Both the position numbers and the translations under genes were made by a program. A stretch of 64,000 nucleotides of DNA from positions 672,001 to 736,000 of the forward strand of contig OZ243961.1 of NCBI GenBank assembly GCA_965214605.1, in the 5' to 3' direction. Shown here in pieces: positions 1 through 64,000 of the stretch (position 1 is its first letter; every line of letters starts with the position of its first letter). This stretch comes from an uncultured Candidatus Binatia bacterium. Lineage in GTDB: Bacteria; Desulfobacterota; Binatia; Bin18. The notes beneath the pieces were generated by a model that made no database searches, was not told the origin of the DNA, and saw only the letters and a program-made list of their open reading frames with translations.

Positions 1-317
1 GTCTGAAAATTGGTCAACATCCCACCCGGCCAGCGGTTGTTGACATAGTACATGCCACACCGCTCGGCCTCTTCCTGCACGACGTCTTGGGCCTGCTTTT
101 TCGTGCCAACAAACAGAATATAGCCGCCGTCGGCGACTAACTCTGAGATAAAACTCGTTACCTCCCGCAGCATGCCGACGGTCTGTTGTAAATCGATGAT
201 GTGAATCCCATTGCGAGCACCAAAAATATAGGGCTTCATCTTTGGATTCCAGCGGCTGGTCTGATGGCCAAAGTGGACCCCAGCCTCAAGCAGTTGCTTG
301 ATTGTGATATCGATCAT
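1..317 (-). CDS. rpsB: 30S ribosomal protein S2 (5' part; runs off window start)
   Basis: Manual reverse translation from ATG at 317: [43 protein letters not shown]...[11 protein letters not shown]...[14 protein letters not shown], canonical S2 motifs; not in the ORF track because it is truncated. Confidence 0.97.
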
Positions 318-372
318 AAATCTTACCTTTCTCTACTGGTAGCGACCTACTCTCGTGCTCTGCGGTGCGAGA

Positions 373-401
373 GTTGTAGCAAATGGGGGGGGGATTTGCA
401 A
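373..401 (-). promoter_or_regulatory. Putative sigma70 promoter of rpsB (TTGCAA-17 nt-TACAAC)
   Basis: Minus strand reads TTGCAA atcccccccccatttgc TACAAC; the 17-nt spacer contains a 9-nt homopolymer. Confidence 0.55.
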
Positions 402-470
402 CGCGTTTGGTGAGCCTGTGAGGGCGGAAAATCGCTCGCTAGACAGGCCCCCTTAACACCGCGCGCAGGG

Positions 471-1799
471 CTACTGGTTCATCGATTCCAAGAATTCAAC
501 GTTATCCTTCGTGCCCTCCATCTTATCCATCAGAAATTCCATGGCCTCGACAGTATTGAGCTGAGAGAGCAGCTTGCGCAGAATCCAAATCCGGTTCAAC
601 ACCTCTTTGCTCAGCAGCAGTTCCTCTTTGCGGGTACCAGACCGATTGATATCGACCGCGGGAAAAATTCGCTTATCCATCAGGCGTCGGTCTAGGTGGA
701 TTTCCATATTCCCCGTGCCCTTAAATTCTTCAAAGATGACCTCATCCATACGGCTGCCGGTATCAATAAGAGCAGTGCCCAGAATGGTGAGGCTGCCGCC
801 GTCTTCGATGTTCCGAGCCGCGCCGAAAAATTTCTTGGGACCGCGCAGGGCGTTGGCATCCACTCCACCCGACAGCAGCTTGCCGCTCGGCGGAACGACT
901 GAGTTATATGCCCGGGCTAAACGGGTGATGCTATCTAGCAGGATCACAACGTCTTTGCCGTGCTCAACCAGACGCTTGGCCTTCTCAATCACCATCTCAG
1001 CGACCTGGACGTGGCGGGTGGCCGGCTCATCAAACGTAGAGCTGACGACCTCAGCGTGGACAGAGCGCTGCATATCGGTTACCTCTTCTGGCCGTTCATC
1101 GATCAACAGTACGATGAGGATGACTTCTTTTTGATTGTTGACAATGCCCTGGGCGATATTCTGCAGCATCATCGTCTTCCCGGTGCGCGGGGCGGCAACG
1201 ATTAAACCGCGTTGCCCTTTGCCAATCGGTGTCAGCAGATCAATAATCCGTCCGGTATAGGCTTCTGGGTCGTATTCGAGCCGCAGTGGCTCTTCGGGGT
1301 AGAGCGGCGTCAAATTATCAAACAGGATTTTTTCACGCGCCCGTTCCGGCTCCTCATAATTGATCACCTCAACCTTGAGCAGGGCAAAGTAGCGCTCACC
1401 CTCTTTGGGCGGACGAATCTGTCCGGAGACAACATCCCCGGTGCGCAAATTAAAACGCCGAATCTGACTCGGAGAGACATAGATATCATCAGGTCCGGGC
1501 AGATAGTTGTAATCCGGTGAACGCAAGAAGCCAAATCCGTCAGACAGAATTTCAAGTACTCCCTCACCGTAGATATAACCGCTCTGCTCAGCCTGAGCCT
1601 GCAGAATGGAGAAGATGAGGTCTTGCTTGCGTAAGCCCGACGTCCCGTCGACGTTGAACCCACGCGCAATTCTGGCGAGCTCGCTGATCTTCTTTTCCTT
1701 GAGCGTCTTCAGATTCAGCCCGCCATCCTCATCACCAACCTCGATGCGGAGATCACGGGGCTCTTCCACTTCTTGCTGCCGAGCGGCCGACCGAGCCAT
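471..1799 (-). CDS. rho: Transcription termination factor Rho
   Basis: [49 protein letters not shown] motifs; start moved to ATG 1799, which follows GGGAGG. Confidence 0.98.
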
Positions 1800-2032
1800 G
1801 AAATCCTCCCTTACTATGTACAGTTTACGACGTGTGAATTGTGTCAATCTGGGAAACTACCCTCCCCCTTAGCGGGCCGTGAGAGATCCGCCGGGCGGAC
1901 AGGAGCTGTGTGTGACATGCGGAAAAATTCTCAACCGGGTGGGATGAGGGAATCGGTGGGCAGAGTTTTTCTGCCTTGTGTATCTGGAATGTATAAGAGT
2001 AGCCTCTACCCTAGTTGATTTTCAGCGCTGTG

Positions 2033-3046
2033 TCAATTCAAACTGGCCTTGCGGGCGTGGGTGTCTGACACGCCTATCGCATGCAGCAAGGCCCGCATAT
2101 CCGGCGGATAGGGGGCGTGGATCGTCATCGTCCTGTCCCGCACTGGATGGTAAAATCGAATCGCTTCGGCGTGCAAAGCTTGGCGCGGAAAGGTCTGCGC
2201 AATCGCCGGCACTCCGCGGAGTCTGGAGTGAGCCGGACCATACACCTGGTCGCCGATGAGCGGATGACCAAGAGCCGCCATATGCACCCGCAGCTGGTGG
2301 GTTCGACCCGTTTCGGGAAACAAGTGGACAAAGGACAGCCCCTCTGCCTCGACCACGACCTGATAGTGGCTCAGCGCGGATCGGCTGTGGCGGGCGTGTA
2401 TAGACATCCTCTTCCGGTCGGTTGGATGGCGCCCAATCGGCAGCTCAACCCGCCCAGTTGGCGCCCGAAAATGTCCGACTGCAACGGCTCCGTAGGTTTT
2501 GTGGATTTGACGCGTCTGGAACTGCCAAGCGAGTCGCTTGGCACTGATTTCGTCCTTGGCCACCAACAAGACCCCCGAGGTGTCTTTGTCCAAACGATGG
2601 AGAATACCCGGACGGAGCGAAGAGCCAGAATCGGTCCAGCCCCAGCGGAACAACAGGGCGTTGACGACCGTTCCATGCCACTGTCCGGGCGCGGGGTGTA
2701 CGACCATAGCCGGAGGTTTGTTGATGGCCAGGATGACCTCATCCTCGTACAAGACGTCCAGATGAATAGCCTGTGGGGTCGCCTTGGTTGGCGCTGCGGG
2801 CAAGGGAGCAACACGTAGGCTGTCGTCCACCCGGACGCAATAGCCGGCCTTTTTTACCTCGCCGTTGACCACTACACGGGCCTGGTCAATCAACACCTTG
2901 GCCTGCGAACGGCTGGCATTGAGGACGCTGGCGACGACCCGGTCTAGACGCTGGCCGCCGTGCTCTGCCGAAACGACAAACCGGCGAGTTGACTCGGCGG
3001 TGCTGCCCTGTCCTTTGTGTTTTTGCAGTGATTCTTGTTCAGCCAT
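2033..3046 (-). CDS. rluD: RluA/RluD family 23S rRNA pseudouridine synthase
   Basis: N-terminal S4 domain (RLDRVVA), NKPPAMVVHP, HRLDKDTSG, TGRTHQLRVH, RQALHA. Confidence 0.9.
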   Translation of the reverse strand: MAEQESLQKHKGQGSTAESTRRFVVSAEHGGQRLDRVVASVLNASRSQAKVLIDQARVVVNGEVKKAGYCVRVDDSLRVAPLPAAPTKATPQAIHLDVLYEDEVILAINKPPAMVVHPAPGQWHGTVVNALLFRWGWTDSGSSLRPGILHRLDKDTSGVLLVAKDEISAKRLAWQFQTRQIHKTYGAVAVGHFRAPTGRVELPIGRHPTDRKRMSIHARHSRSALSHYQVVVEAEGLSFVHLFPETGRTHQLRVHMAALGHPLIGDQVYGPAHSRLRGVPAIAQTFPRQALHAEAIRFYHPVRDRTMTIHAPYPPDMRALLHAIGVSDTHARKASLN

Positions 3047-3064
3047 GCGCCCGCCGACAACTCC

Positions 3065-3988
3065 TCACTGGCTTAAGAGGGCACGCGCACGCTCGACATC
3101 CTCTTGAATTTGGTCGACCAGGTTTTGCACGGAGGGAAACTTTCGTTCTCCCCGCAGCCTGGCAACAAACCCGACTCGCAGCCGTTGGCCGTAGATATCC
3201 GCCGAAAAATCGAAAATATGGGCTTCAATCGTCCGTTTATTTTGGCCAAAAGTGGGATTGATCCCGACATTGGCCACACCAGCCAGTTGGGTCTGCCGTC
3301 CGAGATCAACCCGCACGGCATAGACGCCGTTGGGCAGCAGCATATCAGTCTGGGGCCGCAGATTTGCGGTCGGAAAACCAATCGTGCGCCCGCGCTGAAA
3401 GCCCTTTTGGACGCGGCCGCTGACGGTGTAAAGTCGATTCAAGAGTATAGTGGCCCTCTCCAGGTCTCCTCCACTTAGGAGCGACCGAATAGCAGAACTG
3501 CTCACCTCTCTATCCAGCATCCAGACTGGTCCGACAACCTCAACCTCAAAGCCGTAGCGCTGGCCCAACTGCTCAAGCGCCTCAGCGCTGCCAGTGCGCT
3601 CCCGACCAAAGCTAAAGTTATGGCCGATGATGATTTTTTCTGCGCCTATAGCCTGGACCAGATATTGGTGAACAAACTCCTCTGGACTGAGACGAGAAAA
3701 GGCGTGCGAAAAACGCTGTAGCACCACCCGGTGCACTCCCTGCTGGGCCAGGTGGTCTACTTTCTCCCGCAGACTCAGAATCAGCGATAGTGGTCTGTCA
3801 GGCTGTAGGACCAAAAGTGGGTGAGGATGAAAAGTGACGACAAGCGCCGTTCCCTGACGCCGTTCAGCCTCCTGGACAAGGCGCCGCAAAATCGTTTGGT
3901 GGCCAAGATGGACCCCGTCAAAGTTGCCTAAGCTGACGACCGGGTGGGACAGACGGGGATAATTCAGGATATGCCGGATGATCTCCAT
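3065..3988 (-). CDS. ribF: Bifunctional riboflavin kinase/FAD synthetase
   Basis: GNFDGVHLGHQ, SSSAIR, GRTIGFPTAN, GINPTF, RGERKF motifs. Confidence 0.97.
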   Translation of the reverse strand: MEIIRHILNYPRLSHPVVSLGNFDGVHLGHQTILRRLVQEAERRQGTALVVTFHPHPLLVLQPDRPLSLILSLREKVDHLAQQGVHRVVLQRFSHAFSRLSPEEFVHQYLVQAIGAEKIIIGHNFSFGRERTGSAEALEQLGQRYGFEVEVVGPVWMLDREVSSSAIRSLLSGGDLERATILLNRLYTVSGRVQKGFQRGRTIGFPTANLRPQTDMLLPNGVYAVRVDLGRQTQLAGVANVGINPTFGQNKRTIEAHIFDFSADIYGQRLRVGFVARLRGERKFPSVQNLVDQIQEDVERARALLSQ

Positions 3989-4022
3989 AGATGCTCGGTC
4001 AGACGGTTGCGAGAAGACGACC

Positions 4023-4799
4023 TTAGGGTTCCAGGAACTGGAGGAGAGACTCCGCTTTAGGGATGACCGCAGAGCCGGGATAGTCGTCTATCACCTTGCG
4101 CAGAATCAGGCGGGTAGACCGACGATCTCCAATTTCAAGGAAGGCTTCGGCTTGGCGAACAAACGCATCCGGCCGCCTATCGCCCTTCCCGTACTGTAAA
4201 ATAACGTCGTTCAGAGCCAGAATCGCTCGACTATAATCTTGTTGAATAAAATAAATCTCGCCAATCCAGTACAGGGCATCGTCGGCCATTTCCGAGGCGG
4301 GATAGGTGCGTTGAAAAGTTCGGAATTGCTGGAGCGCCCGCTCATAGTCTTCGTCCCGCAGCAGCTTAAGGGCCAGGGCGTACTCCTGCTGTTCACGGAG
4401 CATCTGGGGCGACGGTTCAACCTTATGGGCCGGAACGGGTTGAGTGAGGGGGTCAGACGGAAATTCCTGGTCAGATACTGGCGGGAGAGGATCGGCGGAC
4501 GCCTTATCCTGGCGAAGCGGCGGAGCGGGGCGCTGCTCCAATTTGGCAATACGCGCCTCTAAGTCCTGGACCTCCGGCACCGTACGCTCGCGGGCGACGC
4601 GCTCAAGACGGTGCCGGACTGTTTCGACTTCCCCCCTCAGCTCGGCCATCTCACGGCGTACATCGGCAAGCGAGGCTTCCACATTGGCAATGTCGGTCCG
4701 CAGAGCTTGGGTGCCCTGTTGAGTACGCTGCACCTCATGCTGTGTTGCGCAAGCGCCCAATAACGACAACAGCACGGCAGAAAATCTGAGCACGTTCAC
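4023..4799 (-). CDS. cpoB: Tol-Pal system protein CpoB/YbgF (coiled coil plus TPR), lipoprotein
   Basis: Lipobox LGAC, coiled-coil N-half, TPR C-half (ADDALYWIGE...YP); lies directly after pal. Confidence 0.88.
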   Translation of the reverse strand: MNVLRFSAVLLSLLGACATQHEVQRTQQGTQALRTDIANVEASLADVRREMAELRGEVETVRHRLERVARERTVPEVQDLEARIAKLEQRPAPPLRQDKASADPLPPVSDQEFPSDPLTQPVPAHKVEPSPQMLREQQEYALALKLLRDEDYERALQQFRTFQRTYPASEMADDALYWIGEIYFIQQDYSRAILALNDVILQYGKGDRRPDAFVRQAEAFLEIGDRRSTRLILRKVIDDYPGSAVIPKAESLLQFLEP

Positions 4800-4802
4800 A
4801 AG

Positions 4803-5372
4803 TCACCGGCTAAGAATGAGAAGGTGAGCCCGACGGTTTTGCTGCCAGCACCCCTCTGAGTCCTCAGGGCACAAGGGAAATTCCTCCCCATAGCTAATGG
4901 TCGATAGCCGCTCCGAGGCAATCCCTAGAGAGACAAGATAATCAGAGACGGACCGAGCCCGCTCCGCCCCAAGGGCAAGGTTGTATTCCACGGTGCCCCG
5001 ATTGTCACAGTGACCCTCAATTTCAACCTTTGCGGCGGGGTTGTTGAGGAGCCAGTCAGCATTCGCCTGCAGGATTGCTCGGGCGGCCGGTGAGAGGTCA
5101 AAAGCATCATAGCCAAAGGGAATGTCCTGCAAATCGCCACCGGTCTGGGAGCCTTCCAGAATAAGCTTTTCTGTCCGCACGCCGGGATCGGTCAGTGTGT
5201 CATCCTGGGATGCGCTTCCCCGGTCAAATCCAGGCGGCTGAGGGAAAGGCTCGGGGATATCCGGGGGGGGGGTGGGCAGTCGAGGGGACGGTTGGAGTGG
5301 ACAAGCGCTAAGAAACACCGAAACAAGCATGCTACAACCTACCCACCCACACCACCGAAAGAGGCTCTGCAT
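4803..5372 (-). CDS. pal: Peptidoglycan-associated lipoprotein Pal
   Basis: Lipobox LSAC; OmpA-C motifs IEGHCDNRGTVEYNLALGAERA, SYGEE, NRRA. Confidence 0.95.
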   Translation of the reverse strand: MQSLFRWCGWVGCSMLVSVFLSACPLQPSPRLPTPPPDIPEPFPQPPGFDRGSASQDDTLTDPGVRTEKLILEGSQTGGDLQDIPFGYDAFDLSPAARAILQANADWLLNNPAAKVEIEGHCDNRGTVEYNLALGAERARSVSDYLVSLGIASERLSTISYGEEFPLCPEDSEGCWQQNRRAHLLILSR

Positions 5373-5424
5373 CGTTTTGCTCAGTCCTTATCATTTATCG
5401 CCCAATGGCATTGATCTGGTCCAC

Positions 5425-6753
5425 TCATTGTAGACGGGCTGACCACGTTGGACTACTATCATCTCCCCCTCCCCTCGTCAATTGTTTGACGCTACGGCCA
5501 TCCTGGCTGGCCACCCACAGACGGCCCTCTGAACTAAACACCAAATAGCGCCCATCCGGTGACCAGGAGGGGTCCTCCCCGGCCACAACAGTCCTTGTTT
5601 GGCCAGAGTCGATATCAACGATTTTAATATCTACTTCGCGCGATTGGCTCGTATAGGCAATCCGTCCACCTTTGGGTGACCAGGTCGGCGAGGTATTGTA
5701 CGTGCCTGAAAAAGTCACCCGTTGGATCTCTCCCGAGGCGAGATCCAGGACATAAATTTGCGGCCCACCGCTCCGATTTGAACAAAAGGCTAGCCGACGC
5801 CCGTCCGGTGACCAGGCGGGCGAGACATCAATACCAGCATTGGTCGTCAGGCGACGGAGCAAACGTCCCTGGGGGGAGAGCAGGAAAAGATCAATATTAC
5901 CGCCCGTCTCTCCACTCACCGCAATCATCTGGCCGTCAGGCGACCACTGTCCGCTGTAGCCAACGGTTTTCGACAGCTGCCATTCCCTGCCGCTCTGCAG
6001 TTCAAACCGGAACGGATAGGGGCCGCCCCTCTTATAGGAAATATAAAACAGCTCGGTTGCTCCGGGACTCCAGTTCGGCCCTAGGATGAGAGTTTTTGCA
6101 TGGGTCGCCTGCTCGACCTTGCCGCCGGTTAAATCGGTGACATAGACCTCTTTGGCCCGCCCACCGGTCCGGTTGGAAACAAACGCGATCTTGGAGTTAA
6201 ACGGCCCTTCTTCGCCGGTTAAGAGCAACATCATGTGATCGGCAAAACGATGCGCCATACTGCGCAGATCTTCTCGCCGACCACGGTAGCGTTTGCCTCC
6301 CAGGAAGCGACGCTGGGCAACATCGAACAGGCGCGCTTCAACAGTCAAACGGTCTCCTTCAAGCCGCACTCCGCCCTTCATCAGGACTAGGGCGCCCAGC
6401 ACGGACCAGTGTTCAAAATCAATATCGGCCGCCATCATGCCCTCCGGCCCCTCAATGTATGCCGCGCGGTCAATAACACCGAATAGACCAGACAGGTCGA
6501 GGTCACGGGCGATGATATCGGAGAAGGTCAATCCCAGGCTCTGCTGATCGGAGCCTGGCGACTGATGGGCCAAGGGCGAGAGTGCAATGGGCAGCCCCGC
6601 CCTGCCCGGTTCGGGTACGGTGATTTCGATTTGAGCCCAAATCGGGCGGCACACTCCAAGCACGAGCACCAGGGTCAGGGCCCCGAAGCGACAGGGCCGC
6701 ATCAGCCGGAGTAGCCACGCACGCTGAATATTTCCTCGCCAGTTTCTCATCAC
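5425..6753 (-). CDS. tolB: Tol-Pal beta-propeller protein TolB
   Basis: TolB N-domain (DLDLSGLF...AHRFAD) and repeated PxWSPDG propeller blades; operon context; exact start uncertain. Confidence 0.93.
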   Translation of the reverse strand: MMRNWRGNIQRAWLLRLMRPCRFGALTLVLVLGVCRPIWAQIEITVPEPGRAGLPIALSPLAHQSPGSDQQSLGLTFSDIIARDLDLSGLFGVIDRAAYIEGPEGMMAADIDFEHWSVLGALVLMKGGVRLEGDRLTVEARLFDVAQRRFLGGKRYRGRREDLRSMAHRFADHMMLLLTGEEGPFNSKIAFVSNRTGGRAKEVYVTDLTGGKVEQATHAKTLILGPNWSPGATELFYISYKRGGPYPFRFELQSGREWQLSKTVGYSGQWSPDGQMIAVSGETGGNIDLFLLSPQGRLLRRLTTNAGIDVSPAWSPDGRRLAFCSNRSGGPQIYVLDLASGEIQRVTFSGTYNTSPTWSPKGGRIAYTSQSREVDIKIVDIDSGQTRTVVAGEDPSWSPDGRYLVFSSEGRLWVASQDGRSVKQLTRGGGDDSSPTWSARLQ

Positions 6754-6807
6754 AGTGCTCAGTTGGCTATCTACGTCTCGGCCTCCTCATGGTTCTTCAG
6801 ACACGAC

Positions 6808-7737
6808 TCATTCGCCAAAAGCGACTTGGACCTTCTGGGAAAGAAATTCGTGCAGATGGTTACGGGGAGGGGGGGGAAGCGGATTGGCATGGTGAACAGC
6901 GCGTAGAGCAGACTGATCAAAAGACGCGTTGCCGGACGAGCGGATCAACTCAATATTTATGATTCCGCCGTCAGGCTTGATGGCGAACTGGACCACAGCG
7001 GTTAAACCGGTCTGTTCATGGGTCACAATCCAACTATCCCTGACTCGTTGCTGAACCTGGGCGGTATACATCATAAAAGCCATCGCCCGGCGGCCATTTC
7101 CACCCCCAGAGCTACCACCAGACCTGTATCCGCCCGCCGGACGAGCGGGTGGTTTGGTCGGTTTCACGTTCTGGCGCACCCGGTCAAGAGCCTTGGCCAG
7201 GTGTCGCTCATTACGACGATCTTGATCAGACGTTGAGAGCTGCGGACGGGTCGTTTTGGCGACCGATTTTTTGGACGTTCGAAGCGGTTTGGCAGGCCGT
7301 TGCCTCGGTGGTTTTTTGGCCGTCTGTTTCGCTTGGCGCGACGTTTTTTTGGGCTTCTTGGTGGTGACTTTTTTCCGGGTCTTTGGTTTTTTGTCGCGCA
7401 GCTTCACCCGCTCTTTTTTGGGGACGGTTGGGGGGGGCTTTTTTGCCGCCGGCTTCGGCTGCTCGGCCGCGGCTTGCGCTTTGGGGAGCTTTTGGTTCTG
7501 GCCAGACGGTGCGGGGGGAGGCGCCGGCCGGCTGCCTCGGGACGGAACAAACGCAGACGGAGCAACCAGGGAAACAATATAGGGAGCAGGCGTCGCGGGC
7601 CGGGCCGGACTATGGACCCCAGCCATAACTAGACCGACAATAGCCCCAGCGTGCAGAGCGACGGACAGAATGAGCATACGACCGAAGCCCATGTTGGCTC
7701 TGTTGAACTGTTTTTTTTGTCGAAGCTGGTAAGCCAT
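6808..7737 (-). CDS. tolA: TolA/TonB-family energy transducer
   Basis: N-terminal TM with SxxLH, Lys/Pro-rich linker, C-terminal SSGNASFDQSALRAV; between tolR and tolB. Confidence 0.85.
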   Translation of the reverse strand: MAYQLRQKKQFNRANMGFGRMLILSVALHAGAIVGLVMAGVHSPARPATPAPYIVSLVAPSAFVPSRGSRPAPPPAPSGQNQKLPKAQAAAEQPKPAAKKPPPTVPKKERVKLRDKKPKTRKKVTTKKPKKTSRQAKQTAKKPPRQRPAKPLRTSKKSVAKTTRPQLSTSDQDRRNERHLAKALDRVRQNVKPTKPPARPAGGYRSGGSSGGGNGRRAMAFMMYTAQVQQRVRDSWIVTHEQTGLTAVVQFAIKPDGGIINIELIRSSGNASFDQSALRAVHHANPLPPPPRNHLHEFLSQKVQVAFGE

Positions 7738-7772
7738 AGCTAGCTGAGCGTATCGCTAGAGACAGAACGCGC

Positions 7773-8216
7773 TCACTTCCCTTTCGTCTTCCGGGACTGT
7801 TCTGCCCGCGCCGCGACCGGGGGTTCGGTCACCATACCCAACCTGACAACTCCGGCCTTCCGCACCGCGGCCATGATTTCCATAACAGTCCCGTACATAA
7901 CGTTTTTATCGGCGTGCAGATACACAGTCCGATCAGGACGGGTCTGGACGATGCTCGCCAGGGTCGTCTGTAACGCCTCTAACTCGAGCCGGGCCGCATT
8001 CAAATACACTCCTCCTTCGCGGTCGACGGACACCACCAGTTGATCCTCCTGGCTAGCCATCGGGCCAGCTTCCACCTGGGGCAACTCAACGCCGAGACCT
8101 TGCTGAAGTATCGGCGCGGTGACCATAAAGATGACCAGCAACACCAACATCACATCTACCAGAGGAGTCACATTAATCTGCGACAGACTGCTATCGCCTA
8201 GTTCATCAAACGCCAT
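7773..8216 (-). CDS. tolR: TolR/ExbD family protein
   Basis: INVTPLVDVMLVLLVIFMVTAP, ADKNVMYG. Confidence 0.93.
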   Translation of the reverse strand: MAFDELGDSSLSQINVTPLVDVMLVLLVIFMVTAPILQQGLGVELPQVEAGPMASQEDQLVVSVDREGGVYLNAARLELEALQTTLASIVQTRPDRTVYLHADKNVMYGTVMEIMAAVRKAGVVRLGMVTEPPVAARAEQSRKTKGK

Positions 8217-8261
8217 CGTCCGTCTCCTCGTTCCGCATGCGTAAAATCCAACCCCGCCGGG

Positions 8262-9002
8262 CTACAGAAAATGACGCTCGGCAATATTCAGAAACTCGGC
8301 CAAAAAATTCTCCATCCCCAAAGATGCCAGCCGAACCTGCCGACTCAAGTGATTATACGCCACTACCGACGGAATCGCTGCGGCCAGACCAATGGCCGTG
8401 GCAATCAGAGCCTCGGCAATGCCCGGCGCGACCGCCTGAATCGTTGAGCTGGTTGTCGTGCTCAGCCCTAGGAAGGCGTTCATAATCCCCCACACGGTTC
8501 CAAACAGACCAATGAAAGGGGCAGTGCTGGCGGTGGTAGCCAAAAAGGTCAGGCCACTCTCTAGTCGGGTCAGCTGTTCTCGGGCGGCCCGTCGCATCGC
8601 CCGCTCGACGTTCTCAACACCTCCCTCGTCAATGTCTTCAAATAAATTCGGCTTGTGGGCGGGGTCTTGGGACTGGTTGCGCGTACGGGTAATCCGCATC
8701 AGCTCTTGATAGCCAGCCCGGAAGATCTGGGCGGTCGAGCTGTCTTTCATCTCCAGGCTCGCGGTGTGGATGGAAGACAAATTTTTCGTCTCCCAAAACA
8801 CCACCGTAAACTGCTCAGACTCGCGTCGGGTTCTGCGCAGCTGGCGAAATTTGAAGAAGACAATTGCCCAACTGATAATGGAGAACAGTACCAATAAGTA
8901 TAACACGGACTGGACGACCGGGCCGGAGCCGGTGACCATTTCGAGTATATTTGGTTGAGAAAGTGTCTGCTGGGCGGCTGGACCCAAAAGCGAATCTTCC
9001 AT
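8262..9002 (-). CDS. tolQ: TolQ/ExbB proton channel
   Basis: LATTASTAPFIGLFGTVWGIM, VAPGIAEALIATAIGLAAAIP; start at ATG 9002 after GGAGG. Confidence 0.94.
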   Translation of the reverse strand: MEDSLLGPAAQQTLSQPNILEMVTGSGPVVQSVLYLLVLFSIISWAIVFFKFRQLRRTRRESEQFTVVFWETKNLSSIHTASLEMKDSSTAQIFRAGYQELMRITRTRNQSQDPAHKPNLFEDIDEGGVENVERAMRRAAREQLTRLESGLTFLATTASTAPFIGLFGTVWGIMNAFLGLSTTTSSTIQAVAPGIAEALIATAIGLAAAIPSVVAYNHLSRQVRLASLGMENFLAEFLNIAERHFL

Positions 9003-9233
9003 CCTAATTCCCCACCTCCCCCTCATCAGGGAGCTGTCCGGCTCCGCTCCACGGGCGGCTGTGGCTCTGGACGGCTCCTTCCCGCGATGTGTATTCTACC
9101 CCAGACGCCGCCCCCACGCTATTCCCCGCCACTCCCCCAGGGTATCTCCACAGCGCCTTCCCTTGACGGATTTTCCTGCTTAGGGAAAGATGGAGCAAGT
9201 AGGGGGGCAACTTTTTATCAGAGGTGAGAGGAT

Positions 9234-10241
9234 ATGGCTGTACGCATAGGATTAAATGGATTTGGACGGATCGGACGGAACTTATTGCGGGCCAGTCTCA
9301 ACGAGCCCGGGCTCGCATTTGTGGCTATCAACGACATTACTGACGCCGAGACACTGGCCCATTTATTGCGCTACGACTCGGTGCACGGTCGTCTTGACGC
9401 CGATGTTGAGACCGAACAAGACGCCCTGGTTGTCAACGGCAAGCGCATTCAGGTTAGCCAAGAACGTAATCCAGGCAACTTGCCCTGGAAGACGCTCGGG
9501 GTTGATGTGGCGCTTGAATGCACCGGGCTGTTTACCGACCGGGAAAAGGCCGCCCTGCATTTGTCCGCCGGAGCAAAAAAAGTGATTATTTCAGCTCCGG
9601 CCAAAGGGGCGGATTTAACCCTCTGTTACGGGGTCAATCATACCAGCTACGACCCGGCCTCGCACCATATCATTTCTAACGCGTCGTGCACCACGAATTG
9701 CCTCTCTCCGGTCGCTAAGGTTTTACACGAAACGTTTGGTGTCAAACGGGGACTGATGACGACCGTCCACGCTTACACCAACGACCAACGTATTCTTGAT
9801 CTACCCCACTCCGATATTCGGCGCGCGCGTGCGGCCGCCCAATCCATGATCCCAACCTCAACCGGAGCTGCCCGCGCGGTCGGTGAGGTTCTGCCCGAGC
9901 TCAAAGGCAAGCTTGACGGCATGGCCGTTCGGGTCCCAACCGCGAATGTGTCGGTTGTTGATCTCGTCGCTGAACTCGACAAGCCGGCCACTCCCGAAGA
10001 GGTCAATCAGGCCATGCAGAGGGCAGCTGAAGGGCCTCTCAAAGGGATCTTACAATACTGTCAAGAGGAACTGGTTTCGGTCGATTTTAACGGCAATCCA
10101 CACTCGTCGATTTTCGACGCCGCCCTGACCAAAGTGATGGACAACAATTTCGTCAAAATCTTATCCTGGTACGATAACGAGTGGGGCTTCTCTAACCGGA
10201 TGCGGGACGTCTCGCTCTACATTGGCAAAAGCCTGAGTTAA
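9234..10241 (+). CDS. gap: Type I glyceraldehyde-3-phosphate dehydrogenase
   Basis: NGFGRIGR, SNASCTTNCL, WYDNEWG. Confidence 0.98.
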   Translation: MAVRIGLNGFGRIGRNLLRASLNEPGLAFVAINDITDAETLAHLLRYDSVHGRLDADVETEQDALVVNGKRIQVSQERNPGNLPWKTLGVDVALECTGLFTDREKAALHLSAGAKKVIISAPAKGADLTLCYGVNHTSYDPASHHIISNASCTTNCLSPVAKVLHETFGVKRGLMTTVHAYTNDQRILDLPHSDIRRARAAAQSMIPTSTGAARAVGEVLPELKGKLDGMAVRVPTANVSVVDLVAELDKPATPEEVNQAMQRAAEGPLKGILQYCQEELVSVDFNGNPHSSIFDAALTKVMDNNFVKILSWYDNEWGFSNRMRDVSLYIGKSLS

Positions 10242-10246
10242 CACCT

Positions 10247-11011
10247 ATGGCCAGCCGCCGTCCGCTCCTCGTCGGGAACTGGAAAATGCACGGCACAAGG
10301 GCTGAGACCGAGAGTCTGCTGTCAGCCCTCATCAGCGCGCTGAGCGGCGTTGATCCTGCCGAGCGAGAAATTGTCGTGGCCCCGCCGTTTAGCGTCTTGG
10401 AGACGGCGGCTCGCCTGCTGGCCAACACGTCCATCCGTTTGGCCGCCCAGAATCTCCACTGGGCACAGCACGGAGCGTTCACCGGCGAGGTTTCGGGCCC
10501 CATGCTCAAAGAAGTGGGCTGTTCCTACGTCATTCTTGGACATTCTGAGCGCCGTCAGTATTTCGCCGATACCGACGAGAGCGTGTCCCGCAAGGTTGGA
10601 GCGGCCCAGCGGAACGGGCTGCTGCCGATCGTGTGTGTGGGTGAATCCCTCGAAGAACGTGAGAGCGGAGCAACCCTAGCGGTCATCACCCGCCAAATCC
10701 AAGGCGCCCTCTATAATCAAGATCCGACAGGCCTAGTAGACATCATTATTGCCTACGAACCAATCTGGGCAATCGGGACGGGACGCAGCGCGACACCAGA
10801 CCAGGCCCGGGAAGTCCACGCGTCTATACGCACGACCCTGAGGAATCTAACCAACCCGGCCACGGCCGACGCGATCCGCCTACTGTACGGCGGCAGTGTC
10901 AAACCGGACAACGTCGACGCGCTTATGGCCCAAACAGATATAGACGGGGCCCTAGTCGGCGGGGCCAGCCTACAGGCGGACTCCTTTGCCCGGATCGTCA
11001 AGTTCCGCTAG
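10247..11011 (+). CDS. tpiA: Triosephosphate isomerase
   Basis: GNWKM, GHSERR, AYEPIWAIGTG, LYGGSV, LVGGASL. Confidence 0.98.
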   Translation: MASRRPLLVGNWKMHGTRAETESLLSALISALSGVDPAEREIVVAPPFSVLETAARLLANTSIRLAAQNLHWAQHGAFTGEVSGPMLKEVGCSYVILGHSERRQYFADTDESVSRKVGAAQRNGLLPIVCVGESLEERESGATLAVITRQIQGALYNQDPTGLVDIIIAYEPIWAIGTGRSATPDQAREVHASIRTTLRNLTNPATADAIRLLYGGSVKPDNVDALMAQTDIDGALVGGASLQADSFARIVKFR

Positions 11012-11021
11012 AATCTACGCT

Positions 11022-11486
11022 ATGTCTTTCACGTTGGTGAGTATTGTTCATATTCTAGCCTGCTTTTTCTTGGTCCTAGTCGTCCTGCTCCAGACTGGTA
11101 AGGGATCAGACGTTGGGGCTGTCTTCGGCGGATCCAGCCAAACCATCTTTGGCAGCTCAGGTGCCGGCAATTTGCTGACCAAAACCACCACCGGTATTGC
11201 TATTCTGTTCATGCTCACCTCCCTCTTCCTGTCCTACGGAGCGACCCGTCGGACAACCGACAGTCTGTTTGATGCGATTTCGACTGAGAGTTCGACCCTC
11301 CAGGAAGAGCTGCCAGCAGACACCCCAGGTGCAGGAGCCGAGTCAACTCCCAGTGCTCAAAGCCCGATGGATCAGTCTGAAACAGCCGCGGCCGATACAG
11401 ACCCGAGCATGACAGATGCAAGCGACGCTGCCCTGCCCTCAGCCTCTTCAGAGGTGGCAGCCGACACACCGCCGGCCACACGCTAG
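11022..11486 (+). CDS. secG: Preprotein translocase subunit SecG, with long acidic low-complexity C-tail
   Basis: VLLQTGKGSDVGAVFGG...FGSSGAGNLLTKTT; follows tpiA and precedes tRNA-Leu; ATG at 11022. Confidence 0.93.
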   Translation: MSFTLVSIVHILACFFLVLVVLLQTGKGSDVGAVFGGSSQTIFGSSGAGNLLTKTTTGIAILFMLTSLFLSYGATRRTTDSLFDAISTESSTLQEELPADTPGAGAESTPSAQSPMDQSETAAADTDPSMTDASDAALPSASSEVAADTPPATR

Positions 11487-11573
11487 CACAACGGGGCCTT
11501 ATCCGGATGTCGACGCGGGAGAGAAGACCCTCTAGACCCGCCCTTTTTGTCCAGCTAAGATTTGTGCTCATCA

Positions 11574-11600
11574 GCGGATGCGGCCCGCATCCGTGTTTTT
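11574..11600 (+). terminator. GC hairpin followed by T-run (possible intrinsic terminator or processing stem)
   Basis: gcggatgcg-gcc-cgcatccgt followed by gttttt. Confidence 0.45.
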
Positions 11601-11611
11601 ATATCGCTCTT

Positions 11612-11695
<84 letters not shown>

Positions 11696-11779
11696 CTCTT
11701 ATCCGACTCCGGCATCTTTTTCTTCTGCCCGTCTTGGTCTTGATTGACTCCTTTCCGAGCTTGTGAGACACAGGACCCT

Positions 11780-14380
11780 ATGGCACACGATCCGACTACA
11801 GCTCCTTCCCCGTCCGACTTCGCTGACCGCCGCTCCCTGTTTCGCCTCGATAACGGCCTGCGGGTCGTCATTCATGAAGATCACTTTGCGCCGGTAGTGG
11901 CAATTCAAGTCTGGGTCAAGGCCGGGAGCGCAGACGAGACACCCGACGTTGCCGGGGCGGCCCATGTGCATGAACACATGATCTTTAAAGGCACCGAGCG
12001 GCGGCCGGTTGGCGCGATTGCGGCCGAGGTCGAATCGTCCGGCGGCATTATCAACGCTTTTACCTCTGCCGACTATACCGTCTATCATCTCGTCTTAGCC
12101 TCGCGCCACTGTCGCACCGGCCTCGATATCCTAGCCGACGCTATGCACAGCTCGAGCTTTGACCCCCATGAGCTAGAAAAAGAGCTCCAGGTGGTGATGG
12201 AAGAGTGGAAACGCAGCGAAGATTCCCCAACCTCACGTGCAACAACAGAGCTGTTTCGCCTAGCCTATACCTGCCATCCCTATGGCCGCCCGGTGATCGG
12301 CTTTCGAGAAACCGTTGAGTCCCTCAACCACGAACGCGTCGTCAACTTCTATCTCCGCTGGTATCACCCCAATAATATGACCCTCGTCGTTGTTGGAGAC
12401 GTTGACCGTCGAGTGGTTGAACGTGAGGTACATGAGCTGTTTGCCCATCACCCGCGCACCCCCCTTCCGGCACGGCCCCGTGTGGCCGAACCACCCCAGC
12501 GCGAGATTCGCCTGTCTGGCCTCGCCATGAACGTTGAGGAATCCTACTTATATCTGGGTTTCCCCATTCCTGAGGCTGTCCACACCGATATTTTTGCTCT
12601 AGACCTCTTGGGCTTTATTCTGGGCGGTGGCGAGAGTTCACGTCTGGTACAAACCGTTCAGGTCGAAAAAGAACTGGTCAATTGGATCTCGGCCAGCGCC
12701 TATAGCCCGGCCGATCCAGGTCTGTTTATTATCGCCGCTGCCCTAGAGCAGGACAAAGTTCGGTCCGCGCTGCAAGACATGCTGAGGGCGATTGCCGACT
12801 GTCAAGATCGGCTAGTCTCCACCCATGAACTCGCCCGGGCCCGAACAAATTTGGCGAGCGACTTTACCTATCGGCGTGAAACCGTCCAGGGCCAGGCTCG
12901 CCAGCTGGGCTACTTTCTGAGTGTATTCGATGATCCAGACTACGAAGACCGCTATCTAGCAGGGCTAGCCGCAGTCACCCGGCAAGATATTCTGCGCGTG
13001 GCTCAGCGCTATCTCACTACTGAGAGCCTGTCTCTCGTGTTGCTTGGAGCGGAAGCCCAGTCGAGCTTACCAACAGCAGCTGACATTCGCGCCTGGAGAG
13101 AAACAGGACGGCCGACATCAGCCCAAGCCCCAACGGTTTTAGCCGCCAAGAACGGCCAGGTCTCGTATACCGAGCTGGACAACGGCATTCGCCTGCTGGT
13201 TAAAGAACATCACAACGTCCCCGTCGTGTCGCTCCAGGCATGCATGCTGGGCGGGGTGCTGTTTGAAAATGACCGCAACGCCGGGGTGAATACCCTCATC
13301 GCCGGACTGCTGACCCGTGGCAGCGAACACTTCTCACGTCTTGAGCTGACGGAAGCTGTCGAATCGCTGGCCGGTAGTCTCAACGGGTTTTCGGGCCGCA
13401 ACAGTCTCGGCCTGAGTGGCTCGTTTCTGTCGAGCCAGGCGACGGCAGGGTTGGAACTTTTTCTCGACGCCTTACTCCACCCGATTTTCCCGGCCAACGA
13501 GGTCGGAAAGCGACGGCGCGAAATCCTGCTGGCTCTCAAGAACCGCGAAGACGAGTTGGCGCAGATCGCCCTTGACCTGTTCTACGCAACTATCTTTACC
13601 GCCCACCCGTACCGCTTGCTACCGCTGGGCCGGGTCGAGAGCGTGCAATCTCTGCAACAAGAGCAGCTGGCCAGCTATTACCACACCATACTCAATCCCC
13701 GCAATCTCGTGGTTAGCGCTGTCGGCGATGTTGATACCGACGAGTTGATCGCCTTCCTGCGGTCCAGCCTTGAAGCCGTGCCAGCCGTTTCAAGCAAGCT
13801 GTCCCTGCCCCCCCTTGAGCCGCGCCCAACAAGTCCGCGTCGCCAGACAAAGGCGGTCGATAAGCAACAGGCACATATCGTCTTTGGCTATCAGGGCGTG
13901 TCTCTGGACAACACAGATCGCTATGTCTTCAAAATCATCGACGCGCTACTCTCCAGACAGGGCGGCCGCCTGTTTTACGAGCTGCGTGAAAAACTTGCCC
14001 TGGCCTATTCCGTTACCGCGTTCAGCGTCGAGGGCCTGGCCCCAGGCGCGTTTGGTATCTATATCGGCACCGATCCCAATAAGGTCGACGAAGCCGTCGA
14101 GGCAGCGCGATACGAACTGCGGCGGCTGTGCCAGCAACCGGTCAACGCCGACGAACTCGAACAGGCCAAGAAGTACCTGACCGGCAGTTATGAAATTTCC
14201 CTGCAGTCCAACGGTTCTCAAGCTGAAGAGATGGCGTTTAATGAGCTCTACGGATTGGGCTATAACAACGGACGGCGCTATCTCGCGGCGCTAGACGCTG
14301 TGACTGAGGAAGACGTACAGCGGGTGGCCCAAACCTATTTTGACGAGTACACAGAGACCTTGGTCGTGGTGGGTAAATAG
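11780..14380 (+). CDS. M16 (pitrilysin/PqqL-like) zinc peptidase, fused two-module form
   Basis: HxxEH (HVHEHMIFKGT), NAFTS, HPYGRPVIG; second LDNG module lacks the Zn motif; no signal peptide. Confidence 0.9.
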   Translation: MAHDPTTAPSPSDFADRRSLFRLDNGLRVVIHEDHFAPVVAIQVWVKAGSADETPDVAGAAHVHEHMIFKGTERRPVGAIAAEVESSGGIINAFTSADYTVYHLVLASRHCRTGLDILADAMHSSSFDPHELEKELQVVMEEWKRSEDSPTSRATTELFRLAYTCHPYGRPVIGFRETVESLNHERVVNFYLRWYHPNNMTLVVVGDVDRRVVEREVHELFAHHPRTPLPARPRVAEPPQREIRLSGLAMNVEESYLYLGFPIPEAVHTDIFALDLLGFILGGGESSRLVQTVQVEKELVNWISASAYSPADPGLFIIAAALEQDKVRSALQDMLRAIADCQDRLVSTHELARARTNLASDFTYRRETVQGQARQLGYFLSVFDDPDYEDRYLAGLAAVTRQDILRVAQRYLTTESLSLVLLGAEAQSSLPTAADIRAWRETGRPTSAQAPTVLAAKNGQVSYTELDNGIRLLVKEHHNVPVVSLQACMLGGVLFENDRNAGVNTLIAGLLTRGSEHFSRLELTEAVESLAGSLNGFSGRNSLGLSGSFLSSQATAGLELFLDALLHPIFPANEVGKRRREILLALKNREDELAQIALDLFYATIFTAHPYRLLPLGRVESVQSLQQEQLASYYHTILNPRNLVVSAVGDVDTDELIAFLRSSLEAVPAVSSKLSLPPLEPRPTSPRRQTKAVDKQQAHIVFGYQGVSLDNTDRYVFKIIDALLSRQGGRLFYELREKLALAYSVTAFSVEGLAPGAFGIYIGTDPNKVDEAVEAARYELRRLCQQPVNADELEQAKKYLTGSYEISLQSNGSQAEEMAFNELYGLGYNNGRRYLAALDAVTEEDVQRVAQTYFDEYTETLVVVGK

Positions 14381-14410
14381 GACCGAGGAAGTCCAGACTG
14401 GAGAGGTGGC

Positions 14411-15307
14411 GTGGAGCGTTGGCTATGCCTGTCTGTCACGGTTCCGCACGAGGCGGTCGAGGCGGTGTCAAATTTTCTGCTCGAACAAGGATCACTAGGT
14501 ATTATCGAGGACGAGCGTGATCCGGCCGCCCCTGAGGCTCCGACAACGACTGTCCAAGCGTTCTTTACAGCTGACAGCCCAGGCCCCGCCCTCTGCTCGG
14601 TGCTGAGCCGCTATTTGAATCAGCTCTCGGAACTCTTCCTCCAACTTGACCTCTCCCATCGGGTGCGGCTCAGCGAGGTCAGCAGTCAGGCCTGGCAAAA
14701 CCGGTGGCGTGAACACTTTCGGCCGCTTGAGGTTGGCTCGCGCTTTCTGGTTATGCCGCCCTGGGAGCCGGCTCCAGTTCAAACCCAGCGCTCCTGTCTT
14801 GTCATCAATCCGGGCATGGCTTTCGGCACTGGCCACCACGCCACGACTCGGAGCTGTTTGGCAGCGATTGAAGCGCTGTGTCTAGCCCACGGCACACCAA
14901 GCCGGGCACTAGATGTCGGAACCGGCTCGGGGATTCTTAGCATTGCGTTGGCCCGACTCGACTGCCGTGAGATATGGGCCATAGATACCGACCCGGTTGC
15001 CCTGACCGAGGCGCGCAAAAATCTCGCCGCCAACCGTGTCAGCGCGGCTGTTCGGCTGAGCGGACAGACGCTTGAGTCGCTGCCAGTACCGTTTCCGCTC
15101 ATCGTTGCCAATCTGTTTGCCCATACCCTTATTGAGCTGGCCGCTTCACTGACTCAGGCCACAACGCAGAGTGGCCACCTCATTCTGTCGGGCATCGAGT
15201 CTGAGCAAGCCGCCGATGTGGAGGCGGCATTTTCGGCTCCGATGTGGCGTGGGCAGGCCCGTGTCGTGGATGACGAATGGGTTACCTTGGTCCGCCAACG
15301 ACTGTAA
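14411..15307 (+). CDS. prmA: 50S ribosomal protein L11 methyltransferase
   Basis: INPGMAFGTGHHATT, LDVGTGSGILSI, LILSGI. Confidence 0.93.
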   Translation: MERWLCLSVTVPHEAVEAVSNFLLEQGSLGIIEDERDPAAPEAPTTTVQAFFTADSPGPALCSVLSRYLNQLSELFLQLDLSHRVRLSEVSSQAWQNRWREHFRPLEVGSRFLVMPPWEPAPVQTQRSCLVINPGMAFGTGHHATTRSCLAAIEALCLAHGTPSRALDVGTGSGILSIALARLDCREIWAIDTDPVALTEARKNLAANRVSAAVRLSGQTLESLPVPFPLIVANLFAHTLIELAASLTQATTQSGHLILSGIESEQAADVEAAFSAPMWRGQARVVDDEWVTLVRQRL

Positions 15308-15320
15308 CAGCCTTCGGACG

Positions 15321-16046
15321 ATGAGACGGTTTTTCATTCGCTCCTCTGCAATACACGCCTCCCGGGCTGTTCTGAGCGGACCGGAATACCATCACCTCCG
15401 CCATGTTCTTCGCCTCCAGATCGGCGACCAGCTCGCCCTACGTGATGAACGAGCCACCGAATATCGGGGAATAATCAGCCACTTCTCTTCTCAGAAAGCC
15501 ACTATTACCATCCAGTCTGTGGTTGGTACGTCGCCCTCCTCTTTCACCCTCACCCTGGCGTTGGGATTGCTCAAGAGCCCCAAGATGGACCTGGTGATTG
15601 AGAAAGTCACCGAACTCGGCGTGCAGACCATCATGCCCTTCTTTTCCACCAATACAGTCGTCAACTTGCCCCAAGAGCGCCTGGCCCAGCGCCTGGCCCG
15701 TTGGCATCGTGTTGCCCAAAGCGCGGCCAAGCAGTCCGGTATCCGCCTGCCTCATATCACGGCACCCTACTCTTTCGCCCAGCTCCTCGCCACGGTTCCC
15801 GCCCCAGAGCCCACGCTCCTGTTCTATGAACACGAGCAAGTCCTCAGCCTCAGAGCATTTGCCGCTACGCACCGAGTGCTGTCCAGCCTGTGTATTGTGA
15901 TCGGGTCTGAGGGCGGTTTCACCCCTCAGGAGGTCAGCCAGGCCCAAGCCGCCGGCTTCACGGTCGCCAGCCTTGGTCCGTCGATCCTCCGCGCCGAAAC
16001 GGCTGGCATTGCGGCCGTCAGCCTGTGTCAGTATCTGTGGCGGTAA
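15321..16046 (+). CDS. rsmE: 16S rRNA m3U1498 methyltransferase
   Basis: HHLRHVLRL, EKVTELGV, IGSEGGF, LGPSILRAETA; ATG at 15321. Confidence 0.95.
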   Translation: MRRFFIRSSAIHASRAVLSGPEYHHLRHVLRLQIGDQLALRDERATEYRGIISHFSSQKATITIQSVVGTSPSSFTLTLALGLLKSPKMDLVIEKVTELGVQTIMPFFSTNTVVNLPQERLAQRLARWHRVAQSAAKQSGIRLPHITAPYSFAQLLATVPAPEPTLLFYEHEQVLSLRAFAATHRVLSSLCIVIGSEGGFTPQEVSQAQAAGFTVASLGPSILRAETAGIAAVSLCQYLWR

Positions 16047-16141
16047 GTCGCCCGACTCGGTAAGCGGAGCCCTCTTGCCTTTCCTGGGCCGAATGCCTAG
16101 CATGCCGCTTCCAGCGTATAACAGCATGGGAGCACTGCTCT

Positions 16142-17110
16142 ATGGAACGCCTGCGTTTTGCCTTCGTTATGGACCCCATCCAAGACGTTCTGATCGACAA
16201 AGACACGACCTTTGTCTTTATGCTCGAAGCCCAGAAGCGAGGTTACGAGCTTGCTTATATCGAAATGGACGATCTTTTCATTGAGCGGACCACACCAATG
16301 GCCCGCACCCGGCGGATCGAACTGCGGCGTGAACAGGGGAACCACTTTACCTTTCTTGGCCAGGCAGTCGAACCGCTGGGGGGGTTTGACGCGATTTTTA
16401 TGCGTAAAGACCCACCGTTTGATATTGCCTATCTTCACGCCACTCAGCTGCTCGATCTGGCCCAAGCTGCCGGCGCCGTGGTACTCAACAATCCAAGCGG
16501 TTTGCGCGCTGCCAACGAAAAACTCTTTGCTCTCAACTTCTCCTCCGTCATTCCCGCAACGCTAGTGTCTCAGGACGCCGAGCGTCTCAAAGCCTTTCTC
16601 AAAGAACTCGGTGGAGAGATGATTATTAAGCCCGTTGACGGACACGGTGGCGCGGGCGTTTTCTACGTGCAGCAGGAGGACCGGAACCTAAACTCCATCC
16701 TGGAAACAGCGACCAACGAGGGGCGTGCACCGATTATCGCCCAGCAGTATCTTCCAGCCGTACGGCAGGGCGATAAACGTCTCATTGTGCTCAACGGTGA
16801 GCCGTTGGGCTGCACTCTACGGGTTCCACGCGCCGACGAACACCGGGGCAACATACATGTGGGCGGTACCTGCATCAAAGCGAACATCACACCGCGCGAT
16901 CGAGATATTTGCGCCCTCGTCGGGCCGCGCTTATGTCGGGAAGGGCTCTATTTTGTCGGCCTTGACATCATTGGCGAGTATCTGACCGAGGTCAATGTGA
17001 CGAGTCCGACCGGTGTGCAAGAGATCGACCGGCTTGATCGGGTCTGTCTCGAAGCCAAGGTCATTGACTTTGCCGAACAGAAGGTTGCAGAGCGTCAACA
17101 GCGGACCTAA
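16142..17110 (+). CDS. gshB: Glutathione synthetase
   Basis: FVMDPI, MRKDPPFD, NEKL, GDKR, LTEVNVTSPTG. Confidence 0.96.
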   Translation: MERLRFAFVMDPIQDVLIDKDTTFVFMLEAQKRGYELAYIEMDDLFIERTTPMARTRRIELRREQGNHFTFLGQAVEPLGGFDAIFMRKDPPFDIAYLHATQLLDLAQAAGAVVLNNPSGLRAANEKLFALNFSSVIPATLVSQDAERLKAFLKELGGEMIIKPVDGHGGAGVFYVQQEDRNLNSILETATNEGRAPIIAQQYLPAVRQGDKRLIVLNGEPLGCTLRVPRADEHRGNIHVGGTCIKANITPRDRDICALVGPRLCREGLYFVGLDIIGEYLTEVNVTSPTGVQEIDRLDRVCLEAKVIDFAEQKVAERQQRT

Positions 17111-17202
17111 GGCACCCTTGACTCGGTCGGTCGCATTCAGTACAAAACGCGAGGTGCGTGTAAGACAGGTTTCGCCTAGTGCGCTCCAGTGACCCTGAAC
17201 AT

Positions 17203-17275
<73 letters not shown>

Positions 17276-17292
17276 CACCCCTCCCCCGATCC

Positions 17293-18429
17293 TCAAGGCA
17301 GGCGATAGAGCTGCCCCACTGTCCCGCCCAACACAAGGTGCTGTTCTTGTAGCGAAAGGGATGCAATCGCCTCTCTCGTCTCGGTCAGGGCCTCAAGACT
17401 GCCGTCCCAGTGGGGGAAATCCGAGGCCCACATGAACTTCTCCGCCCCATGCTTCTGCACGATATAGGGGATTGTGCTCTCGTCCGGGTCAAACGAGATC
17501 CAGCACTGCCGGGCGAAATATTCGCTGGGCAGCTGTTTGAGGTCGGTCTTGTAGCCGATCTTTTTGAATTTTGAGTCCCAGCGGTCGAGGGCGTGCGGCA
17601 GCCAACCAGCCCCGCATTCCAGCAGATTGACCCTGAGCTGCGGAAAGCGGTCGAAGACCGCGCCCTGAAACAGGGCAGCAAAGGCTGCCTGCACATCGGC
17701 GACCAAGGGCACGCACTGATAGTACAGAAAGGACTCGTCCATAAAGTCTGTATTTTGGGCCGGGATCCATTGGTGACCGAGAAAGTCTTTATGGACGGCG
17801 ACATGGAACCCGATCGGCAGATCATGGTCCTGCAGAGCTGCCCAAAATGGGTCATAGGCCCGATTCCAGAAGGCCAGCTTATTGGCCGGGGCGGCGCACA
17901 CAAACACCCCTTTAGCCCCCAGGCTAGCCACCCGCTTGACCTCTTTGACCGCTTCGGCGATGTCCAGCAGGACAATATGAGCGATTGGGATCAGGCGCTT
18001 CGGGTCGGCTGAGCAAAAGTCGAGAATCCAGTTGTTGTAGGTCCGGCAGTAGGCCGCAGCCAACCTGGCGTCTTTGACCCCAGGCTCCCATATCAGACCC
18101 AGCGTTGGAAACAGCACCGACACATCAATGCCTTCGTCGTCCATCACGCGCAGCCGAGCCCCGGCTTCATACGCCCCTCGGGGGCCGTCTAGATAGCCAA
18201 ACTGCCCCGGGACAAAAATATCCTCAAAGGACCGGCCTATTCCCGCAGCAGTTGGGCCAATACCGCGGGTGATAAACAGCGGCTTGTCCTCAACTACGAG
18301 GAACTCCACCCCAGCCTCGTCTTTTTCCATGCGGATGGCCTGGCTTTTATACTTGGCTTCCAGATGATTCTGCCACAGGTCGGGTGGCTCAAGAATGTGT
18401 CCGTCGGCATCAATCACTCTCGCCTGCAT
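17293..18429 (-). CDS. Amidohydrolase_2 family metal-dependent hydrolase/decarboxylase
   Basis: IDADGHILEP, YNNW, LECGAGW, WASDFPHWD. Confidence 0.88.
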   Translation of the reverse strand: MQARVIDADGHILEPPDLWQNHLEAKYKSQAIRMEKDEAGVEFLVVEDKPLFITRGIGPTAAGIGRSFEDIFVPGQFGYLDGPRGAYEAGARLRVMDDEGIDVSVLFPTLGLIWEPGVKDARLAAAYCRTYNNWILDFCSADPKRLIPIAHIVLLDIAEAVKEVKRVASLGAKGVFVCAAPANKLAFWNRAYDPFWAALQDHDLPIGFHVAVHKDFLGHQWIPAQNTDFMDESFLYYQCVPLVADVQAAFAALFQGAVFDRFPQLRVNLLECGAGWLPHALDRWDSKFKKIGYKTDLKQLPSEYFARQCWISFDPDESTIPYIVQKHGAEKFMWASDFPHWDGSLEALTETREAIASLSLQEQHLVLGGTVGQLYRLP

Positions 18430-18739
18430 CGTATTCCTCCTTAACTCTCCCTATCTTTTTCGGGACGAACGGCGCTGCACCACGGCCACCGCAGCTGTAT
18501 AAACAGGGTCCACCATAGGAAGAACCTTCCTCAGCGTCAAATAGAGCAGGCGTTTCGCAGTTGCTTGACCTAGTCTAATGTGCATGCCGGGCGTGCCCAC
18601 TCTCGTCACATCAAACAGCTCGACAGGGACGGTGTGGGACTAAGGGGCTGGCTTCTCCCGGACTCTTGTGAGATCGGGACGAGCACCACCACCCTATAGG
18701 GCCTGTTGTGATCTCGTCTGGGTAGCCAAGAAAAACCTG

Positions 18740-19640
18740 ACAGTAGAAAAACTTGGTCTGCTCATCTATGGCACCCACCCAACCAACCGCGAGCTCCCCC
18801 TCCACATCCCGGATGATCCGGCACAATACTGGTCTTGTGCGTCCAGAAGCATAGTTACTTGCCGAAGAGCTAGACGTCTCCATATGTGTTTCCCTACGCG
18901 CCAAGAAATGCGCCCCGCGAAGGCCAGCAGCCGCTCGTCGAGGGCGAAGTATCCCCCTCCCCTTTGTGCTTATCCCTGGCCGATCTCAAACCGCTGCCCT
19001 CAACGACTTTGCAAGCTGTTTTCAAATGCGGCGGCAACAACTGGGCTCCTGTTTGCCCCAACAGTCGGGAGGTGCGCTCTAGAAACGAGGAGCTGTCAGT
19101 TGTAGCGAGTTGACTGGAGTTCGCCTGTGTGACACTGCAAAAGACCACACTGAAATCAAGCGCGGTCTACACTATCCACTTCCGGCGAAGACGAGCCGCT
19201 CGGCAAAGCCGCCCCCTTCTCCCAGGGACGGCCCATCGACAAAGCCGTGCAGAAAGATAGACTCATTGACTGCCAGATGAATGGCCAAGATCTGCCAATC
19301 CGCAACGACTCTCCCGTTCGTCCCCTTAATAGGTCAGGATGGATCAAGTCGGATTGGTAGTTGCTCTCAGAAATGACTCAGCCAGATTTGGTGGGGCCGC
19401 AAGACCGTGCATGACTCCCGCATATGGGCGGCTACTCCGAGCGCATTCCGGCTTACCTAACTGCAGAGGTTGCGCCTGAGCAGGGGAAGACACCGTCTCG
19501 TTGGCCTTCACTGACAAGAAGCACGCTTGCAGCCACTAGCTTGTGTTCACAGAGACTGTTATGAAATCTGGGCTCGGGCATTTGAGAATAGGGGAAATGC
19601 ACGGCCTTTCGACTAGCTGTGGAATCCCGAGGAAGCCCTA
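18740..19640 (+). pseudogene. Decayed sulfite oxidase family (SorA/SoxC-like) molybdoenzyme
   Basis: Colinear fragments in shifting frames: KLGLLIYGTHPTNRELPLHIPDD; LVEGEV..LSLADLKPLP..LQAVFKCGGN; GAVSCSELTGVRL; PFSQGRPIDKA..MNGQDLP; SQK*LSQIW; WNP. Confidence 0.75.
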
Positions 19641-19654
19641 GAGCATGTCATCCA

Positions 19655-20083
19655 TCACCTACCGAATTTAAATTTCAGCCTGACACGGGAGCGGCTCCAG
19701 ACCACGTAGCCCCAGCCGCCCAGTGTTCCACCGAGGGTATCGGCAATCACGTCTCTGATATCAGCCGTGCGCGCGGGCACGTATACCTGGTTCCACTCAT
19801 CGCTTAGTCCACACAGCATGGTAAAGACCATGGCCGATGCAACAACATTCGTCCCGGCCTGCTTTGTGGGCCAGGAATACCACACGGCCCGCACCCACAG
19901 CCAACCCAGACCGCCATACAGGACGCTGTGGACGCCTAGATCTACGGAGGGGACTGTCTGAGGGACGCTAAGTGATTGCCCAGAGAGGAAAAAAATAAAC
20001 CAGTAATAGCCGAGCACAGCTCCCCAGGGCATCAACCAGTGAGATCTTTTATCTTCTATCCTATTTGCGTTTGATTGGGCCAT
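19655..20083 (-). CDS. VanZ family membrane protein
   Basis: DLGVHSVLYGGL, DEWNQVYVPARTADIRDVIADTLG. Confidence 0.85.
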   Translation of the reverse strand: MAQSNANRIEDKRSHWLMPWGAVLGYYWFIFFLSGQSLSVPQTVPSVDLGVHSVLYGGLGWLWVRAVWYSWPTKQAGTNVVASAMVFTMLCGLSDEWNQVYVPARTADIRDVIADTLGGTLGGWGYVVWSRSRVRLKFKFGR

Positions 20084-20173
20084 CTATCGTCATCATCCCC
20101 TCTGTCGCGCCCGCTCGTCGGCCCTAACCGCGCCCCTAGCCCTAATCAGGGCAATTGGCAACGACCGAGCAGT

Positions 20174-21334
20174 CTAGTCCACCGCCATCACCTTCGTATT
20201 CACAAAATAGGCAAAATCAAACTGGGTGGTCTCCCCGACCCCTTTGCAGGGTATTGGCAGCAGTCGGGCCGAGAGGGGCTTGGCCAGCTTCCAGCCCAGC
20301 GCCGCCACGTCGCTCAGAACGGCGGCGAGCTGAGCGACGCTCACATCTCCGGCCAGTGGGATGGTATCAAGCCCAGTCCCGCACACCGCAGAGTAGCTGA
20401 GCAGGCTTGACAGCCGTAGCAAGCCCTGATTATTGCGCTCGGCCAGTCCAACATCTTCGAGCACCGGCAGCATTAATCCGCTATACCCACAGGTGTGTAA
20501 GCGCGTCTCCTTTAAGGCCGTCGTAATCTGGGCCGCAATCGCTAAGGTTCCGGGCTCACCAAAACGGCCTAAGCCGAGCCGTTCAATCGCATAGGCAATG
20601 CTTGCCTCCGGACTAGGCCCAGGAGCCGGAGACAGGTCAACGCCTCGAAAAATAAACCCCGCCTTTTGATGTTGCTGGGCAATCTGCTGAAGCGGCCAGA
20701 CTTGGCGTTCCAACTCTTGGACTAGGGCGGCTCGAAAATCGTCCAACGCTTGTCCGGGTTGGGCGGTCGCGGCCACGATATCGGCGGCCTCCAAAGCTAG
20801 GCAAAAAGCAGGTCGACCGTGGTGAAAAGCGGCAGGAAAAAAGGGAATATGGGGACCACAGTTGAGCACTGCAGCAAAGCGCAGATTACCAAACCCATCG
20901 GCTGTGGTCCGGGAGATAGTCCGGATCGTTTGACCAATTGTCCGAGCGATTGAGCGTGGTAGGGGATGGTCGGCTTCGGCCAAGACCACGCTGGTAAAAA
21001 CCGTGCTGGTCTCGCCAATCAGCTGTGGCACAAGCCCAAACAACGCCTGCTCCGCGGTTCGTTGAGGATTGACCGGCCCGATCGAGCAATATTCTATGCC
21101 GTTTTCCCAACAACAGACTTCTAAGTCTTTGGCAAATTTCAGGACCTCGGTCTCGGTCCGATCGCCTAGAAAGGTGGGAAACGGAGACGTTGCCAGACGG
21201 ATAGTCTGCACCGCAACGCCGGCTGCCTCGTACTCGGAACGCAGACTTGAGGCAAAACGTCCTGCCGCAGCGATCTGTTGACTCTGGAGCGGCAGCCTAG
21301 GGTCCAGACCGACAGTAATGGAACGCACCTTCAT
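20174..21334 (-). CDS. DUF711/UPF0210 family protein
   Basis: VQTIRLAT, PFFPAAFH, GYSGLMLPVLED, SAVCGTGLDTIPL, KPLSARLLP. Confidence 0.85.
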   Translation of the reverse strand: MKVRSITVGLDPRLPLQSQQIAAAGRFASSLRSEYEAAGVAVQTIRLATSPFPTFLGDRTETEVLKFAKDLEVCCWENGIEYCSIGPVNPQRTAEQALFGLVPQLIGETSTVFTSVVLAEADHPLPRSIARTIGQTIRTISRTTADGFGNLRFAAVLNCGPHIPFFPAAFHHGRPAFCLALEAADIVAATAQPGQALDDFRAALVQELERQVWPLQQIAQQHQKAGFIFRGVDLSPAPGPSPEASIAYAIERLGLGRFGEPGTLAIAAQITTALKETRLHTCGYSGLMLPVLEDVGLAERNNQGLLRLSSLLSYSAVCGTGLDTIPLAGDVSVAQLAAVLSDVAALGWKLAKPLSARLLPIPCKGVGETTQFDFAYFVNTKVMAVD

Positions 21335-21392
21335 GACAGTTACTTATTAGCATTCTCTGTCTTCAGAGACTACTCCGCACCAGGGATTACAA

Positions 21393-21421
21393 TTGCAAAA
21401 AATGAATATAGTCAATATAAT
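21393..21421 (+). promoter_or_regulatory. Near-consensus sigma70 promoter
   Basis: TTGCAA(21393)-17 nt-TATAAT(21416) in an AT-rich patch; ATG at 21440. Confidence 0.7.
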
Positions 21422-21439
21422 TAGAAAGAAAAATCTCAT

Positions 21440-21988
21440 ATGGCAAAAGACAAAACAATACCACTCCCCCTCTCCTCCTTTCAGACACTACCGGAAGGCA
21501 ACGAAGTCCAAATCAAGCTTACCCGCCGTCCGCCCTGGCAACCCTCGCCCCGCCTGCCCGACTACTTGCTTGAAGATGAGCTCAACAAACTCATGGACCC
21601 GCGTGAGTGGAAGGTCTACCGGGCCTTATGGCGTCATTCGATCGGTTTGCGCCGGACGCCGCTGATTACCGCCGGTTATGCAGAAGTCAGCGAAATGACC
21701 GGCCTCTCAAGGGCTTCTGTCATCCGGTCTCTCAAGGGCCTCATGAAAAAACGCTATGTGGTCCGGATTATTTCCCCACAGTCAGCCGGCGAGAGCCGCC
21801 TTGAGCAGGCTCGGCTGCCGCGCAAACCGCGGGATGGCCACCGCTACTTGGTGTGTACCTATCGTGAGGTGATCGAGGGCCGATTACGGGATGGAACCCC
21901 GCTCAAAGATATTCCCGAAGGGGGACTGTATCCCGAAGAGATTCAGGTCTTTCGCAAGGAGGGGCAGGAATCGTTGTTCTCTGAGTAG
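21440..21988 (+). CDS. Hypothetical winged-helix DNA-binding protein (replication-initiator/HTH_36-like)
   Basis: EWKVYRALWRHS..AGYAEVSEMTGLSRASVIRSLKGLMKKRYV wHTH pattern; own promoter. Confidence 0.6.
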   Translation: MAKDKTIPLPLSSFQTLPEGNEVQIKLTRRPPWQPSPRLPDYLLEDELNKLMDPREWKVYRALWRHSIGLRRTPLITAGYAEVSEMTGLSRASVIRSLKGLMKKRYVVRIISPQSAGESRLEQARLPRKPRDGHRYLVCTYREVIEGRLRDGTPLKDIPEGGLYPEEIQVFRKEGQESLFSE

Positions 21989-22194
21989 CCTCTTGCACAT
22001 TACACCTAGATGGGGCATCTTCAGAAGGAAGATGGGCAAAGCCATAATCCGCAAACGTGCGAAAAGATAATTTCATCTTCAGATATAATAATAGAGGAAT
22101 AATCGTCACGATCCATACTTACCTGCCTCTCACCTGCAACACGAATACGGGTGGATAGAGGCGGCAGGTCAAAAACCACACTGAGTGGAGACGA

Positions 22195-22917
22195 ATGTTC
22201 ATACGGCACAGTATTTTTTTCTTTATCGTCCTGAGCTGGTTGTGGCTGGTTCTGCCGTCGCTCGTTCAGGCTCAATTTTTGTCTCAGGGTGAGCGGATTG
22301 GAAGCCAAATGACCGGTGACAGAGCCCGTGACCGGGTCGACCGCAAGAAAAAGGGGGCGAATATCTCCGAGTGGGTGAGGCGGCTAAACAACGACCGGCC
22401 CGATACCCGTCTGGAAGCCGTCAGATCTCTGGGCGATTCCAAAGATCCCCTAGCCATTGAACATTTGGTCAACGCAACCGCAGATATTGATATCCGGGTC
22501 AAAATTAAAGCTATCGAATATCTCGGCAATCTACGGGCCACAGATGCGACTCCGATTCTGGCCCAACAACTCTTTTTACGAGACACCCACCTAGGAGTGA
22601 AAAAGAAGGCCTTGATTGCCCTGGGAAAAATCGGAGATCCGCGCGGGGCAGAGCCCATCATTGAATTCATGCGGCGTGATCTCGACGAAAACACCAAAGG
22701 CGTCGCCATCTATGCTCTCCGCGATGTAGGGAACGAACAAGTCCTGGTCTTTCTTGATAATATGGCCGAAGACGATTCTTCCCAGCCGATTAAGAAATTA
22801 GCTGCACGGGCAGCTACCGATATCCGTAATCGACTGTCGCCTGAATTCGAACCGGTTGTTCCAACCTATATCATGCAGGTCGAGTTACGAAACAAGGCAG
22901 AACAGGGCGAACGATAA
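22195..22917 (+). CDS. Exported HEAT-repeat protein
   Basis: Signal peptide (..LVQA), repeated RLEAVRSLG / KAIEYLG / KALIALGKIGD helices. Confidence 0.8.
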   Translation: MFIRHSIFFFIVLSWLWLVLPSLVQAQFLSQGERIGSQMTGDRARDRVDRKKKGANISEWVRRLNNDRPDTRLEAVRSLGDSKDPLAIEHLVNATADIDIRVKIKAIEYLGNLRATDATPILAQQLFLRDTHLGVKKKALIALGKIGDPRGAEPIIEFMRRDLDENTKGVAIYALRDVGNEQVLVFLDNMAEDDSSQPIKKLAARAATDIRNRLSPEFEPVVPTYIMQVELRNKAEQGER

Positions 22918-22958
22918 GAACGGCGAAAGAGCAACGACGAAAGAGGAATCGGGCAATC

Positions 22959-24389
22959 ATGCGCAACACAATTTTCGCGATCGGTCTGATAGTTTGGATG
23001 CTAGCTTTTGTGGTCCACGCCTCAGACCACGAGCCTAGCTCTGACTCTAATGTTGTGGCGCCAAACCTCTCGACTACCCTTCCCCCGCTGGTTAACACTG
23101 CCAAAAAAGCCAAGCGGTCGGTAGTAAACATCTCTACCACGCAGAAACTCCAGCGCCGGAGCAGCCGACAACGTCGGCCTGGTCCGTTTGGTGGCGAAGA
23201 TCCGTTTGAAGAATTTTTTCGACGTTTTTTTCCAGATCCCTCACCAGATCAACCCCGGAGCCTAGGATCCGGCTTCATCATCAGCGAAGACGGCTACATC
23301 GTAACGAATAATCACGTCATTGGTGAGGCGGACAAGATCACCGTTCGCCTGTCAGACGAAGAGGAATACCAGGCAACAGTCATTGGCTCAGATCAGCGGA
23401 CCGATCTGGCCCTGATTAAGATTGAGCCGAGCAGCAAGCTGACCGCTATCCCCCTGGGCGATTCCGAAGCCCTCCAAGTCGGGGACTGGGTCATGGCCAT
23501 CGGCAACCCGTTCGGTCTTGAGCAGACGGTCACAGTCGGTATCGTTAGTGCCAAAGGTCGGGTGATTGGAGCTGGTCCTTACGACGACTTTATTCAAACC
23601 GACGCCTCAATCAATCCGGGCAACTCTGGCGGTCCGCTCCTCAACCTCCAAGGTGAGGTCGTCGGCATCAACTCGGCAATCTTTAGCCGCGGTGGAGGCA
23701 ATATCGGTATTGGCTTTGCCATCCCCATTGGCCAAGCCAGGTCAATTATTGCTCAACTCAGAGAGAGCGGCAAAGTCACTCGTGGCTGGTTGGGGGTCAT
23801 GATCCAGCCAGTGACCAAAGAGCTGGCCGACTCCTTTGGTTTGGAAGAACCCAAAGGCGCGCTGATCGCCGAGGTCACCGAGGGGAGCCCAGCCCAACGG
23901 TCTGGCTTAGAGCGGGGAGACGTCATTACGGCTTTTAACGGACAGACGATTAACGATTCACGCGACCTGCCGGCTCTGGTTGCCGACGCCCAGGTTGGCT
24001 CCGAGGCAGAGGTCAGGCTGTTACGCGGCGGACAGGAGAAAGACGTGTCAGTCAAACTCGGCGAGCTCCCCGAGCAGCTAGCACGCCGCAGACCGGCACA
24101 GGAGAGCTGGGGCATGACCGTGGCAAATATCACGCCCGATATCGCCCGCCAGTTCCAACTTGATACCGCTCGCAAAGGCGTGATTGTAACCGCGGTCGAG
24201 CCCGGCAGTCCAGCCGCAACAGCCGGGATTCAACCCGGCGACCTGATTGAGGAAGTTAACCGCAAAACGATTACCTCAATCGATGAATTCAGCAGGGCCA
24301 TTGCCGATCTCAAAGATGATGACACCCTACTCATCCTAGCCCGGCGGGGAACGTTCACCTCCTTCTTTGCTCTCAAGAAATCAGGCTGA
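22959..24389 (+). CDS. degP: DegP/DegQ (HtrA) periplasmic serine protease with 2 PDZ domains
   Basis: GSGFII, TNNHV, DLAL, QTDASINPGNSGGPL, two PDZ domains. Confidence 0.93.
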   Translation: MRNTIFAIGLIVWMLAFVVHASDHEPSSDSNVVAPNLSTTLPPLVNTAKKAKRSVVNISTTQKLQRRSSRQRRPGPFGGEDPFEEFFRRFFPDPSPDQPRSLGSGFIISEDGYIVTNNHVIGEADKITVRLSDEEEYQATVIGSDQRTDLALIKIEPSSKLTAIPLGDSEALQVGDWVMAIGNPFGLEQTVTVGIVSAKGRVIGAGPYDDFIQTDASINPGNSGGPLLNLQGEVVGINSAIFSRGGGNIGIGFAIPIGQARSIIAQLRESGKVTRGWLGVMIQPVTKELADSFGLEEPKGALIAEVTEGSPAQRSGLERGDVITAFNGQTINDSRDLPALVADAQVGSEAEVRLLRGGQEKDVSVKLGELPEQLARRRPAQESWGMTVANITPDIARQFQLDTARKGVIVTAVEPGSPAATAGIQPGDLIEEVNRKTITSIDEFSRAIADLKDDDTLLILARRGTFTSFFALKKSG

Positions 24390-24846
24390 CTTCGTACCCG
24401 GGGCTGGAAAGGAGAAGGCAGGAGAATCCAAATACCTATTGCTGTCCACTACAGTGTTCAACTTTCAATTCTTCCCCTCTTCATAGGACGTGAGCATTGA
24501 TCGCTACGCACTTGTCATCATGGGCAGCGACACGTATTTTGAGGTGGACAAGACCTCTCCGATCGCCACTATCCCCGGAACGGAACTCAGAAGATGTGAC
24601 GTGGTCCGAGTCAATGACGACAACTGTTCCGGTTTAATCTTGCCCCCTTCCTTCCCCCTCAACAGATCGCGTCCGTACTTCCACTCTGGCCGCAAAACGC
24701 TCCAGCACCGTGCTCCACCGGCACGGCCGAGGCAGGACAACACTGGGTCAGCTCATTTCCACTGGCCAGGGAAGGTTGAAGCCGAAGTAAGGACGAGGTG
24801 TGGTGGGGCCAGCACAGTTCAGGGGCCACGTTTCCCTGCATCCGGA

Positions 24847-27168
24847 CTATATCTCTGAGGGTCGGTTTTTCACCACTGGGGGTGTGAAGACCGTGACAGG
24901 CGGAAGGATACCCTGATATGCCTCGACCTCGACCAAGGCCGTGTGGGCACTCGACCCCTGGGCGAGCTGAGAGGTGCCTTTATCAAGCGTCAGCACGTTG
25001 GGGTTGCCGTTTTTTTCCAGCGTTCCCGGCACCCCGGGCTCCAAGGGATCGTACCAGGCTCCGGTTGCGAGCTGGACGACCGACGGCTGGACCTTTGGCG
25101 TGACCACAGCTCCGGCCAAACACTGGCCGCGGTCGTTGAAAACCCGGACCACCGTACCGCTTCGAATCCCGCGCTTGGCTGCGTCTTGGGGGTGTATCCA
25201 GATTGGCTCACGCCCAGCAACCTTGGCCTCTTGGCTGACAACGCCCTGATCGAGCTGACTGTGCAGGCGGGTGACCGGTTGGTTAGAAATTAGATGAAGG
25301 GGATACTGTTTGGCCCGCTCACTCCCCAACCATTCGACGGGTTCCAGCCAGACTGGGTGGGGCGGACAGTCGTCATACGCATAGGAGGCGATCCGCGCCG
25401 ACCAGATCTCGATTTTTCCCGACGGCGTTGTCAACGGATGCGCCTGGGGGTCCCGACGGAAGGCTGCTAGAAAAAGCTGAGGGTCGTGCGGATCCGGCAA
25501 CTCAAATAAGCCTGTTTGCCAAAACTGGTCAAACTCCGGCATAGCCACTCCCCGCTCAGCCGCGCGGCTCTGTGAGCGGCGGTACAGATGACGGAGCCAA
25601 CCCATCTCGTCTCGGCCTTCGGTAAAACGCTCGGCAAAGCCAAGCCGCCCGGCTAGAGCGGCGAAAATGGCATGGTCGCTGCGTGCCGCACCAATCGGTG
25701 CCACAGCCTGTTTATTGGCCAGCAGAAAGCCATCTCGGGGAGTACTGACCAGATCATTGCGTTCAAGCGGCGTGGTCGCCGGCAGGACAATATCCGCGTG
25801 CCGCGCCATCGGCGTCCACCATGGCTCATGGACGATGACCGTCTCCGGCTTTTGCCAGGCCCGCAGCAATCGGTTCAGATCCTGGTGGTGATGAAATACA
25901 TTGCCGCCAGCCCAGTAAATGAGTCGAATATCGGGGTACAGATAGTGCTCGCCATTGTAGGCAAACAGGCCACCGGGGTTCAGCAACATGTCGGCAATCC
26001 GGGCAACAGGAATAATCTCCTCGACCGGGTTTGTACCCCGATCCAGTACCGCCCAGTTGAGCCGATTGGTGTGTGCCCCTACGGTGGAGACCGAGCCATA
26101 GCCATAGCCGAACCCACCACCCGGCAGACCGATTTGGCCCAGTATGGCTGCCAGGCTGACCAGCATCCAGAACGGCTGTTCCCCGTGATCAGCTCGCTGG
26201 AGTGACCATGAGGCCATGACCAGCGTCCGCTTGGCCGCCATCCGGCGGGCTAACCTACGGATCGTCCGGGCCTCAATCCCGGTAATGGAGGCTGCCCAGT
26301 CGGCGTCTTTGGGCTGGCCGTCGCTGTCTCCCATCACGTATGGCCTAAACTTTTCAAACCCAACACAGCAGCGGGTCAGAAAGACTGCGTCGTGGAGCCC
26401 CTCAGCGATCAGGGTGTGGGTCAGTCCCAACATTAGGGCCACATCCGTATTCGGACGCGGGATGAGCCACTCGGCTCCCAGAAACTCGGCCGCATCGTCT
26501 TTGACCGGCCCGAGATACACAAACTCAACCCCCGCCCGCTGACACGCCCGCAGGCCGTCGTAGGTCCGGTGACGTACGACCCCGCCGTAGCTGATTTGGG
26601 TATTCTTCAGCGGAATCCCGCCAAACATCACAACAAGTTCAGAGTGTGCAGCGATAGTCGGCCATGACGCCTGGTCGACCAAGAAGCGGAAGAAGTTGCC
26701 CGCTACATATGGCATGATGACATCACCCGCCGCTGTACTATAGGTATTCACCGAACGAACAAAGCCACCAAACTGGCCCAGAAAGCGTTGGAGTTGGGCG
26801 GCTGGGAAGTGGAAAGCGCCGGCACTGCCCCAGCCATACGAGCCGCCATAGATGGCACGGTTGCCGTATGCCTGACGTACTCGGGTCAGTTCGGTCGCAA
26901 CCATGCCCAGCGCGCGGTCCCAGTCCAGAGCGATAAACGGCTCAGTGCCCCGCGTTCCATGGCCAGGCCCATGCTCAAGCCAGCCAGCTCGGACCATCGG
27001 GCAGCGGATGCGCAACTTATCGTCTACGCTCGCAACATACGACCGGCCAAGCGGAGAGGGGTTTGGGTCCTGCGGGAGAGGACGCAGGGCGACTAGCCGC
27101 CCGTCCCGAATTTCGGAATCGTAGCCGCCCCAGTGAAGGGCGGTCCGGACGAGGGAGGGAGCAGGCAT
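24847..27168 (-). CDS. Mo-bisPGD oxidoreductase, BisC/TorA/DorA (S-/N-oxide reductase) type, no Tat leader
   Basis: HWG start, GGSYGWGSAG, Ser-ligand region NTYSTAA, QRADHGEQ, RLHSQ, NVLTLDKGTSQLAQG. Confidence 0.88.
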   Translation of the reverse strand: MPAPSLVRTALHWGGYDSEIRDGRLVALRPLPQDPNPSPLGRSYVASVDDKLRIRCPMVRAGWLEHGPGHGTRGTEPFIALDWDRALGMVATELTRVRQAYGNRAIYGGSYGWGSAGAFHFPAAQLQRFLGQFGGFVRSVNTYSTAAGDVIMPYVAGNFFRFLVDQASWPTIAAHSELVVMFGGIPLKNTQISYGGVVRHRTYDGLRACQRAGVEFVYLGPVKDDAAEFLGAEWLIPRPNTDVALMLGLTHTLIAEGLHDAVFLTRCCVGFEKFRPYVMGDSDGQPKDADWAASITGIEARTIRRLARRMAAKRTLVMASWSLQRADHGEQPFWMLVSLAAILGQIGLPGGGFGYGYGSVSTVGAHTNRLNWAVLDRGTNPVEEIIPVARIADMLLNPGGLFAYNGEHYLYPDIRLIYWAGGNVFHHHQDLNRLLRAWQKPETVIVHEPWWTPMARHADIVLPATTPLERNDLVSTPRDGFLLANKQAVAPIGAARSDHAIFAALAGRLGFAERFTEGRDEMGWLRHLYRRSQSRAAERGVAMPEFDQFWQTGLFELPDPHDPQLFLAAFRRDPQAHPLTTPSGKIEIWSARIASYAYDDCPPHPVWLEPVEWLGSERAKQYPLHLISNQPVTRLHSQLDQGVVSQEAKVAGREPIWIHPQDAAKRGIRSGTVVRVFNDRGQCLAGAVVTPKVQPSVVQLATGAWYDPLEPGVPGTLEKNGNPNVLTLDKGTSQLAQGSSAHTALVEVEAYQGILPPVTVFTPPVVKNRPSEI

Positions 27169-27191
27169 CTTGTCGACTCGGCTTGGGGTGG

Positions 27192-27560
27192 TTAGGGCTC
27201 GGCCCGTTGTTGGGTAATCATCGCCAATACAGGGGTGGCAAAGGGCCTGCCCATCAGCACGTCAAAGGCGGTGATCACTGCCTGTCGATCGACGAGGCGT
27301 AAAAGAAGCTCTCTCTCCCGGACAGGTGTCTCAGCGGCAAAAAACCGCTGCTGACATGCACACTGCCAAGGCCGTGGCGGAAACTCCAGTCTGCCCTGGG
27401 TACTACAGGTCCAAGCGGTATACTCTTTTCCCCAAAAATGTTCTAAACCGCGTAATGCTCTTGCCTTGGACACCGTCAGATCAAGACTGACGGTTGATTC
27501 GTCAACATCCGTCGCAGGTTCACAGCAGTCGAAGTGCCAGGCAATGAGTTGGTCCCCCAT
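27192..27560 (-). CDS. Hypothetical protein (Cys-containing)
   Basis: 122-aa ORF with GGAGGAG RBS, tightly packed between operon genes. Confidence 0.65.
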   Translation of the reverse strand: MGDQLIAWHFDCCEPATDVDESTVSLDLTVSKARALRGLEHFWGKEYTAWTCSTQGRLEFPPRPWQCACQQRFFAAETPVRERELLLRLVDRQAVITAFDVLMGRPFATPVLAMITQQRAEP

Positions 27561-27574
27561 AGACTCCTCCCATT

Positions 27575-29323
27575 TTAATCTGCCGCGACCGCCGGCTCAA
27601 GACGCGCTTGACGCACGACCCGTGTCTGCTCCCAGTCGATCGTGACAGCTTGGGGATCAATCACCACCCCGTACTGCTCACGTGCGCCGGCAATGGTCAG
27701 CTTCTCGTCTCTCACATCGGCCAGGACCTTCTCGGGTTCGCGCTCAAAGGGATTCCCGTGCCCGCCAGACGCACACACAACGTGGTAAATACTGTCGCCC
27801 GGCCCCACGTCCAGATGCATATGCGCTTTACGCGGAAGTTCTTCATTGGTGTCGCCTGAGCTCAAAATATTGGTAGACAAGGCGCCCGGCTGTCCCCCGG
27901 CCATGCCCTCAGACGCCCGCAACAACCTATTGGTTCGAACCATGGCTTTGCCCGACCTCAGAAAACGCCACTGCTTGTAGATCGATAAGGAGCCCCGATA
28001 CTTACCCGGTCCGGCCGTATCCGGCACATAACCAAAACCGTCAATAACAACCGGATATTCGCGTTCGAGCAATTCGGCCGGAATAGTGCCGTAGGAGCCA
28101 AACGACATGGGAGCAACGCCGTCGATGCCGTCTTTGTTCGGACGTCCTCCCCAACCGCCAAAGAAGATATCCATCATGGCGTACGGCGTACCGTCGGCTT
28201 TCTGCCCGGTCAGATGCAACACATCGCCGCCCTCTCCCGGAATAGGCACTCGCTCGGGCAAAGCCTTAGCCAGGGCCCGGAACAACATGTCAAACACACG
28301 AAAAAACAGCGGGGCCCGCCCGCCTACAGCGGCCGGAAATCGGGGATTGACCAGAGAGCCTGGTTCGGCGATCACTGTGAGGGGTCGAATGAAGCCGACG
28401 TTGGGCAGAACGTCCGGACTGACAATACTCTTCACCGCTCCAAAGACCGTCGCCTTGGTCATACTGAGCGGGAGGTTAATCGCGCCTCTTGCTTGGGGAC
28501 TGGTACCGGTAAAATCCGCAGTCAGCGTATCTCCGGCAATGCGCAAAGCTAGCTTCAGGACCAGGGCCGCACTATCAGTGCCAAAGCCGTCGTCCTCAAA
28601 CACATCTTCGTGTACATATTCTCCGGGCGGAATCTCGCGCAGCGCCGACCGCGTTGCCCGCTCGGCGTAATCAATCAGATAATCACACGAGGATTGATAA
28701 GTTTGTAAACCGTACTTATCGAGCAGGCTACGGATCTCTTGCTCACCCCGCCAGCAGCCGGCAATCTTGGCTTCCACATCGCCCAGCCACTCGTCCGACA
28801 CCCGGACATTGGCCAAAATCGTATCCAGCAGGGCGTCATTACGTTCCCCAGCCTGGTACAGTTTGACAACCGGGAGCCGCAGGCCTTCTTCAAACGTCTC
28901 GGTACACTGGCTACTAAACCCGCCCGGAAAGCGGCCGCCAATATCAGTATGGTGGGAGTAGGCCAGGGTGAAGGCGACTAGCTGATCGTTCCAAAAGGCC
29001 GGGGCAATAATCGCCACGTCCGGCATGTGGGTCACCCCGGCATACGGATCATTGACCACCACTACGTCGCCGGGCTGAAACGTGCCGCCAAACTTTTCCA
29101 GGAGGTAGGGCATCATGGCCATAAAGAACGACAGCTGAAACGGCGCAGCATAGCCCTGGCCCAATAGACGACCCTGGCCGTCGCAGATAGCGGTGGCAAA
29201 GTCACCGGTCTTGACCATTGCCGAGCGGCCGGTTTTCCACACTGCAATCGCCATCTCTTCGGTGATTGAGGCCAGTTCGTTCTTAATCACCTCAACCAGA
29301 ATGGGATCAAAGCTGCGTTCCAT
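27575..29323 (-). CDS. Hydantoinase B/oxoprolinase family protein
   Basis: DPILVEV, NDPYAGVTHMPD, HHTDIGG, EEGLRLP, GGHGNP; ATG 29323 after AAGGAGG. Confidence 0.9.
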   Translation of the reverse strand: MERSFDPILVEVIKNELASITEEMAIAVWKTGRSAMVKTGDFATAICDGQGRLLGQGYAAPFQLSFFMAMMPYLLEKFGGTFQPGDVVVVNDPYAGVTHMPDVAIIAPAFWNDQLVAFTLAYSHHTDIGGRFPGGFSSQCTETFEEGLRLPVVKLYQAGERNDALLDTILANVRVSDEWLGDVEAKIAGCWRGEQEIRSLLDKYGLQTYQSSCDYLIDYAERATRSALREIPPGEYVHEDVFEDDGFGTDSAALVLKLALRIAGDTLTADFTGTSPQARGAINLPLSMTKATVFGAVKSIVSPDVLPNVGFIRPLTVIAEPGSLVNPRFPAAVGGRAPLFFRVFDMLFRALAKALPERVPIPGEGGDVLHLTGQKADGTPYAMMDIFFGGWGGRPNKDGIDGVAPMSFGSYGTIPAELLEREYPVVIDGFGYVPDTAGPGKYRGSLSIYKQWRFLRSGKAMVRTNRLLRASEGMAGGQPGALSTNILSSGDTNEELPRKAHMHLDVGPGDSIYHVVCASGGHGNPFEREPEKVLADVRDEKLTIAGAREQYGVVIDPQAVTIDWEQTRVVRQARLEPAVAAD

Positions 29324-29351
29324 GCTGCCCTCCTTATTCGACTTGTGAAAC

Positions 29352-30425
29352 CTAGGGGCGCACCTCGTAGTAGGCGTTAAAAGGATTCTCAAAATCGTGA
29401 CGCTTAAACTGGCCAAAACCGGCCTCGGCCGCCATCTTGCGAGCCACCTGTTCGTTAAAGCCCAGCGTACCCAGGCCGGCACCACCGGGCTCTGACATTG
29501 CCGACGACATACAACCCATCACCGAGAAGGCGTAGAACATGCTGGTCAGCGGATTCTTGAGATTTTCCTCGAATGTCGGGGCGCTATTAATATCGGCAAT
29601 AAACCAGGTACCGTCGGACCTGAGGGCTGAGCGAATGGCGCGAATCATGCCAGTGGGGTCTGTCATGTCGTGGATACAGTCAAACGTAGTGATAAAATCC
29701 AGGCTGCCATCAGCCGGCAGACCGTCAGTCTTGGCGTTGTGGAACATCACGTTGGTGAGACCGGAGGTCCGCTTATTCTCCTCAGCCCTGGCTAAGGCGT
29801 GTTGCGAGATATCATAGCCGTGGAACTCAGAACCCGGATACGCTTTGGCCAGCTCAAGCACGGCCACTCCGGCCCCGCAGCCAACATCCGCCGCCCGACC
29901 GCCAACGCGAAGCTTGTCGGTCACGCCGTCGAGTGCGGGCAACACGGTCGACACAAGGGCGGTCCGAAACCAGGGTCCAAACACCCGCTCAATACCGCGG
30001 GCGCCTTGGGCACCACGGGCGTCGTAAGGCAGGCCCAAGCCGGTCCGGAAGGACTCAGGCAGCCGTTCCAAGAGCATCATCCGTTGCGGCAAATCGCTGA
30101 AAATACCGGCCGCAAACTTGGGACTGTTCTCATCGGCCAGGAGTATGCCCATCTCGGCAGACAGCTCAAAGTGCCCGTTACCGCGATACTCGACTAAACC
30201 GGCGGCGGCCTGGCCGTGGATCCACTCCCGCACCCAGCGTTCATGCAGGCCGGTCTTGTCGGCTAACTGCTGGCTGTTCATCTGTCCGGCGCCCCGGAGT
30301 GCCTGATACAGGCCAAGGGCGTCGCCAAGATGAATCATGGCCGAGATAAGCGCGCCCTTCAAATGTCCAAAAATTTTTTGTCCGGCGTCTTTCAACGCGT
30401 CCGGATCAATAGTGCTATTCGCCAT
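29352..30425 (-). CDS. Class I SAM-dependent methyltransferase with N-terminal wHTH (Rv2258c-like)
   Basis: GDALGLY, ERWVREW, DVGCGAG, FDCIHDM, GAGLGT, NPFNAYYE; ATG 30425. Confidence 0.88.
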   Translation of the reverse strand: MANSTIDPDALKDAGQKIFGHLKGALISAMIHLGDALGLYQALRGAGQMNSQQLADKTGLHERWVREWIHGQAAAGLVEYRGNGHFELSAEMGILLADENSPKFAAGIFSDLPQRMMLLERLPESFRTGLGLPYDARGAQGARGIERVFGPWFRTALVSTVLPALDGVTDKLRVGGRAADVGCGAGVAVLELAKAYPGSEFHGYDISQHALARAEENKRTSGLTNVMFHNAKTDGLPADGSLDFITTFDCIHDMTDPTGMIRAIRSALRSDGTWFIADINSAPTFEENLKNPLTSMFYAFSVMGCMSSAMSEPGGAGLGTLGFNEQVARKMAAEAGFGQFKRHDFENPFNAYYEVRP

Positions 30426-30445
30426 ACTCAATTCCCTTGTGTAGC

Positions 30446-31525
30446 CTAAGAAAAGTGCGGAATGACCTGCTCTCCCCATAGACGAATCGACTGCATCACT
30501 TTCTCATGCGGGATATTATAATTCTGCATCAGACACAGCAACTGATCGACCCCCATTTCTTGATACTGGTGGACTTTGTCAACACAATGCTGCGGGTCGC
30601 CAACAATGACCATGCTCTGTTTGTCCAAATAATCAAAGGTAAACTTGTCTTTATCCACCTCGCCAAAGCGCTGGTAGTACTCATAGCCCGAGCCCTCTTT
30701 CAGAAATTTTTCCATCGAGGTTCCAAGCATTTCAAACGACTTTTCGTTATACCATACCACCCCCTCCTCAGCTTCTTCGCGGGCGGCCGCATTACTGTTT
30801 GAGCAGTGGACCAACGAGAAGACCGCCGCCTGTTTGTTGACAAAATCGCCGACCGGCGTGGCCTGATCGGCGGCCACCTTATACAGCTTTACCCGACGGC
30901 CAACCTCTTGCAGGTTGAGCGCCAGGGTAAAGGACAGCAACCCTAGCCCCTTTCTGCCCGCTAGCTCATGACTCATTGGGCTAGTGCAGGCCATCCACAG
31001 GGGTGGGTGCGGTTTTTGGACCGGCTTGGGGATCACGTGGCGGGGTGGAATGCTGAAATACTTGCCCTGGTGGGAGAAGAGATCATCCTGCCACATGCGG
31101 GGCAGCATGGACAATGATTCTTCCCACATGCCACGGGTATCTGCCGGGTCAATGCCAAAGCCGCCCATCTCAAGCATGGTCGCCGACCGACCAGTACCGA
31201 ACTCAAGGCGCCCGTTGCACATAATATCAAGCGTGGCACCCATCTCCGCCACGCGGGCGGGATGGTTATACGGTGCCGGCAGCAAGCGGACCCCGTGTCC
31301 AATCCGAATCTTTGAGGTTTTGGCGGCAATATAGCCGTACAGAACTTCCGGTGCCGAGCAGTGAGAGAATTCATCCAGGAAGTGATGTTCAACAGTCCAG
31401 AAGGTGTCAAAGCCGACCTGCTCGGCGAGTTGAACCTGCTCGACAACCTCGTGGAAGATACGCGCCTCGGCTCCGGGTCCCCATTTGCGCGGAACGGTGA
31501 TCTCATAAAAGATGGCAAATTTCAT
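30446..31525 (-). CDS. LLM class flavin-dependent oxidoreductase
   Basis: WTVEHHF, HPARVAE..ATLD, GRLEFGTGRS, PKPVQKPHPPLW. Confidence 0.92.
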   Translation of the reverse strand: MKFAIFYEITVPRKWGPGAEARIFHEVVEQVQLAEQVGFDTFWTVEHHFLDEFSHCSAPEVLYGYIAAKTSKIRIGHGVRLLPAPYNHPARVAEMGATLDIMCNGRLEFGTGRSATMLEMGGFGIDPADTRGMWEESLSMLPRMWQDDLFSHQGKYFSIPPRHVIPKPVQKPHPPLWMACTSPMSHELAGRKGLGLLSFTLALNLQEVGRRVKLYKVAADQATPVGDFVNKQAAVFSLVHCSNSNAAAREEAEEGVVWYNEKSFEMLGTSMEKFLKEGSGYEYYQRFGEVDKDKFTFDYLDKQSMVIVGDPQHCVDKVHQYQEMGVDQLLCLMQNYNIPHEKVMQSIRLWGEQVIPHFS

Positions 31526-31544
31526 GCTCTCCCCCGACGGCTAT

Positions 31545-31573
31545 AAAAAAGGGCGACGTGAGCGCCGCCCTCT
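31545..31573 (-). terminator. Intrinsic terminator or stabilising hairpin inside the catabolic cluster
   Basis: Minus strand AGGGCGGCG-CTCA-CGTCGCCCT followed by TTTTT. Confidence 0.6.
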
Positions 31574-31580
31574 CTCATTA

Positions 31581-32027
31581 CTACATACCGCTGATCAGTT
31601 CCAGAATTGTACCGTCCGGGTCTTTGAAGCACACCACTCCGATGGTTGCTCCGCCGGGCCCATCAATTTTCTTGAGCGGCGCCACAAAGTCAACCTGCAT
31701 TTCCTGCAGATCGGCGTACGTCTTGTCGATATCGTCCACCGTGAACGCGATCCGGCAGATCCCAACATTGTTGAGCGTTGGATACGGCGTGCCTTGTGTC
31801 GGCGGATCTATGAACTGTACCAGATCAAGCACCGGCGCGTTCTCATCGTCGCCCAAACGCATGAATACACCGCGTAGCTTCTGAACCTTGAGCCCCAGCG
31901 CATCCCCAACGGTTGGATCGTCCAAGACGAAATCATTGACCTTATTAAAACCCAGCTTTTCATAGAAGCTGATTGAGCGCTCCATATCGGTGACGCACAC
32001 ATTGACGTGAAACAGTCTCTGCAACAT
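31581..32027 (-). CDS. VOC/glyoxalase family protein
   Basis: HVNVCVTDMERSISFY, IAFTVDD, FKDPDGTILELI; ATG 32027 after AGGAG. Confidence 0.9.
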   Translation of the reverse strand: MLQRLFHVNVCVTDMERSISFYEKLGFNKVNDFVLDDPTVGDALGLKVQKLRGVFMRLGDDENAPVLDLVQFIDPPTQGTPYPTLNNVGICRIAFTVDDIDKTYADLQEMQVDFVAPLKKIDGPGGATIGVVCFKDPDGTILELISGM

Positions 32028-32050
32028 AGCACCTCTCCTTTTACAAGCAG

Positions 32051-32078
32051 GTAGGGGCGGTCCACAAACCGCCCCTAC
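32051..32078. repeat. GTAG-type REP-like palindrome
   Basis: GTAGGGGCGGT-ccacaa-ACCGCCCCTAC perfect inverted repeat; intergenic. Confidence 0.6.
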
Positions 32079-32127
32079 AGCAGACGGGCAGAGCCCGCTC
32101 AACAAACGAACAGCCAGCCGCTGTGGC

Positions 32128-33810
32128 TTAGGCCTGCCCCGAACGCAGGACCTGACCGGGCAACTCGCCGGTGTGTTGCTGGTCCTCGTACAGGACCGAG
32201 CCATTCACGACAGTGTGAATCACACCCTCAGCCGGCATGACCAGTCGCCGGCCGCCGCCGGGCAGATCGGTCCGCATCTCACCCCGCTTCTTCGAACCGA
32301 CCGTATTCAGATCGAAGATGGCAAAATCCGCTGCTAAGCCCTGCTCAATTTTGCCTCGGGTTGTGAGGCCATAGAAGGCCGCAGGCTCAGAGGTGATCCG
32401 CCTGACGGCGTGCTCCAGGCTCATGACCTGCCGGTCGCGTACCCAGGTGCCGAGCAGATAGGTGCAGTAGCCGGCATCACACAGCATATCGACGTGGGCT
32501 CCGCCGTCAGAGAGGCCGACCATTACCTGGTCATGGGTAATCAGATCAGGAATCCGGTCCTCATCAGCGTTAAACAGCTCATACGTGTATTCAAGCTGGA
32601 GGTCGTCTTCGATACACAGATCCAAGAACGTATTGAGTCCGTCTTTACCGCGCTGTCTAGCGATCTCGGCCACACTCTGGCCGACGAGCGCCTGCAGCTC
32701 GGGTTTGGAGGCAACATGGACAACTGCCCGTTCCCATTTACCGTTGAACACCTTGGGCGTTTCCAGCTCTTTGCGGAACTCGGCCCGGAACTTTTCATCC
32801 CGATAAAACTGCATCTGCTCCTCAACTGGCCGATCAAAAGCAGGTTTCCAGCACGGCAGGTTGGCAAAAATGAACGGTTTACGCAGATCAATCTGAATGA
32901 TCAGCGGCCGACACGTCACCTGCGGGATCGCCCCCCGCTTAAACAGCGGCTCGACCGCCCGCAGGGTATTCATCGCCGCTTCCGGCTTATCATCACGGTT
33001 GAGCAGCGCCAGCCAGGTCACCGGCCGGTTGCTCTCGGTCAGCAACATGTCCAGCAGGGCATAGTCAGTCTCATCGACCACCGACACGTCGTTGGTCAAC
33101 GCCAGCTCGATACTCCCTTTCCCGAGTTCGTTAAGCGCATTCGCGTAGGCTTTGAGTTCGTCCCAGTCCGCCTGCCGACACGCAATCGGCCGGCCCTTGT
33201 AACCGATGTGCTGGGCCACATTAGTCGTTGAAAAACCAAAGGCTCCAGCCGCCACGGCTTCTTTAATCAAGGCTTTGATCTGAGCCCGCTCCTCAGGAGT
33301 TGCCGCCCGTTCCATTGAATCTTCGCCCATCACCCAATGGCGGAAAGGGGTCAGCGGAGCCATGAAGCCGAGGTTGATACCGGCCCCACGTTTTTGGGCC
33401 GCGTCCATATACTCGGGAAAGGTCCTCCAGTCCCAGGTCACTCCCTTACCCAGCACCTCAAACGGAATCGCCTCAACGTTGACCAGATCCCAAGCCGCAA
33501 TCTCCTGATTCTCAGGCTTACACGGGGCTAACCCGACTCCACAGTTGCCCATCACCAGACTTGTCACGCCGTGCCAGGATGACGAGGTGATCAGGGGGTC
33601 CCAGCAGATCTGGGCGTCATAGTGGGTGTGGGGATCGACAAAGCCCGGCGCAACAATCAGGTCTGAGGCATCAAGCGTCTTCTTGGCCCCATCCGTAATC
33701 TTACCAATTGCGGCAATCTTGCCATCGGCTACCGCCACATCGGCCCGATAGCTCGGGGCCCCGGTTCCGTCGACCACGGTTCCATTTGTAATGAGTAAAT
33801 CGTACGACAT
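32128..33810 (-). CDS. N-acyl-D-amino-acid deacylase-like amidohydrolase (Amidohydro_3)
   Basis: VVDGTG, PGFVDPHTHYD, GNCGVG, SDGGAH. Confidence 0.9.
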   Translation of the reverse strand: MSYDLLITNGTVVDGTGAPSYRADVAVADGKIAAIGKITDGAKKTLDASDLIVAPGFVDPHTHYDAQICWDPLITSSSWHGVTSLVMGNCGVGLAPCKPENQEIAAWDLVNVEAIPFEVLGKGVTWDWRTFPEYMDAAQKRGAGINLGFMAPLTPFRHWVMGEDSMERAATPEERAQIKALIKEAVAAGAFGFSTTNVAQHIGYKGRPIACRQADWDELKAYANALNELGKGSIELALTNDVSVVDETDYALLDMLLTESNRPVTWLALLNRDDKPEAAMNTLRAVEPLFKRGAIPQVTCRPLIIQIDLRKPFIFANLPCWKPAFDRPVEEQMQFYRDEKFRAEFRKELETPKVFNGKWERAVVHVASKPELQALVGQSVAEIARQRGKDGLNTFLDLCIEDDLQLEYTYELFNADEDRIPDLITHDQVMVGLSDGGAHVDMLCDAGYCTYLLGTWVRDRQVMSLEHAVRRITSEPAAFYGLTTRGKIEQGLAADFAIFDLNTVGSKKRGEMRTDLPGGGRRLVMPAEGVIHTVVNGSVLYEDQQHTGELPGQVLRSGQA

Positions 33811-33829
33811 TCAGCATCCTCCTTCTTTT

Positions 33830-35119
33830 CTAAATAACGCCTTCTTTGACTAAGGCATCCTGTTCTGCCTGACTCAGGTGTAGCAACTCACCATACACAT
33901 AGTCATTGTCTTCACTATAACATGGGGCCGCCCGTTCGGTCGGGCCAGCCTGGTTGACCGTCGCGGTGTTAAAATGGAACGGCACGTCTTTGACCGGCCA
34001 GGTGCCAATCTCGCTGTGCGACAATGGAATTAACCATTCGAGATGCCTGAGCTGCGGGTCACGTTCAATCCGGTCTTGGGCGGTCTGACACACGCCCGCC
34101 GGCACTCCGGCCTGCTGCAAGTCTTCCTGCAAGACAAACGGATCTTTGTCTGTGGTCCACCTCGTCATCAGCTGATCGAGTGTATCCTGATTCACAATAC
34201 GGGCGGCCAGAGAGCTAAAACGGGGGTCTTGGGTCCACTCCGGCTGACCCATCGCTCCCACCAAAGCACGCCATTCATCTGCGCTGGTAACGGCAATGGC
34301 GATCCAGCGGTCCTCTCCGCGACAGCGGTAGGCCCCGTGCGGAGCCGCCGGGACGTTTGGCGAGCGGTTGCCGGTTCGCTGTGACGGGCGTTTGTTAATA
34401 AACGCGTCCAACAGAGCGGTTCCGGTCATATAGATACCCGGTTCGACCTGAGAGCAGTCTATGTACTGGCCCTTCCCGGTCCGCTTTTTATAGTAAATCG
34501 CACACAGCATCGTCAGTGCGCAGTAGTAGGCGCCACTCCAATCCATATACGAGTAGCCCCAGCCCGCGGGAGGATACGGGGACGGCAGCCCCGACTGTTC
34601 GGTCAGCCCGCTGACCGCTTGGGCAATGGGGCCGTAGGAGGCAAATTTCACGTAGGGACCTTTATAGCCCCAGCCCGGCTGCTGGATGTAGATAATATCC
34701 GGCTTGATCTCTCTCAGCTGCTCATAGCCGAGCCCCCATTTGCGCATCGTCTCAGCCGTAAAAGCTTCGACGACCACATCGCTAATCGCGACAATCCGTT
34801 TAAATAGCGCGCGTCCTTTAGGATGACCCATGTTCAGACTTAGGCCCTTTTTGCCCGCATTAATATCGTTAAAATAGCCACCCCGGTTGACACTCTGGAC
34901 GCTGTCTTTGCTGAGGCTACTGAGCTCCATAGCCCCAGATTCTTCCTGTTGTGTATTCTTCCTCGGAGCAAACGGAGGCATATAGCGTAAAAAATCGAGT
35001 CGATCGCGCCACTCGATACGCAAGATCTCGGCCCCGAGGCTAGCTAGCAAACGCGGACCACCGGCTCCGGCCAACAGCCAGGTCAGATCAGCCACTCGTA
35101 CGCCTTCTAAAGGTCTCAC
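33830..35119 (-). CDS. CoA-transferase family III (CaiB/BaiF), catalytic-type subunit (BbsF-like)
   Basis: PLEGVRVADL, NAGKKGLSLN, GYSYMDWSG with catalytic-position Asp, RTGN..APHGAY; GTG start at 35119. Confidence 0.88.
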   Translation of the reverse strand: MRPLEGVRVADLTWLLAGAGGPRLLASLGAEILRIEWRDRLDFLRYMPPFAPRKNTQQEESGAMELSSLSKDSVQSVNRGGYFNDINAGKKGLSLNMGHPKGRALFKRIVAISDVVVEAFTAETMRKWGLGYEQLREIKPDIIYIQQPGWGYKGPYVKFASYGPIAQAVSGLTEQSGLPSPYPPAGWGYSYMDWSGAYYCALTMLCAIYYKKRTGKGQYIDCSQVEPGIYMTGTALLDAFINKRPSQRTGNRSPNVPAAPHGAYRCRGEDRWIAIAVTSADEWRALVGAMGQPEWTQDPRFSSLAARIVNQDTLDQLMTRWTTDKDPFVLQEDLQQAGVPAGVCQTAQDRIERDPQLRHLEWLIPLSHSEIGTWPVKDVPFHFNTATVNQAGPTERAAPCYSEDNDYVYGELLHLSQAEQDALVKEGVI

Positions 35120-35138
35120 CGTCTTGTCCCCCTCGCCC

Positions 35139-36386
35139 CTAGATAATTTTTCGCTCCTTGAGCCGTGCAATCTCGTCCGCTCCCAGTCCGAGTTGACCGG
35201 CGTATACCCCATCATTATGCTCACCGATCAGTGGGGCTCGCGGTCCGGTACGCCACTCGACCTCATCCGGCAGCATAGGAGCACCAACATAGGTCACGGT
35301 CTCATCCAGCTCGGGATGGTTCACCTCACAGAAAGTTTTGCGCGTTTGCCACTGCTCGTCGTCGACATTCTCCTCGGGGGTCCGAATCGGTGACCATGGA
35401 ATACCGAGCGACTGGGCCTCACGCCAGATCTCCTCCATCCCAAACGCCGCCACGCACCCGGCCTGCACCTCGGAGAAATGCTCGGCAAACACACGGCCAC
35501 GCCGATTCGCAGGATCCTGATACGGCTCGCTCTTCAGGTCAGCGGCCTGGCCCTTCCTATCCAGAAAATCGACCAGGGTCTCGTAGCCGCCCGGAAACGG
35601 GTTGGGCAGAATGATGGAATAGCGCCCGTCCTTGGTCGGAAACTGAACGGCTGGGCCAACGGCCGGTTGGGCGTGCCGACCCGTCTGGCGATAACACGTG
35701 GTCTGAGTATAAATCCAATTTGGGACGTCGATCTCGGTACACACACTGACCGCTTGGTGGACCGCGACTTCAATCATGTCCCCGTTCCCATGTGTTTCCC
35801 GACCGATCAGAGCACCGACAATAGCAATAAAAGTCTGGTTGCCAGTGATATGGTAGGCATGCCACATCTGAGGGGCGATAGGGGGAGTGTCATAGCTGCC
35901 CTCCTCCTTGGGATCATAGCCACAACACATCATCGGCCCGCCCAACGCCAGATGCACCAGATCGTTGGCCTTATAATCGCGCCACGGACCACTGCGGCCA
36001 AAAGGGGTCACACAGGCATAGATCAGGCGAGGGTTGAGCTGCTGGAGGGCGATCCAATCCAAGCCCAGCTTTTCCAAAGTGTCGAGCGGCAGGGCGTCGA
36101 GCAGAACGTCACACTCGGCGATGAGCTTTTTGAGTAGTTCGGTCCCCTCGGGTGCATGGATATCAAGCGTGATCCCACGCTTGCCAAAGTTGTAGTGCCA
36201 GAAATACAGACTCCGGTCAGGATTTTTCTCATCATGATAGAACGGCCCTAGGGAACGGGTCGAGTTTCCATCCGGAGGCTCAATCTTCAACACATCGGCC
36301 CCGGCCCCAGCCAGCAATTTCCCGCAAAACTCGCCCTTTTCATCGGCAAGCTCCAGGACTTTCACATCAAACAGGAATCCAGGCAT
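35139..36386 (-). CDS. CoA-transferase family III (CaiB/BaiF), probable non-catalytic subunit (BbsE-like)
   Basis: GADVLKIEPPDG, NFGKRGITLD, TPFGRSGP, APLIGEHN; no Asp at the expected catalytic position. Confidence 0.85.
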   Translation of the reverse strand: MPGFLFDVKVLELADEKGEFCGKLLAGAGADVLKIEPPDGNSTRSLGPFYHDEKNPDRSLYFWHYNFGKRGITLDIHAPEGTELLKKLIAECDVLLDALPLDTLEKLGLDWIALQQLNPRLIYACVTPFGRSGPWRDYKANDLVHLALGGPMMCCGYDPKEEGSYDTPPIAPQMWHAYHITGNQTFIAIVGALIGRETHGNGDMIEVAVHQAVSVCTEIDVPNWIYTQTTCYRQTGRHAQPAVGPAVQFPTKDGRYSIILPNPFPGGYETLVDFLDRKGQAADLKSEPYQDPANRRGRVFAEHFSEVQAGCVAAFGMEEIWREAQSLGIPWSPIRTPEENVDDEQWQTRKTFCEVNHPELDETVTYVGAPMLPDEVEWRTGPRAPLIGEHNDGVYAGQLGLGADEIARLKERKII

Positions 36387-36441
36387 AGTACTCAGTTCCG
36401 AGGGGTGGGACAGCTGGCCCCAGACTCGTCAGTCACATGAC

Positions 36442-38106
36442 TTACATCAGCGATGTTCCTGCCGACTCACCCGCATAATTTGCAAACGGCACGGTCTGCG
36501 CTCGCGCGGTCGGCTCAGTGATGACGTTGAGGAGCGCCGGGCGGCCGTGTTCCATTTCCTTGATCGCCCGGTCTATAGCCGGACGAATATCCTGCGGATT
36601 CTCGACTAGCTCGCCGTACGCGCCCAGTCCCTGAGCAACGATATCGTAGCGCGTATGGCCGAGTTCGCGGCCGGGCACATGGATGTTGGCACGAGCCGTC
36701 CATCCACCGTTGTTACTCACCAGGACTAGGACCGGTAGTTGATGCCGCACCGCCGTATCTAACTCCATGAGATTCAATCCCAGCGAGCCGTCTCCATGCA
36801 GGACCACTACCATGCGGTCCGGAGCGGCGGCTTTCGCCCCCACCCCAAAGGGCAGCCCCACGCCCATGCAACCGTTCGGACCGGGATTGATCCGTGCCCC
36901 AGGGCTAAAGGACGGAATGGATTGCCGGGACATATTCATGATCTCATGACCATCAACGGCCAGAATCCCGTCCCGAGGAATAAAATCACGGATCTCTTTG
37001 CACAAGCGCATGGGGTGGGTCGGAGCTTGGTCAGAGTTCAGCAACGGCAACATCTTCTCCCGGTTTTCACGGTCCTTGGCACCCAGCTGTTGCACCCAGG
37101 CCGACTCACCAAACGACAGCCGTTTCTCTGTCGCCTGGGTCAACTGCTCAAAGACCGCTTTGGCATCCCCAACGATGCCTAGATCAACACTCCGTACTCG
37201 GCCGATTTCTTCATGGTTGACATCGACCTGGATAAACTTGGCGTCGGGAGAGAAACGCGGGGCCTTGCCCTGGCCGATCACAAAATTGAAGCGTGTCCCT
37301 ACCACTAGGACGACATCGGCGTTTTTAAAGGCAAAGGAGCGAGCGCCAAGCATCGACAACGGATGGTCATCCGGGACCACGCCGCGTCCCTGCGGTGTGG
37401 TGAAGAACGGAATGCCCGTGGTGTCGACAAACTGGCGCATCTGCTCACCCGCAGCAGACCAGAAGATACCGCTGCCCGTCACCAGCAACGGATTCTTGGC
37501 ACCGGCCAGCATATCCACCGCGCGTTCGATAGACGGGCCGTCGGCCGATGCAACCGACCGTTCCTGAATGGCGGGTAGCGGCCAGACCTTTTCTGGGTCA
37601 ACCTTTTGGACCAGCATATCACCCGGCATGTCTAAATAGACCGGTCCCGGCTGGCCCTGACGTGCCCGGACCATAGCCATATGGACATACTCTTTGGCCC
37701 GGCTGGCGGTATGCACCCGGGCTGCCCATTTACAGATGGGTTTAAAGATGGAGAGTTGGTCAAATTCTTGGAAATCGCCCGTGTCGTAGTAAGCCACGGC
37801 CGAAGAGCCACCCAAGCCCAGAACCGGACACGCATCAAGATAGGCATTTGAGATACCCGTCAGCAGATTGGCCGCGCCGGGTCCGCCCGCGCCCATACAG
37901 ACCCCGACCTTGCCAGTCACACGGGAGTAGGCGTGGGCCGCCATAGCGGCCGCTTGCTCGTGACGACAATCGATTAGTCGAATCCCAAGCTTTTCGGCGT
38001 GCATGGATAACAGGATATTGGGACCACCCATAATGTAGAAGATCGTATCAACTCCCTCGGCCCGGAGTCCCTCGGCCATCAGCTGGCTCCCGTCTACCTG
38101 TGCCAT
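36442..38106 (-). CDS. TPP-dependent enzyme, 2-hydroxyacyl-CoA lyase/oxalyl-CoA decarboxylase-like
   Basis: RHEQAAAMAAHAY, GDFQEFDQ, GCMGVGLPFG, GDGS..NN TPP motif. Confidence 0.85.
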   Translation of the reverse strand: MAQVDGSQLMAEGLRAEGVDTIFYIMGGPNILLSMHAEKLGIRLIDCRHEQAAAMAAHAYSRVTGKVGVCMGAGGPGAANLLTGISNAYLDACPVLGLGGSSAVAYYDTGDFQEFDQLSIFKPICKWAARVHTASRAKEYVHMAMVRARQGQPGPVYLDMPGDMLVQKVDPEKVWPLPAIQERSVASADGPSIERAVDMLAGAKNPLLVTGSGIFWSAAGEQMRQFVDTTGIPFFTTPQGRGVVPDDHPLSMLGARSFAFKNADVVLVVGTRFNFVIGQGKAPRFSPDAKFIQVDVNHEEIGRVRSVDLGIVGDAKAVFEQLTQATEKRLSFGESAWVQQLGAKDRENREKMLPLLNSDQAPTHPMRLCKEIRDFIPRDGILAVDGHEIMNMSRQSIPSFSPGARINPGPNGCMGVGLPFGVGAKAAAPDRMVVVLHGDGSLGLNLMELDTAVRHQLPVLVLVSNNGGWTARANIHVPGRELGHTRYDIVAQGLGAYGELVENPQDIRPAIDRAIKEMEHGRPALLNVITEPTARAQTVPFANYAGESAGTSLM

Positions 38107-38300
38107 GTGTTCCTCCTTATCGTATCCCCATCGTATCCCCAGGAATGAGGGCTCACCACGGCGAGCCCTCCCCTCCTTATTTTATCCTGGGGCTCCCCGA
38201 ACTAGCCGCGTTCTCGTGCTCCACAGCAGCTATCCAAACGAAGTGTTGATAGGTGGTGCGGCACGAACACGTACGGACATAGCTGTCTAGAGAGCGCCGT

Positions 38301-39035
38301 CTAAAGGGATACTCTCCGCAGAGCTCGGGGGAATCCGTTTGCTTCTCCGTCCAGCGTACCGACCTCATTCACTCCGGCGGTATTGCTCTTCAAAATTCCC
38401 AAAGCCAACGTTTGTAGCATCTCGAGGTAATCCTCAACTTTGGCAAAACGCTTCAAGGCCCAATGACGCACCGCCCACGACTGAGCCAGAACGAGCAAAC
38501 AGTGCGCCTTAAGATCAATGTCGCCAGCCGGAAAAGCCTTTTTCTCCACTCCATAAGCAATAATTTCCTCAAGCAGACTCTGAATACGCTCTTCTCCCTC
38601 TAGCAGGCGTCTGCGTTCGGCACTGGTCAGAGACTTCATCTCTTGGTAGCCCAAGACCACATCGCGCCGCAGCTCATCGATGAGACGCACATAGCGTTCG
38701 TAGGCGAGCAGGAATAACTGCTTGGGAGCAACCCCTTTCTCTTTGAGCCGTTCATATTCTGCTCGCTGCTCACGCAGCATGACCTCAGTCCGTTCTTGAT
38801 TGTGGGAGAACAGGAAAAACAGAATCTCTTCTTTGCTGGTGAAGTAGTTAAAAACGGAGCCAACGCTCAGGTCCGCCTTCTTGGCAATCTCTCGGACGCT
38901 GGTATTGTGGTACCCGTTACTTAAAAAGAGAGCTGCCGCCCCAGAGGCAATCCGCTCTTTGCCTTCGAGCAGGCGTTTCTCGTCTGTAACCTGGGAGGTT
39001 TGTCTTCGCTTTTTGCGTAGAACTTGACCTTTCAC
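38301..39035 (-). CDS. TetR/AcrR family transcriptional regulator
   Basis: LFLSNGYHNTSVREIAKKADLSVGSVFNYFTSKEEIL HTH; QSWAVRHW C-domain. Confidence 0.92.
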   Translation of the reverse strand: MKGQVLRKKRRQTSQVTDEKRLLEGKERIASGAAALFLSNGYHNTSVREIAKKADLSVGSVFNYFTSKEEILFFLFSHNQERTEVMLREQRAEYERLKEKGVAPKQLFLLAYERYVRLIDELRRDVVLGYQEMKSLTSAERRRLLEGEERIQSLLEEIIAYGVEKKAFPAGDIDLKAHCLLVLAQSWAVRHWALKRFAKVEDYLEMLQTLALGILKSNTAGVNEVGTLDGEANGFPRALRRVSL

Positions 39036-39070
39036 CCGCGCGTTCCTTTCCGGCTGAACTAGGCATGTGC

Positions 39071-39123
39071 TGAGTGAGTGTTCATTTCAAAATTTCATAC
39101 GTCAGGCAAGCGTCTTTTGTCAA
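39071..39123 (-). promoter_or_regulatory. Putative tetR promoter (TTGACA-18-TATGAA) and downstream imperfect palindrome TGAACACTCACTCA (candidate TetR operator)
   Basis: TTGACA at 39118-39123 (minus), TATGAA at 39094-39099, TGA..TCA box at 39071-39084. Confidence 0.5.
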
Positions 39124-39164
39124 GAAGACATTGAGAGGGCAAGCGCCCCTCAGCTTATTGTTTA

Positions 39165-39378
39165 GCTGCCCCCCCCCTGCACGTAGCGCGCACGCGGCGG
39201 CGGACAGCGCCGCGGCGGGCTGCCAGGCTGCCCCCCCCCTGCACGTAGCGCGCACTGGAGGTTCAATCTATTTGAAAAGAAATTCCAGCTGCCCCCCCCT
39301 GCACGTAGCGCGCACTCTGTTCAAGGGGCTTCTTCAGCAGCGGCTGAGAGAAGTGTCTGCCCTTGCACGTAGCGCGCA
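39165..39378. CRISPR. CRISPR-like mini-array: 3 repeats GCTG(C8-9)TGCACGTAGCGCGCAC plus 1 degenerate copy; no cas genes in window
   Basis: Repeats at 39165-39193, 39227-39255, 39288-39315; unique spacers of 33 and 32 nt; fourth core TGCACGTAGCGCGCA at 39364-39378. Confidence 0.6.
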
Positions 39379-40331
39379 ATCTGTTCGTGGGTGGCAAACC
39401 AGACGCCCGGCTTGTTCTTCATGTACACGATCAGTTGCTCCAGCATCTGCATCCGAGAACGATGGCCAATGACCTGGGGATGGGTGACCAGCATATACAA
39501 CGTACCCTCTTCATACGCGCCGTCAAACTCGGCGGTCCAGATCGAATACACTTCGTCTGTGGTGCGTAAGCCCACATGCTGACTGGTCCAACTGAGCTGA
39601 AAATATGGCCAGTCATCCAGAATCCACTCAACCGGTAACTCGACCAACCCTGACTCTTGTCCGTCAGACATGAGGCTGTACGGACGATCATCCGCCATCA
39701 TACTGCTGTCGTACAAAAAGCCCATTTCTTTGACGATCTTGATCGTTGCCGGGGTCAGGTCCCAGGCCGCGGACCGAAAGCCAACCGGCCTCTTCCCCAC
39801 CGTTTGAATAAAAATATCCATTGCCTTTGCATACACCTCACGCTCTTGGTCTTCGGTCAGGCTCAGCGGGCTCTCATGGATATAGGAGTGAAAGCCAATC
39901 TCGTGCTGGGGGCGATCAATGATGGTCTGCACCGCCTCAGGGTGGAGTATCATAGACGCCGCGGGGATGAAGAACGTGGCTGGAATGGCGTGCTTGTCGA
40001 GCAGTTTCATGATACGCGGCAGCCCGGCCCGTGCCCCATACTCGCCACGCGACATATACGATGGACTGTGGTTGCCCTGAAAGCCGAGCCACACCGGCTC
40101 AGTGTCAAAGTCAAACGAGAGACTAACCGCCACTTTTGCGCCCCCAGGCCATTGTTTGGGAGTCAGGTCCTTGCCACTGCGGACGGTCCTCACATGGGCT
40201 TTCATCTCTTCAGGCGTCCACTGCCAGATCGGCTTGTCCTGCCCGGCCCTGAGGGCAGAGGCCGAACAGATAACACAGCTCACCAGTACACAAACGGTCT
40301 TTATCGTGTTCGGCCACAGGTTCGGCATCAC
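39321..40331 (-). CDS. Exported polysaccharide deacetylase (NodB/PgdA/PuuE-like)
   Basis: Signal peptide, SFDFD, HEIGFHSYIHE, YDSSMM, THPQVIG, VWFATHEQIARYV. Confidence 0.9.
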   Translation of the reverse strand: MMPNLWPNTIKTVCVLVSCVICSASALRAGQDKPIWQWTPEEMKAHVRTVRSGKDLTPKQWPGGAKVAVSLSFDFDTEPVWLGFQGNHSPSYMSRGEYGARAGLPRIMKLLDKHAIPATFFIPAASMILHPEAVQTIIDRPQHEIGFHSYIHESPLSLTEDQEREVYAKAMDIFIQTVGKRPVGFRSAAWDLTPATIKIVKEMGFLYDSSMMADDRPYSLMSDGQESGLVELPVEWILDDWPYFQLSWTSQHVGLRTTDEVYSIWTAEFDGAYEEGTLYMLVTHPQVIGHRSRMQMLEQLIVYMKNKPGVWFATHEQIARYVQGQTLLSAAAEEAP

Positions 40332-40689
40332 ATCTTCTCCTCAATACAGACAGGCTTGTTGCTCCATAGCAGATTTCAGCGGCTCTCAGGAAGGGCGTCC
40401 AATTCCATGCCCCCCTCTCCCTCTCCTTATCAATTCAAGAGAATGGTATAAGGTTCCTCGGATTGTTGCCCCACTCAAGCGGCAGACCAATTGGGGAGAC
40501 TTGGCACTATGGAAGTCACTTTGGAGGCTATCCATACTACCCGAGATCACTCTTCAGGAAGGAATCGACAGAGCAGCAGTCCAAAAACATGAAGCGCGTG
40601 GGGATTTACGAAAATCACTCTCTGCAGACGACGCCAGTAGCCTGCCTACTCAGACCCAAAAGCTGAGAACGGACTACAAAAAAATGCGG

Positions 40690-40980
40690 AGACTATGGCT
40701 GAGAATAACTAGACGGCTCTTGTCGAAGCTCCTGGACAGGTCACACGACTCTTGCCGCCTACCGTCTCCTACTCCACGTTCATTCCAAGCATGGCCCTAC
40801 CCCGGCCGAGAGCTCAGAGAATCTCGCTACTCTCTTGCGTCCTGTGCCCCTCCGAACACAACCCTCTCACGGGCGTGTGGAACCATCTGAGGTGGACCAC
40901 CTTGAATCCTTGGAACGAGAGGCGCCTAGGTCGGCAAGTCGTCAGCCTCATGGACCGCACTCGTACACAGAAATCCATCA
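40690..40980 (+). pseudogene. Possible decayed four-helix-bundle (TIGR02436/23S IVP-like) gene
   Basis: Frameshifted fragments TFIPSMAL + ELRESRYSL + VL resemble the family motif FIHKxxIxxKELRESRYWLxLL (recalled, not searched). Confidence 0.3.
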
Positions 40981-41601
40981 CTGCTGAGCTGTGCCGCTTG
41001 TGTTGTCGCTGTATTCGTCAAAGATTCTGCGCGCCCGAGGACCGTGGGCGGCTTCGGCTATTTCTGCAGCGGTGAATCTCTGACCTCCGGTTGCTCTGAT
41101 ACCGGGATCCACGTCCCCAGTATCGAGCAAGAGCTTTATGTGGTCTGTGAGGTGGAGTGTCGCGGTGTGATGGAGTACGGTAAAACCCGATCGACTCTGC
41201 ATATTAAGTATTTGACGCCGTAATCCTGCAAACTGTTGATCCTTTTGCGTGAGTCTAGCTTCCAGTTCCTCGACCAGATGTAGGAAGTCTTTAAAAAGCG
41301 TGGGGTCGGCCCATCTTATGCCCGATTCGTTCATCCCCCATGTTTGCTCAAGAAAATGGCTCGATAAAGGAACCCCCTCGCTCGATAAGGTATTTGAAAA
41401 ATTCTGCTCGGACTCCATCAGGACGCGCTCCAAACAAGTGAGCAGCTGTCCCCTCTGGCCACTCTGCAACTTATGAGCGGTAAAAGTGGCAATTTCCTGA
41501 TGGGTGTTGACATCTGAGCAACTCTGCGCAGTGACTCCCGCAGGAACACTCAAAAGTCCACCCAGCAGCGCCAAGGCTGCGATGGTCTTCAGTAACCTCA
41601 T
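40978..41601 (-). CDS. Secreted hypothetical protein with C-terminal ankyrin-like repeats
   Basis: Signal peptide MRLLKTIAALALLGG..VTA; SGFTVLHHTATLHLTDHIKLLLDTGDVDP..G..FTAAEIA matches the ankyrin consensus. Confidence 0.65.
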   Translation of the reverse strand: MRLLKTIAALALLGGLLSVPAGVTAQSCSDVNTHQEIATFTAHKLQSGQRGQLLTCLERVLMESEQNFSNTLSSEGVPLSSHFLEQTWGMNESGIRWADPTLFKDFLHLVEELEARLTQKDQQFAGLRRQILNMQSRSGFTVLHHTATLHLTDHIKLLLDTGDVDPGIRATGGQRFTAAEIAEAAHGPRARRIFDEYSDNTSGTAQQ

Positions 41602-41850
41602 ATCATAATAAGGAACAAATTTCGGACTAAGGGTCAACCGGTTGCAAGCACTTACCTTTTCAAGCGCGCTAGCGGAACGGCCAAGACAAAGGCCTTAGGC
41701 GGACTAACTACAATTTTCTTTTAGGAGTAGGGATTTGAGCAGCAACTCAGCCTGCTTTACCAAAGAGAATGCGCTCCGCCGCCCAGTGAGGTCGGATTAG
41801 CGAAGCCGTAATCCGACACAACCGCAAGCGGACTCTGTACACGCTTACCG

Positions 41851-42204
41851 CTACGACCGGGCGAAAATCTGCACGATGTTGCCAGCGGGATCGGTCGCGG
41901 TGAAATACCGGCCGTGACCACCCATATCGACGATATCGTTCACCTGGACACCGTTTTGGGTCAGCTTCTCCCACATTTCTCCTAGATCATCGACCTCTAA
42001 CACTACGGTGCCCCCACCACCCGGCGGAACCGTTCCTTCGCTCGGGTCGGCGAGCGCAACGGCCACACCGTTCACATCGAACTGGGTCCATCGGTCGCCA
42101 TCCCGAAATTTGATAGCCAGCCCCAGGACGTCCTGGTAGAAGCCCACCGCCTTGTCCATATCCTTGACCACGTAATACGCGCTGGAAAATTTCTTGACTG
42201 CCAT
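41851..42204 (-). CDS. VOC/glyoxalase family protein
   Basis: VKDMDKAVGFYQDVLGL, LEVDD, DPAGNIVQI. Confidence 0.9.
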   Translation of the reverse strand: MAVKKFSSAYYVVKDMDKAVGFYQDVLGLAIKFRDGDRWTQFDVNGVAVALADPSEGTVPPGGGGTVVLEVDDLGEMWEKLTQNGVQVNDIVDMGGHGRYFTATDPAGNIVQIFARS

Positions 42205-42328
42205 ATGCGCCGCCCTCCTCTACAGTTCGATATCGTCGCTGCCCAGCTATCAATTTTTTGTCGGCAGCGCAAACCAAGACAGAGCCAGTAGCCTCCCACC
42301 CTATTTTGGATTACAATCCGCGCCGCCT

Positions 42329-43192
42329 ATGCCGGAATTGCCCGAAGTTGAAACCATCGCCCGTAAACTGCGCCGAGGCCAGGCGCTCGAACCGGGCTTC
42401 CCGCCCTACCCGACTCCGCTAGGCCGCACCATCACAGCCGTGTGGCTGGACTGGCCACGGGCCGTTCGTCCCTCCGCAGACACGCTCATCCAAACCTTGC
42501 CGGGCCATCGCCTTGACTCAATCGGACGGCGTGGCAAATACCTGATCTTTGGCCTAAGGTCTATCTCCTCTCCCTCTTCACGCTATCTGCTCATCCATCT
42601 GAAAATGAGCGGCCGCCTCCATGTCCTAGAAGCAGACTTGCCGCGCGAAAAGCACGTACACTTTGCCTGCACCCTGGATAATGGTTACGAGCTGCGCTTC
42701 AACGACACGCGCAAATTTGGTCGGGTGTATCTGGTTGATGACTTTGACGAAGTCACCGGCCATCTCGGCCCTGAGCCGCTGGAAGAGACATTCACGCTGA
42801 ACGTCTTGCGGGCGCTGCTGACAAAGAAATCCGGCGGCCTTAAAGCCTTGCTCCTCAACCAATCGTTTATCGCCGGTATCGGCAACATTTATGCCGACGA
42901 GGCCCTGTGGCGGGCAAAGATTCACCCGCTGCGCCGGGCGAACAGTCTGCAAGCCGCAGAGATCGCCGCACTGCGCCGGGCAATTCGGGCCGCGCTCAGA
43001 GACGGCCTCAAACACGGTGGAGCGGCTATTGATTGGGTCTACCCAGAGGGCAAATATCAAGACCATTTCCGGGTCTATAAACAGGCCGATAAGCCGTGTC
43101 GTCGCTGCAAAACCAAGATCGAACGGATCCTCGTCGGCCAGCGCAGTACCCACTTTTGTCCTACCTGCCAAGTTGCAATCGGCGAACATTGA
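42329..43192 (+). CDS. mutM: Formamidopyrimidine-DNA glycosylase
   Basis: MPELPEVE start, [22 protein letters not shown]-terminal CxxC..CxxC zinc finger; ATG 42329. Confidence 0.95.
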
Positions 43193-43216
43193 ACAGTATG
43201 CTTGTCAAGAGGAGGT

Positions 43217-43309
43217 CGGTGCGAAAGCATCGGACAGCCTGTGGCTGACGGCGTGCACGCCGGTGCACAGACGTTGCCGCTCGCAAAGCATGTCCGGACG
43301 CTTGCACTG
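43217..43309 (+). other. About 93-nt imperfect rod-like hairpin in the mutM-GST intergenic region
   Basis: Nested pairings CGGTGC/GCACTG, AAGC/GCTT, TCGGACA/TGTCCGG, GTGGC/GCCGC, apical GTGCAC-GCCG-GTGCAC. Confidence 0.45.
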
Positions 43310-43448
43310 CGGATGGTCATTTAATGATTTCAAGCCGCTGGTGCCAGACCACAGATTGACAGTATTGATCAATTCTGCTCCTTCCTCGACAGCCCCTCTT
43401 ACCTACGCTAGATTTCCGCTGAGGAAACAAAAAAACAGGGAGGATAGC

Positions 43449-44135
43449 ATGATCGATCTCTACACCTGGCCGACGCCAAACGGCCACAAGGTTCACATTT
43501 TTCTCGAAGAAACCGGCCTGCCGTATACCGTCCACGCCATCGATATTGGCAAGGGAGATCAGTTTGCAGCCGAGTTTCTCAAAATCAGCCCGAACAACAA
43601 AATGCCGGCTATTGTTGACCAAGACGGACCGGGTGGAAAGCCGTATCCACTCTTTGAATCTGGAGCGATTCTGTTGTATCTGGCCGAGAAGACAGGTCAG
43701 TATATGCCCACAGATACGGCTGGCCGCTACGAGGTCATCCAGTGGTTAATGTTTCAGATGGGCGGCATCGGTCCAATGTTGGGCCAGGCGCACCATTTTC
43801 GCCTATACGCTCCAGAAAAAATCGACTACGCCTTTAACCGCTACACCAACGAAGCCGCCCGCCTCTACCGCGTTGTTGATAAACGCCTGAGCGATCATGA
43901 ATATCTGGCCGGCGAGTATTCGATTGCCGACATGGCGACGTTTCCATGGCTGCGCTATCACGAAAATCAGGGCCAGCGGCTTGAGGACTATCCGCATCTG
44001 AAGCGCTGGTATGATGGGCTTGAAGCTCGGCCGGCCGTACAACGCGGCTTGGCAATCCTCAAAGATGCGGCAAAACCCATGGACGAAAAGGCTAAGATGA
44101 TACTGTTCGGCAAACAGCAGTACGAGACACGCTAA
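43449..44135 (+). CDS. Glutathione S-transferase, YfcG/Ure2-like (nu class)
   Basis: [41 protein letters not shown]; ATG 43449 after GGGAGG. Confidence 0.93.
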
Positions 44136-44160
44136 CAGATGGCGGGAGCCTCGGGCCTGG

Positions 44161-45513
44161 TCAATGCTCCACTATCCTAAACGGCTCTTCCGGCTCCCGG
44201 TACCGATAGGGCCGGACGCGGCGCTGGTGCCGAACGCCGTGCAAGCCGACCCGGTCGGTAAGATTTAACACAATGGACATCAGATCTTTTCCATACACCT
44301 GGCCAAGGCCTCCCTGGAAAGCCGTCCGTTCATGAAACTGCGAGACCTGATCGACCAACACATTTGGTCCGCCCGCAATGAGCAGAGGCACGGCCTCGCC
44401 CGAATGGATCAGGGGCCCACGACTCGGTGTGGCATGATCGCCCGTCACCACGACAAGGAGATCGTGACTATGTTCAATCCGCTGCACCACCGGCCTTAAG
44501 GCCGAGTCAAGCTGACCAATAATGTGCTTTTTCTCAAACGGATCTTTGCGATGGGCGGCGAGGTCCGGCCCTTTGGTATGCACATGGACAAATTCATAGC
44601 CGCGCTGAAAAAGCTCATCTACGGTCTGAAGCTTGTCTTGAAAATCCTGTAACATACTCGAATGGTGCGCCACCTTGACCGGGGTCATGCCACACACCCG
44701 AGCAATACCGGTGTACAGCGGATAGTTCTCAATACTGGCCGCTCGCAGCCCGTTCTGGTCCTGAAAAGGGGCGACCTGTGGTCTAGTTGCGGCCCATTTT
44801 GTCAACAAAAAGTTAATCCCCGCCTGGCGGTCGCGTTGGCGCTGATGGTTGAGCGGATGGGCCTGTAAACGCGTGTGCGCCCAGGCTAAGTACGCATTTA
44901 AGGCGCGTGCCGTCCGCTGGGCGTTGTCTTGGTCGGCAGCTTCTTCTAAGGGGAGGGCCTTGGCCACGGCCATACCATTCGCAAACGGATCAACATCGGA
45001 CACATACCGACTCGGGTGACCGGTCAGGCTCAAAATACCCTCACACCGTCCGCACTCTTGCAGGGAAAAGTGGATGTCGTGGCTCTCATACTCGGCAACA
45101 GCCGCACTCAGCACCCGACAGTCATGCTCGTCTTTTACCTGGTGCCGCTCCCACAGGAGAGCGTCACGGTAGACAATCCGGTCACGAACCGTTGTGGCGG
45201 CAAAGCTGGCTAGCAGGATAACCGAGTTAGCATGAACCTCGATGCCTCTGCCAATGGCCTCAAACGCGGCCCGACCCGGAAATTGCTCAAGCGGATAACC
45301 AAACAGCAGAAAGTGGGAGGTCTCGCTCTCCAAGGGGAGCCCCGGGGCAAGCGGGATGAGCTGGCCGTTCACACCGAGCTGGGCTAAGCGGTCAAGGTAC
45401 GGGGTGTGGGCGGCTTCGAGCGGTGTTTTTCCGCCCAGCGCCGCTTGGGGTCGGTCAGCAAGACCGTCGAGAACAATAAACAAGATGGGGATCTGGGCGT
45501 GAGCCTTCGGCAT
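44161..45513 (-). CDS. apgM: Cofactor-independent phosphoglycerate mutase, ApgM (archaeal-type) family
   Basis: LDGLADRP..GKTPLEAAHTP, PGRAAFEA, HTKGPDLAAH, TGDHATP, HSGEAVP. Confidence 0.8.
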   Translation of the reverse strand: MPKAHAQIPILFIVLDGLADRPQAALGGKTPLEAAHTPYLDRLAQLGVNGQLIPLAPGLPLESETSHFLLFGYPLEQFPGRAAFEAIGRGIEVHANSVILLASFAATTVRDRIVYRDALLWERHQVKDEHDCRVLSAAVAEYESHDIHFSLQECGRCEGILSLTGHPSRYVSDVDPFANGMAVAKALPLEEAADQDNAQRTARALNAYLAWAHTRLQAHPLNHQRQRDRQAGINFLLTKWAATRPQVAPFQDQNGLRAASIENYPLYTGIARVCGMTPVKVAHHSSMLQDFQDKLQTVDELFQRGYEFVHVHTKGPDLAAHRKDPFEKKHIIGQLDSALRPVVQRIEHSHDLLVVVTGDHATPSRGPLIHSGEAVPLLIAGGPNVLVDQVSQFHERTAFQGGLGQVYGKDLMSIVLNLTDRVGLHGVRHQRRVRPYRYREPEEPFRIVEH

Positions 45514-45535
45514 AGTGGCAGGAGGACTATCCCCC

Positions 45536-46090
45536 CTACTTTCCTCCCTTCCGTTGTAATCTTTCCTCGGCGTGTATGGCGCGTAAGACCTCGACGACTG
45601 CGTGTGGCACACAGGCTTCCCAGCCCTGGCCGGTCCTGAGCTTGTGGCGCACTTCGCTCCCGCTCACCTGTTTTGCCGCTCCCCTGTCCAGGACTTCCAC
45701 CGTCCAACCGCCGGCTTCGAGGCGCCGGAGTTTTTCGTGGCCCCAATCTGAAAACAAGCGGACATACTGAACAGCGTCAGCTGGACAGTACGCCCACCAG
45801 CGCTCAGAATGATGAATGGGAAAGGGAACGACCGAGCAACACGCCGCCTCAACCCCGGCTTCGGCCAGAGCGGCACGGACCATCCATTGGCGCTCAAAAA
45901 AGCTGAACGGGTTGGCATCAGGCTGATGGCGCCGGGGGTCTGTGGACTCTTCGACAACTGCCGATGGATCAGGGTTGGTAATACCGACAATCAGATGCGA
46001 GCAGCGAGACAGGGCGGCCATCGCGTATTCCAAATGTCCCGTATGAAACGGCTGAAAACGGCCGTGAATCATGCCGTAGCGCGCGGTCAT
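45536..46090 (-). CDS. HxGH nucleotidyltransferase (NMN adenylyltransferase NadM-like)
   Basis: GRFQPFHTGH, NPFSFFER, VSGSEVR..W...VP. Confidence 0.82.
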   Translation of the reverse strand: MTARYGMIHGRFQPFHTGHLEYAMAALSRCSHLIVGITNPDPSAVVEESTDPRRHQPDANPFSFFERQWMVRAALAEAGVEAACCSVVPFPIHHSERWWAYCPADAVQYVRLFSDWGHEKLRRLEAGGWTVEVLDRGAAKQVSGSEVRHKLRTGQGWEACVPHAVVEVLRAIHAEERLQRKGGK

Positions 46091-46107
46091 CCTTGATTCG
46101 CCTAGTG

Positions 46108-46482
46108 TCAGTATGATTGATCCGAGTTTGAGTCTTCCAAAGGAATAATCAGCGACTTGCGCGGCTGGCCATTTACTGCCCGGCTGATATGGCCCTGGCC
46201 GGCCGTATCTTCGGCCAGGAGGATTTCTCCGCTGCCCAAGATTCGCTTGGTGCCATCGCCAATCTCGATTTCCACCTCCCCCTCAAGCGTAACCACATAC
46301 TGGCGGCGTGGCGCGTTGTGCCAGCTCAAGTTGTAATCGCCCGAGTTCTCGCGGAAGATAACCCCCTTGGCTGGCATCAGGGAAGACATACTGCCGCCCG
46401 GACCGCCGTCTTTCAGTTCAACGTCAAGGTCCTCAAAATGGGACTGATTATCGGAGCCGGTGTAGATGCGAGTAACTTTCAT
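46108..46482 (-). CDS. Cupin-like protein
   Basis: WHNAPRRQYVVTLEGEVEI..G.ILLAEDTAGQGH. Confidence 0.8.
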   Translation of the reverse strand: MKVTRIYTGSDNQSHFEDLDVELKDGGPGGSMSSLMPAKGVIFRENSGDYNLSWHNAPRRQYVVTLEGEVEIEIGDGTKRILGSGEILLAEDTAGQGHISRAVNGQPRKSLIIPLEDSNSDQSY

Positions 46483-46505
46483 CGTGTTTCCTTTCAGCTT
46501 CGCAC

Positions 46506-47477
46506 TTATTTTGGGGCCAGTAGATTGAGGGCCTTGCGCGTCGCCGCCAAACGCTCCTCGTTCACCGGACTAACGGCCAGCACCGGCATACCCGCCCCAG
46601 CCTCATGAAATGCGGCCAGCTGCTCACGGCACATGCTCGGCGGGCCAAACACGCACACCTGGTCGACCATCCGATCAGACACCAGGGCTGCAGCAGCTTT
46701 GCGGTCTCTCGTTTGCCAGGCCTGTTGCATGGCGTTGACCTCATCGACAAATCCGCACCGTCGCCACTGGAGCCGATAAAAGGGCAGCTGGGCAAAAAAG
46801 GCCAAATTATAGCGCGCCGCAGAACGCGCCTGCTCAACATCTTCAGCGATAAAGGTCGGAATGCTGACGATACAGTCGATCTGTTCGGAATCTTTGCCAA
46901 CTCGCTGAGCCGCCGCCTTGGCCGCCTCAAGCAGGGTCGTCAGATACGTCCGGGCGGGCAGGAAAGGCATGATGCCGTCGGCTTCTTCACCGCCAACCGC
47001 AGCACTCTCAGCCGTCACCGAGGCAACATAAACCGGGACGTGGTGTTGGGACGCGCGGGGTCGAAAAAAAGCGCCAATTGACTCTCCGTTCAGCGTTTTC
47101 TTGAGCGTCTGTACGTATGAACGCATATACGCCCGGGGCTGATCCATCTTCATTCCTAGCGATTCAATCAGCGGCCGGTGACTCACTCCCAGTCCCAGGA
47201 CCAGGCGGCCGTCCGACAGCTCGGCGATCGTCCAAGCCGTCATGGCGGCCAGAAACGGGTGGCGAAAATAGATATTGGCAATGTTGGTTCCGACCTGTAT
47301 CCGAGAGGTCGCCAGCGCAATCGCCTCGGCACAAGCGAGGGCGTCCCCGCGCCCTTCATTCACCAATATCGCGGCAAAGCCCCGGTCTTCTGCCAACTTG
47401 CCTAACTCAACAAACTCCTTTGGCGGGGCTTCGGTTGCCGTTGACAACACGACCCCCAGACGAAATTGACCGGCCAT
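46506..47477 (-). CDS. LLM class flavin-dependent oxidoreductase
   Basis: LAEDRGF, ATSRIQVGTNI, LSDGRLVLGLGVSH, ADG. Confidence 0.88.
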   Translation of the reverse strand: MAGQFRLGVVLSTATEAPPKEFVELGKLAEDRGFAAILVNEGRGDALACAEAIALATSRIQVGTNIANIYFRHPFLAAMTAWTIAELSDGRLVLGLGVSHRPLIESLGMKMDQPRAYMRSYVQTLKKTLNGESIGAFFRPRASQHHVPVYVASVTAESAAVGGEEADGIMPFLPARTYLTTLLEAAKAAAQRVGKDSEQIDCIVSIPTFIAEDVEQARSAARYNLAFFAQLPFYRLQWRRCGFVDEVNAMQQAWQTRDRKAAAALVSDRMVDQVCVFGPPSMCREQLAAFHEAGAGMPVLAVSPVNEERLAATRKALNLLAPK

Positions 47478-47512
47478 AGCCTCTCCTTTCCTCTCAGGCG
47501 TGCGGACTTGGC

Positions 47513-47812
47513 CTACTCGGCTCCTTCCTCCATCACGGGGGGAACATCTCTTCTGTCACCACGAACCGCTTGGGCCTCTAACTCATAGGTCAGCGCGGCT
47601 GGCAGGCCCGTATCAACAACGATAAGCTTGCCTCGCTCTCCAATATACTGATACCGACCGGGCTGTGGGCGCAGTAACCAGCTGATGAGGCACAGTACGA
47701 GGAGAGCGATCAAACCAAACATCTGCCACGTTAAAAGCCTGAGGTAGCGTTCTATTTTTCTGAGACTGAGCCCCGAGTCGCCTACGTCGGCCCGTACACT
47801 TTTGGACGCCAT
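47513..47812 (-). CDS. Small hypothetical membrane protein
   Basis: 99 aa, single hydrophobic segment followed by GRYQ; AAGGAGG RBS. Confidence 0.65.
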   Translation of the reverse strand: MASKSVRADVGDSGLSLRKIERYLRLLTWQMFGLIALLVLCLISWLLRPQPGRYQYIGERGKLIVVDTGLPAALTYELEAQAVRGDRRDVPPVMEEGAE

Positions 47813-48051
47813 TCTTCCTCCTTAACGGAATAGACTTGTCTTTCTATAAAAGGTCTGCCAAGAATTCTCAACTCGGCCCGTCCGACAAACCCGGCTCCGG
47901 CCTACTCTGCTCCACCAACTCTCCGCATATTGTTTTTTCTCGTGTTCTGTGGTTCTGTAGCATCTCTCACCTCACGCGTCGGTTCTTTCAGCCATCAGTA
48001 AAGGCGCAGAAGGCAGGGCGAGGCATGGGCATCAAGACGAGACACGGGCGG

Positions 48052-48813
48052 ATGCATAACAATCCGAGGCAGCACGACCGTCGGGCAGCTATAAAGGCCG
48101 ACATGCGCCGCACGATCTGGCAGCTGTTGAGCGATCAGCAGGTCAGCCGTTTCCCCGGAGCCGAGAACCGTATTCCACACTTTACCGGTGCTGAGGCCGC
48201 CGCCCAGCTGCTCCAAGAGTTGACGGTGTGGCGCAAGGCGCGGGTGATCAAAATCAACGCCGATGCGCCTCAACTGCCGGTGCGCCGCGCGGCCCTGGCC
48301 GACGGCAAGATCCTGTACCTCTCCGTTCCTCGACTCAAATCCGAGAAGTGTTTTGTCGAGCTTGATCCTCAGCGGCTTGGCAGCCGTTGCCTGTTGGTCA
48401 ATAGCCTGCGCGGGGCGCTGAAATATGGGCAGCTGCTCGCCCCGCGTGAAATGCGACACATTGACGTTGTCGTCTGTGGCTCGGTCGCGGCCGGCCGTGA
48501 TGGGGCGCGTCTTGGCCTGGGAGGTGGGTTTGCCGACCTGGAGTACGCTCTGCTGCGCGAAGAAGGCTGGGTACGTGAGCTCACGCCGATCATTAGCACC
48601 ATCCATCCGCTCCAGATCATGGTGTCCAAAATCCCGATGCTGCCCCACGACGTGCCGGTTGATTTCATTGTCACGCCCAAAGACGTCATTGCCACGCGCT
48701 CTATCTACCCCCGACCGCGCGGTATTTACTGGGATTTGCTGCGGGAAACGAATGTGAACGCAATTCCAATTCTGCGCAAACGCATGCGCCAGGGAAACAC
48801 CGGGACACGTTAG
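48052..48813 (+). CDS. 5-formyltetrahydrofolate cyclo-ligase family (MTHFSD/archaeal-like subtype)
   Basis: RIPHFTGA, KINADAPQLPVR, GSVA..GARLGLGGGFADLEY, HDVPVDFIVTP; start uncertain (48025 or 48052). Confidence 0.85.
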   Translation: MHNNPRQHDRRAAIKADMRRTIWQLLSDQQVSRFPGAENRIPHFTGAEAAAQLLQELTVWRKARVIKINADAPQLPVRRAALADGKILYLSVPRLKSEKCFVELDPQRLGSRCLLVNSLRGALKYGQLLAPREMRHIDVVVCGSVAAGRDGARLGLGGGFADLEYALLREEGWVRELTPIISTIHPLQIMVSKIPMLPHDVPVDFIVTPKDVIATRSIYPRPRGIYWDLLRETNVNAIPILRKRMRQGNTGTR

Positions 48814-48856
48814 GGCGTGGACACGCCCCGAGGCCGCCAAGCAGCCTCTCTGTCTC

Positions 48857-49606
48857 CTAGCCAAACAAGACAGGGTCTAACTCGGGGATGGCTCTGACCG
48901 TATAGTCCGGCGTCGGGATACCCTGGGGGAGGGCCACACCCGTGGCATTGACCCAGGCACTATCAAGCCCTGCCCGCTTGGCTCCCATGACATCGTCGTG
49001 CGGAGAGTCTCCCACAAACAGGGCATCCTGAGCTGCGATCTGGAGCAGCTCCAGGGTATCGCTGAAGATCTTGGGGTGGGGTTTGCGCCAGCCATGATCG
49101 TCCGAAATGACAATCTGGCGAAAGTAAGGAGCAGCTCCATCTCGGTCAACGATCAACCGAGCGGTTGGTCCATGGTCAAAATTTGAGACTAGGGCAACCG
49201 AATAGGCCGCGTGCACGCGTTGGAGAAACTGAATATGGGCGGCCGGAATTTCTGTCGCTTGAGCCAACAGCCCCATATGGGTCAGCGACAGTTCTTGGGC
49301 GAGCCGTTGGGTCGCCTCACCAACCGGATAGCCCACTCGGACTAGGGCGGACTCAAAACGCCGCATAGACGGGATCTCGCGCATGTCACGGGCTCGCCGC
49401 TCGGCAAATTCTTGATTGACCTCGGACAGAGCGGTAAAAAATTGCTCAAAAGGAGCCGCCGTCACTCTTGCCTCAACTACCGCTTGCAGCTCGCCCATCG
49501 TCGACCGAGCGGTGTGTCCTTTCCAGGCGAACAGAGGCAGACGCTCGGCCTGAAAGAGGGCAACGGTGCTAAACAGGTCAAACAGGACGGCTCGATACGG
49601 CTTCAT
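48857..49606 (-). CDS. HAD family hydrolase
   Basis: LFDLFST, VSNFD, KPHPKIF, FVGDS..DVMGA. Confidence 0.88.
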   Translation of the reverse strand: MKPYRAVLFDLFSTVALFQAERLPLFAWKGHTARSTMGELQAVVEARVTAAPFEQFFTALSEVNQEFAERRARDMREIPSMRRFESALVRVGYPVGEATQRLAQELSLTHMGLLAQATEIPAAHIQFLQRVHAAYSVALVSNFDHGPTARLIVDRDGAAPYFRQIVISDDHGWRKPHPKIFSDTLELLQIAAQDALFVGDSPHDDVMGAKRAGLDSAWVNATGVALPQGIPTPDYTVRAIPELDPVLFG

Positions 49607-49639
49607 CCATAAACTCCCGATACCAGCTCCTGAGACCGA

Positions 49640-50069
49640 TTAGTGTGGATAGTGCGGTTTGCTAGCCCCCCCACCAATGGGACGGCAACCAGAGAACCCC
49701 TCGGACTGACGATGAAAGTAGGTAATCTCTTTTTCGCCATACTGTCAGCACAGATAGATCTCTTCCTCATCCACTCGGGCCGGAAAATCGACCAGCCCCA
49801 ACGCAAGATCCCTCAACAGACAGCCGTGCTGCTCAATGTCCTGGACAGCCTGGACCATATCTTCAAAAAGCGGGGCAAGTACGGGTCGCAGACGGAGTAG
49901 TTCAGAGGGCGTCAAGTCAGGAAGTGTCTCTTCCCGGCGTTCATAATAATAGCCCGCCAATCTCCTCCCGGATCTGAATGCCGATACGCTGCATCCGCTC
50001 CAGCATAAGCTCGATGTGCGGTAACAAGATGTTTGCTTCTTCAAGACTGAACAGTCGGTCGTGTTTCAT
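49640..50069 (-). pseudogene. DUF2203 family gene with a frameshift and an in-frame TGA
   Basis: MKHDRLFSLEEANILLP.. breaks frame near 49945; continues ..LRDLALGLVDFP..IYLC*(TGA 49745)QYGEKEITYFH..EGFSGCRPI. Confidence 0.8.
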
Positions 50070-50111
50070 AACAATGTTCTCAGACAGGCGGAGCATATGC
50101 TTGTATCCAGT

Positions 50112-50153
50112 CTTTCCCCCTTGTGCAAGTGGTTACTTTCCCCCTTGTGCAAG
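50112..50153. repeat. 18-bp direct repeat CTTTCCCCCTTGTGCAAG x2 upstream of lon
   Basis: Copies at 50112-50129 and 50136-50153; each contains the palindrome CTTG-TG-CAAG. Confidence 0.8.
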
Positions 50154-50219
50154 CAGAGACCATGTACTATGGTTTTTGTTAGGGTGTAACATCCCAGCCT
50201 ATAATTTGGAGGAGGCCTC

Positions 50220-52670
50220 ATGGCAGACATTAGGGTCCGTGCTGGCGAGGACGAAGAGGCTCAAGGACATGGAGTCGTCAGCTTTGAAGAAGATCCTGGG
50301 GATATTGTTGTCCCGACCGAACTCCCAATTCTTCCCCTACGCGGGGTGGTCGTTTTTCCCTCCGCAGTTGTTCCCCTGTTGATCTCACGGGGATCCTCTC
50401 TTCAACTGGTTGAAGATTGTCGCAACAACGACAACCTCCTCGGCTTAGCCGCTCAAAAAAACCCCGAAGACGAGAATCCCGATCCCACCGCCCTGTTTTC
50501 GCGCGGCAGTGCCGGACGGATTCTGAAAATGCTCAAATACCCCGACGGCAGTGTTCGCATTCTCGTCCAGGGGCTGAAACGTATTGAAATCCGGAACTAT
50601 CTGCAACATGAGCCGTATCTGCGGGCCAGCGTGGCTCATCTACAAGACGTCGTCCAGCCGGCTTCTGAGGATCTTGACGCGCGTCAAGCGCACCTAGTCA
50701 GCCAGTTTACGAAGTTTGTGTCCCAAGTCCCCTATCTGCCGGACGAATTGCAGGGTGTGGTCATGAACATCAAAGATCCGGGCCGGGTCGCCGACCTAAT
50801 TGGCTCGAATCTCAACATCTCGGTCGAAGAAAAGCAGGATCTGCTCAACACGCTCGACGTCAAGGAGCGTCTGGAAAAACTGTCAGCTATTTTGAGTCGG
50901 GAGGGCGAGTTGGTTGAACTCGGCCATAAGATTCAGTCCCAGGTCCAGAGCGAGCTGAACAAAAACCAGAAAGAGTTTTATCTTCGTCAACAGATGCGGG
51001 CGATCCAAAAAGAACTCGGCGAGGGAGACGCCAAAAGTAACGAGATAGAGGATCTGCGCAAGAAGATCGAAGAGGCCAGTATGCCGGAGGAGGCTCGCAA
51101 AGCCGCAGATAACGAGCTCGAACGGCTGCGCATCATTCCTCCCGAGTCGGCCGAACACTCGATGGTCCGGACCTATCTCGAATGGCTGGTCGATCTGCCC
51201 TGGGCAGTGACGACAGACGACAATCTGGACATGGTCCATGCCCGCCAAGTGCTGGACGAGGATCACTACGATCTGGAAAAGATTAAGGATCGTATTCTTG
51301 AATACCTGGCTGTCCGCAAGTTACGCCAAGATCCCAAAGGACCGATCTTGTGTTTTGTCGGCCCTCCGGGCGTCGGGAAAACGTCGCTGGGGCGCTCAAT
51401 CGCCCGGGCCATGGATCGGAAGTTTGTACGTCTGTCGCTGGGAGGCGTGCGCGACGAGGCCGAAATTCGGGGCCATCGCCGGACCTATATTGGCTCCCTG
51501 CCGGGTCGGATTATTCAGTCGTTACGGACCGCCGGGTCTAACAATCCGCTGTTCATGCTCGACGAGATTGATAAGCTAGGCATGGATTTTCGAGGTGACC
51601 CGGCCTCGGCCCTGCTTGAAGTGCTCGATCCAGAACAGAATTTTTCGTTTGCCGACCACTATCTCGAGGTGGCTTTTGACCTCTCCAAGGTCATGTTCAT
51701 TACCACTGCCAACTATCTTGAGCCAGTGCCGCCAGCCCTGCGTGACCGTATGGAGGTCATTGAGTTAGCCGGCTACACGGAGGAAGAGAAGCTAGAGATC
51801 GCCAAACGCCATTTAATGCCCAAGCAGATCACCGAAAACGGCCTGACAAACGACCTCATTGAGTTTACCGACGAAGCACTCCTCAAAATCTCCAGGAGTT
51901 ACACCCACGAAGCGGGCGTGCGGAACCTGGAGCGTGAGATCGGCAGTGTGTGCCGCAAAATTGCCCGGGCGGTAACAGAGGGACAAACCGAAAAGGCGAC
52001 GCTTTCAGCTGAAAGAGTGACCGCGCTGCTCGGTCCGGAGAAATTCTTTCCCGAGGTTGCCGAACGCACTCAAGATCCAGGAGTTGCCATCGGTTTGGCC
52101 TGGACGCCCAACGGCGGCGATATCCTGTTCATCGAAGCCACCCGCATGACCGGAAAAAAAGGGCTGACCCTCACCGGCCAGCTGGGCGAGATAATGAAAG
52201 AATCGGCCCAAGCCGCCCTGTCCTACATTCGCTCCAAGGCCAACCGCCTGGGCCTGGCCCCAGACTTTTACGAAAACTGCGATCTACATATTCATGTGCC
52301 AGCCGGTGCCATTCCCAAAGACGGCCCCTCAGCGGGGATCACCATGGCCACAGCGCTAGCCTCCTTACTGACCAACAGACCGGTCAACTCCCATATCGCC
52401 ATGACCGGCGAGATCACCTTACGCGGCAAGGTAATGCCTATCGGCGGAGTCAAAGAGAAAATCCTGGCGGCTCGCAGAGCTGGGGTCAAAACGGTTATTC
52501 TGCCCAAGCGGAACGAAAAAGATCTTGAGGACGTGCCTCCCAACGTCCGTGAAGAAATGGAGTTTCGCTTTGTCGACAGTATCGATGAGGTCTTAGACTT
52601 AGCATTGTCCCAGCAGGCTGTTCCGGTTGACACGCAGGAGGCCGGCGTCCAAGCTCCAGCCCCGTCATAA
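50220..52670 (+). CDS. lon: ATP-dependent Lon protease
   Basis: [40 protein letters not shown]. Confidence 0.97.
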
Positions 52671-52717
52671 CCCGTTGCAGCGGAGCATTGCTCCGCCATT
52701 CTGCCGTATATCGCGTG

Positions 52718-53581
52718 ATGAAACCAGTCAAAAAAGCGGTGATCCCGGCAGCCGGGATCGGGACCCGTCTATTGCCGGTCACCAAAGTGTTGCCCAAAGA
52801 ACTGCTACTCGTTGTTGATCGGCCGGCCGTCCAGTACGTTGTTGAAGAGGCTAGCGCCGCCGGTATTACCCACCTCATCTTTGTGATTAGCCGATCCAAG
52901 CAAAACATCGGACGCTATTTTGCTCCCGCTGAACAGCAGCTCGCCGACCGAGACAAGTACGCCCTGCTCTCCGGTCTCAATGCCTTGCTCAAGCGCATCA
53001 CCGTTAGCTGTGTATACCAGGAGGAGCCACGCGGCTTGGGCCATGCTGTCTTATGCGCCCAAGAGGCCGTTGGAGACGAGCCGTGCATTGTGATTTTGCC
53101 CGACGATTTGGGCCAGGCCGATCCGCCGCTGAGCGCCCAACTGCTTCAGGTCTATGCACGAACGGGCAGAGGAGTGCTGGCCTTAGAGCAGATTCCGCGC
53201 CAAGACATTCATCGTTACGGCGTTATTGCCGGCCACCAAGAAGCGCCCCGAACCTATGCCATTTCAGATCTAGTCGAAAAGCCCGCACCCGGGACCGAAC
53301 CGTCGGATTTAGCTATTATCGGTCGCTACGTGTTGCCTCCCGAGATTTTTCCTATTCTGACTCAAGTGCAGCCCGGAGCGGGCGGAGAAGTCCAGCTGAC
53401 GGACGGTTTACGCGTGCTTCAGCAGCGCCACGGGCTGTACGGCTACGTCTTTACCGGGCGTCGGCACGACGTCGGCACGATCCCGGGCTTGCTTGAAACA
53501 ACAATCCGTTTGGCCTACCACAACCCGAGTCTGCGCGAACGGCTGCGCGAGATCATCACAGAGCTTGTGGATGAGCAGTAG
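52718..53581 (+). CDS. galU: UTP--glucose-1-phosphate uridylyltransferase
   Basis: KAVIPAAGIGTRLLPVTK..PKE, GLGHAV, VEKP, GEVQLTD. Confidence 0.93.
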   Translation: MKPVKKAVIPAAGIGTRLLPVTKVLPKELLLVVDRPAVQYVVEEASAAGITHLIFVISRSKQNIGRYFAPAEQQLADRDKYALLSGLNALLKRITVSCVYQEEPRGLGHAVLCAQEAVGDEPCIVILPDDLGQADPPLSAQLLQVYARTGRGVLALEQIPRQDIHRYGVIAGHQEAPRTYAISDLVEKPAPGTEPSDLAIIGRYVLPPEIFPILTQVQPGAGGEVQLTDGLRVLQQRHGLYGYVFTGRRHDVGTIPGLLETTIRLAYHNPSLRERLREIITELVDEQ

Positions 53582-53603
53582 ACATCACTCGGAGGGATAC
53601 AAC

Positions 53604-54986
53604 GTGCACTATTTCTGGTCGGGGCTCGCTCTTTTGCTCCTCGCTTTATTCCTGTTCTCGCCCCCTGTTTCCGGCCAGATTCCTGATGGCGGCTGGCAGG
53701 TCAGCCAAGACCGGCTGGACAACGGCCTGACAGTCTTACTGCTTGAAGACCATCGAGCACCGGTTGTCACCCTTCAGGTGTGGTATAAGGTCGGCTCCCG
53801 CAATGAACAGCTCGGCCTCACCGGTATCTCGCACCTGCTTGAACACCTCATGTTTCGCGGTACCCCAAAATACGGTGAAGGCGAGTTTTCGCGCTTGATC
53901 AAAGAGCACGGCGGTATCCTCAACGCCTTTACCAGCACTGACCACACCGTTTATTTTGAGCGAATCAGCACCCCCCATCTGGATCTCATCCTTGAACTTG
54001 AAGCCGACCGCATGGCCAATCTGAACCTCAACCAGACCGATCTCGAGGCCGAGCGTCAGATTGTGATGGAAGAACGCCGCTTACGCACCACCGATGATCC
54101 GGCTTCCGCTCTATGGGAACAGGTCAGCGCGACCGCATACACGGCCCATCCCTACGCCTGGCCGATCATCGGCTGGCAACGTGATCTGGAGTCCATCAGC
54201 TTGGCCCAAGTCAAGCGCCATCGACAGACCTATTATACTCCCGGCAACGCCATCCTCATCATTGCCGGAGATATCAGCCGCCAGACCGTTCTGCCTAAAA
54301 TCAAAGCGACCTTTGGCACTATCCCAGCCGGACCACCAGCCCCTCCGGTCACCGCGCTTGAGCCGCCGCAGCGCGGCGAGCGGCGAGTCACATTCAAACG
54401 CCCGGCGGCCCTTCCTCTATACATTGCCGCCTATCAGGTGCCGAACATCCGCGGCCAGGACAGCCCAGCCCTCTCTGTCCTGGCCGTTATTCTGGGGAGC
54501 GGGCAGAGTGCACGCTTACAGAAAACCCTCGTTGAAGAACACGGCTTGGTCCTCAGCGCTAACGCCGGTTACAACGAAACGGCCCAAGACGCCCCCCTAT
54601 TCACCCTGTCAATGCGAATCGCTCCAGGCAAAACCTGGCAGGCAGCAGAGACGGCGCTGTTCGACCAGATCGAGCAGCTCAAAACGCAGGCGGTTACCGA
54701 CAGAGAACTCGAACGGGCCAAGAACCTGCTCGAATCGCATTTCATCTATGGACAGGACTCGTTGTTTTACCGGGCGATGCAGCTTGGACAGTACGCATCG
54801 CTGGGCGATTGGCAGCTCGTGCAACGTGTGGTGCCAAATCTGCGTGCCGTCACCTCCTCAGAGGTCCAACTGGCCACCCAAACGTATTTGCGAGAAGACA
54901 ACCGTACCGTCGGGGTGTTGATTCCCGAGGGTCAACCCATACACGAGCGACCCAGCGGCAGCCTAGGCGGCCGGATCGTCCATTAG
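53604..54986 (+). CDS. Exported M16B peptidase, catalytic subunit
   Basis: Signal peptide, HLLEHLMFRGT, NAFTS, EERRLR, HPYAWP; GTG 53604 after GGAGG. Confidence 0.9.
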   Translation: MHYFWSGLALLLLALFLFSPPVSGQIPDGGWQVSQDRLDNGLTVLLLEDHRAPVVTLQVWYKVGSRNEQLGLTGISHLLEHLMFRGTPKYGEGEFSRLIKEHGGILNAFTSTDHTVYFERISTPHLDLILELEADRMANLNLNQTDLEAERQIVMEERRLRTTDDPASALWEQVSATAYTAHPYAWPIIGWQRDLESISLAQVKRHRQTYYTPGNAILIIAGDISRQTVLPKIKATFGTIPAGPPAPPVTALEPPQRGERRVTFKRPAALPLYIAAYQVPNIRGQDSPALSVLAVILGSGQSARLQKTLVEEHGLVLSANAGYNETAQDAPLFTLSMRIAPGKTWQAAETALFDQIEQLKTQAVTDRELERAKNLLESHFIYGQDSLFYRAMQLGQYASLGDWQLVQRVVPNLRAVTSSEVQLATQTYLREDNRTVGVLIPEGQPIHERPSGSLGGRIVH

Positions 54987-54995
54987 GAGTCTGGA

Positions 54996-56396
54996 GTGAG
55001 GGAGACAAAAAAGCGTTTTTCCGCCCTGTTGGGCGGCCTGGGCATCTTGGGACTGCTGCTCGGGTCGGCCGAGGCTGCCCCAATTGCTGCCCGGACCGTT
55101 CTGGACAATGGAGCCATCCTCCTAGTCGCCGAACGTCCGGGCGTGCCGATGGTAGTGATGAACATCATGCTCAAAACCGGCTCAACCGCCGATCCGATCG
55201 GCAAAGCCGGTGTCGCCAATCTGACCGCACAGTTGGTAACGCGTGGCACCCAGCAGTATAGCGCCCAGGCGCTGGCCGAAGCGTTCGATTTTCTGGGTAC
55301 CTCGGTGTCCGTTTCGGCGGGCTACGAAACAACGACCGTGTCCGTGACCAGCCTCACGAAGAATCTTGAGCCGTCTTTAGGGCTGCTAGCCGAGGTACTA
55401 ATCCATCCGACCTTTCCGTCTGAGGAATTTGAGCGCGAGCGGACGGAGGTTCTCGGCACTATCCGCAGCCAGGAAGAAAACCCGAGCTGGGTTGCCGACA
55501 AAGCATTTCGAGAGAAACTGTACGCCGATCATCCGTTTGGACGCCTGATCGACGGCGAGCCAACGACGCTGGCTCGCCTCACACCGGCCGATATCACCAG
55601 CTTCTACCACACCTATTATCGACCGAATAACGCGATCATCGGGATTGCCGGTGACCTATCACAAGCGCAAACACAAGAACTCTTGACCCGGTCCCTAGGC
55701 GCTTGGCAGTCTGCTCCCGTCCCCCCGGTCGATTGGCCGGCTGATCCCGGTCCTGTTGCCGGCCAGGTCCTCATCGACAGACCGCTCAGTCAGGCCAATA
55801 TCATCCTTGGTCACCCTGGCGTGGCACGCCACAATCCGGATATCTACGCCATCCGGGTTATGAACCATATCCTTGGTAGGGGTGGCTTTGGCTCACGCCT
55901 GGTCGACCGTATTCGCGAGGAGCTGGGCCTGGTCTACAGCGTGACCAGCCATTTCAGCAGCCACAAACACGCTGGCCCCTTTCGGATCCTCCTGCAAACC
56001 AAAAACGCCAGCGCTCAACAGACCATTGAGGAGACGATCGGCATGATGCGGCGTTACGTCGAGGAAGGGGCGACCGCCACAGAACTCGACGCGGCCAAGG
56101 CGTATTTGGTCAACAGCTATCCGCTGGGGTTGGTCTCCAACCGACAGATTGCCGGTCTACTGCCCGCCCTCGAATTCTACGAGCTGGGCCTCGACTATCC
56201 CGATCGCTATCCGGACATTATTCAGGCTCTGAACCTGGACCAGATCAAGGCCGCAGCCAAGAAGTACCTCCACCCCGATATGCTCTTACAAGTGGTCGTG
56301 GCCAACCTGGAACAGGCTCGGCTGACCCCGACAGACACTAAGCCTCCGGCGGAAGCTGCCGTCGAGCCGGCCCGGTCCCACGAACACCAATCCTAG
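54996..56396 (+). CDS. Exported M16B peptidase, non-catalytic partner subunit
   Basis: Signal peptide, LDNG, GVANLT (no HxxEH), SRLVDRIREELGLVY. Confidence 0.88.
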   Translation: MRETKKRFSALLGGLGILGLLLGSAEAAPIAARTVLDNGAILLVAERPGVPMVVMNIMLKTGSTADPIGKAGVANLTAQLVTRGTQQYSAQALAEAFDFLGTSVSVSAGYETTTVSVTSLTKNLEPSLGLLAEVLIHPTFPSEEFERERTEVLGTIRSQEENPSWVADKAFREKLYADHPFGRLIDGEPTTLARLTPADITSFYHTYYRPNNAIIGIAGDLSQAQTQELLTRSLGAWQSAPVPPVDWPADPGPVAGQVLIDRPLSQANIILGHPGVARHNPDIYAIRVMNHILGRGGFGSRLVDRIREELGLVYSVTSHFSSHKHAGPFRILLQTKNASAQQTIEETIGMMRRYVEEGATATELDAAKAYLVNSYPLGLVSNRQIAGLLPALEFYELGLDYPDRYPDIIQALNLDQIKAAAKKYLHPDMLLQVVVANLEQARLTPTDTKPPAEAAVEPARSHEHQS

Positions 56397-56419
56397 CCGT
56401 CCCCGGCCGTACTCCGACT

Positions 56420-57412
56420 ATGTTGCCAATTGGGAAACTACCAGTTGAGCTGCTCAAGACCTGCCTCGGCCACCGAGGCGTGGCAGACCCGCGGGTTGTC
56501 ATCGGCCCCCGCTTTGGCGAGGACTGTGCAGTTATTGATATCGGCGAACAGTATCTGCTGGTCAAAACCGATCCGGTCACCTTTACTGCCAAACATATCG
56601 GCTGGTACGCTGTTCATATCAACGCCAACGATATTGCCACCATGGGAGGCCGGCCACAGTGGTTTCAGGCCTGTCTGCTGTTTCCCCCGGACACCAGCCG
56701 GGAGACAGTTCAAGACGTGTTTCGCCAAATAGACGAAACCTGCCGGAGCCTTGGGGTGACTGTCAGCGGTGGTCACACCGAAGTGACCCAGGCGGTCAGT
56801 CAACCGGTTGTGGTCGGCACCATGTACGGAGTGGTTGACAAGGCCGGACTGATCACCTCAGCCGGAGCCCGACCGGACGACCTCATCGTCATGACCAAGA
56901 CGGCCGGCCTGGAAGGGACGAGCATTTTGATTGCGGAAAAAGCTGCAGAACTCCGCGCCCAGCTTGGAACGGCGCGCTGGCAGGAAGCCTTCCGCCTGGC
57001 TCAGACGCTTGGTATTTCTATTATCACCGAAGCCGCTCTGGCCGCCCAGCATAGGGCCAGCGCCATGCACGATCCGACCGAAGGTGGCATAACCATGGCG
57101 CTGTACGAGTTGGCCTCGGCTTCGGACCACGGCCTGCGGATTGAGCTTGACGCGATTCCGGTTTTGCCGCTGACGCGGGACATTTGTGACTCCTTTCAGA
57201 TCAATCCACTGGGCCTCCTGAGTTCCGGGACCCTCCTGTTGACGATTTCGCCCCGGCGTTGGCCGGCACTCCGGGCCAGTCTTGAGGCCGAGGGCATAGC
57301 CGCCCAGGTGATCGGCTCGGTACAGGCTGCTCCTGGCATAGTCGCATTTGCCAAGGGAAAGCCGACGAACTTCGTCTGCAGTGAAACCGATGAGTTGGCG
57401 AAGGTGCTCTAA
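56420..57412 (+). CDS. AIR synthase-related (PurM/HypE superfamily) protein
   Basis: GEDCAV, KTDP, NANDIATMG, GGHTEVT, MHDPTEGG. Confidence 0.85.
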   Translation: MLPIGKLPVELLKTCLGHRGVADPRVVIGPRFGEDCAVIDIGEQYLLVKTDPVTFTAKHIGWYAVHINANDIATMGGRPQWFQACLLFPPDTSRETVQDVFRQIDETCRSLGVTVSGGHTEVTQAVSQPVVVGTMYGVVDKAGLITSAGARPDDLIVMTKTAGLEGTSILIAEKAAELRAQLGTARWQEAFRLAQTLGISIITEAALAAQHRASAMHDPTEGGITMALYELASASDHGLRIELDAIPVLPLTRDICDSFQINPLGLLSSGTLLLTISPRRWPALRASLEAEGIAAQVIGSVQAAPGIVAFAKGKPTNFVCSETDELAKVL

Positions 57413-57544
57413 AAAGGCGGAGCAAATGCTGCCATCCGTAGGCGACACGATCAAGCTTTCGACCTTGGCCATCGTAGTATGGAAGCTAGTGGAATAACAA
57501 TTTTCGGAGTCCACGTTATTGTCATCCGGGCTCACGGTTTCGGG

Positions 57545-57610
57545 CTATAGTCGGGTATCTTGAACATATTTGATCTTCATGAGCCATATCACCGATCGAA
57601 AAAGGATAAT
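57545..57610 (-). pseudogene. Possible remnant of a DUF2283 gene plus the end of its upstream partner
   Basis: MKIKYVQDT* at 57580 resembles the DUF2283 N-terminus (MKIKYFxDTDT); preceded by ..SFFDR*. Confidence 0.3.
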
Positions 57611-57739
57611 CGCATCGGAGTGCCGAAATGGGAAGATTCGGTCGCTTGCTTTTTCTCACTACCTGGTGACGGCTTACGATCAGGGCTTATAGTGTTTACA
57701 CCTTGCTGAGGCTCGTACTGGGCCGCTGGAGTCATACGC

Positions 57740-59245
57740 GTGGAACATTTCGATATTTTGATTGTGGGGGCCGGGCTGTCCGGGATTGCTGCCGGCTATC
57801 ATCTGCAGACGAGTTGTCCGGGCCGGACCTACGCCATTCTTGAGCGGCGCGACACAATCGGGGGCACCTGGGATCTCTTCCGCTATCCAGGCATTCGCTC
57901 GGACTCGGACATGTACACGCTGGGCTACTCGTTCCGCCCCTGGAACGATCCACAGGCCATTGCCGACGGACCGGCGATCTTGCGCTATGTGAATGAGACG
58001 GCCGCGGAATACGGCATCACGAGCAAGATTCGCTTTGGCCACCACGTCAAGCGGGCATCGTGGTCAACGGCCGAGGCATCCTGGACTGTAGAGACGGAGC
58101 GGACCGACACAGGCAAACCCTGCCGTTTCACCTGCAACTTCCTCTTCATGTGCAGTGGCTACTATAACTACGACCAAGGCTATACACCGGAGTTTAGCGG
58201 AACCGACAAATTCCGAGGGCAAATCGTCCATCCGCAGCAATGGACTGAAGACGTCGCATACGCGAACAAACGCGTAGTGGTGATTGGCAGCGGCGCGACC
58301 GCCGTGACTCTGGTGCCCGAAATGGCCAAGACAGCGGCACACGTCACCATGCTCCAACGTTCGCCGACCTACATTATCGCCATACCGTCAGAGGAGCATC
58401 TGGCGAACCTCCTCCGGCGTTTTCTGCCCAACAGCCTCGTTTACAGCCTAATCCGCTGGAGGAACGTGCTCCTGGTAACCTGCTTCTTCTGGTTCTGTCG
58501 GCGTTACCCAAAGCGGGCCAAGACGTTCATTCTCAATCGCGTCCGAGCTGCGCTCGGCCCTGACTACGACGTTGAACAGCATTTCAGACCGCACTACAAC
58601 CCCTGGCAGCAGCGCTTGTGTCTGGCACCGGACAACGATTTCTTTGAGGCACTCAAGACCGGACAGGCTTCGGTTGTCACCGACCACATCGAGAGCTTCA
58701 CTGAGCTGGGTATTCGGCTGCGCTCAGGCGAAGAGATTGAGGCCGATCTCATCGTGACAGCGACAGGCCTCAATCTTCAGCTGCTCGGCGGTCTTGACGT
58801 GACGGTCGATGGTGAGCGGATCGATTTCTCAAAGACCCTGACCTACAAAGGCATGCTGTTCGGCAATGTCCCGAATATGGCTCTCGCGAGCGGCTACACA
58901 AACGCGTCCTGGACCCTGAAATGCGACCTCACCTGCAAGTACGTTTGTCGTCTCCTTAACCACATGTGGGCGAAAGGCTACGACCAGTGCTGTCCGCGTC
59001 CCTACGACCCGGATATTGAGCTGGAGCCTCTGCTGGATTTCACTTCGAGCTATATCCAGCGCTCGATTGACGCCTTTCCCAAGCAGGCCCAAGCAAGGCC
59101 CTGGAGAGCATATCAGAACTACATACTCGATATCTGGTCAGTGGCCTACGGTTCGCTTGAAGACGATGTGCTGGAGTTCACCCGGCGACCGGCAGTACCA
59201 CACCAGGTTTCCGCCACGGATATGCCGGCGCAGGTAGCCGACTGA
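57740..59245 (+). CDS. Flavin-containing Baeyer-Villiger-type monooxygenase (EthA/AlmA-like)
   Basis: GAGLSG, GGTWDLFRYPGIRSDSD, FRGQIVHPQQW fingerprint, GSGATA, GYTNASWTL. Confidence 0.92.
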   Translation: MEHFDILIVGAGLSGIAAGYHLQTSCPGRTYAILERRDTIGGTWDLFRYPGIRSDSDMYTLGYSFRPWNDPQAIADGPAILRYVNETAAEYGITSKIRFGHHVKRASWSTAEASWTVETERTDTGKPCRFTCNFLFMCSGYYNYDQGYTPEFSGTDKFRGQIVHPQQWTEDVAYANKRVVVIGSGATAVTLVPEMAKTAAHVTMLQRSPTYIIAIPSEEHLANLLRRFLPNSLVYSLIRWRNVLLVTCFFWFCRRYPKRAKTFILNRVRAALGPDYDVEQHFRPHYNPWQQRLCLAPDNDFFEALKTGQASVVTDHIESFTELGIRLRSGEEIEADLIVTATGLNLQLLGGLDVTVDGERIDFSKTLTYKGMLFGNVPNMALASGYTNASWTLKCDLTCKYVCRLLNHMWAKGYDQCCPRPYDPDIELEPLLDFTSSYIQRSIDAFPKQAQARPWRAYQNYILDIWSVAYGSLEDDVLEFTRRPAVPHQVSATDMPAQVAD

Positions 59246-59329
59246 GACATCCATTCTCCATAGGCAGACCCCACACGCTGTGTCGCCCTGTGAACGCTTG
59301 GGCATAAGCCAGGGATGTCGGCTTGGGGG

Positions 59330-59635
59330 CCACTCATTTTCGAGGCCCTTAATTGTAGCCAACTCAAGAATCGTCCGGCCTTCCTCTTGGCTGAGACTCC
59401 GTTTCTCGACCAGTTCCCCAATGCCCAAAGCACTTGTCGTTTTCACCCAGCACTTTTCAGCGGAGACATTCCTATTTGAAGATGTGACTCGGAAATACGT
59501 CTTTGTCATCATCCTATATCATGCGACACAGAAGCATTTGCCCACTTCTGTCGGTCTGAGTTCATGTCTGCCCTCCTTGAATCCAAGCAGCCTTTAATGA
59601 ACCGTTCTTGCCGACGCTGGTAAATCCCCATTCAA
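59330..59635 (-). pseudogene. Decayed type II TA module (Gp49/RelE-like toxin fragment plus XRE/HigA-like antitoxin)
   Basis: VTSSNRNVSA..KTTSALGIGELVEKRSLSQEEGRTILEL resembles the HTH_37 pattern SSGNVFAD..KA.LA..I..R.LTQ.EAA.ILG; upstream GDLPASA fragment. Confidence 0.45.
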
Positions 59636-59813
59636 GTTTTCACCGGCCCACTATTTGAACTTATCCCATATCTGCGCACGTCGCCGAATCCGGAATGCTG
59701 AGATGATAGGCAAGGATTAATCCAAAGAATACCACTACACTGCCCAGATCGGTACCAATAGAGGGCTGGAACTTCGTAATATGACCCTCTTTCGGCTATT
59801 CGTCCTTGCTCTT

Positions 59814-60875
59814 CTACTCGGTCAGAGACTGCCTTATACCCAACAGATCCCCCATTCTTTGCTCGTCCAGAAGAAACTGGAGACATACGGGAACGGGGGC
59901 ATCTCCGTTTTGGAAGAGCTGAACGCGAGCTCCAATCTCGTTCCCCAACACCGCGTTGTTAAAGACGATTACGCCATTGAGACGAGTTAGGGCATCACAA
60001 AACGTTCCGGTATTTTTTATGTTCCCTTCCTGGTCTAGGCCGAACAACATTTGGGGTACATCGCCCCATGAAAGCTCGCTACTGGCCGCATTCACCGCTA
60101 CCAGGAACGGCCTTCCTCGAAAGTTGGCACCTCCCCAATGCTTTGCTTTCCTGCAAAGGGAAGCAGCAAGATGGCGCTTCCCGTCCATCGCACCACCGCG
60201 TTCTAGTCCCCATACACGGCCTCTTGATGACGTCGGAGGACCAAGTTGGATCTCTAACGTCCAGTCACCCTCGTTGATTTCAATAGAAGGACATCCTGCA
60301 AAGCCATATAGATAGTATGCTTTCTCAATGTCGGCAACAGAATGGTCTTTCAGCAGCTTTTGTATGGGTTTGACGACTCGGTTAGCGGCCAACGTCTTTT
60401 GCAGTTTTTGCAGTGTCCCTCTTTTGCGGGAGAGATAGATATTGACTGGTGGATCCAGGAACTCTCTTTTCACCTTCTCTACAACGTCCTCCTCGTTCGA
60501 ATTGGGGTCGAGGTAACTTTTTCCCAGTCCACTCACAGTAGCCTCGATGTAGAATGCCTCATCGGCATCTTTAGCGAGAAAGTCAATCTTGTTGTCTCTG
60601 CATACGAAGTCTGGCTCGATTTCGACCAAGCACCCAATTCTTCGCAGAATGATGTAAACCTGCAGCTCGAAGAGAGCTCCCTGAAAGTTGTCATCTTTTT
60701 TCAGCCGACTTTTAATTCCATGCTGTTTGCTACACGGCAATTCTCTGAACCACTACTCGATCCATTGCCGCCTTATCAAGTCAGCTGGACGGTTCGACCA
60801 TTGCAGGCGGTCAAAGATGGTTTTCCCATGTTCGCTCTTTCCGCCTATTTGTTTAACATCTTCAAAAAGAGTCAT
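59814..60875 (-). pseudogene. PD-(D/E)xK-like hypothetical protein interrupted by a single in-frame TAG (60753-60755)
   Basis: ORFs 60753-60944 and 59814-60740 share one frame: MTLFED..RRQWIE*WFRELP..ALFEL..EIEP..KIDF..FYIEAT. Confidence 0.7.
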
Positions 60876-61166
60876 ATGTTCGCGTCCCCTTCTCTCATGT
60901 CTCTCACATAGCGTAGCGCTCCGACATATTCTCGCTCCAGACAAATAAACCTGTTCTCATCCGAGTCAGATCAAAAGTTCGCTTCTCATCTATGACGGCA
61001 GACGGGTGATTCCCGCAGTTCCCACTTCTGGTCTGGAAGCGGCGTCAAGGTCGTGCCCGGACGAGCGCTGGCATGCGATCAAGGAGTGCTTCTAAAGCAC
61101 GCCTCTGCCGGCGCAAAACTTTCCCCTTCTCCGGGCGGCGTACGGCTGTTCGCAGCGCAGCCCCTC

Positions 61167-62231
61167 CTAATCCGTGGCGGCAAGCGCAGGCTGCTGGATC
61201 TCGAGTTGGGCATATATCCTCCCTAGGTGCGGTATGATCTTGGTGGCGAACATTTCTATGTTCTTCAGCGTCTTGTCGTGCGGCATGTTGCCAAAGTACA
61301 ACAGAACCGGTCTCACTCCAAAGCCGAGCGTTTCCGTCGCATGCTCCAAGCGCTGACACATGGTGTCCACCTACCCGCAATGTAGAAGCCCCAAGTGATA
61401 CGGCCGCGGGAGATGCTCGGCCCTTCCTTGGCCTTGGCGTTCGTGTCGGCCACATACACCGGATAGACATGGCCAAGCCGGTAGAGCGAGGACGTGTCAC
61501 CGAACTTTTCGGGACGCTCGCGAGAACATGTCGAAATACCTCTTGATCAGCTTTTCCGGCAGATACACGGCTAGATAGGTATGCTTCCGGTCCGGGTTGG
61601 GGGTGTACATCACTCAATCGTCCCAGAACAGCCACAATTCGGAATCCAGATCTTTAATAGCTGTTGCAGCGGTCAGGGTCAGACGGGAGCATAATGGACT
61701 TTAAAGCGCTTGCCCTACCAGGAGAAGGGTCCGGGGTCGGTCCAGGTCCTGAGAATCAGGTCATGGGCCTCACGAAAACGGTTCATCAAACAGCCGGGGT
61801 TAATGCCCATTGAGAAGTACTCGTGGCCGATACCGCGCCCGAAACCGCAAATGACTCGTCCGCCGGTGACTACGTCTAGCATAGCTGCTTCCTCAGCTAC
61901 CCGCAGCGGAGGCGCGAGGGGAGGCCATCGCCGACAATCGCAATGCTGAGCCGCGAGGTGCGTCGCGCCAGCATGCTTCTATAATGTTGGGAGCCGACAT
62001 CGTACCATAGGCGTTCTGGTGGTGCTCGTTGACGCACGGGCCGTGAAAGCCCAGCGTTTCGGCGCACTCCAGCTCGTCCAGATACCGGTTGGACAAATAC
62101 TGGCCCTCCGCCGGGTTATAACGGTCGTTGGATAGCGTGACTCAGGCCAACGGATACCTCTGTCTGGCAGGGCGACAAAGTCTTGGGGAGGAGAGGGTTA
62201 CGGCATGGGATGAAATGCGTAGAACTCCAGG
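61167..62231 (-). pseudogene. Decayed LLM class flavin-dependent oxidoreductase
   Basis: Fragments EFYAFHPMP*, NRYLDELECAETLGFHGPCVNEHHQNAYGTM, AMLDVVTGGRVICGF, EAHDLILRTWTDPGPF, FGNMPHDKTLKNIEMFATKIIPHL across several frames. Confidence 0.85.
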
Positions 62232-62233
62232 AC

Positions 62234-63580
62234 TCACTCCTCGCTGACCCTCGGCTCATTACCAGCCACAAGGCTTGTTTCAAACACAATCCGCCCTTCT
62301 CGCTCCTGAGCCGCAATACGGGCCTCCAGATCCGCCCCGAGCTGGATCTTCCGCTGCTGTGGAAACTTGTCCCGTTCTAGCGGCGGGCGGAGATAAAACT
62401 CGTCCGGTGAATTGAGCGCCATCATGCCCTTGGGCGGCTCCAAGAACCACTCGCGGCGCATAAAGCCGGGACTGAAGAAAACCTGCCTGTCCTCGTCTGA
62501 CCATTGACGGTTGAGAATACCATGGATAGAGGCTTGGAGCAGATCAATCGGAATGTCCCACCACAGGTCGAACAGCACAGCATAGCCGTGATCGCCGAGC
62601 TGAGGATTGGCCTGTACGCCGGTCCGGGCATTGATAAAAGCCAGCGTCCCCTCCCGATCGTACTCTTCGATACGCAATGGAAAAAAAGACTGCTGATCAA
62701 CCCAATAGATCAGCTTGCTCATATAGTAATTGGCGTGCCAGTCTTTTTTGGGAATAGACTCCAGAACATAACAAGGGACCCCGCCATCTTCGGTGTACAG
62801 CGGATAATCTGGCCCCATGAGTTTAACATCCGCAGCGTGGACATCAATGTAGTTGCCTTCGGTATCGGTCAGCACCGCGGTTTGTCTGGTCACCGGAAAC
62901 CGCACGGTTTCATACAGCGTATCGACGCCTAAAATCTGCCACTCAAATTCCCAGGCATCCCGACCAATCAGGTCGTCAAAGGTCGCAGCCCCGTTGGGCA
63001 AGCGGTCTTCACGCCGGGGCGCAGGTTGACGTCGAATGCGACGCATCGAAGGCGAGTAGGCAAACAGCTCGACCTTGGTGGGAAAGGTCTGGTCGGTCCG
63101 GTAGCCGATAAACAACGTCTGGGTGCCGTAGCGCTCGGCCGGAGAAACGGCTTGTGACAGCCAGCGGAAGATTTCTTCGCCCGGTTCGGTGTTATACAGA
63201 TGCTCGACAAAACCGCCCGCGGGCAAGTATAAAATAGGAATAATCGACACTCGCTGGTCCATAAAGCCAGAGCCGGTAAGTGTTGTGGCGATATCAATCA
63301 GCGTGCTGTTCCAGTACGGAGAGTGCGGGTACTCCATGGACCGGATGCCCATCTCCTCTGCGCTATAAGGCGCTTCAAACGGAAATTTTTCAGCTGGCAG
63401 ATAGGGTACCTGGGCGTCGCGAGGGGTCGTGGTGCGCAGGTCGATCCTGGCCTTTTCTTGAGCCGACAGCTCCTCCACAGTCCGCCAGGTCCGAGGTGGC
63501 GTATCTTGGGCCAGCACCCAGGCTGGACACACTGCAAGGCTGAGGAGGGTTAACCCCCAGACACGGTCTACCCAGATCAC
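62234..63580 (-). CDS. Exported DUF1329-like (outer-membrane lipoprotein-sorting fold) protein
   Basis: Signal peptide; YSPSMRRIRRQP..FDD..GRDAWEFEW, CYVLESIP, YYMSKLIYWVD..RIEEYD. Confidence 0.7.
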   Translation of the reverse strand: MIWVDRVWGLTLLSLAVCPAWVLAQDTPPRTWRTVEELSAQEKARIDLRTTTPRDAQVPYLPAEKFPFEAPYSAEEMGIRSMEYPHSPYWNSTLIDIATTLTGSGFMDQRVSIIPILYLPAGGFVEHLYNTEPGEEIFRWLSQAVSPAERYGTQTLFIGYRTDQTFPTKVELFAYSPSMRRIRRQPAPRREDRLPNGAATFDDLIGRDAWEFEWQILGVDTLYETVRFPVTRQTAVLTDTEGNYIDVHAADVKLMGPDYPLYTEDGGVPCYVLESIPKKDWHANYYMSKLIYWVDQQSFFPLRIEEYDREGTLAFINARTGVQANPQLGDHGYAVLFDLWWDIPIDLLQASIHGILNRQWSDEDRQVFFSPGFMRREWFLEPPKGMMALNSPDEFYLRPPLERDKFPQQRKIQLGADLEARIAAQEREGRIVFETSLVAGNEPRVSEE

Positions 63581-64000
63581 GGCACCTTAATCCCCGTCAC
63601 ACCAAGCGGAGTCTCAAAGACGAGATGTCCGGCCGCCTCCTGGGCCCGGATGCGGGCGGCTACCTCGGGCGCCAGCATGATTGTCCGGTCTTGCGGGAAT
63701 TTTTCCAGGTAGAGCCGGGGGCGTAGATAAAACTCGACCGGTGTATTCACCAGGGTCTGGGTTTTCAAGGGATGCATGAGCCAGCCCCGTCTCATGAAAT
63801 CTGGACTAAACGCGACCTCTTTATCCTTGGCCGACCATTCTTTCACCAGGTGGGCATCGTGGATGCTATAGCTCATTAGATCAAGTGACACATCGTAGTA
63901 CAGTGTCATCAGCGCGGCGTAGCCTTTGTCCTCCAGCTCCGGATTATCCTGCCTGGCGATCCGGACCTCAACAACCTGAAGCTGTCCATCGGCATTGTAC
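63577..64000 (-). CDS. Second DUF1329-like paralog (3' part; runs off window end)
   Basis: C-terminus FSPDFMRRGW..EFYLRP.L..KFP..R.I.L..ARI.AQE..G..VFET parallels the downstream paralog. Confidence 0.75.
   Translation of the reverse strand, partial: YNADGQLQVVEVRIARQDNPELEDKGYAALMTLYYDVSLDLMSYSIHDAHLVKEWSAKDKEVAFSPDFMRRGWLMHPLKTQTLVNTPVEFYLRPRLYLEKFPQDRTIMLAPEVAARIRAQEAAGHLVFETPLGVTGIKVP

What the first reader, a model, noticed from the sequence alone, without database searches (positions are those of the whole stretch)
39165..39378. Cas-less CRISPR-like mini-array whose last repeat is the coding 3' end of a gene
Seen: three near-identical repeats GCTG(C9,C9,C8)TGCACGTAGCGCGCAC (29, 29, 28 nt). 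Two unrelated spacers of 33 nt (GC-rich) and 32 nt (AT-rich) separate them. A fourth core, TGCACGTAGCGCGCA, follows at the same 60-64 nt period but lies inside the polysaccharide deacetylase CDS, where it encodes part of the C-terminal VWFAT..IARYVQG motif. On the minus (transcribed) strand the repeat starts with GTG and folds as TGCGCG-CTA-CGTGCA. No cas gene is in the window. Known: a 29-nt repeat with 32-33-nt spacers is the geometry of type I-E arrays, and Cas1-Cas2 can seed arrays at repeat-like off-target sites. Inference, three options: an array nucleated de novo on a gene end and transcribed by read-through; an atypical regulatory or guide mini-array; or stacked att-site scars from repeated integration at this gene end.
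Basis: partly seen in the sequence, partly recalled or inferred. Interest (0 to 1): 0.85.

Follow-up and report, generated by a model that had tools for sequence, protein, structure and literature searches.

The report
Stray CRISPR array on gene end
A small CRISPR-like array has grown out of the last bases of an ordinary enzyme gene, most likely because the cell's own spacer-inserting enzymes mis-fired there, and the same genome carries many similar scars.

Summary
Four copies of a 15-nt core (three full 28-29-nt repeats) sit at window 39165-39379 with unrelated 33- and 32-nt spacers. The core occurs nowhere else in the 4.37-Mb genome.

Same-genus orthologous loci lack the array. They align up to the in-gene copy A and resume right after copy D, so the native gene end was the seed repeat. 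The last nine codons and the stop now lie in the oldest spacer, S1.

"Cas-less" holds only for the window. The genome (Candidatus Binatia relatives) has a complete type I-E system whose 97-repeat array is 28 nt + 33 nt.

A genome-wide scan found seven solo insertions with about that geometry. Five of the seven inserts are copies of other chromosomal sites. Two of six loci checked have empty sites in relatives. At one of them another species carries a different 33-nt insert.

A contig from a roughly 95%-identical strain lacks exactly two repeat-spacer units.

Best reading: a natural neo-CRISPR made by off-target Cas1-Cas2 integration, probably I-E (confidence 0.78). This is a known kind (Nivala 2018), but an unusually rich natural case. 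Function as guides is untested and looks unlikely.

The parts
39165..39193 (+). Repeat copy D (29 nt, C9). It adjoins the native downstream flank of the gene and is inferred to be the leader-proximal, newest copy.
   Evidence: The downstream flank is about 76% identical to the G007 orthologue tail.
39194..39226 (+). Spacer S3 (33 nt, GC-rich).
   Evidence: No match in the own genome, only chance-level matches in phages and plasmids, and no exact 25-mer in viral contigs.
39227..39255 (+). Repeat copy C (29 nt, C9), identical to copy D.
39256..39287 (+). Spacer S2 (32 nt, AT-rich).
   Evidence: No self match. No exact 25-mer in viral contigs. One 21-mer hit in metagenome contigs whose flanks do not extend the match.
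39288..39315 (+). Repeat copy B (28 nt, C8). The run length is C8 or C9 in different contigs of run X7.
   Evidence: extra C after 39291 at depth 27 against 46. Copy B matches the I-E repeat at 13 of 28 positions.
39316..39351 (+). Oldest spacer S1 (36 nt). On the minus strand it encodes the last 9 residues (LSAAAEEAP) and the stop codon of the deacetylase.
   Evidence: S1 is also present in the X8 strain contigs.
39352..39379 (+). Copy A, the native proto-repeat inside the CDS (21 of 28 identical to copy B). It encodes the end of ...IARYVQGQTL.
   Evidence: Orthologues carry the same core in their coding sequence.
39321..40328 (-). Polysaccharide deacetylase gene, whose 3' end seeded the array.
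   Evidence: Pfam PF01522, E 1.8e-14. Orthologues at 80-87% identity in 5 of 7 same-genus genomes.
39120..39164 (+). Native downstream flank, holding a terminator-like hairpin at 39132-39152. It is the inferred leader side of the mini-array in the + orientation.
   Evidence: Polarity is inferred from the X8 strain and from the orientation of the best match to the I-E repeat.
38301..39035 (-). TetR-family regulator gene. It is the downstream neighbour and the synteny is conserved in the genus.
   Evidence: Pfam PF00440. Conserved promoter region.

Best explanation
The mini-array is a natural 'neo-CRISPR'. The cell's own spacer integrase (Cas1-Cas2) inserted spacers off-target into the last ~28 nt of the deacetylase gene. 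For the two youngest units the integrase is most likely that of the resident type I-E system. Each insertion duplicated the 28-nt target and put about 33 nt of unrelated DNA between the copies, giving gene-A-S1-B-S2-C-S3-D-native flank. Copy A is the native gene end. After the first insertion the reading frame ran into S1, which now supplies the last nine codons and the stop. The non-coding copy acquired a C8-9 run on the + strand, which makes it look more like the I-E repeat. It was then hit twice more at the end facing the old downstream flank (S2, then S3). Shown: the insertion relative to orthologues, the geometry, the resident I-E system, parallel solo events with traceable inserts and empty sites, and strain variation by two units. 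Inferred: which integrase acted, the polarity, and that the array is a by-product rather than a working guide array.
For: (1) Orthologous loci in G007, G003, G005 and G004 align up to copy A, skip 187 nt, and resume just after copy D. Deacetylase-TetR synteny is kept. (2) A complete I-E operon (Cas3, Cse1, Cse2, Cas7, Cas5, Cas6e, Cas1e, Cas2e) sits beside a 97-repeat array with a 28-nt repeat. Its period is 61 in 94 of 96 intervals and 60 in one. The mini-array units are 29+33 and 29+32, or 28+33 if the C-run is C8. The other arrays are 36+30 and 37+34-52. (3) The genome scan gave 58 clean pairs of direct repeats with an unrelated middle, 37 of them at periods 55-90. All 21 outside that range are tandem coding repeats, low-complexity sequence or one unit of another repeat type. 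Seven solo events have I-E geometry: C1:91695, 500128, 1399850, 4089123, 125263, 3921609 and 2692053. (4) Five of those seven inserts are 32-33-nt copies of other chromosomal sites, one of them from the I-E leader. Only 2 of 96 canonical I-E spacers have such matches. (5) Empty sites: G006 and G007 have one copy of the 28-nt target and no insert at the 4089123 site. At the 2692053 site G006 is empty, while G007 carries a different 33-nt insert with its own duplication. G007 has a Cas1e; G006 has none above the cut-off. (6) The I-E-geometry targets and copy B match the I-E repeat at 12-17 of 28 positions. The background is 8.5 +/- 2.05. Copy B scores 13, P about 0.03. (7) A 143-nt contig from run X8 (7 differing letters) joins 39163 to 39287. 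It skips 123 nt, which equals D+S3+C+S2, and keeps B, S1 and A. (8) A second stacked case exists: a HicA-like gene is split by two spacer+repeat units, and intact 87-aa homologues exist in relatives.
Against: The oldest unit does not fit I-E: S1 is 36 nt, giving a period of 64. The first 7 nt of S1 (TCTGTTC) equal the gene flank next to copy A, which a clean 28-nt duplication does not predict. Copies A and B differ at 7 of 28 positions, which is a lot for copies that were once identical. The native proto-repeat matches the I-E repeat only at background level (9 of 28, counted by hand). S2 is 32 nt, a length seen in only 1 of 96 canonical units. None of S1-S3 has a traceable protospacer, unlike 5 of 7 solo events. 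The X8 variant is one short contig at depth 3.6, and it could equally be a deletion between repeats. Homopolymer lengths (C8 or C9) are uncertain. Empty sites were sought for six events; four gave no orthologous DNA across the site.
Confidence: 0.78

Rival explanations
1. Same mechanism, different integrase. All three units, or at least S1, were inserted by another resident Cas1-Cas2 rather than the I-E one. Candidates are the module behind the 26-30-nt duplication / 35-39-nt insert class, or the type II module.
For: The S1 unit (28+36, period 64) resembles the class seen at C1:912965 (27+37), C1:782974 (26+39) and the HicA locus (30+35 and 30+39). Copy B begins GCTGC, as does the type II repeat. 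The genome has at least five cas1 loci or fragments.
Against: Inserts of 33 and 32 nt lie outside the spacer ranges of the 37-nt arrays (34-52) and the type II array (mostly 30). Duplications of 28-29 nt match only the I-E repeat length.
Confidence: 0.1
2. A working mini-CRISPR or regulatory array. The units are transcribed and processed, and used as guides or as a regulatory 3' UTR element of the deacetylase/TetR locus.
For: The array lies between the deacetylase stop codon and a terminator-like hairpin, so it is probably within that mRNA's 3' UTR. None of its three spacers is self-derived, unlike 5 of 7 solo off-target inserts. That pattern would fit selection against self-targeting.
Against: The repeat has no stable hairpin. 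It matches the I-E repeat at only 13 of 28 positions and lacks the Cas6e stem that the canonical repeat forms. There is no Rfam match and no adjacent cas genes. It was not found in the five close same-genus orthologous loci examined.
Confidence: 0.06
3. Stacked att-site scars. Integrative elements repeatedly targeted the gene's 3' end, each bringing a replacement end, and were later deleted to short remnants.
For: The repeat is gene-end derived and the copies are direct, as with attL/attR duplications.
Against: None of the 15 tyrosine-integrase hits in the genome lies in the window. The remnants would have to be trimmed to 32-36 nt each time. The spacers share no ends. The same geometry occurs at seven solo sites whose inserts are copies of chromosomal DNA.
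Confidence: 0.03
4. Slippage or tandem duplication of the gene end followed by divergence, or an assembly artefact around the homopolymer.
For: The A-B pair shares about 41 nt at 76% identity, including 7 nt beyond the repeat, and could have begun as a microhomology-mediated duplication. The C-run length varies between contigs.
Against: Copies B, C and D are identical apart from the C-run length, while the spacers are wholly unrelated (GC-rich against AT-rich). Contigs from three studies reproduce the arrangement.
Confidence: 0.03

Closest known systems
Neo-CRISPR loci from non-canonical (off-target) spacer integration (Nivala, Shipman & Church 2018, Nat Microbiol 3:310)
   Same: A resident Cas1-Cas2 inserts spacer-sized DNA outside the array. 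The insertion duplicates a repeat-length target that resembles the repeat, and repeated hits can start a new array. The paper itself was not held. I saw only passages citing it. 10.1101/148544 says off-target integration can spawn novel arrays in E. coli and gives 'circumstantial evidence' in two other species. PMC7054753 says off-target events were detected by shotgun sequencing. The species names I recall, Yersinia pestis and Sulfolobus islandicus, come from memory and not from any call.
   Different: This is a natural genome, not an over-expression system. The seed repeat is the coding 3' end of a gene, and a spacer now encodes the protein's tail. Dozens of events carry the geometries of at least three CRISPR types in one genome. 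Most solo inserts are self-derived. One site is hit independently in two species.
Canonical type I-E CRISPR array (as in E. coli and in this genome at C1:2301764-2307667)
   Same: Repeat of 28-29 nt, spacers of 32-33 nt, unique spacers, and strain-to-strain difference in unit number.
   Different: The repeat sequence is unrelated apart from a C-run. It has no Cas6e-type hairpin, no conserved leader and no adjacent cas genes. One unit has a 36-nt spacer.
In vitro off-target integration by Cas1-Cas2 (P. furiosus, PMC6698737; S. thermophilus type II-A, PMC6895254; passages read)
   Same: Off-target sites are paired cuts one repeat-length apart, and they share bases with the repeat or the leader-repeat junction.
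   Different: Those are plasmid assays. Here the products are fixed in chromosomes and can be compared with empty orthologous sites.
Orphan CRISPR arrays
   Same: An array that is distant from any cas operon.
   Different: Orphan arrays normally carry a recognisable repeat family and arise by loss or transfer of cas genes. This repeat is derived in situ from a host gene.

Membership tests
Neo-CRISPR / off-target Cas1-Cas2 integration product | A resident adaptation module whose repeat and spacer lengths equal the duplication and insert lengths | tested here: met
   The I-E operon is complete and its array is 28+33. Units 2 and 3 are 28-29 + 32-33. Unit 1 (28+36) does not fit.
Neo-CRISPR / off-target Cas1-Cas2 integration product | Insertion relative to an empty orthologous site, with the target sequence duplicated | tested here: met
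   Four same-genus orthologous loci lack 187 nt between copy A and the flank of copy D. The X8 contig lacks exactly two units.
Neo-CRISPR / off-target Cas1-Cas2 integration product | Target resembles the canonical repeat or the leader-repeat junction | tested here: inconclusive
   Copy B matches the I-E repeat at 13 of 28 positions, against a background of 8.5 +/- 2.05 (P about 0.03). The native proto-repeat scores only 9 of 28 (hand count).
Neo-CRISPR / off-target Cas1-Cas2 integration product | Inserted DNA traceable to a protospacer | tested here: not met
   S1-S3 have no convincing source. The feature is met for 5 of 7 parallel solo events elsewhere in the genome.
Neo-CRISPR / off-target Cas1-Cas2 integration product | Integration catalysed by the named Cas1-Cas2 | not testable with these tools
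   This needs a biochemical or in vivo assay.
Canonical type I-E CRISPR array | Repeat of the I-E family with the Cas6e hairpin | tested here: not met
   The fold is no better than shuffles, there is no Rfam hit, and identity to the resident repeat is 13 of 28.
Canonical type I-E CRISPR array | Adjacent leader and cas operon | tested here: not met
   No cas1, cas2 or cas9 hit lies in C1:672001-736000. The I-E operon lies about 1.6 Mb away.
Canonical type I-E CRISPR array | Processed crRNAs | not tested
   No RNA run was examined.
att duplications of integrative elements | Site-specific recombinase nearby, with element ends between the repeat copies | tested here: not met
   0 of 15 PF00589 hits lie in the window. 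The spacers are unrelated to one another.
Dispersed repeat (REP/MITE) | Many copies across the genome | tested here: not met
   The exact core occurs only at this locus. The 22-mer has 0 hits in genome contigs and in metagenome contigs.

The most novel reading that the evidence does not exclude
This Binatia lineage's adaptation modules are habitually promiscuous and act as an endogenous insertion generator. They write 30-41-nt pieces of the cell's own and foreign DNA into repeat-like chromosomal sites. They hit some sites repeatedly and in more than one species. In doing so they remodel genes: a deacetylase tail now encoded by a spacer, and a HicA-like toxin gene knocked out. The multi-spacer sites would be genuine births of new CRISPR loci with host-gene-derived repeats, and some of these may become expressed and selected.
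Probability: 0.25. Interest if true: 0.85.

Novelty: new member of a known kind. Interest (0 to 1): 0.68.

Why it matters
According to the passage I read, natural evidence that Cas1-Cas2 integrates outside arrays, and that arrays can be born this way, is thin. This genome offers a fixed natural record of such events. It includes targets with empty orthologous sites and inserts with known sources. It includes a hot spot hit independently in two species and two stacked mini-arrays. That record allows the in vivo target rules of several integrases to be read from sequence. It shows a fitness-relevant cost of adaptation modules, in the form of gene disruption and changed protein ends. It also warns that 'orphan arrays' found by array finders may be mis-integration products.

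Tried and rejected
- Protospacer searches for S1-S3. The own genome gave only 12-18-nt chance hits. Phage and plasmid collections gave chance-level hits; the best was 27 of 29 to an Enterococcus phage portal gene, E 0.01, and its flanks do not match. Exact or IUPAC sub-patterns gave 0 hits in viral contigs. One 21-mer hit in a metagenome contig has flanks matching only 5 of 11, which is chance level.
- The repeat 22-mer in public genomes and metagenomes gave 0 and 0.
- The 1-mismatch core at C1:538929 lies inside an aminopeptidase gene and is a coincidence.
- Empty-site searches for events 500128, 3921609, 4250365 and 1399850 found no orthologous DNA across the site.
- ORF-spanning analysis of 'restored' sites was uninformative in this GC-rich genome.
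- No consistent PAM could be read from five self protospacers.
- Similarity of the 37-nt-class and HicA-class targets to their candidate repeats was mostly at background. Only 2 of 11 exceeded the 99th percentile.

Full report
**Observation**

- Copies D (39165-39193) and C (39227-39255) are identical 29-mers: GCTG, nine C, then TGCACGTAGCGCGCAC.
- Copy B (39288-39315) is the same with eight C.
- A fourth, degenerate copy A (39352-39379) carries the exact 15-nt core.
- Copy A lies inside the 3' end of a minus-strand ORF (39321-40328). That ORF is a polysaccharide deacetylase (PF01522), and the core encodes ARYVQ.
- The spacers are 33 nt (GC-rich) and 32 nt (AT-rich).
- The core has four matches in the window against 0.12 expected by shuffling.
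- In the 4.37-Mb genome the exact core occurs only here. The one 1-mismatch hit sits inside an aminopeptidase gene.
- Neither strand of the repeat folds better than shuffled sequence (z 0.18 and -0.20).
- Rfam finds nothing between 38000 and 40500.

**Not an artefact, and variable between strains**

All evidence here comes from assembled contigs of public runs, not raw reads.
- A contig from run X4 spans 38700-39900 with no difference. X4 may be the source sample.
- A 136-nt contig from X7 covers D-S3-C-S2 and the start of B exactly.
- Contigs from X1, a separate study from 2019, match both flanks exactly and break at the repeats.
- X7 also holds a contig with one extra C in copy B (depth 27 against 46). 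The C8/C9 difference is therefore unstable or uncertain.
- In X8, a third study, one 143-nt contig at depth 3.6 differs at 7 letters. It joins 39163 to 39287 and skips 123 nt, which is exactly D+S3+C+S2. It keeps B, S1 and A.
- That strain either never gained, or has lost, precisely two repeat-spacer units.

**What the array was built on**

Relatives' records are labelled Candidatus Binatia MAGs. Orthologues of the deacetylase are found at 80-87% identity in 5 of 7 same-genus genomes. TetR is the conserved downstream neighbour where I read the downstream sequence (G007, G003, G005, G004; not G002).

In G003, G004 and G005 the gene ends ...ARYVQEQAAEQ*, and the TetR promoter follows within about 20 nt. 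None of the five orthologous loci examined has the repeats.

In the alignment with G007, G003, G005 and G004, the orthologues follow G000 up to copy A. They then skip 187 nt and resume immediately after copy D. The G000 flank there is about 76% identical to the G007 tail and promoter region.

So the native gene end was the seed repeat:
- Copy A keeps the native upstream flank.
- Copy D keeps the native downstream flank.
- Three (spacer + repeat) units lie between them.
- A consequence is that the last nine codons (LSAAAEEAP) and the stop codon of the present protein lie in S1.

**The genome is not Cas-less**

cas1 and cas2 hits occur at several loci, none in the window.
- A complete type I-E operon (Cas3, Cse1, Cse2, Cas7, Cas5, Cas6e, Cas1e, Cas2e) adjoins a 97-repeat array.
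- That array's repeat is 28 nt. Its period is 61 in 94 of 96 intervals, 60 in one and 84 in one.
- A type II locus with Cas9 has a 36+30 array. Two further arrays have 37-nt repeats with spacers of 34-41 and 39-52 nt.
- Only the I-E geometry fits units 2 and 3 of the mini-array (29+33 and 29+32, or 28+33 if the run is C8).

**The decisive context: the same kind of scar elsewhere in the genome**

I scanned the genome for exact direct repeats of 20 nt or more, at a period of 30-300, with an unrelated middle, outside the known arrays. The scan gave 81 pairs, 58 after removing tandem-duplication-like ones.
- 37 of the 58 have periods of 55-90.
- The other 21 are tandem coding repeats, low-complexity sequence, or one unit of another short-repeat type.
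- Seven solo events have I-E geometry. C1:91695, 500128, 1399850 and 4089123 are exactly 28+33.
- C1:125263 is 28+33 with one mismatch in the duplication. C1:3921609 is 27+34 and C1:2692053 is 27+33.
- One event is 36+30, the type II geometry. About a dozen have 35-42-nt duplications with 31-41-nt inserts, the 37-nt-array geometry.
- A few are 26-30 + 35-39.

Five of the seven I-E-type inserts are copies (32-33 of 33 nt) of other places in the same chromosome. One is a piece of the I-E leader itself. The type II-type insert and several others also have self sources. By contrast, only 2 of 96 canonical I-E spacers match the chromosome outside arrays.

The 28-nt targets of these events match the I-E repeat at 12-17 of 28 positions. 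The background is 8.5 +/- 2.05 for random genomic 28-mers in their better orientation. Copy B scores 13, P about 0.03.

**Empty sites**

I looked for orthologous empty sites for six events.
- For 4089123, G006 and G007 have one copy of the target and no insert.
- For 2692053, G006 has the empty site. By match coordinates G005, G001, G003 and G004 do too.
- At that same site G007 carries its own duplication with a different 33-nt insert.
- G007 has a Cas1e above the family cut-off. G006 has none.
- For 500128, 3921609, 4250365 and 1399850, no orthologous DNA crossed the site.

**A second stacked case**

A HicA-like toxin gene is split by two units (L036:1697-1862). The duplication is 30 nt and the inserts are 35 and 39 nt. 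It sits upstream of a HicB-like antitoxin gene.

Intact 87-aa homologues in G016 and G009 align across the break. The duplicated segment encodes FEERIRGSH in both halves. Those homologues score 24-26 bits against Pfam HicA_toxin, just under its cut-off of 27.

**Mechanism proposed**

Cas1-Cas2 made staggered cuts one repeat-length apart at a repeat-like site, ligated a prespacer, and gap repair duplicated the target.
- The first hit, in the gene end, gave A-S1-R.
- The non-coding copy then gained the C-run. That raised its likeness to the I-E repeat from 9 of 28 (my hand count for the orthologue-like sequence) to 13 of 28.
- It was hit twice more.
- The strain with S1 only fits polarised addition at the low-coordinate end, with the oldest spacer shared. 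That is also the orientation in which copy B best matches the I-E repeat.

I regard the array as a by-product. It has no Cas6e-type hairpin and no leader or cas neighbours. Expression was not tested.

**What does not fit**

- S1 is 36 nt, not 33. It contains two triplet doublets (GCTGCT and GAAGAA), so a later 3-nt slip is possible but unproven.
- The first 7 nt of S1 repeat the gene flank beside copy A.
- Copies A and B differ at 7 of 28 positions.
- The first event may therefore have had another origin: another integrase, or a microhomology duplication.
- None of S1-S3 has a traceable source.
- The X8 evidence is a single low-depth contig, and a deletion between repeats would look the same.

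**Comparison with what is known**

Off-target integration that can seed 'neo-CRISPR' arrays was reported by Nivala, Shipman and Church (2018).
- I could not open that paper. I rely on citing passages and on recall for its natural examples.
- In vitro work shows that off-target sites resemble repeats or leader-repeat junctions (passages of PMC6698737 and PMC6895254).
- My literature searches listed no paper describing a natural genome with many such events, a gene-end seed repeat, or a spacer-encoded protein tail. The library lacks most subscription journals, and supplements were closed, so this is not proof of absence.

**Verdict**

The finding is real and explained. It is a new and unusually informative member of a known kind.

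Noticed in passing
L036:1697-1862 (G000:C1:1706198-1706361): A HicA-like toxin gene is split by two stacked spacer+repeat units (30-nt duplication, 35- and 39-nt inserts), upstream of a HicB-like antitoxin gene. Intact 87-aa homologues exist in G016 and G009.
   Followed up: yes
G000:C1 at 91695, 125263, 500128, 1399850, 2692053, 3921609, 4089123 (loci L127-L133): Seven solo insertions with type I-E geometry (27-28-nt duplication plus a 33-34-nt insert). Five inserts are copies of other chromosomal sites, one of them from the I-E leader.
   Followed up: partly
L151:1775-1960 (G007) against L131:710-890 (G000): The same orthologous site carries a different 33-nt insert, with its own target duplication, in two species. 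It is empty in G006. This looks like a recurrent off-target hot spot.
   Followed up: partly
G000:C1 at 4250365 (L134), and at 2103855, 3068860, 2197075, 3676203, 916264, 1880827; also C6:7607: Solo insertions with the geometries of the type II array (36+30) and of the 37-nt-repeat arrays (35-42 + 31-41). Several inserts have self sources.
   Followed up: partly
L004 (G000:C1:610552-614205), array at C1:612874-613539; solo unit at C1:176444: An odd array beside a Cas1-like ORF: 22-25-nt repeats, ~19-22-nt spacers (period 43-44), with the same spacer repeated many times. One two-repeat unit of the same type lies elsewhere in the genome.
   Followed up: no
G000:C1:3218149-3218181 and 3170433-3170465; also C1:51258-51299 and 337619-337648: Two of 96 canonical I-E spacers and two of 24 spacers of one 37-nt-repeat array have perfect or near-perfect matches elsewhere in the chromosome. 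These are self-targeting spacers or prophage targets.
   Followed up: no
window 39195-39231 and 39313-39346: Runs X4 and X7 (and X1 for the first range) hold other contigs that resemble S3 (37 nt, 5 mismatches; a 7.9-kb contig) and S1 (34 nt, 4 mismatches; an 856-nt contig at depth 175). They may be relatives of the protospacers.
   Followed up: no
window 39288-39299: The homopolymer in copy B is C8 in one X7 contig (depth 46) and C9 in another (depth 27). The run is unstable or error-prone.
   Followed up: partly
G000:C1:909800-917000: A cluster holding a degenerate integrase hit with internal stops (909838-910329), a cas2-like hit (913288-913461), two duplication-plus-insert events (912965 and 916264), and the source of the insert found at 4089123 (915880-915912).
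   Followed up: no
L119 (G000:C1:2534760-2535020): A second small I-E array of four repeats. Its upstream flank repeats the sequence found at the distal end of the large I-E array.
   Followed up: no
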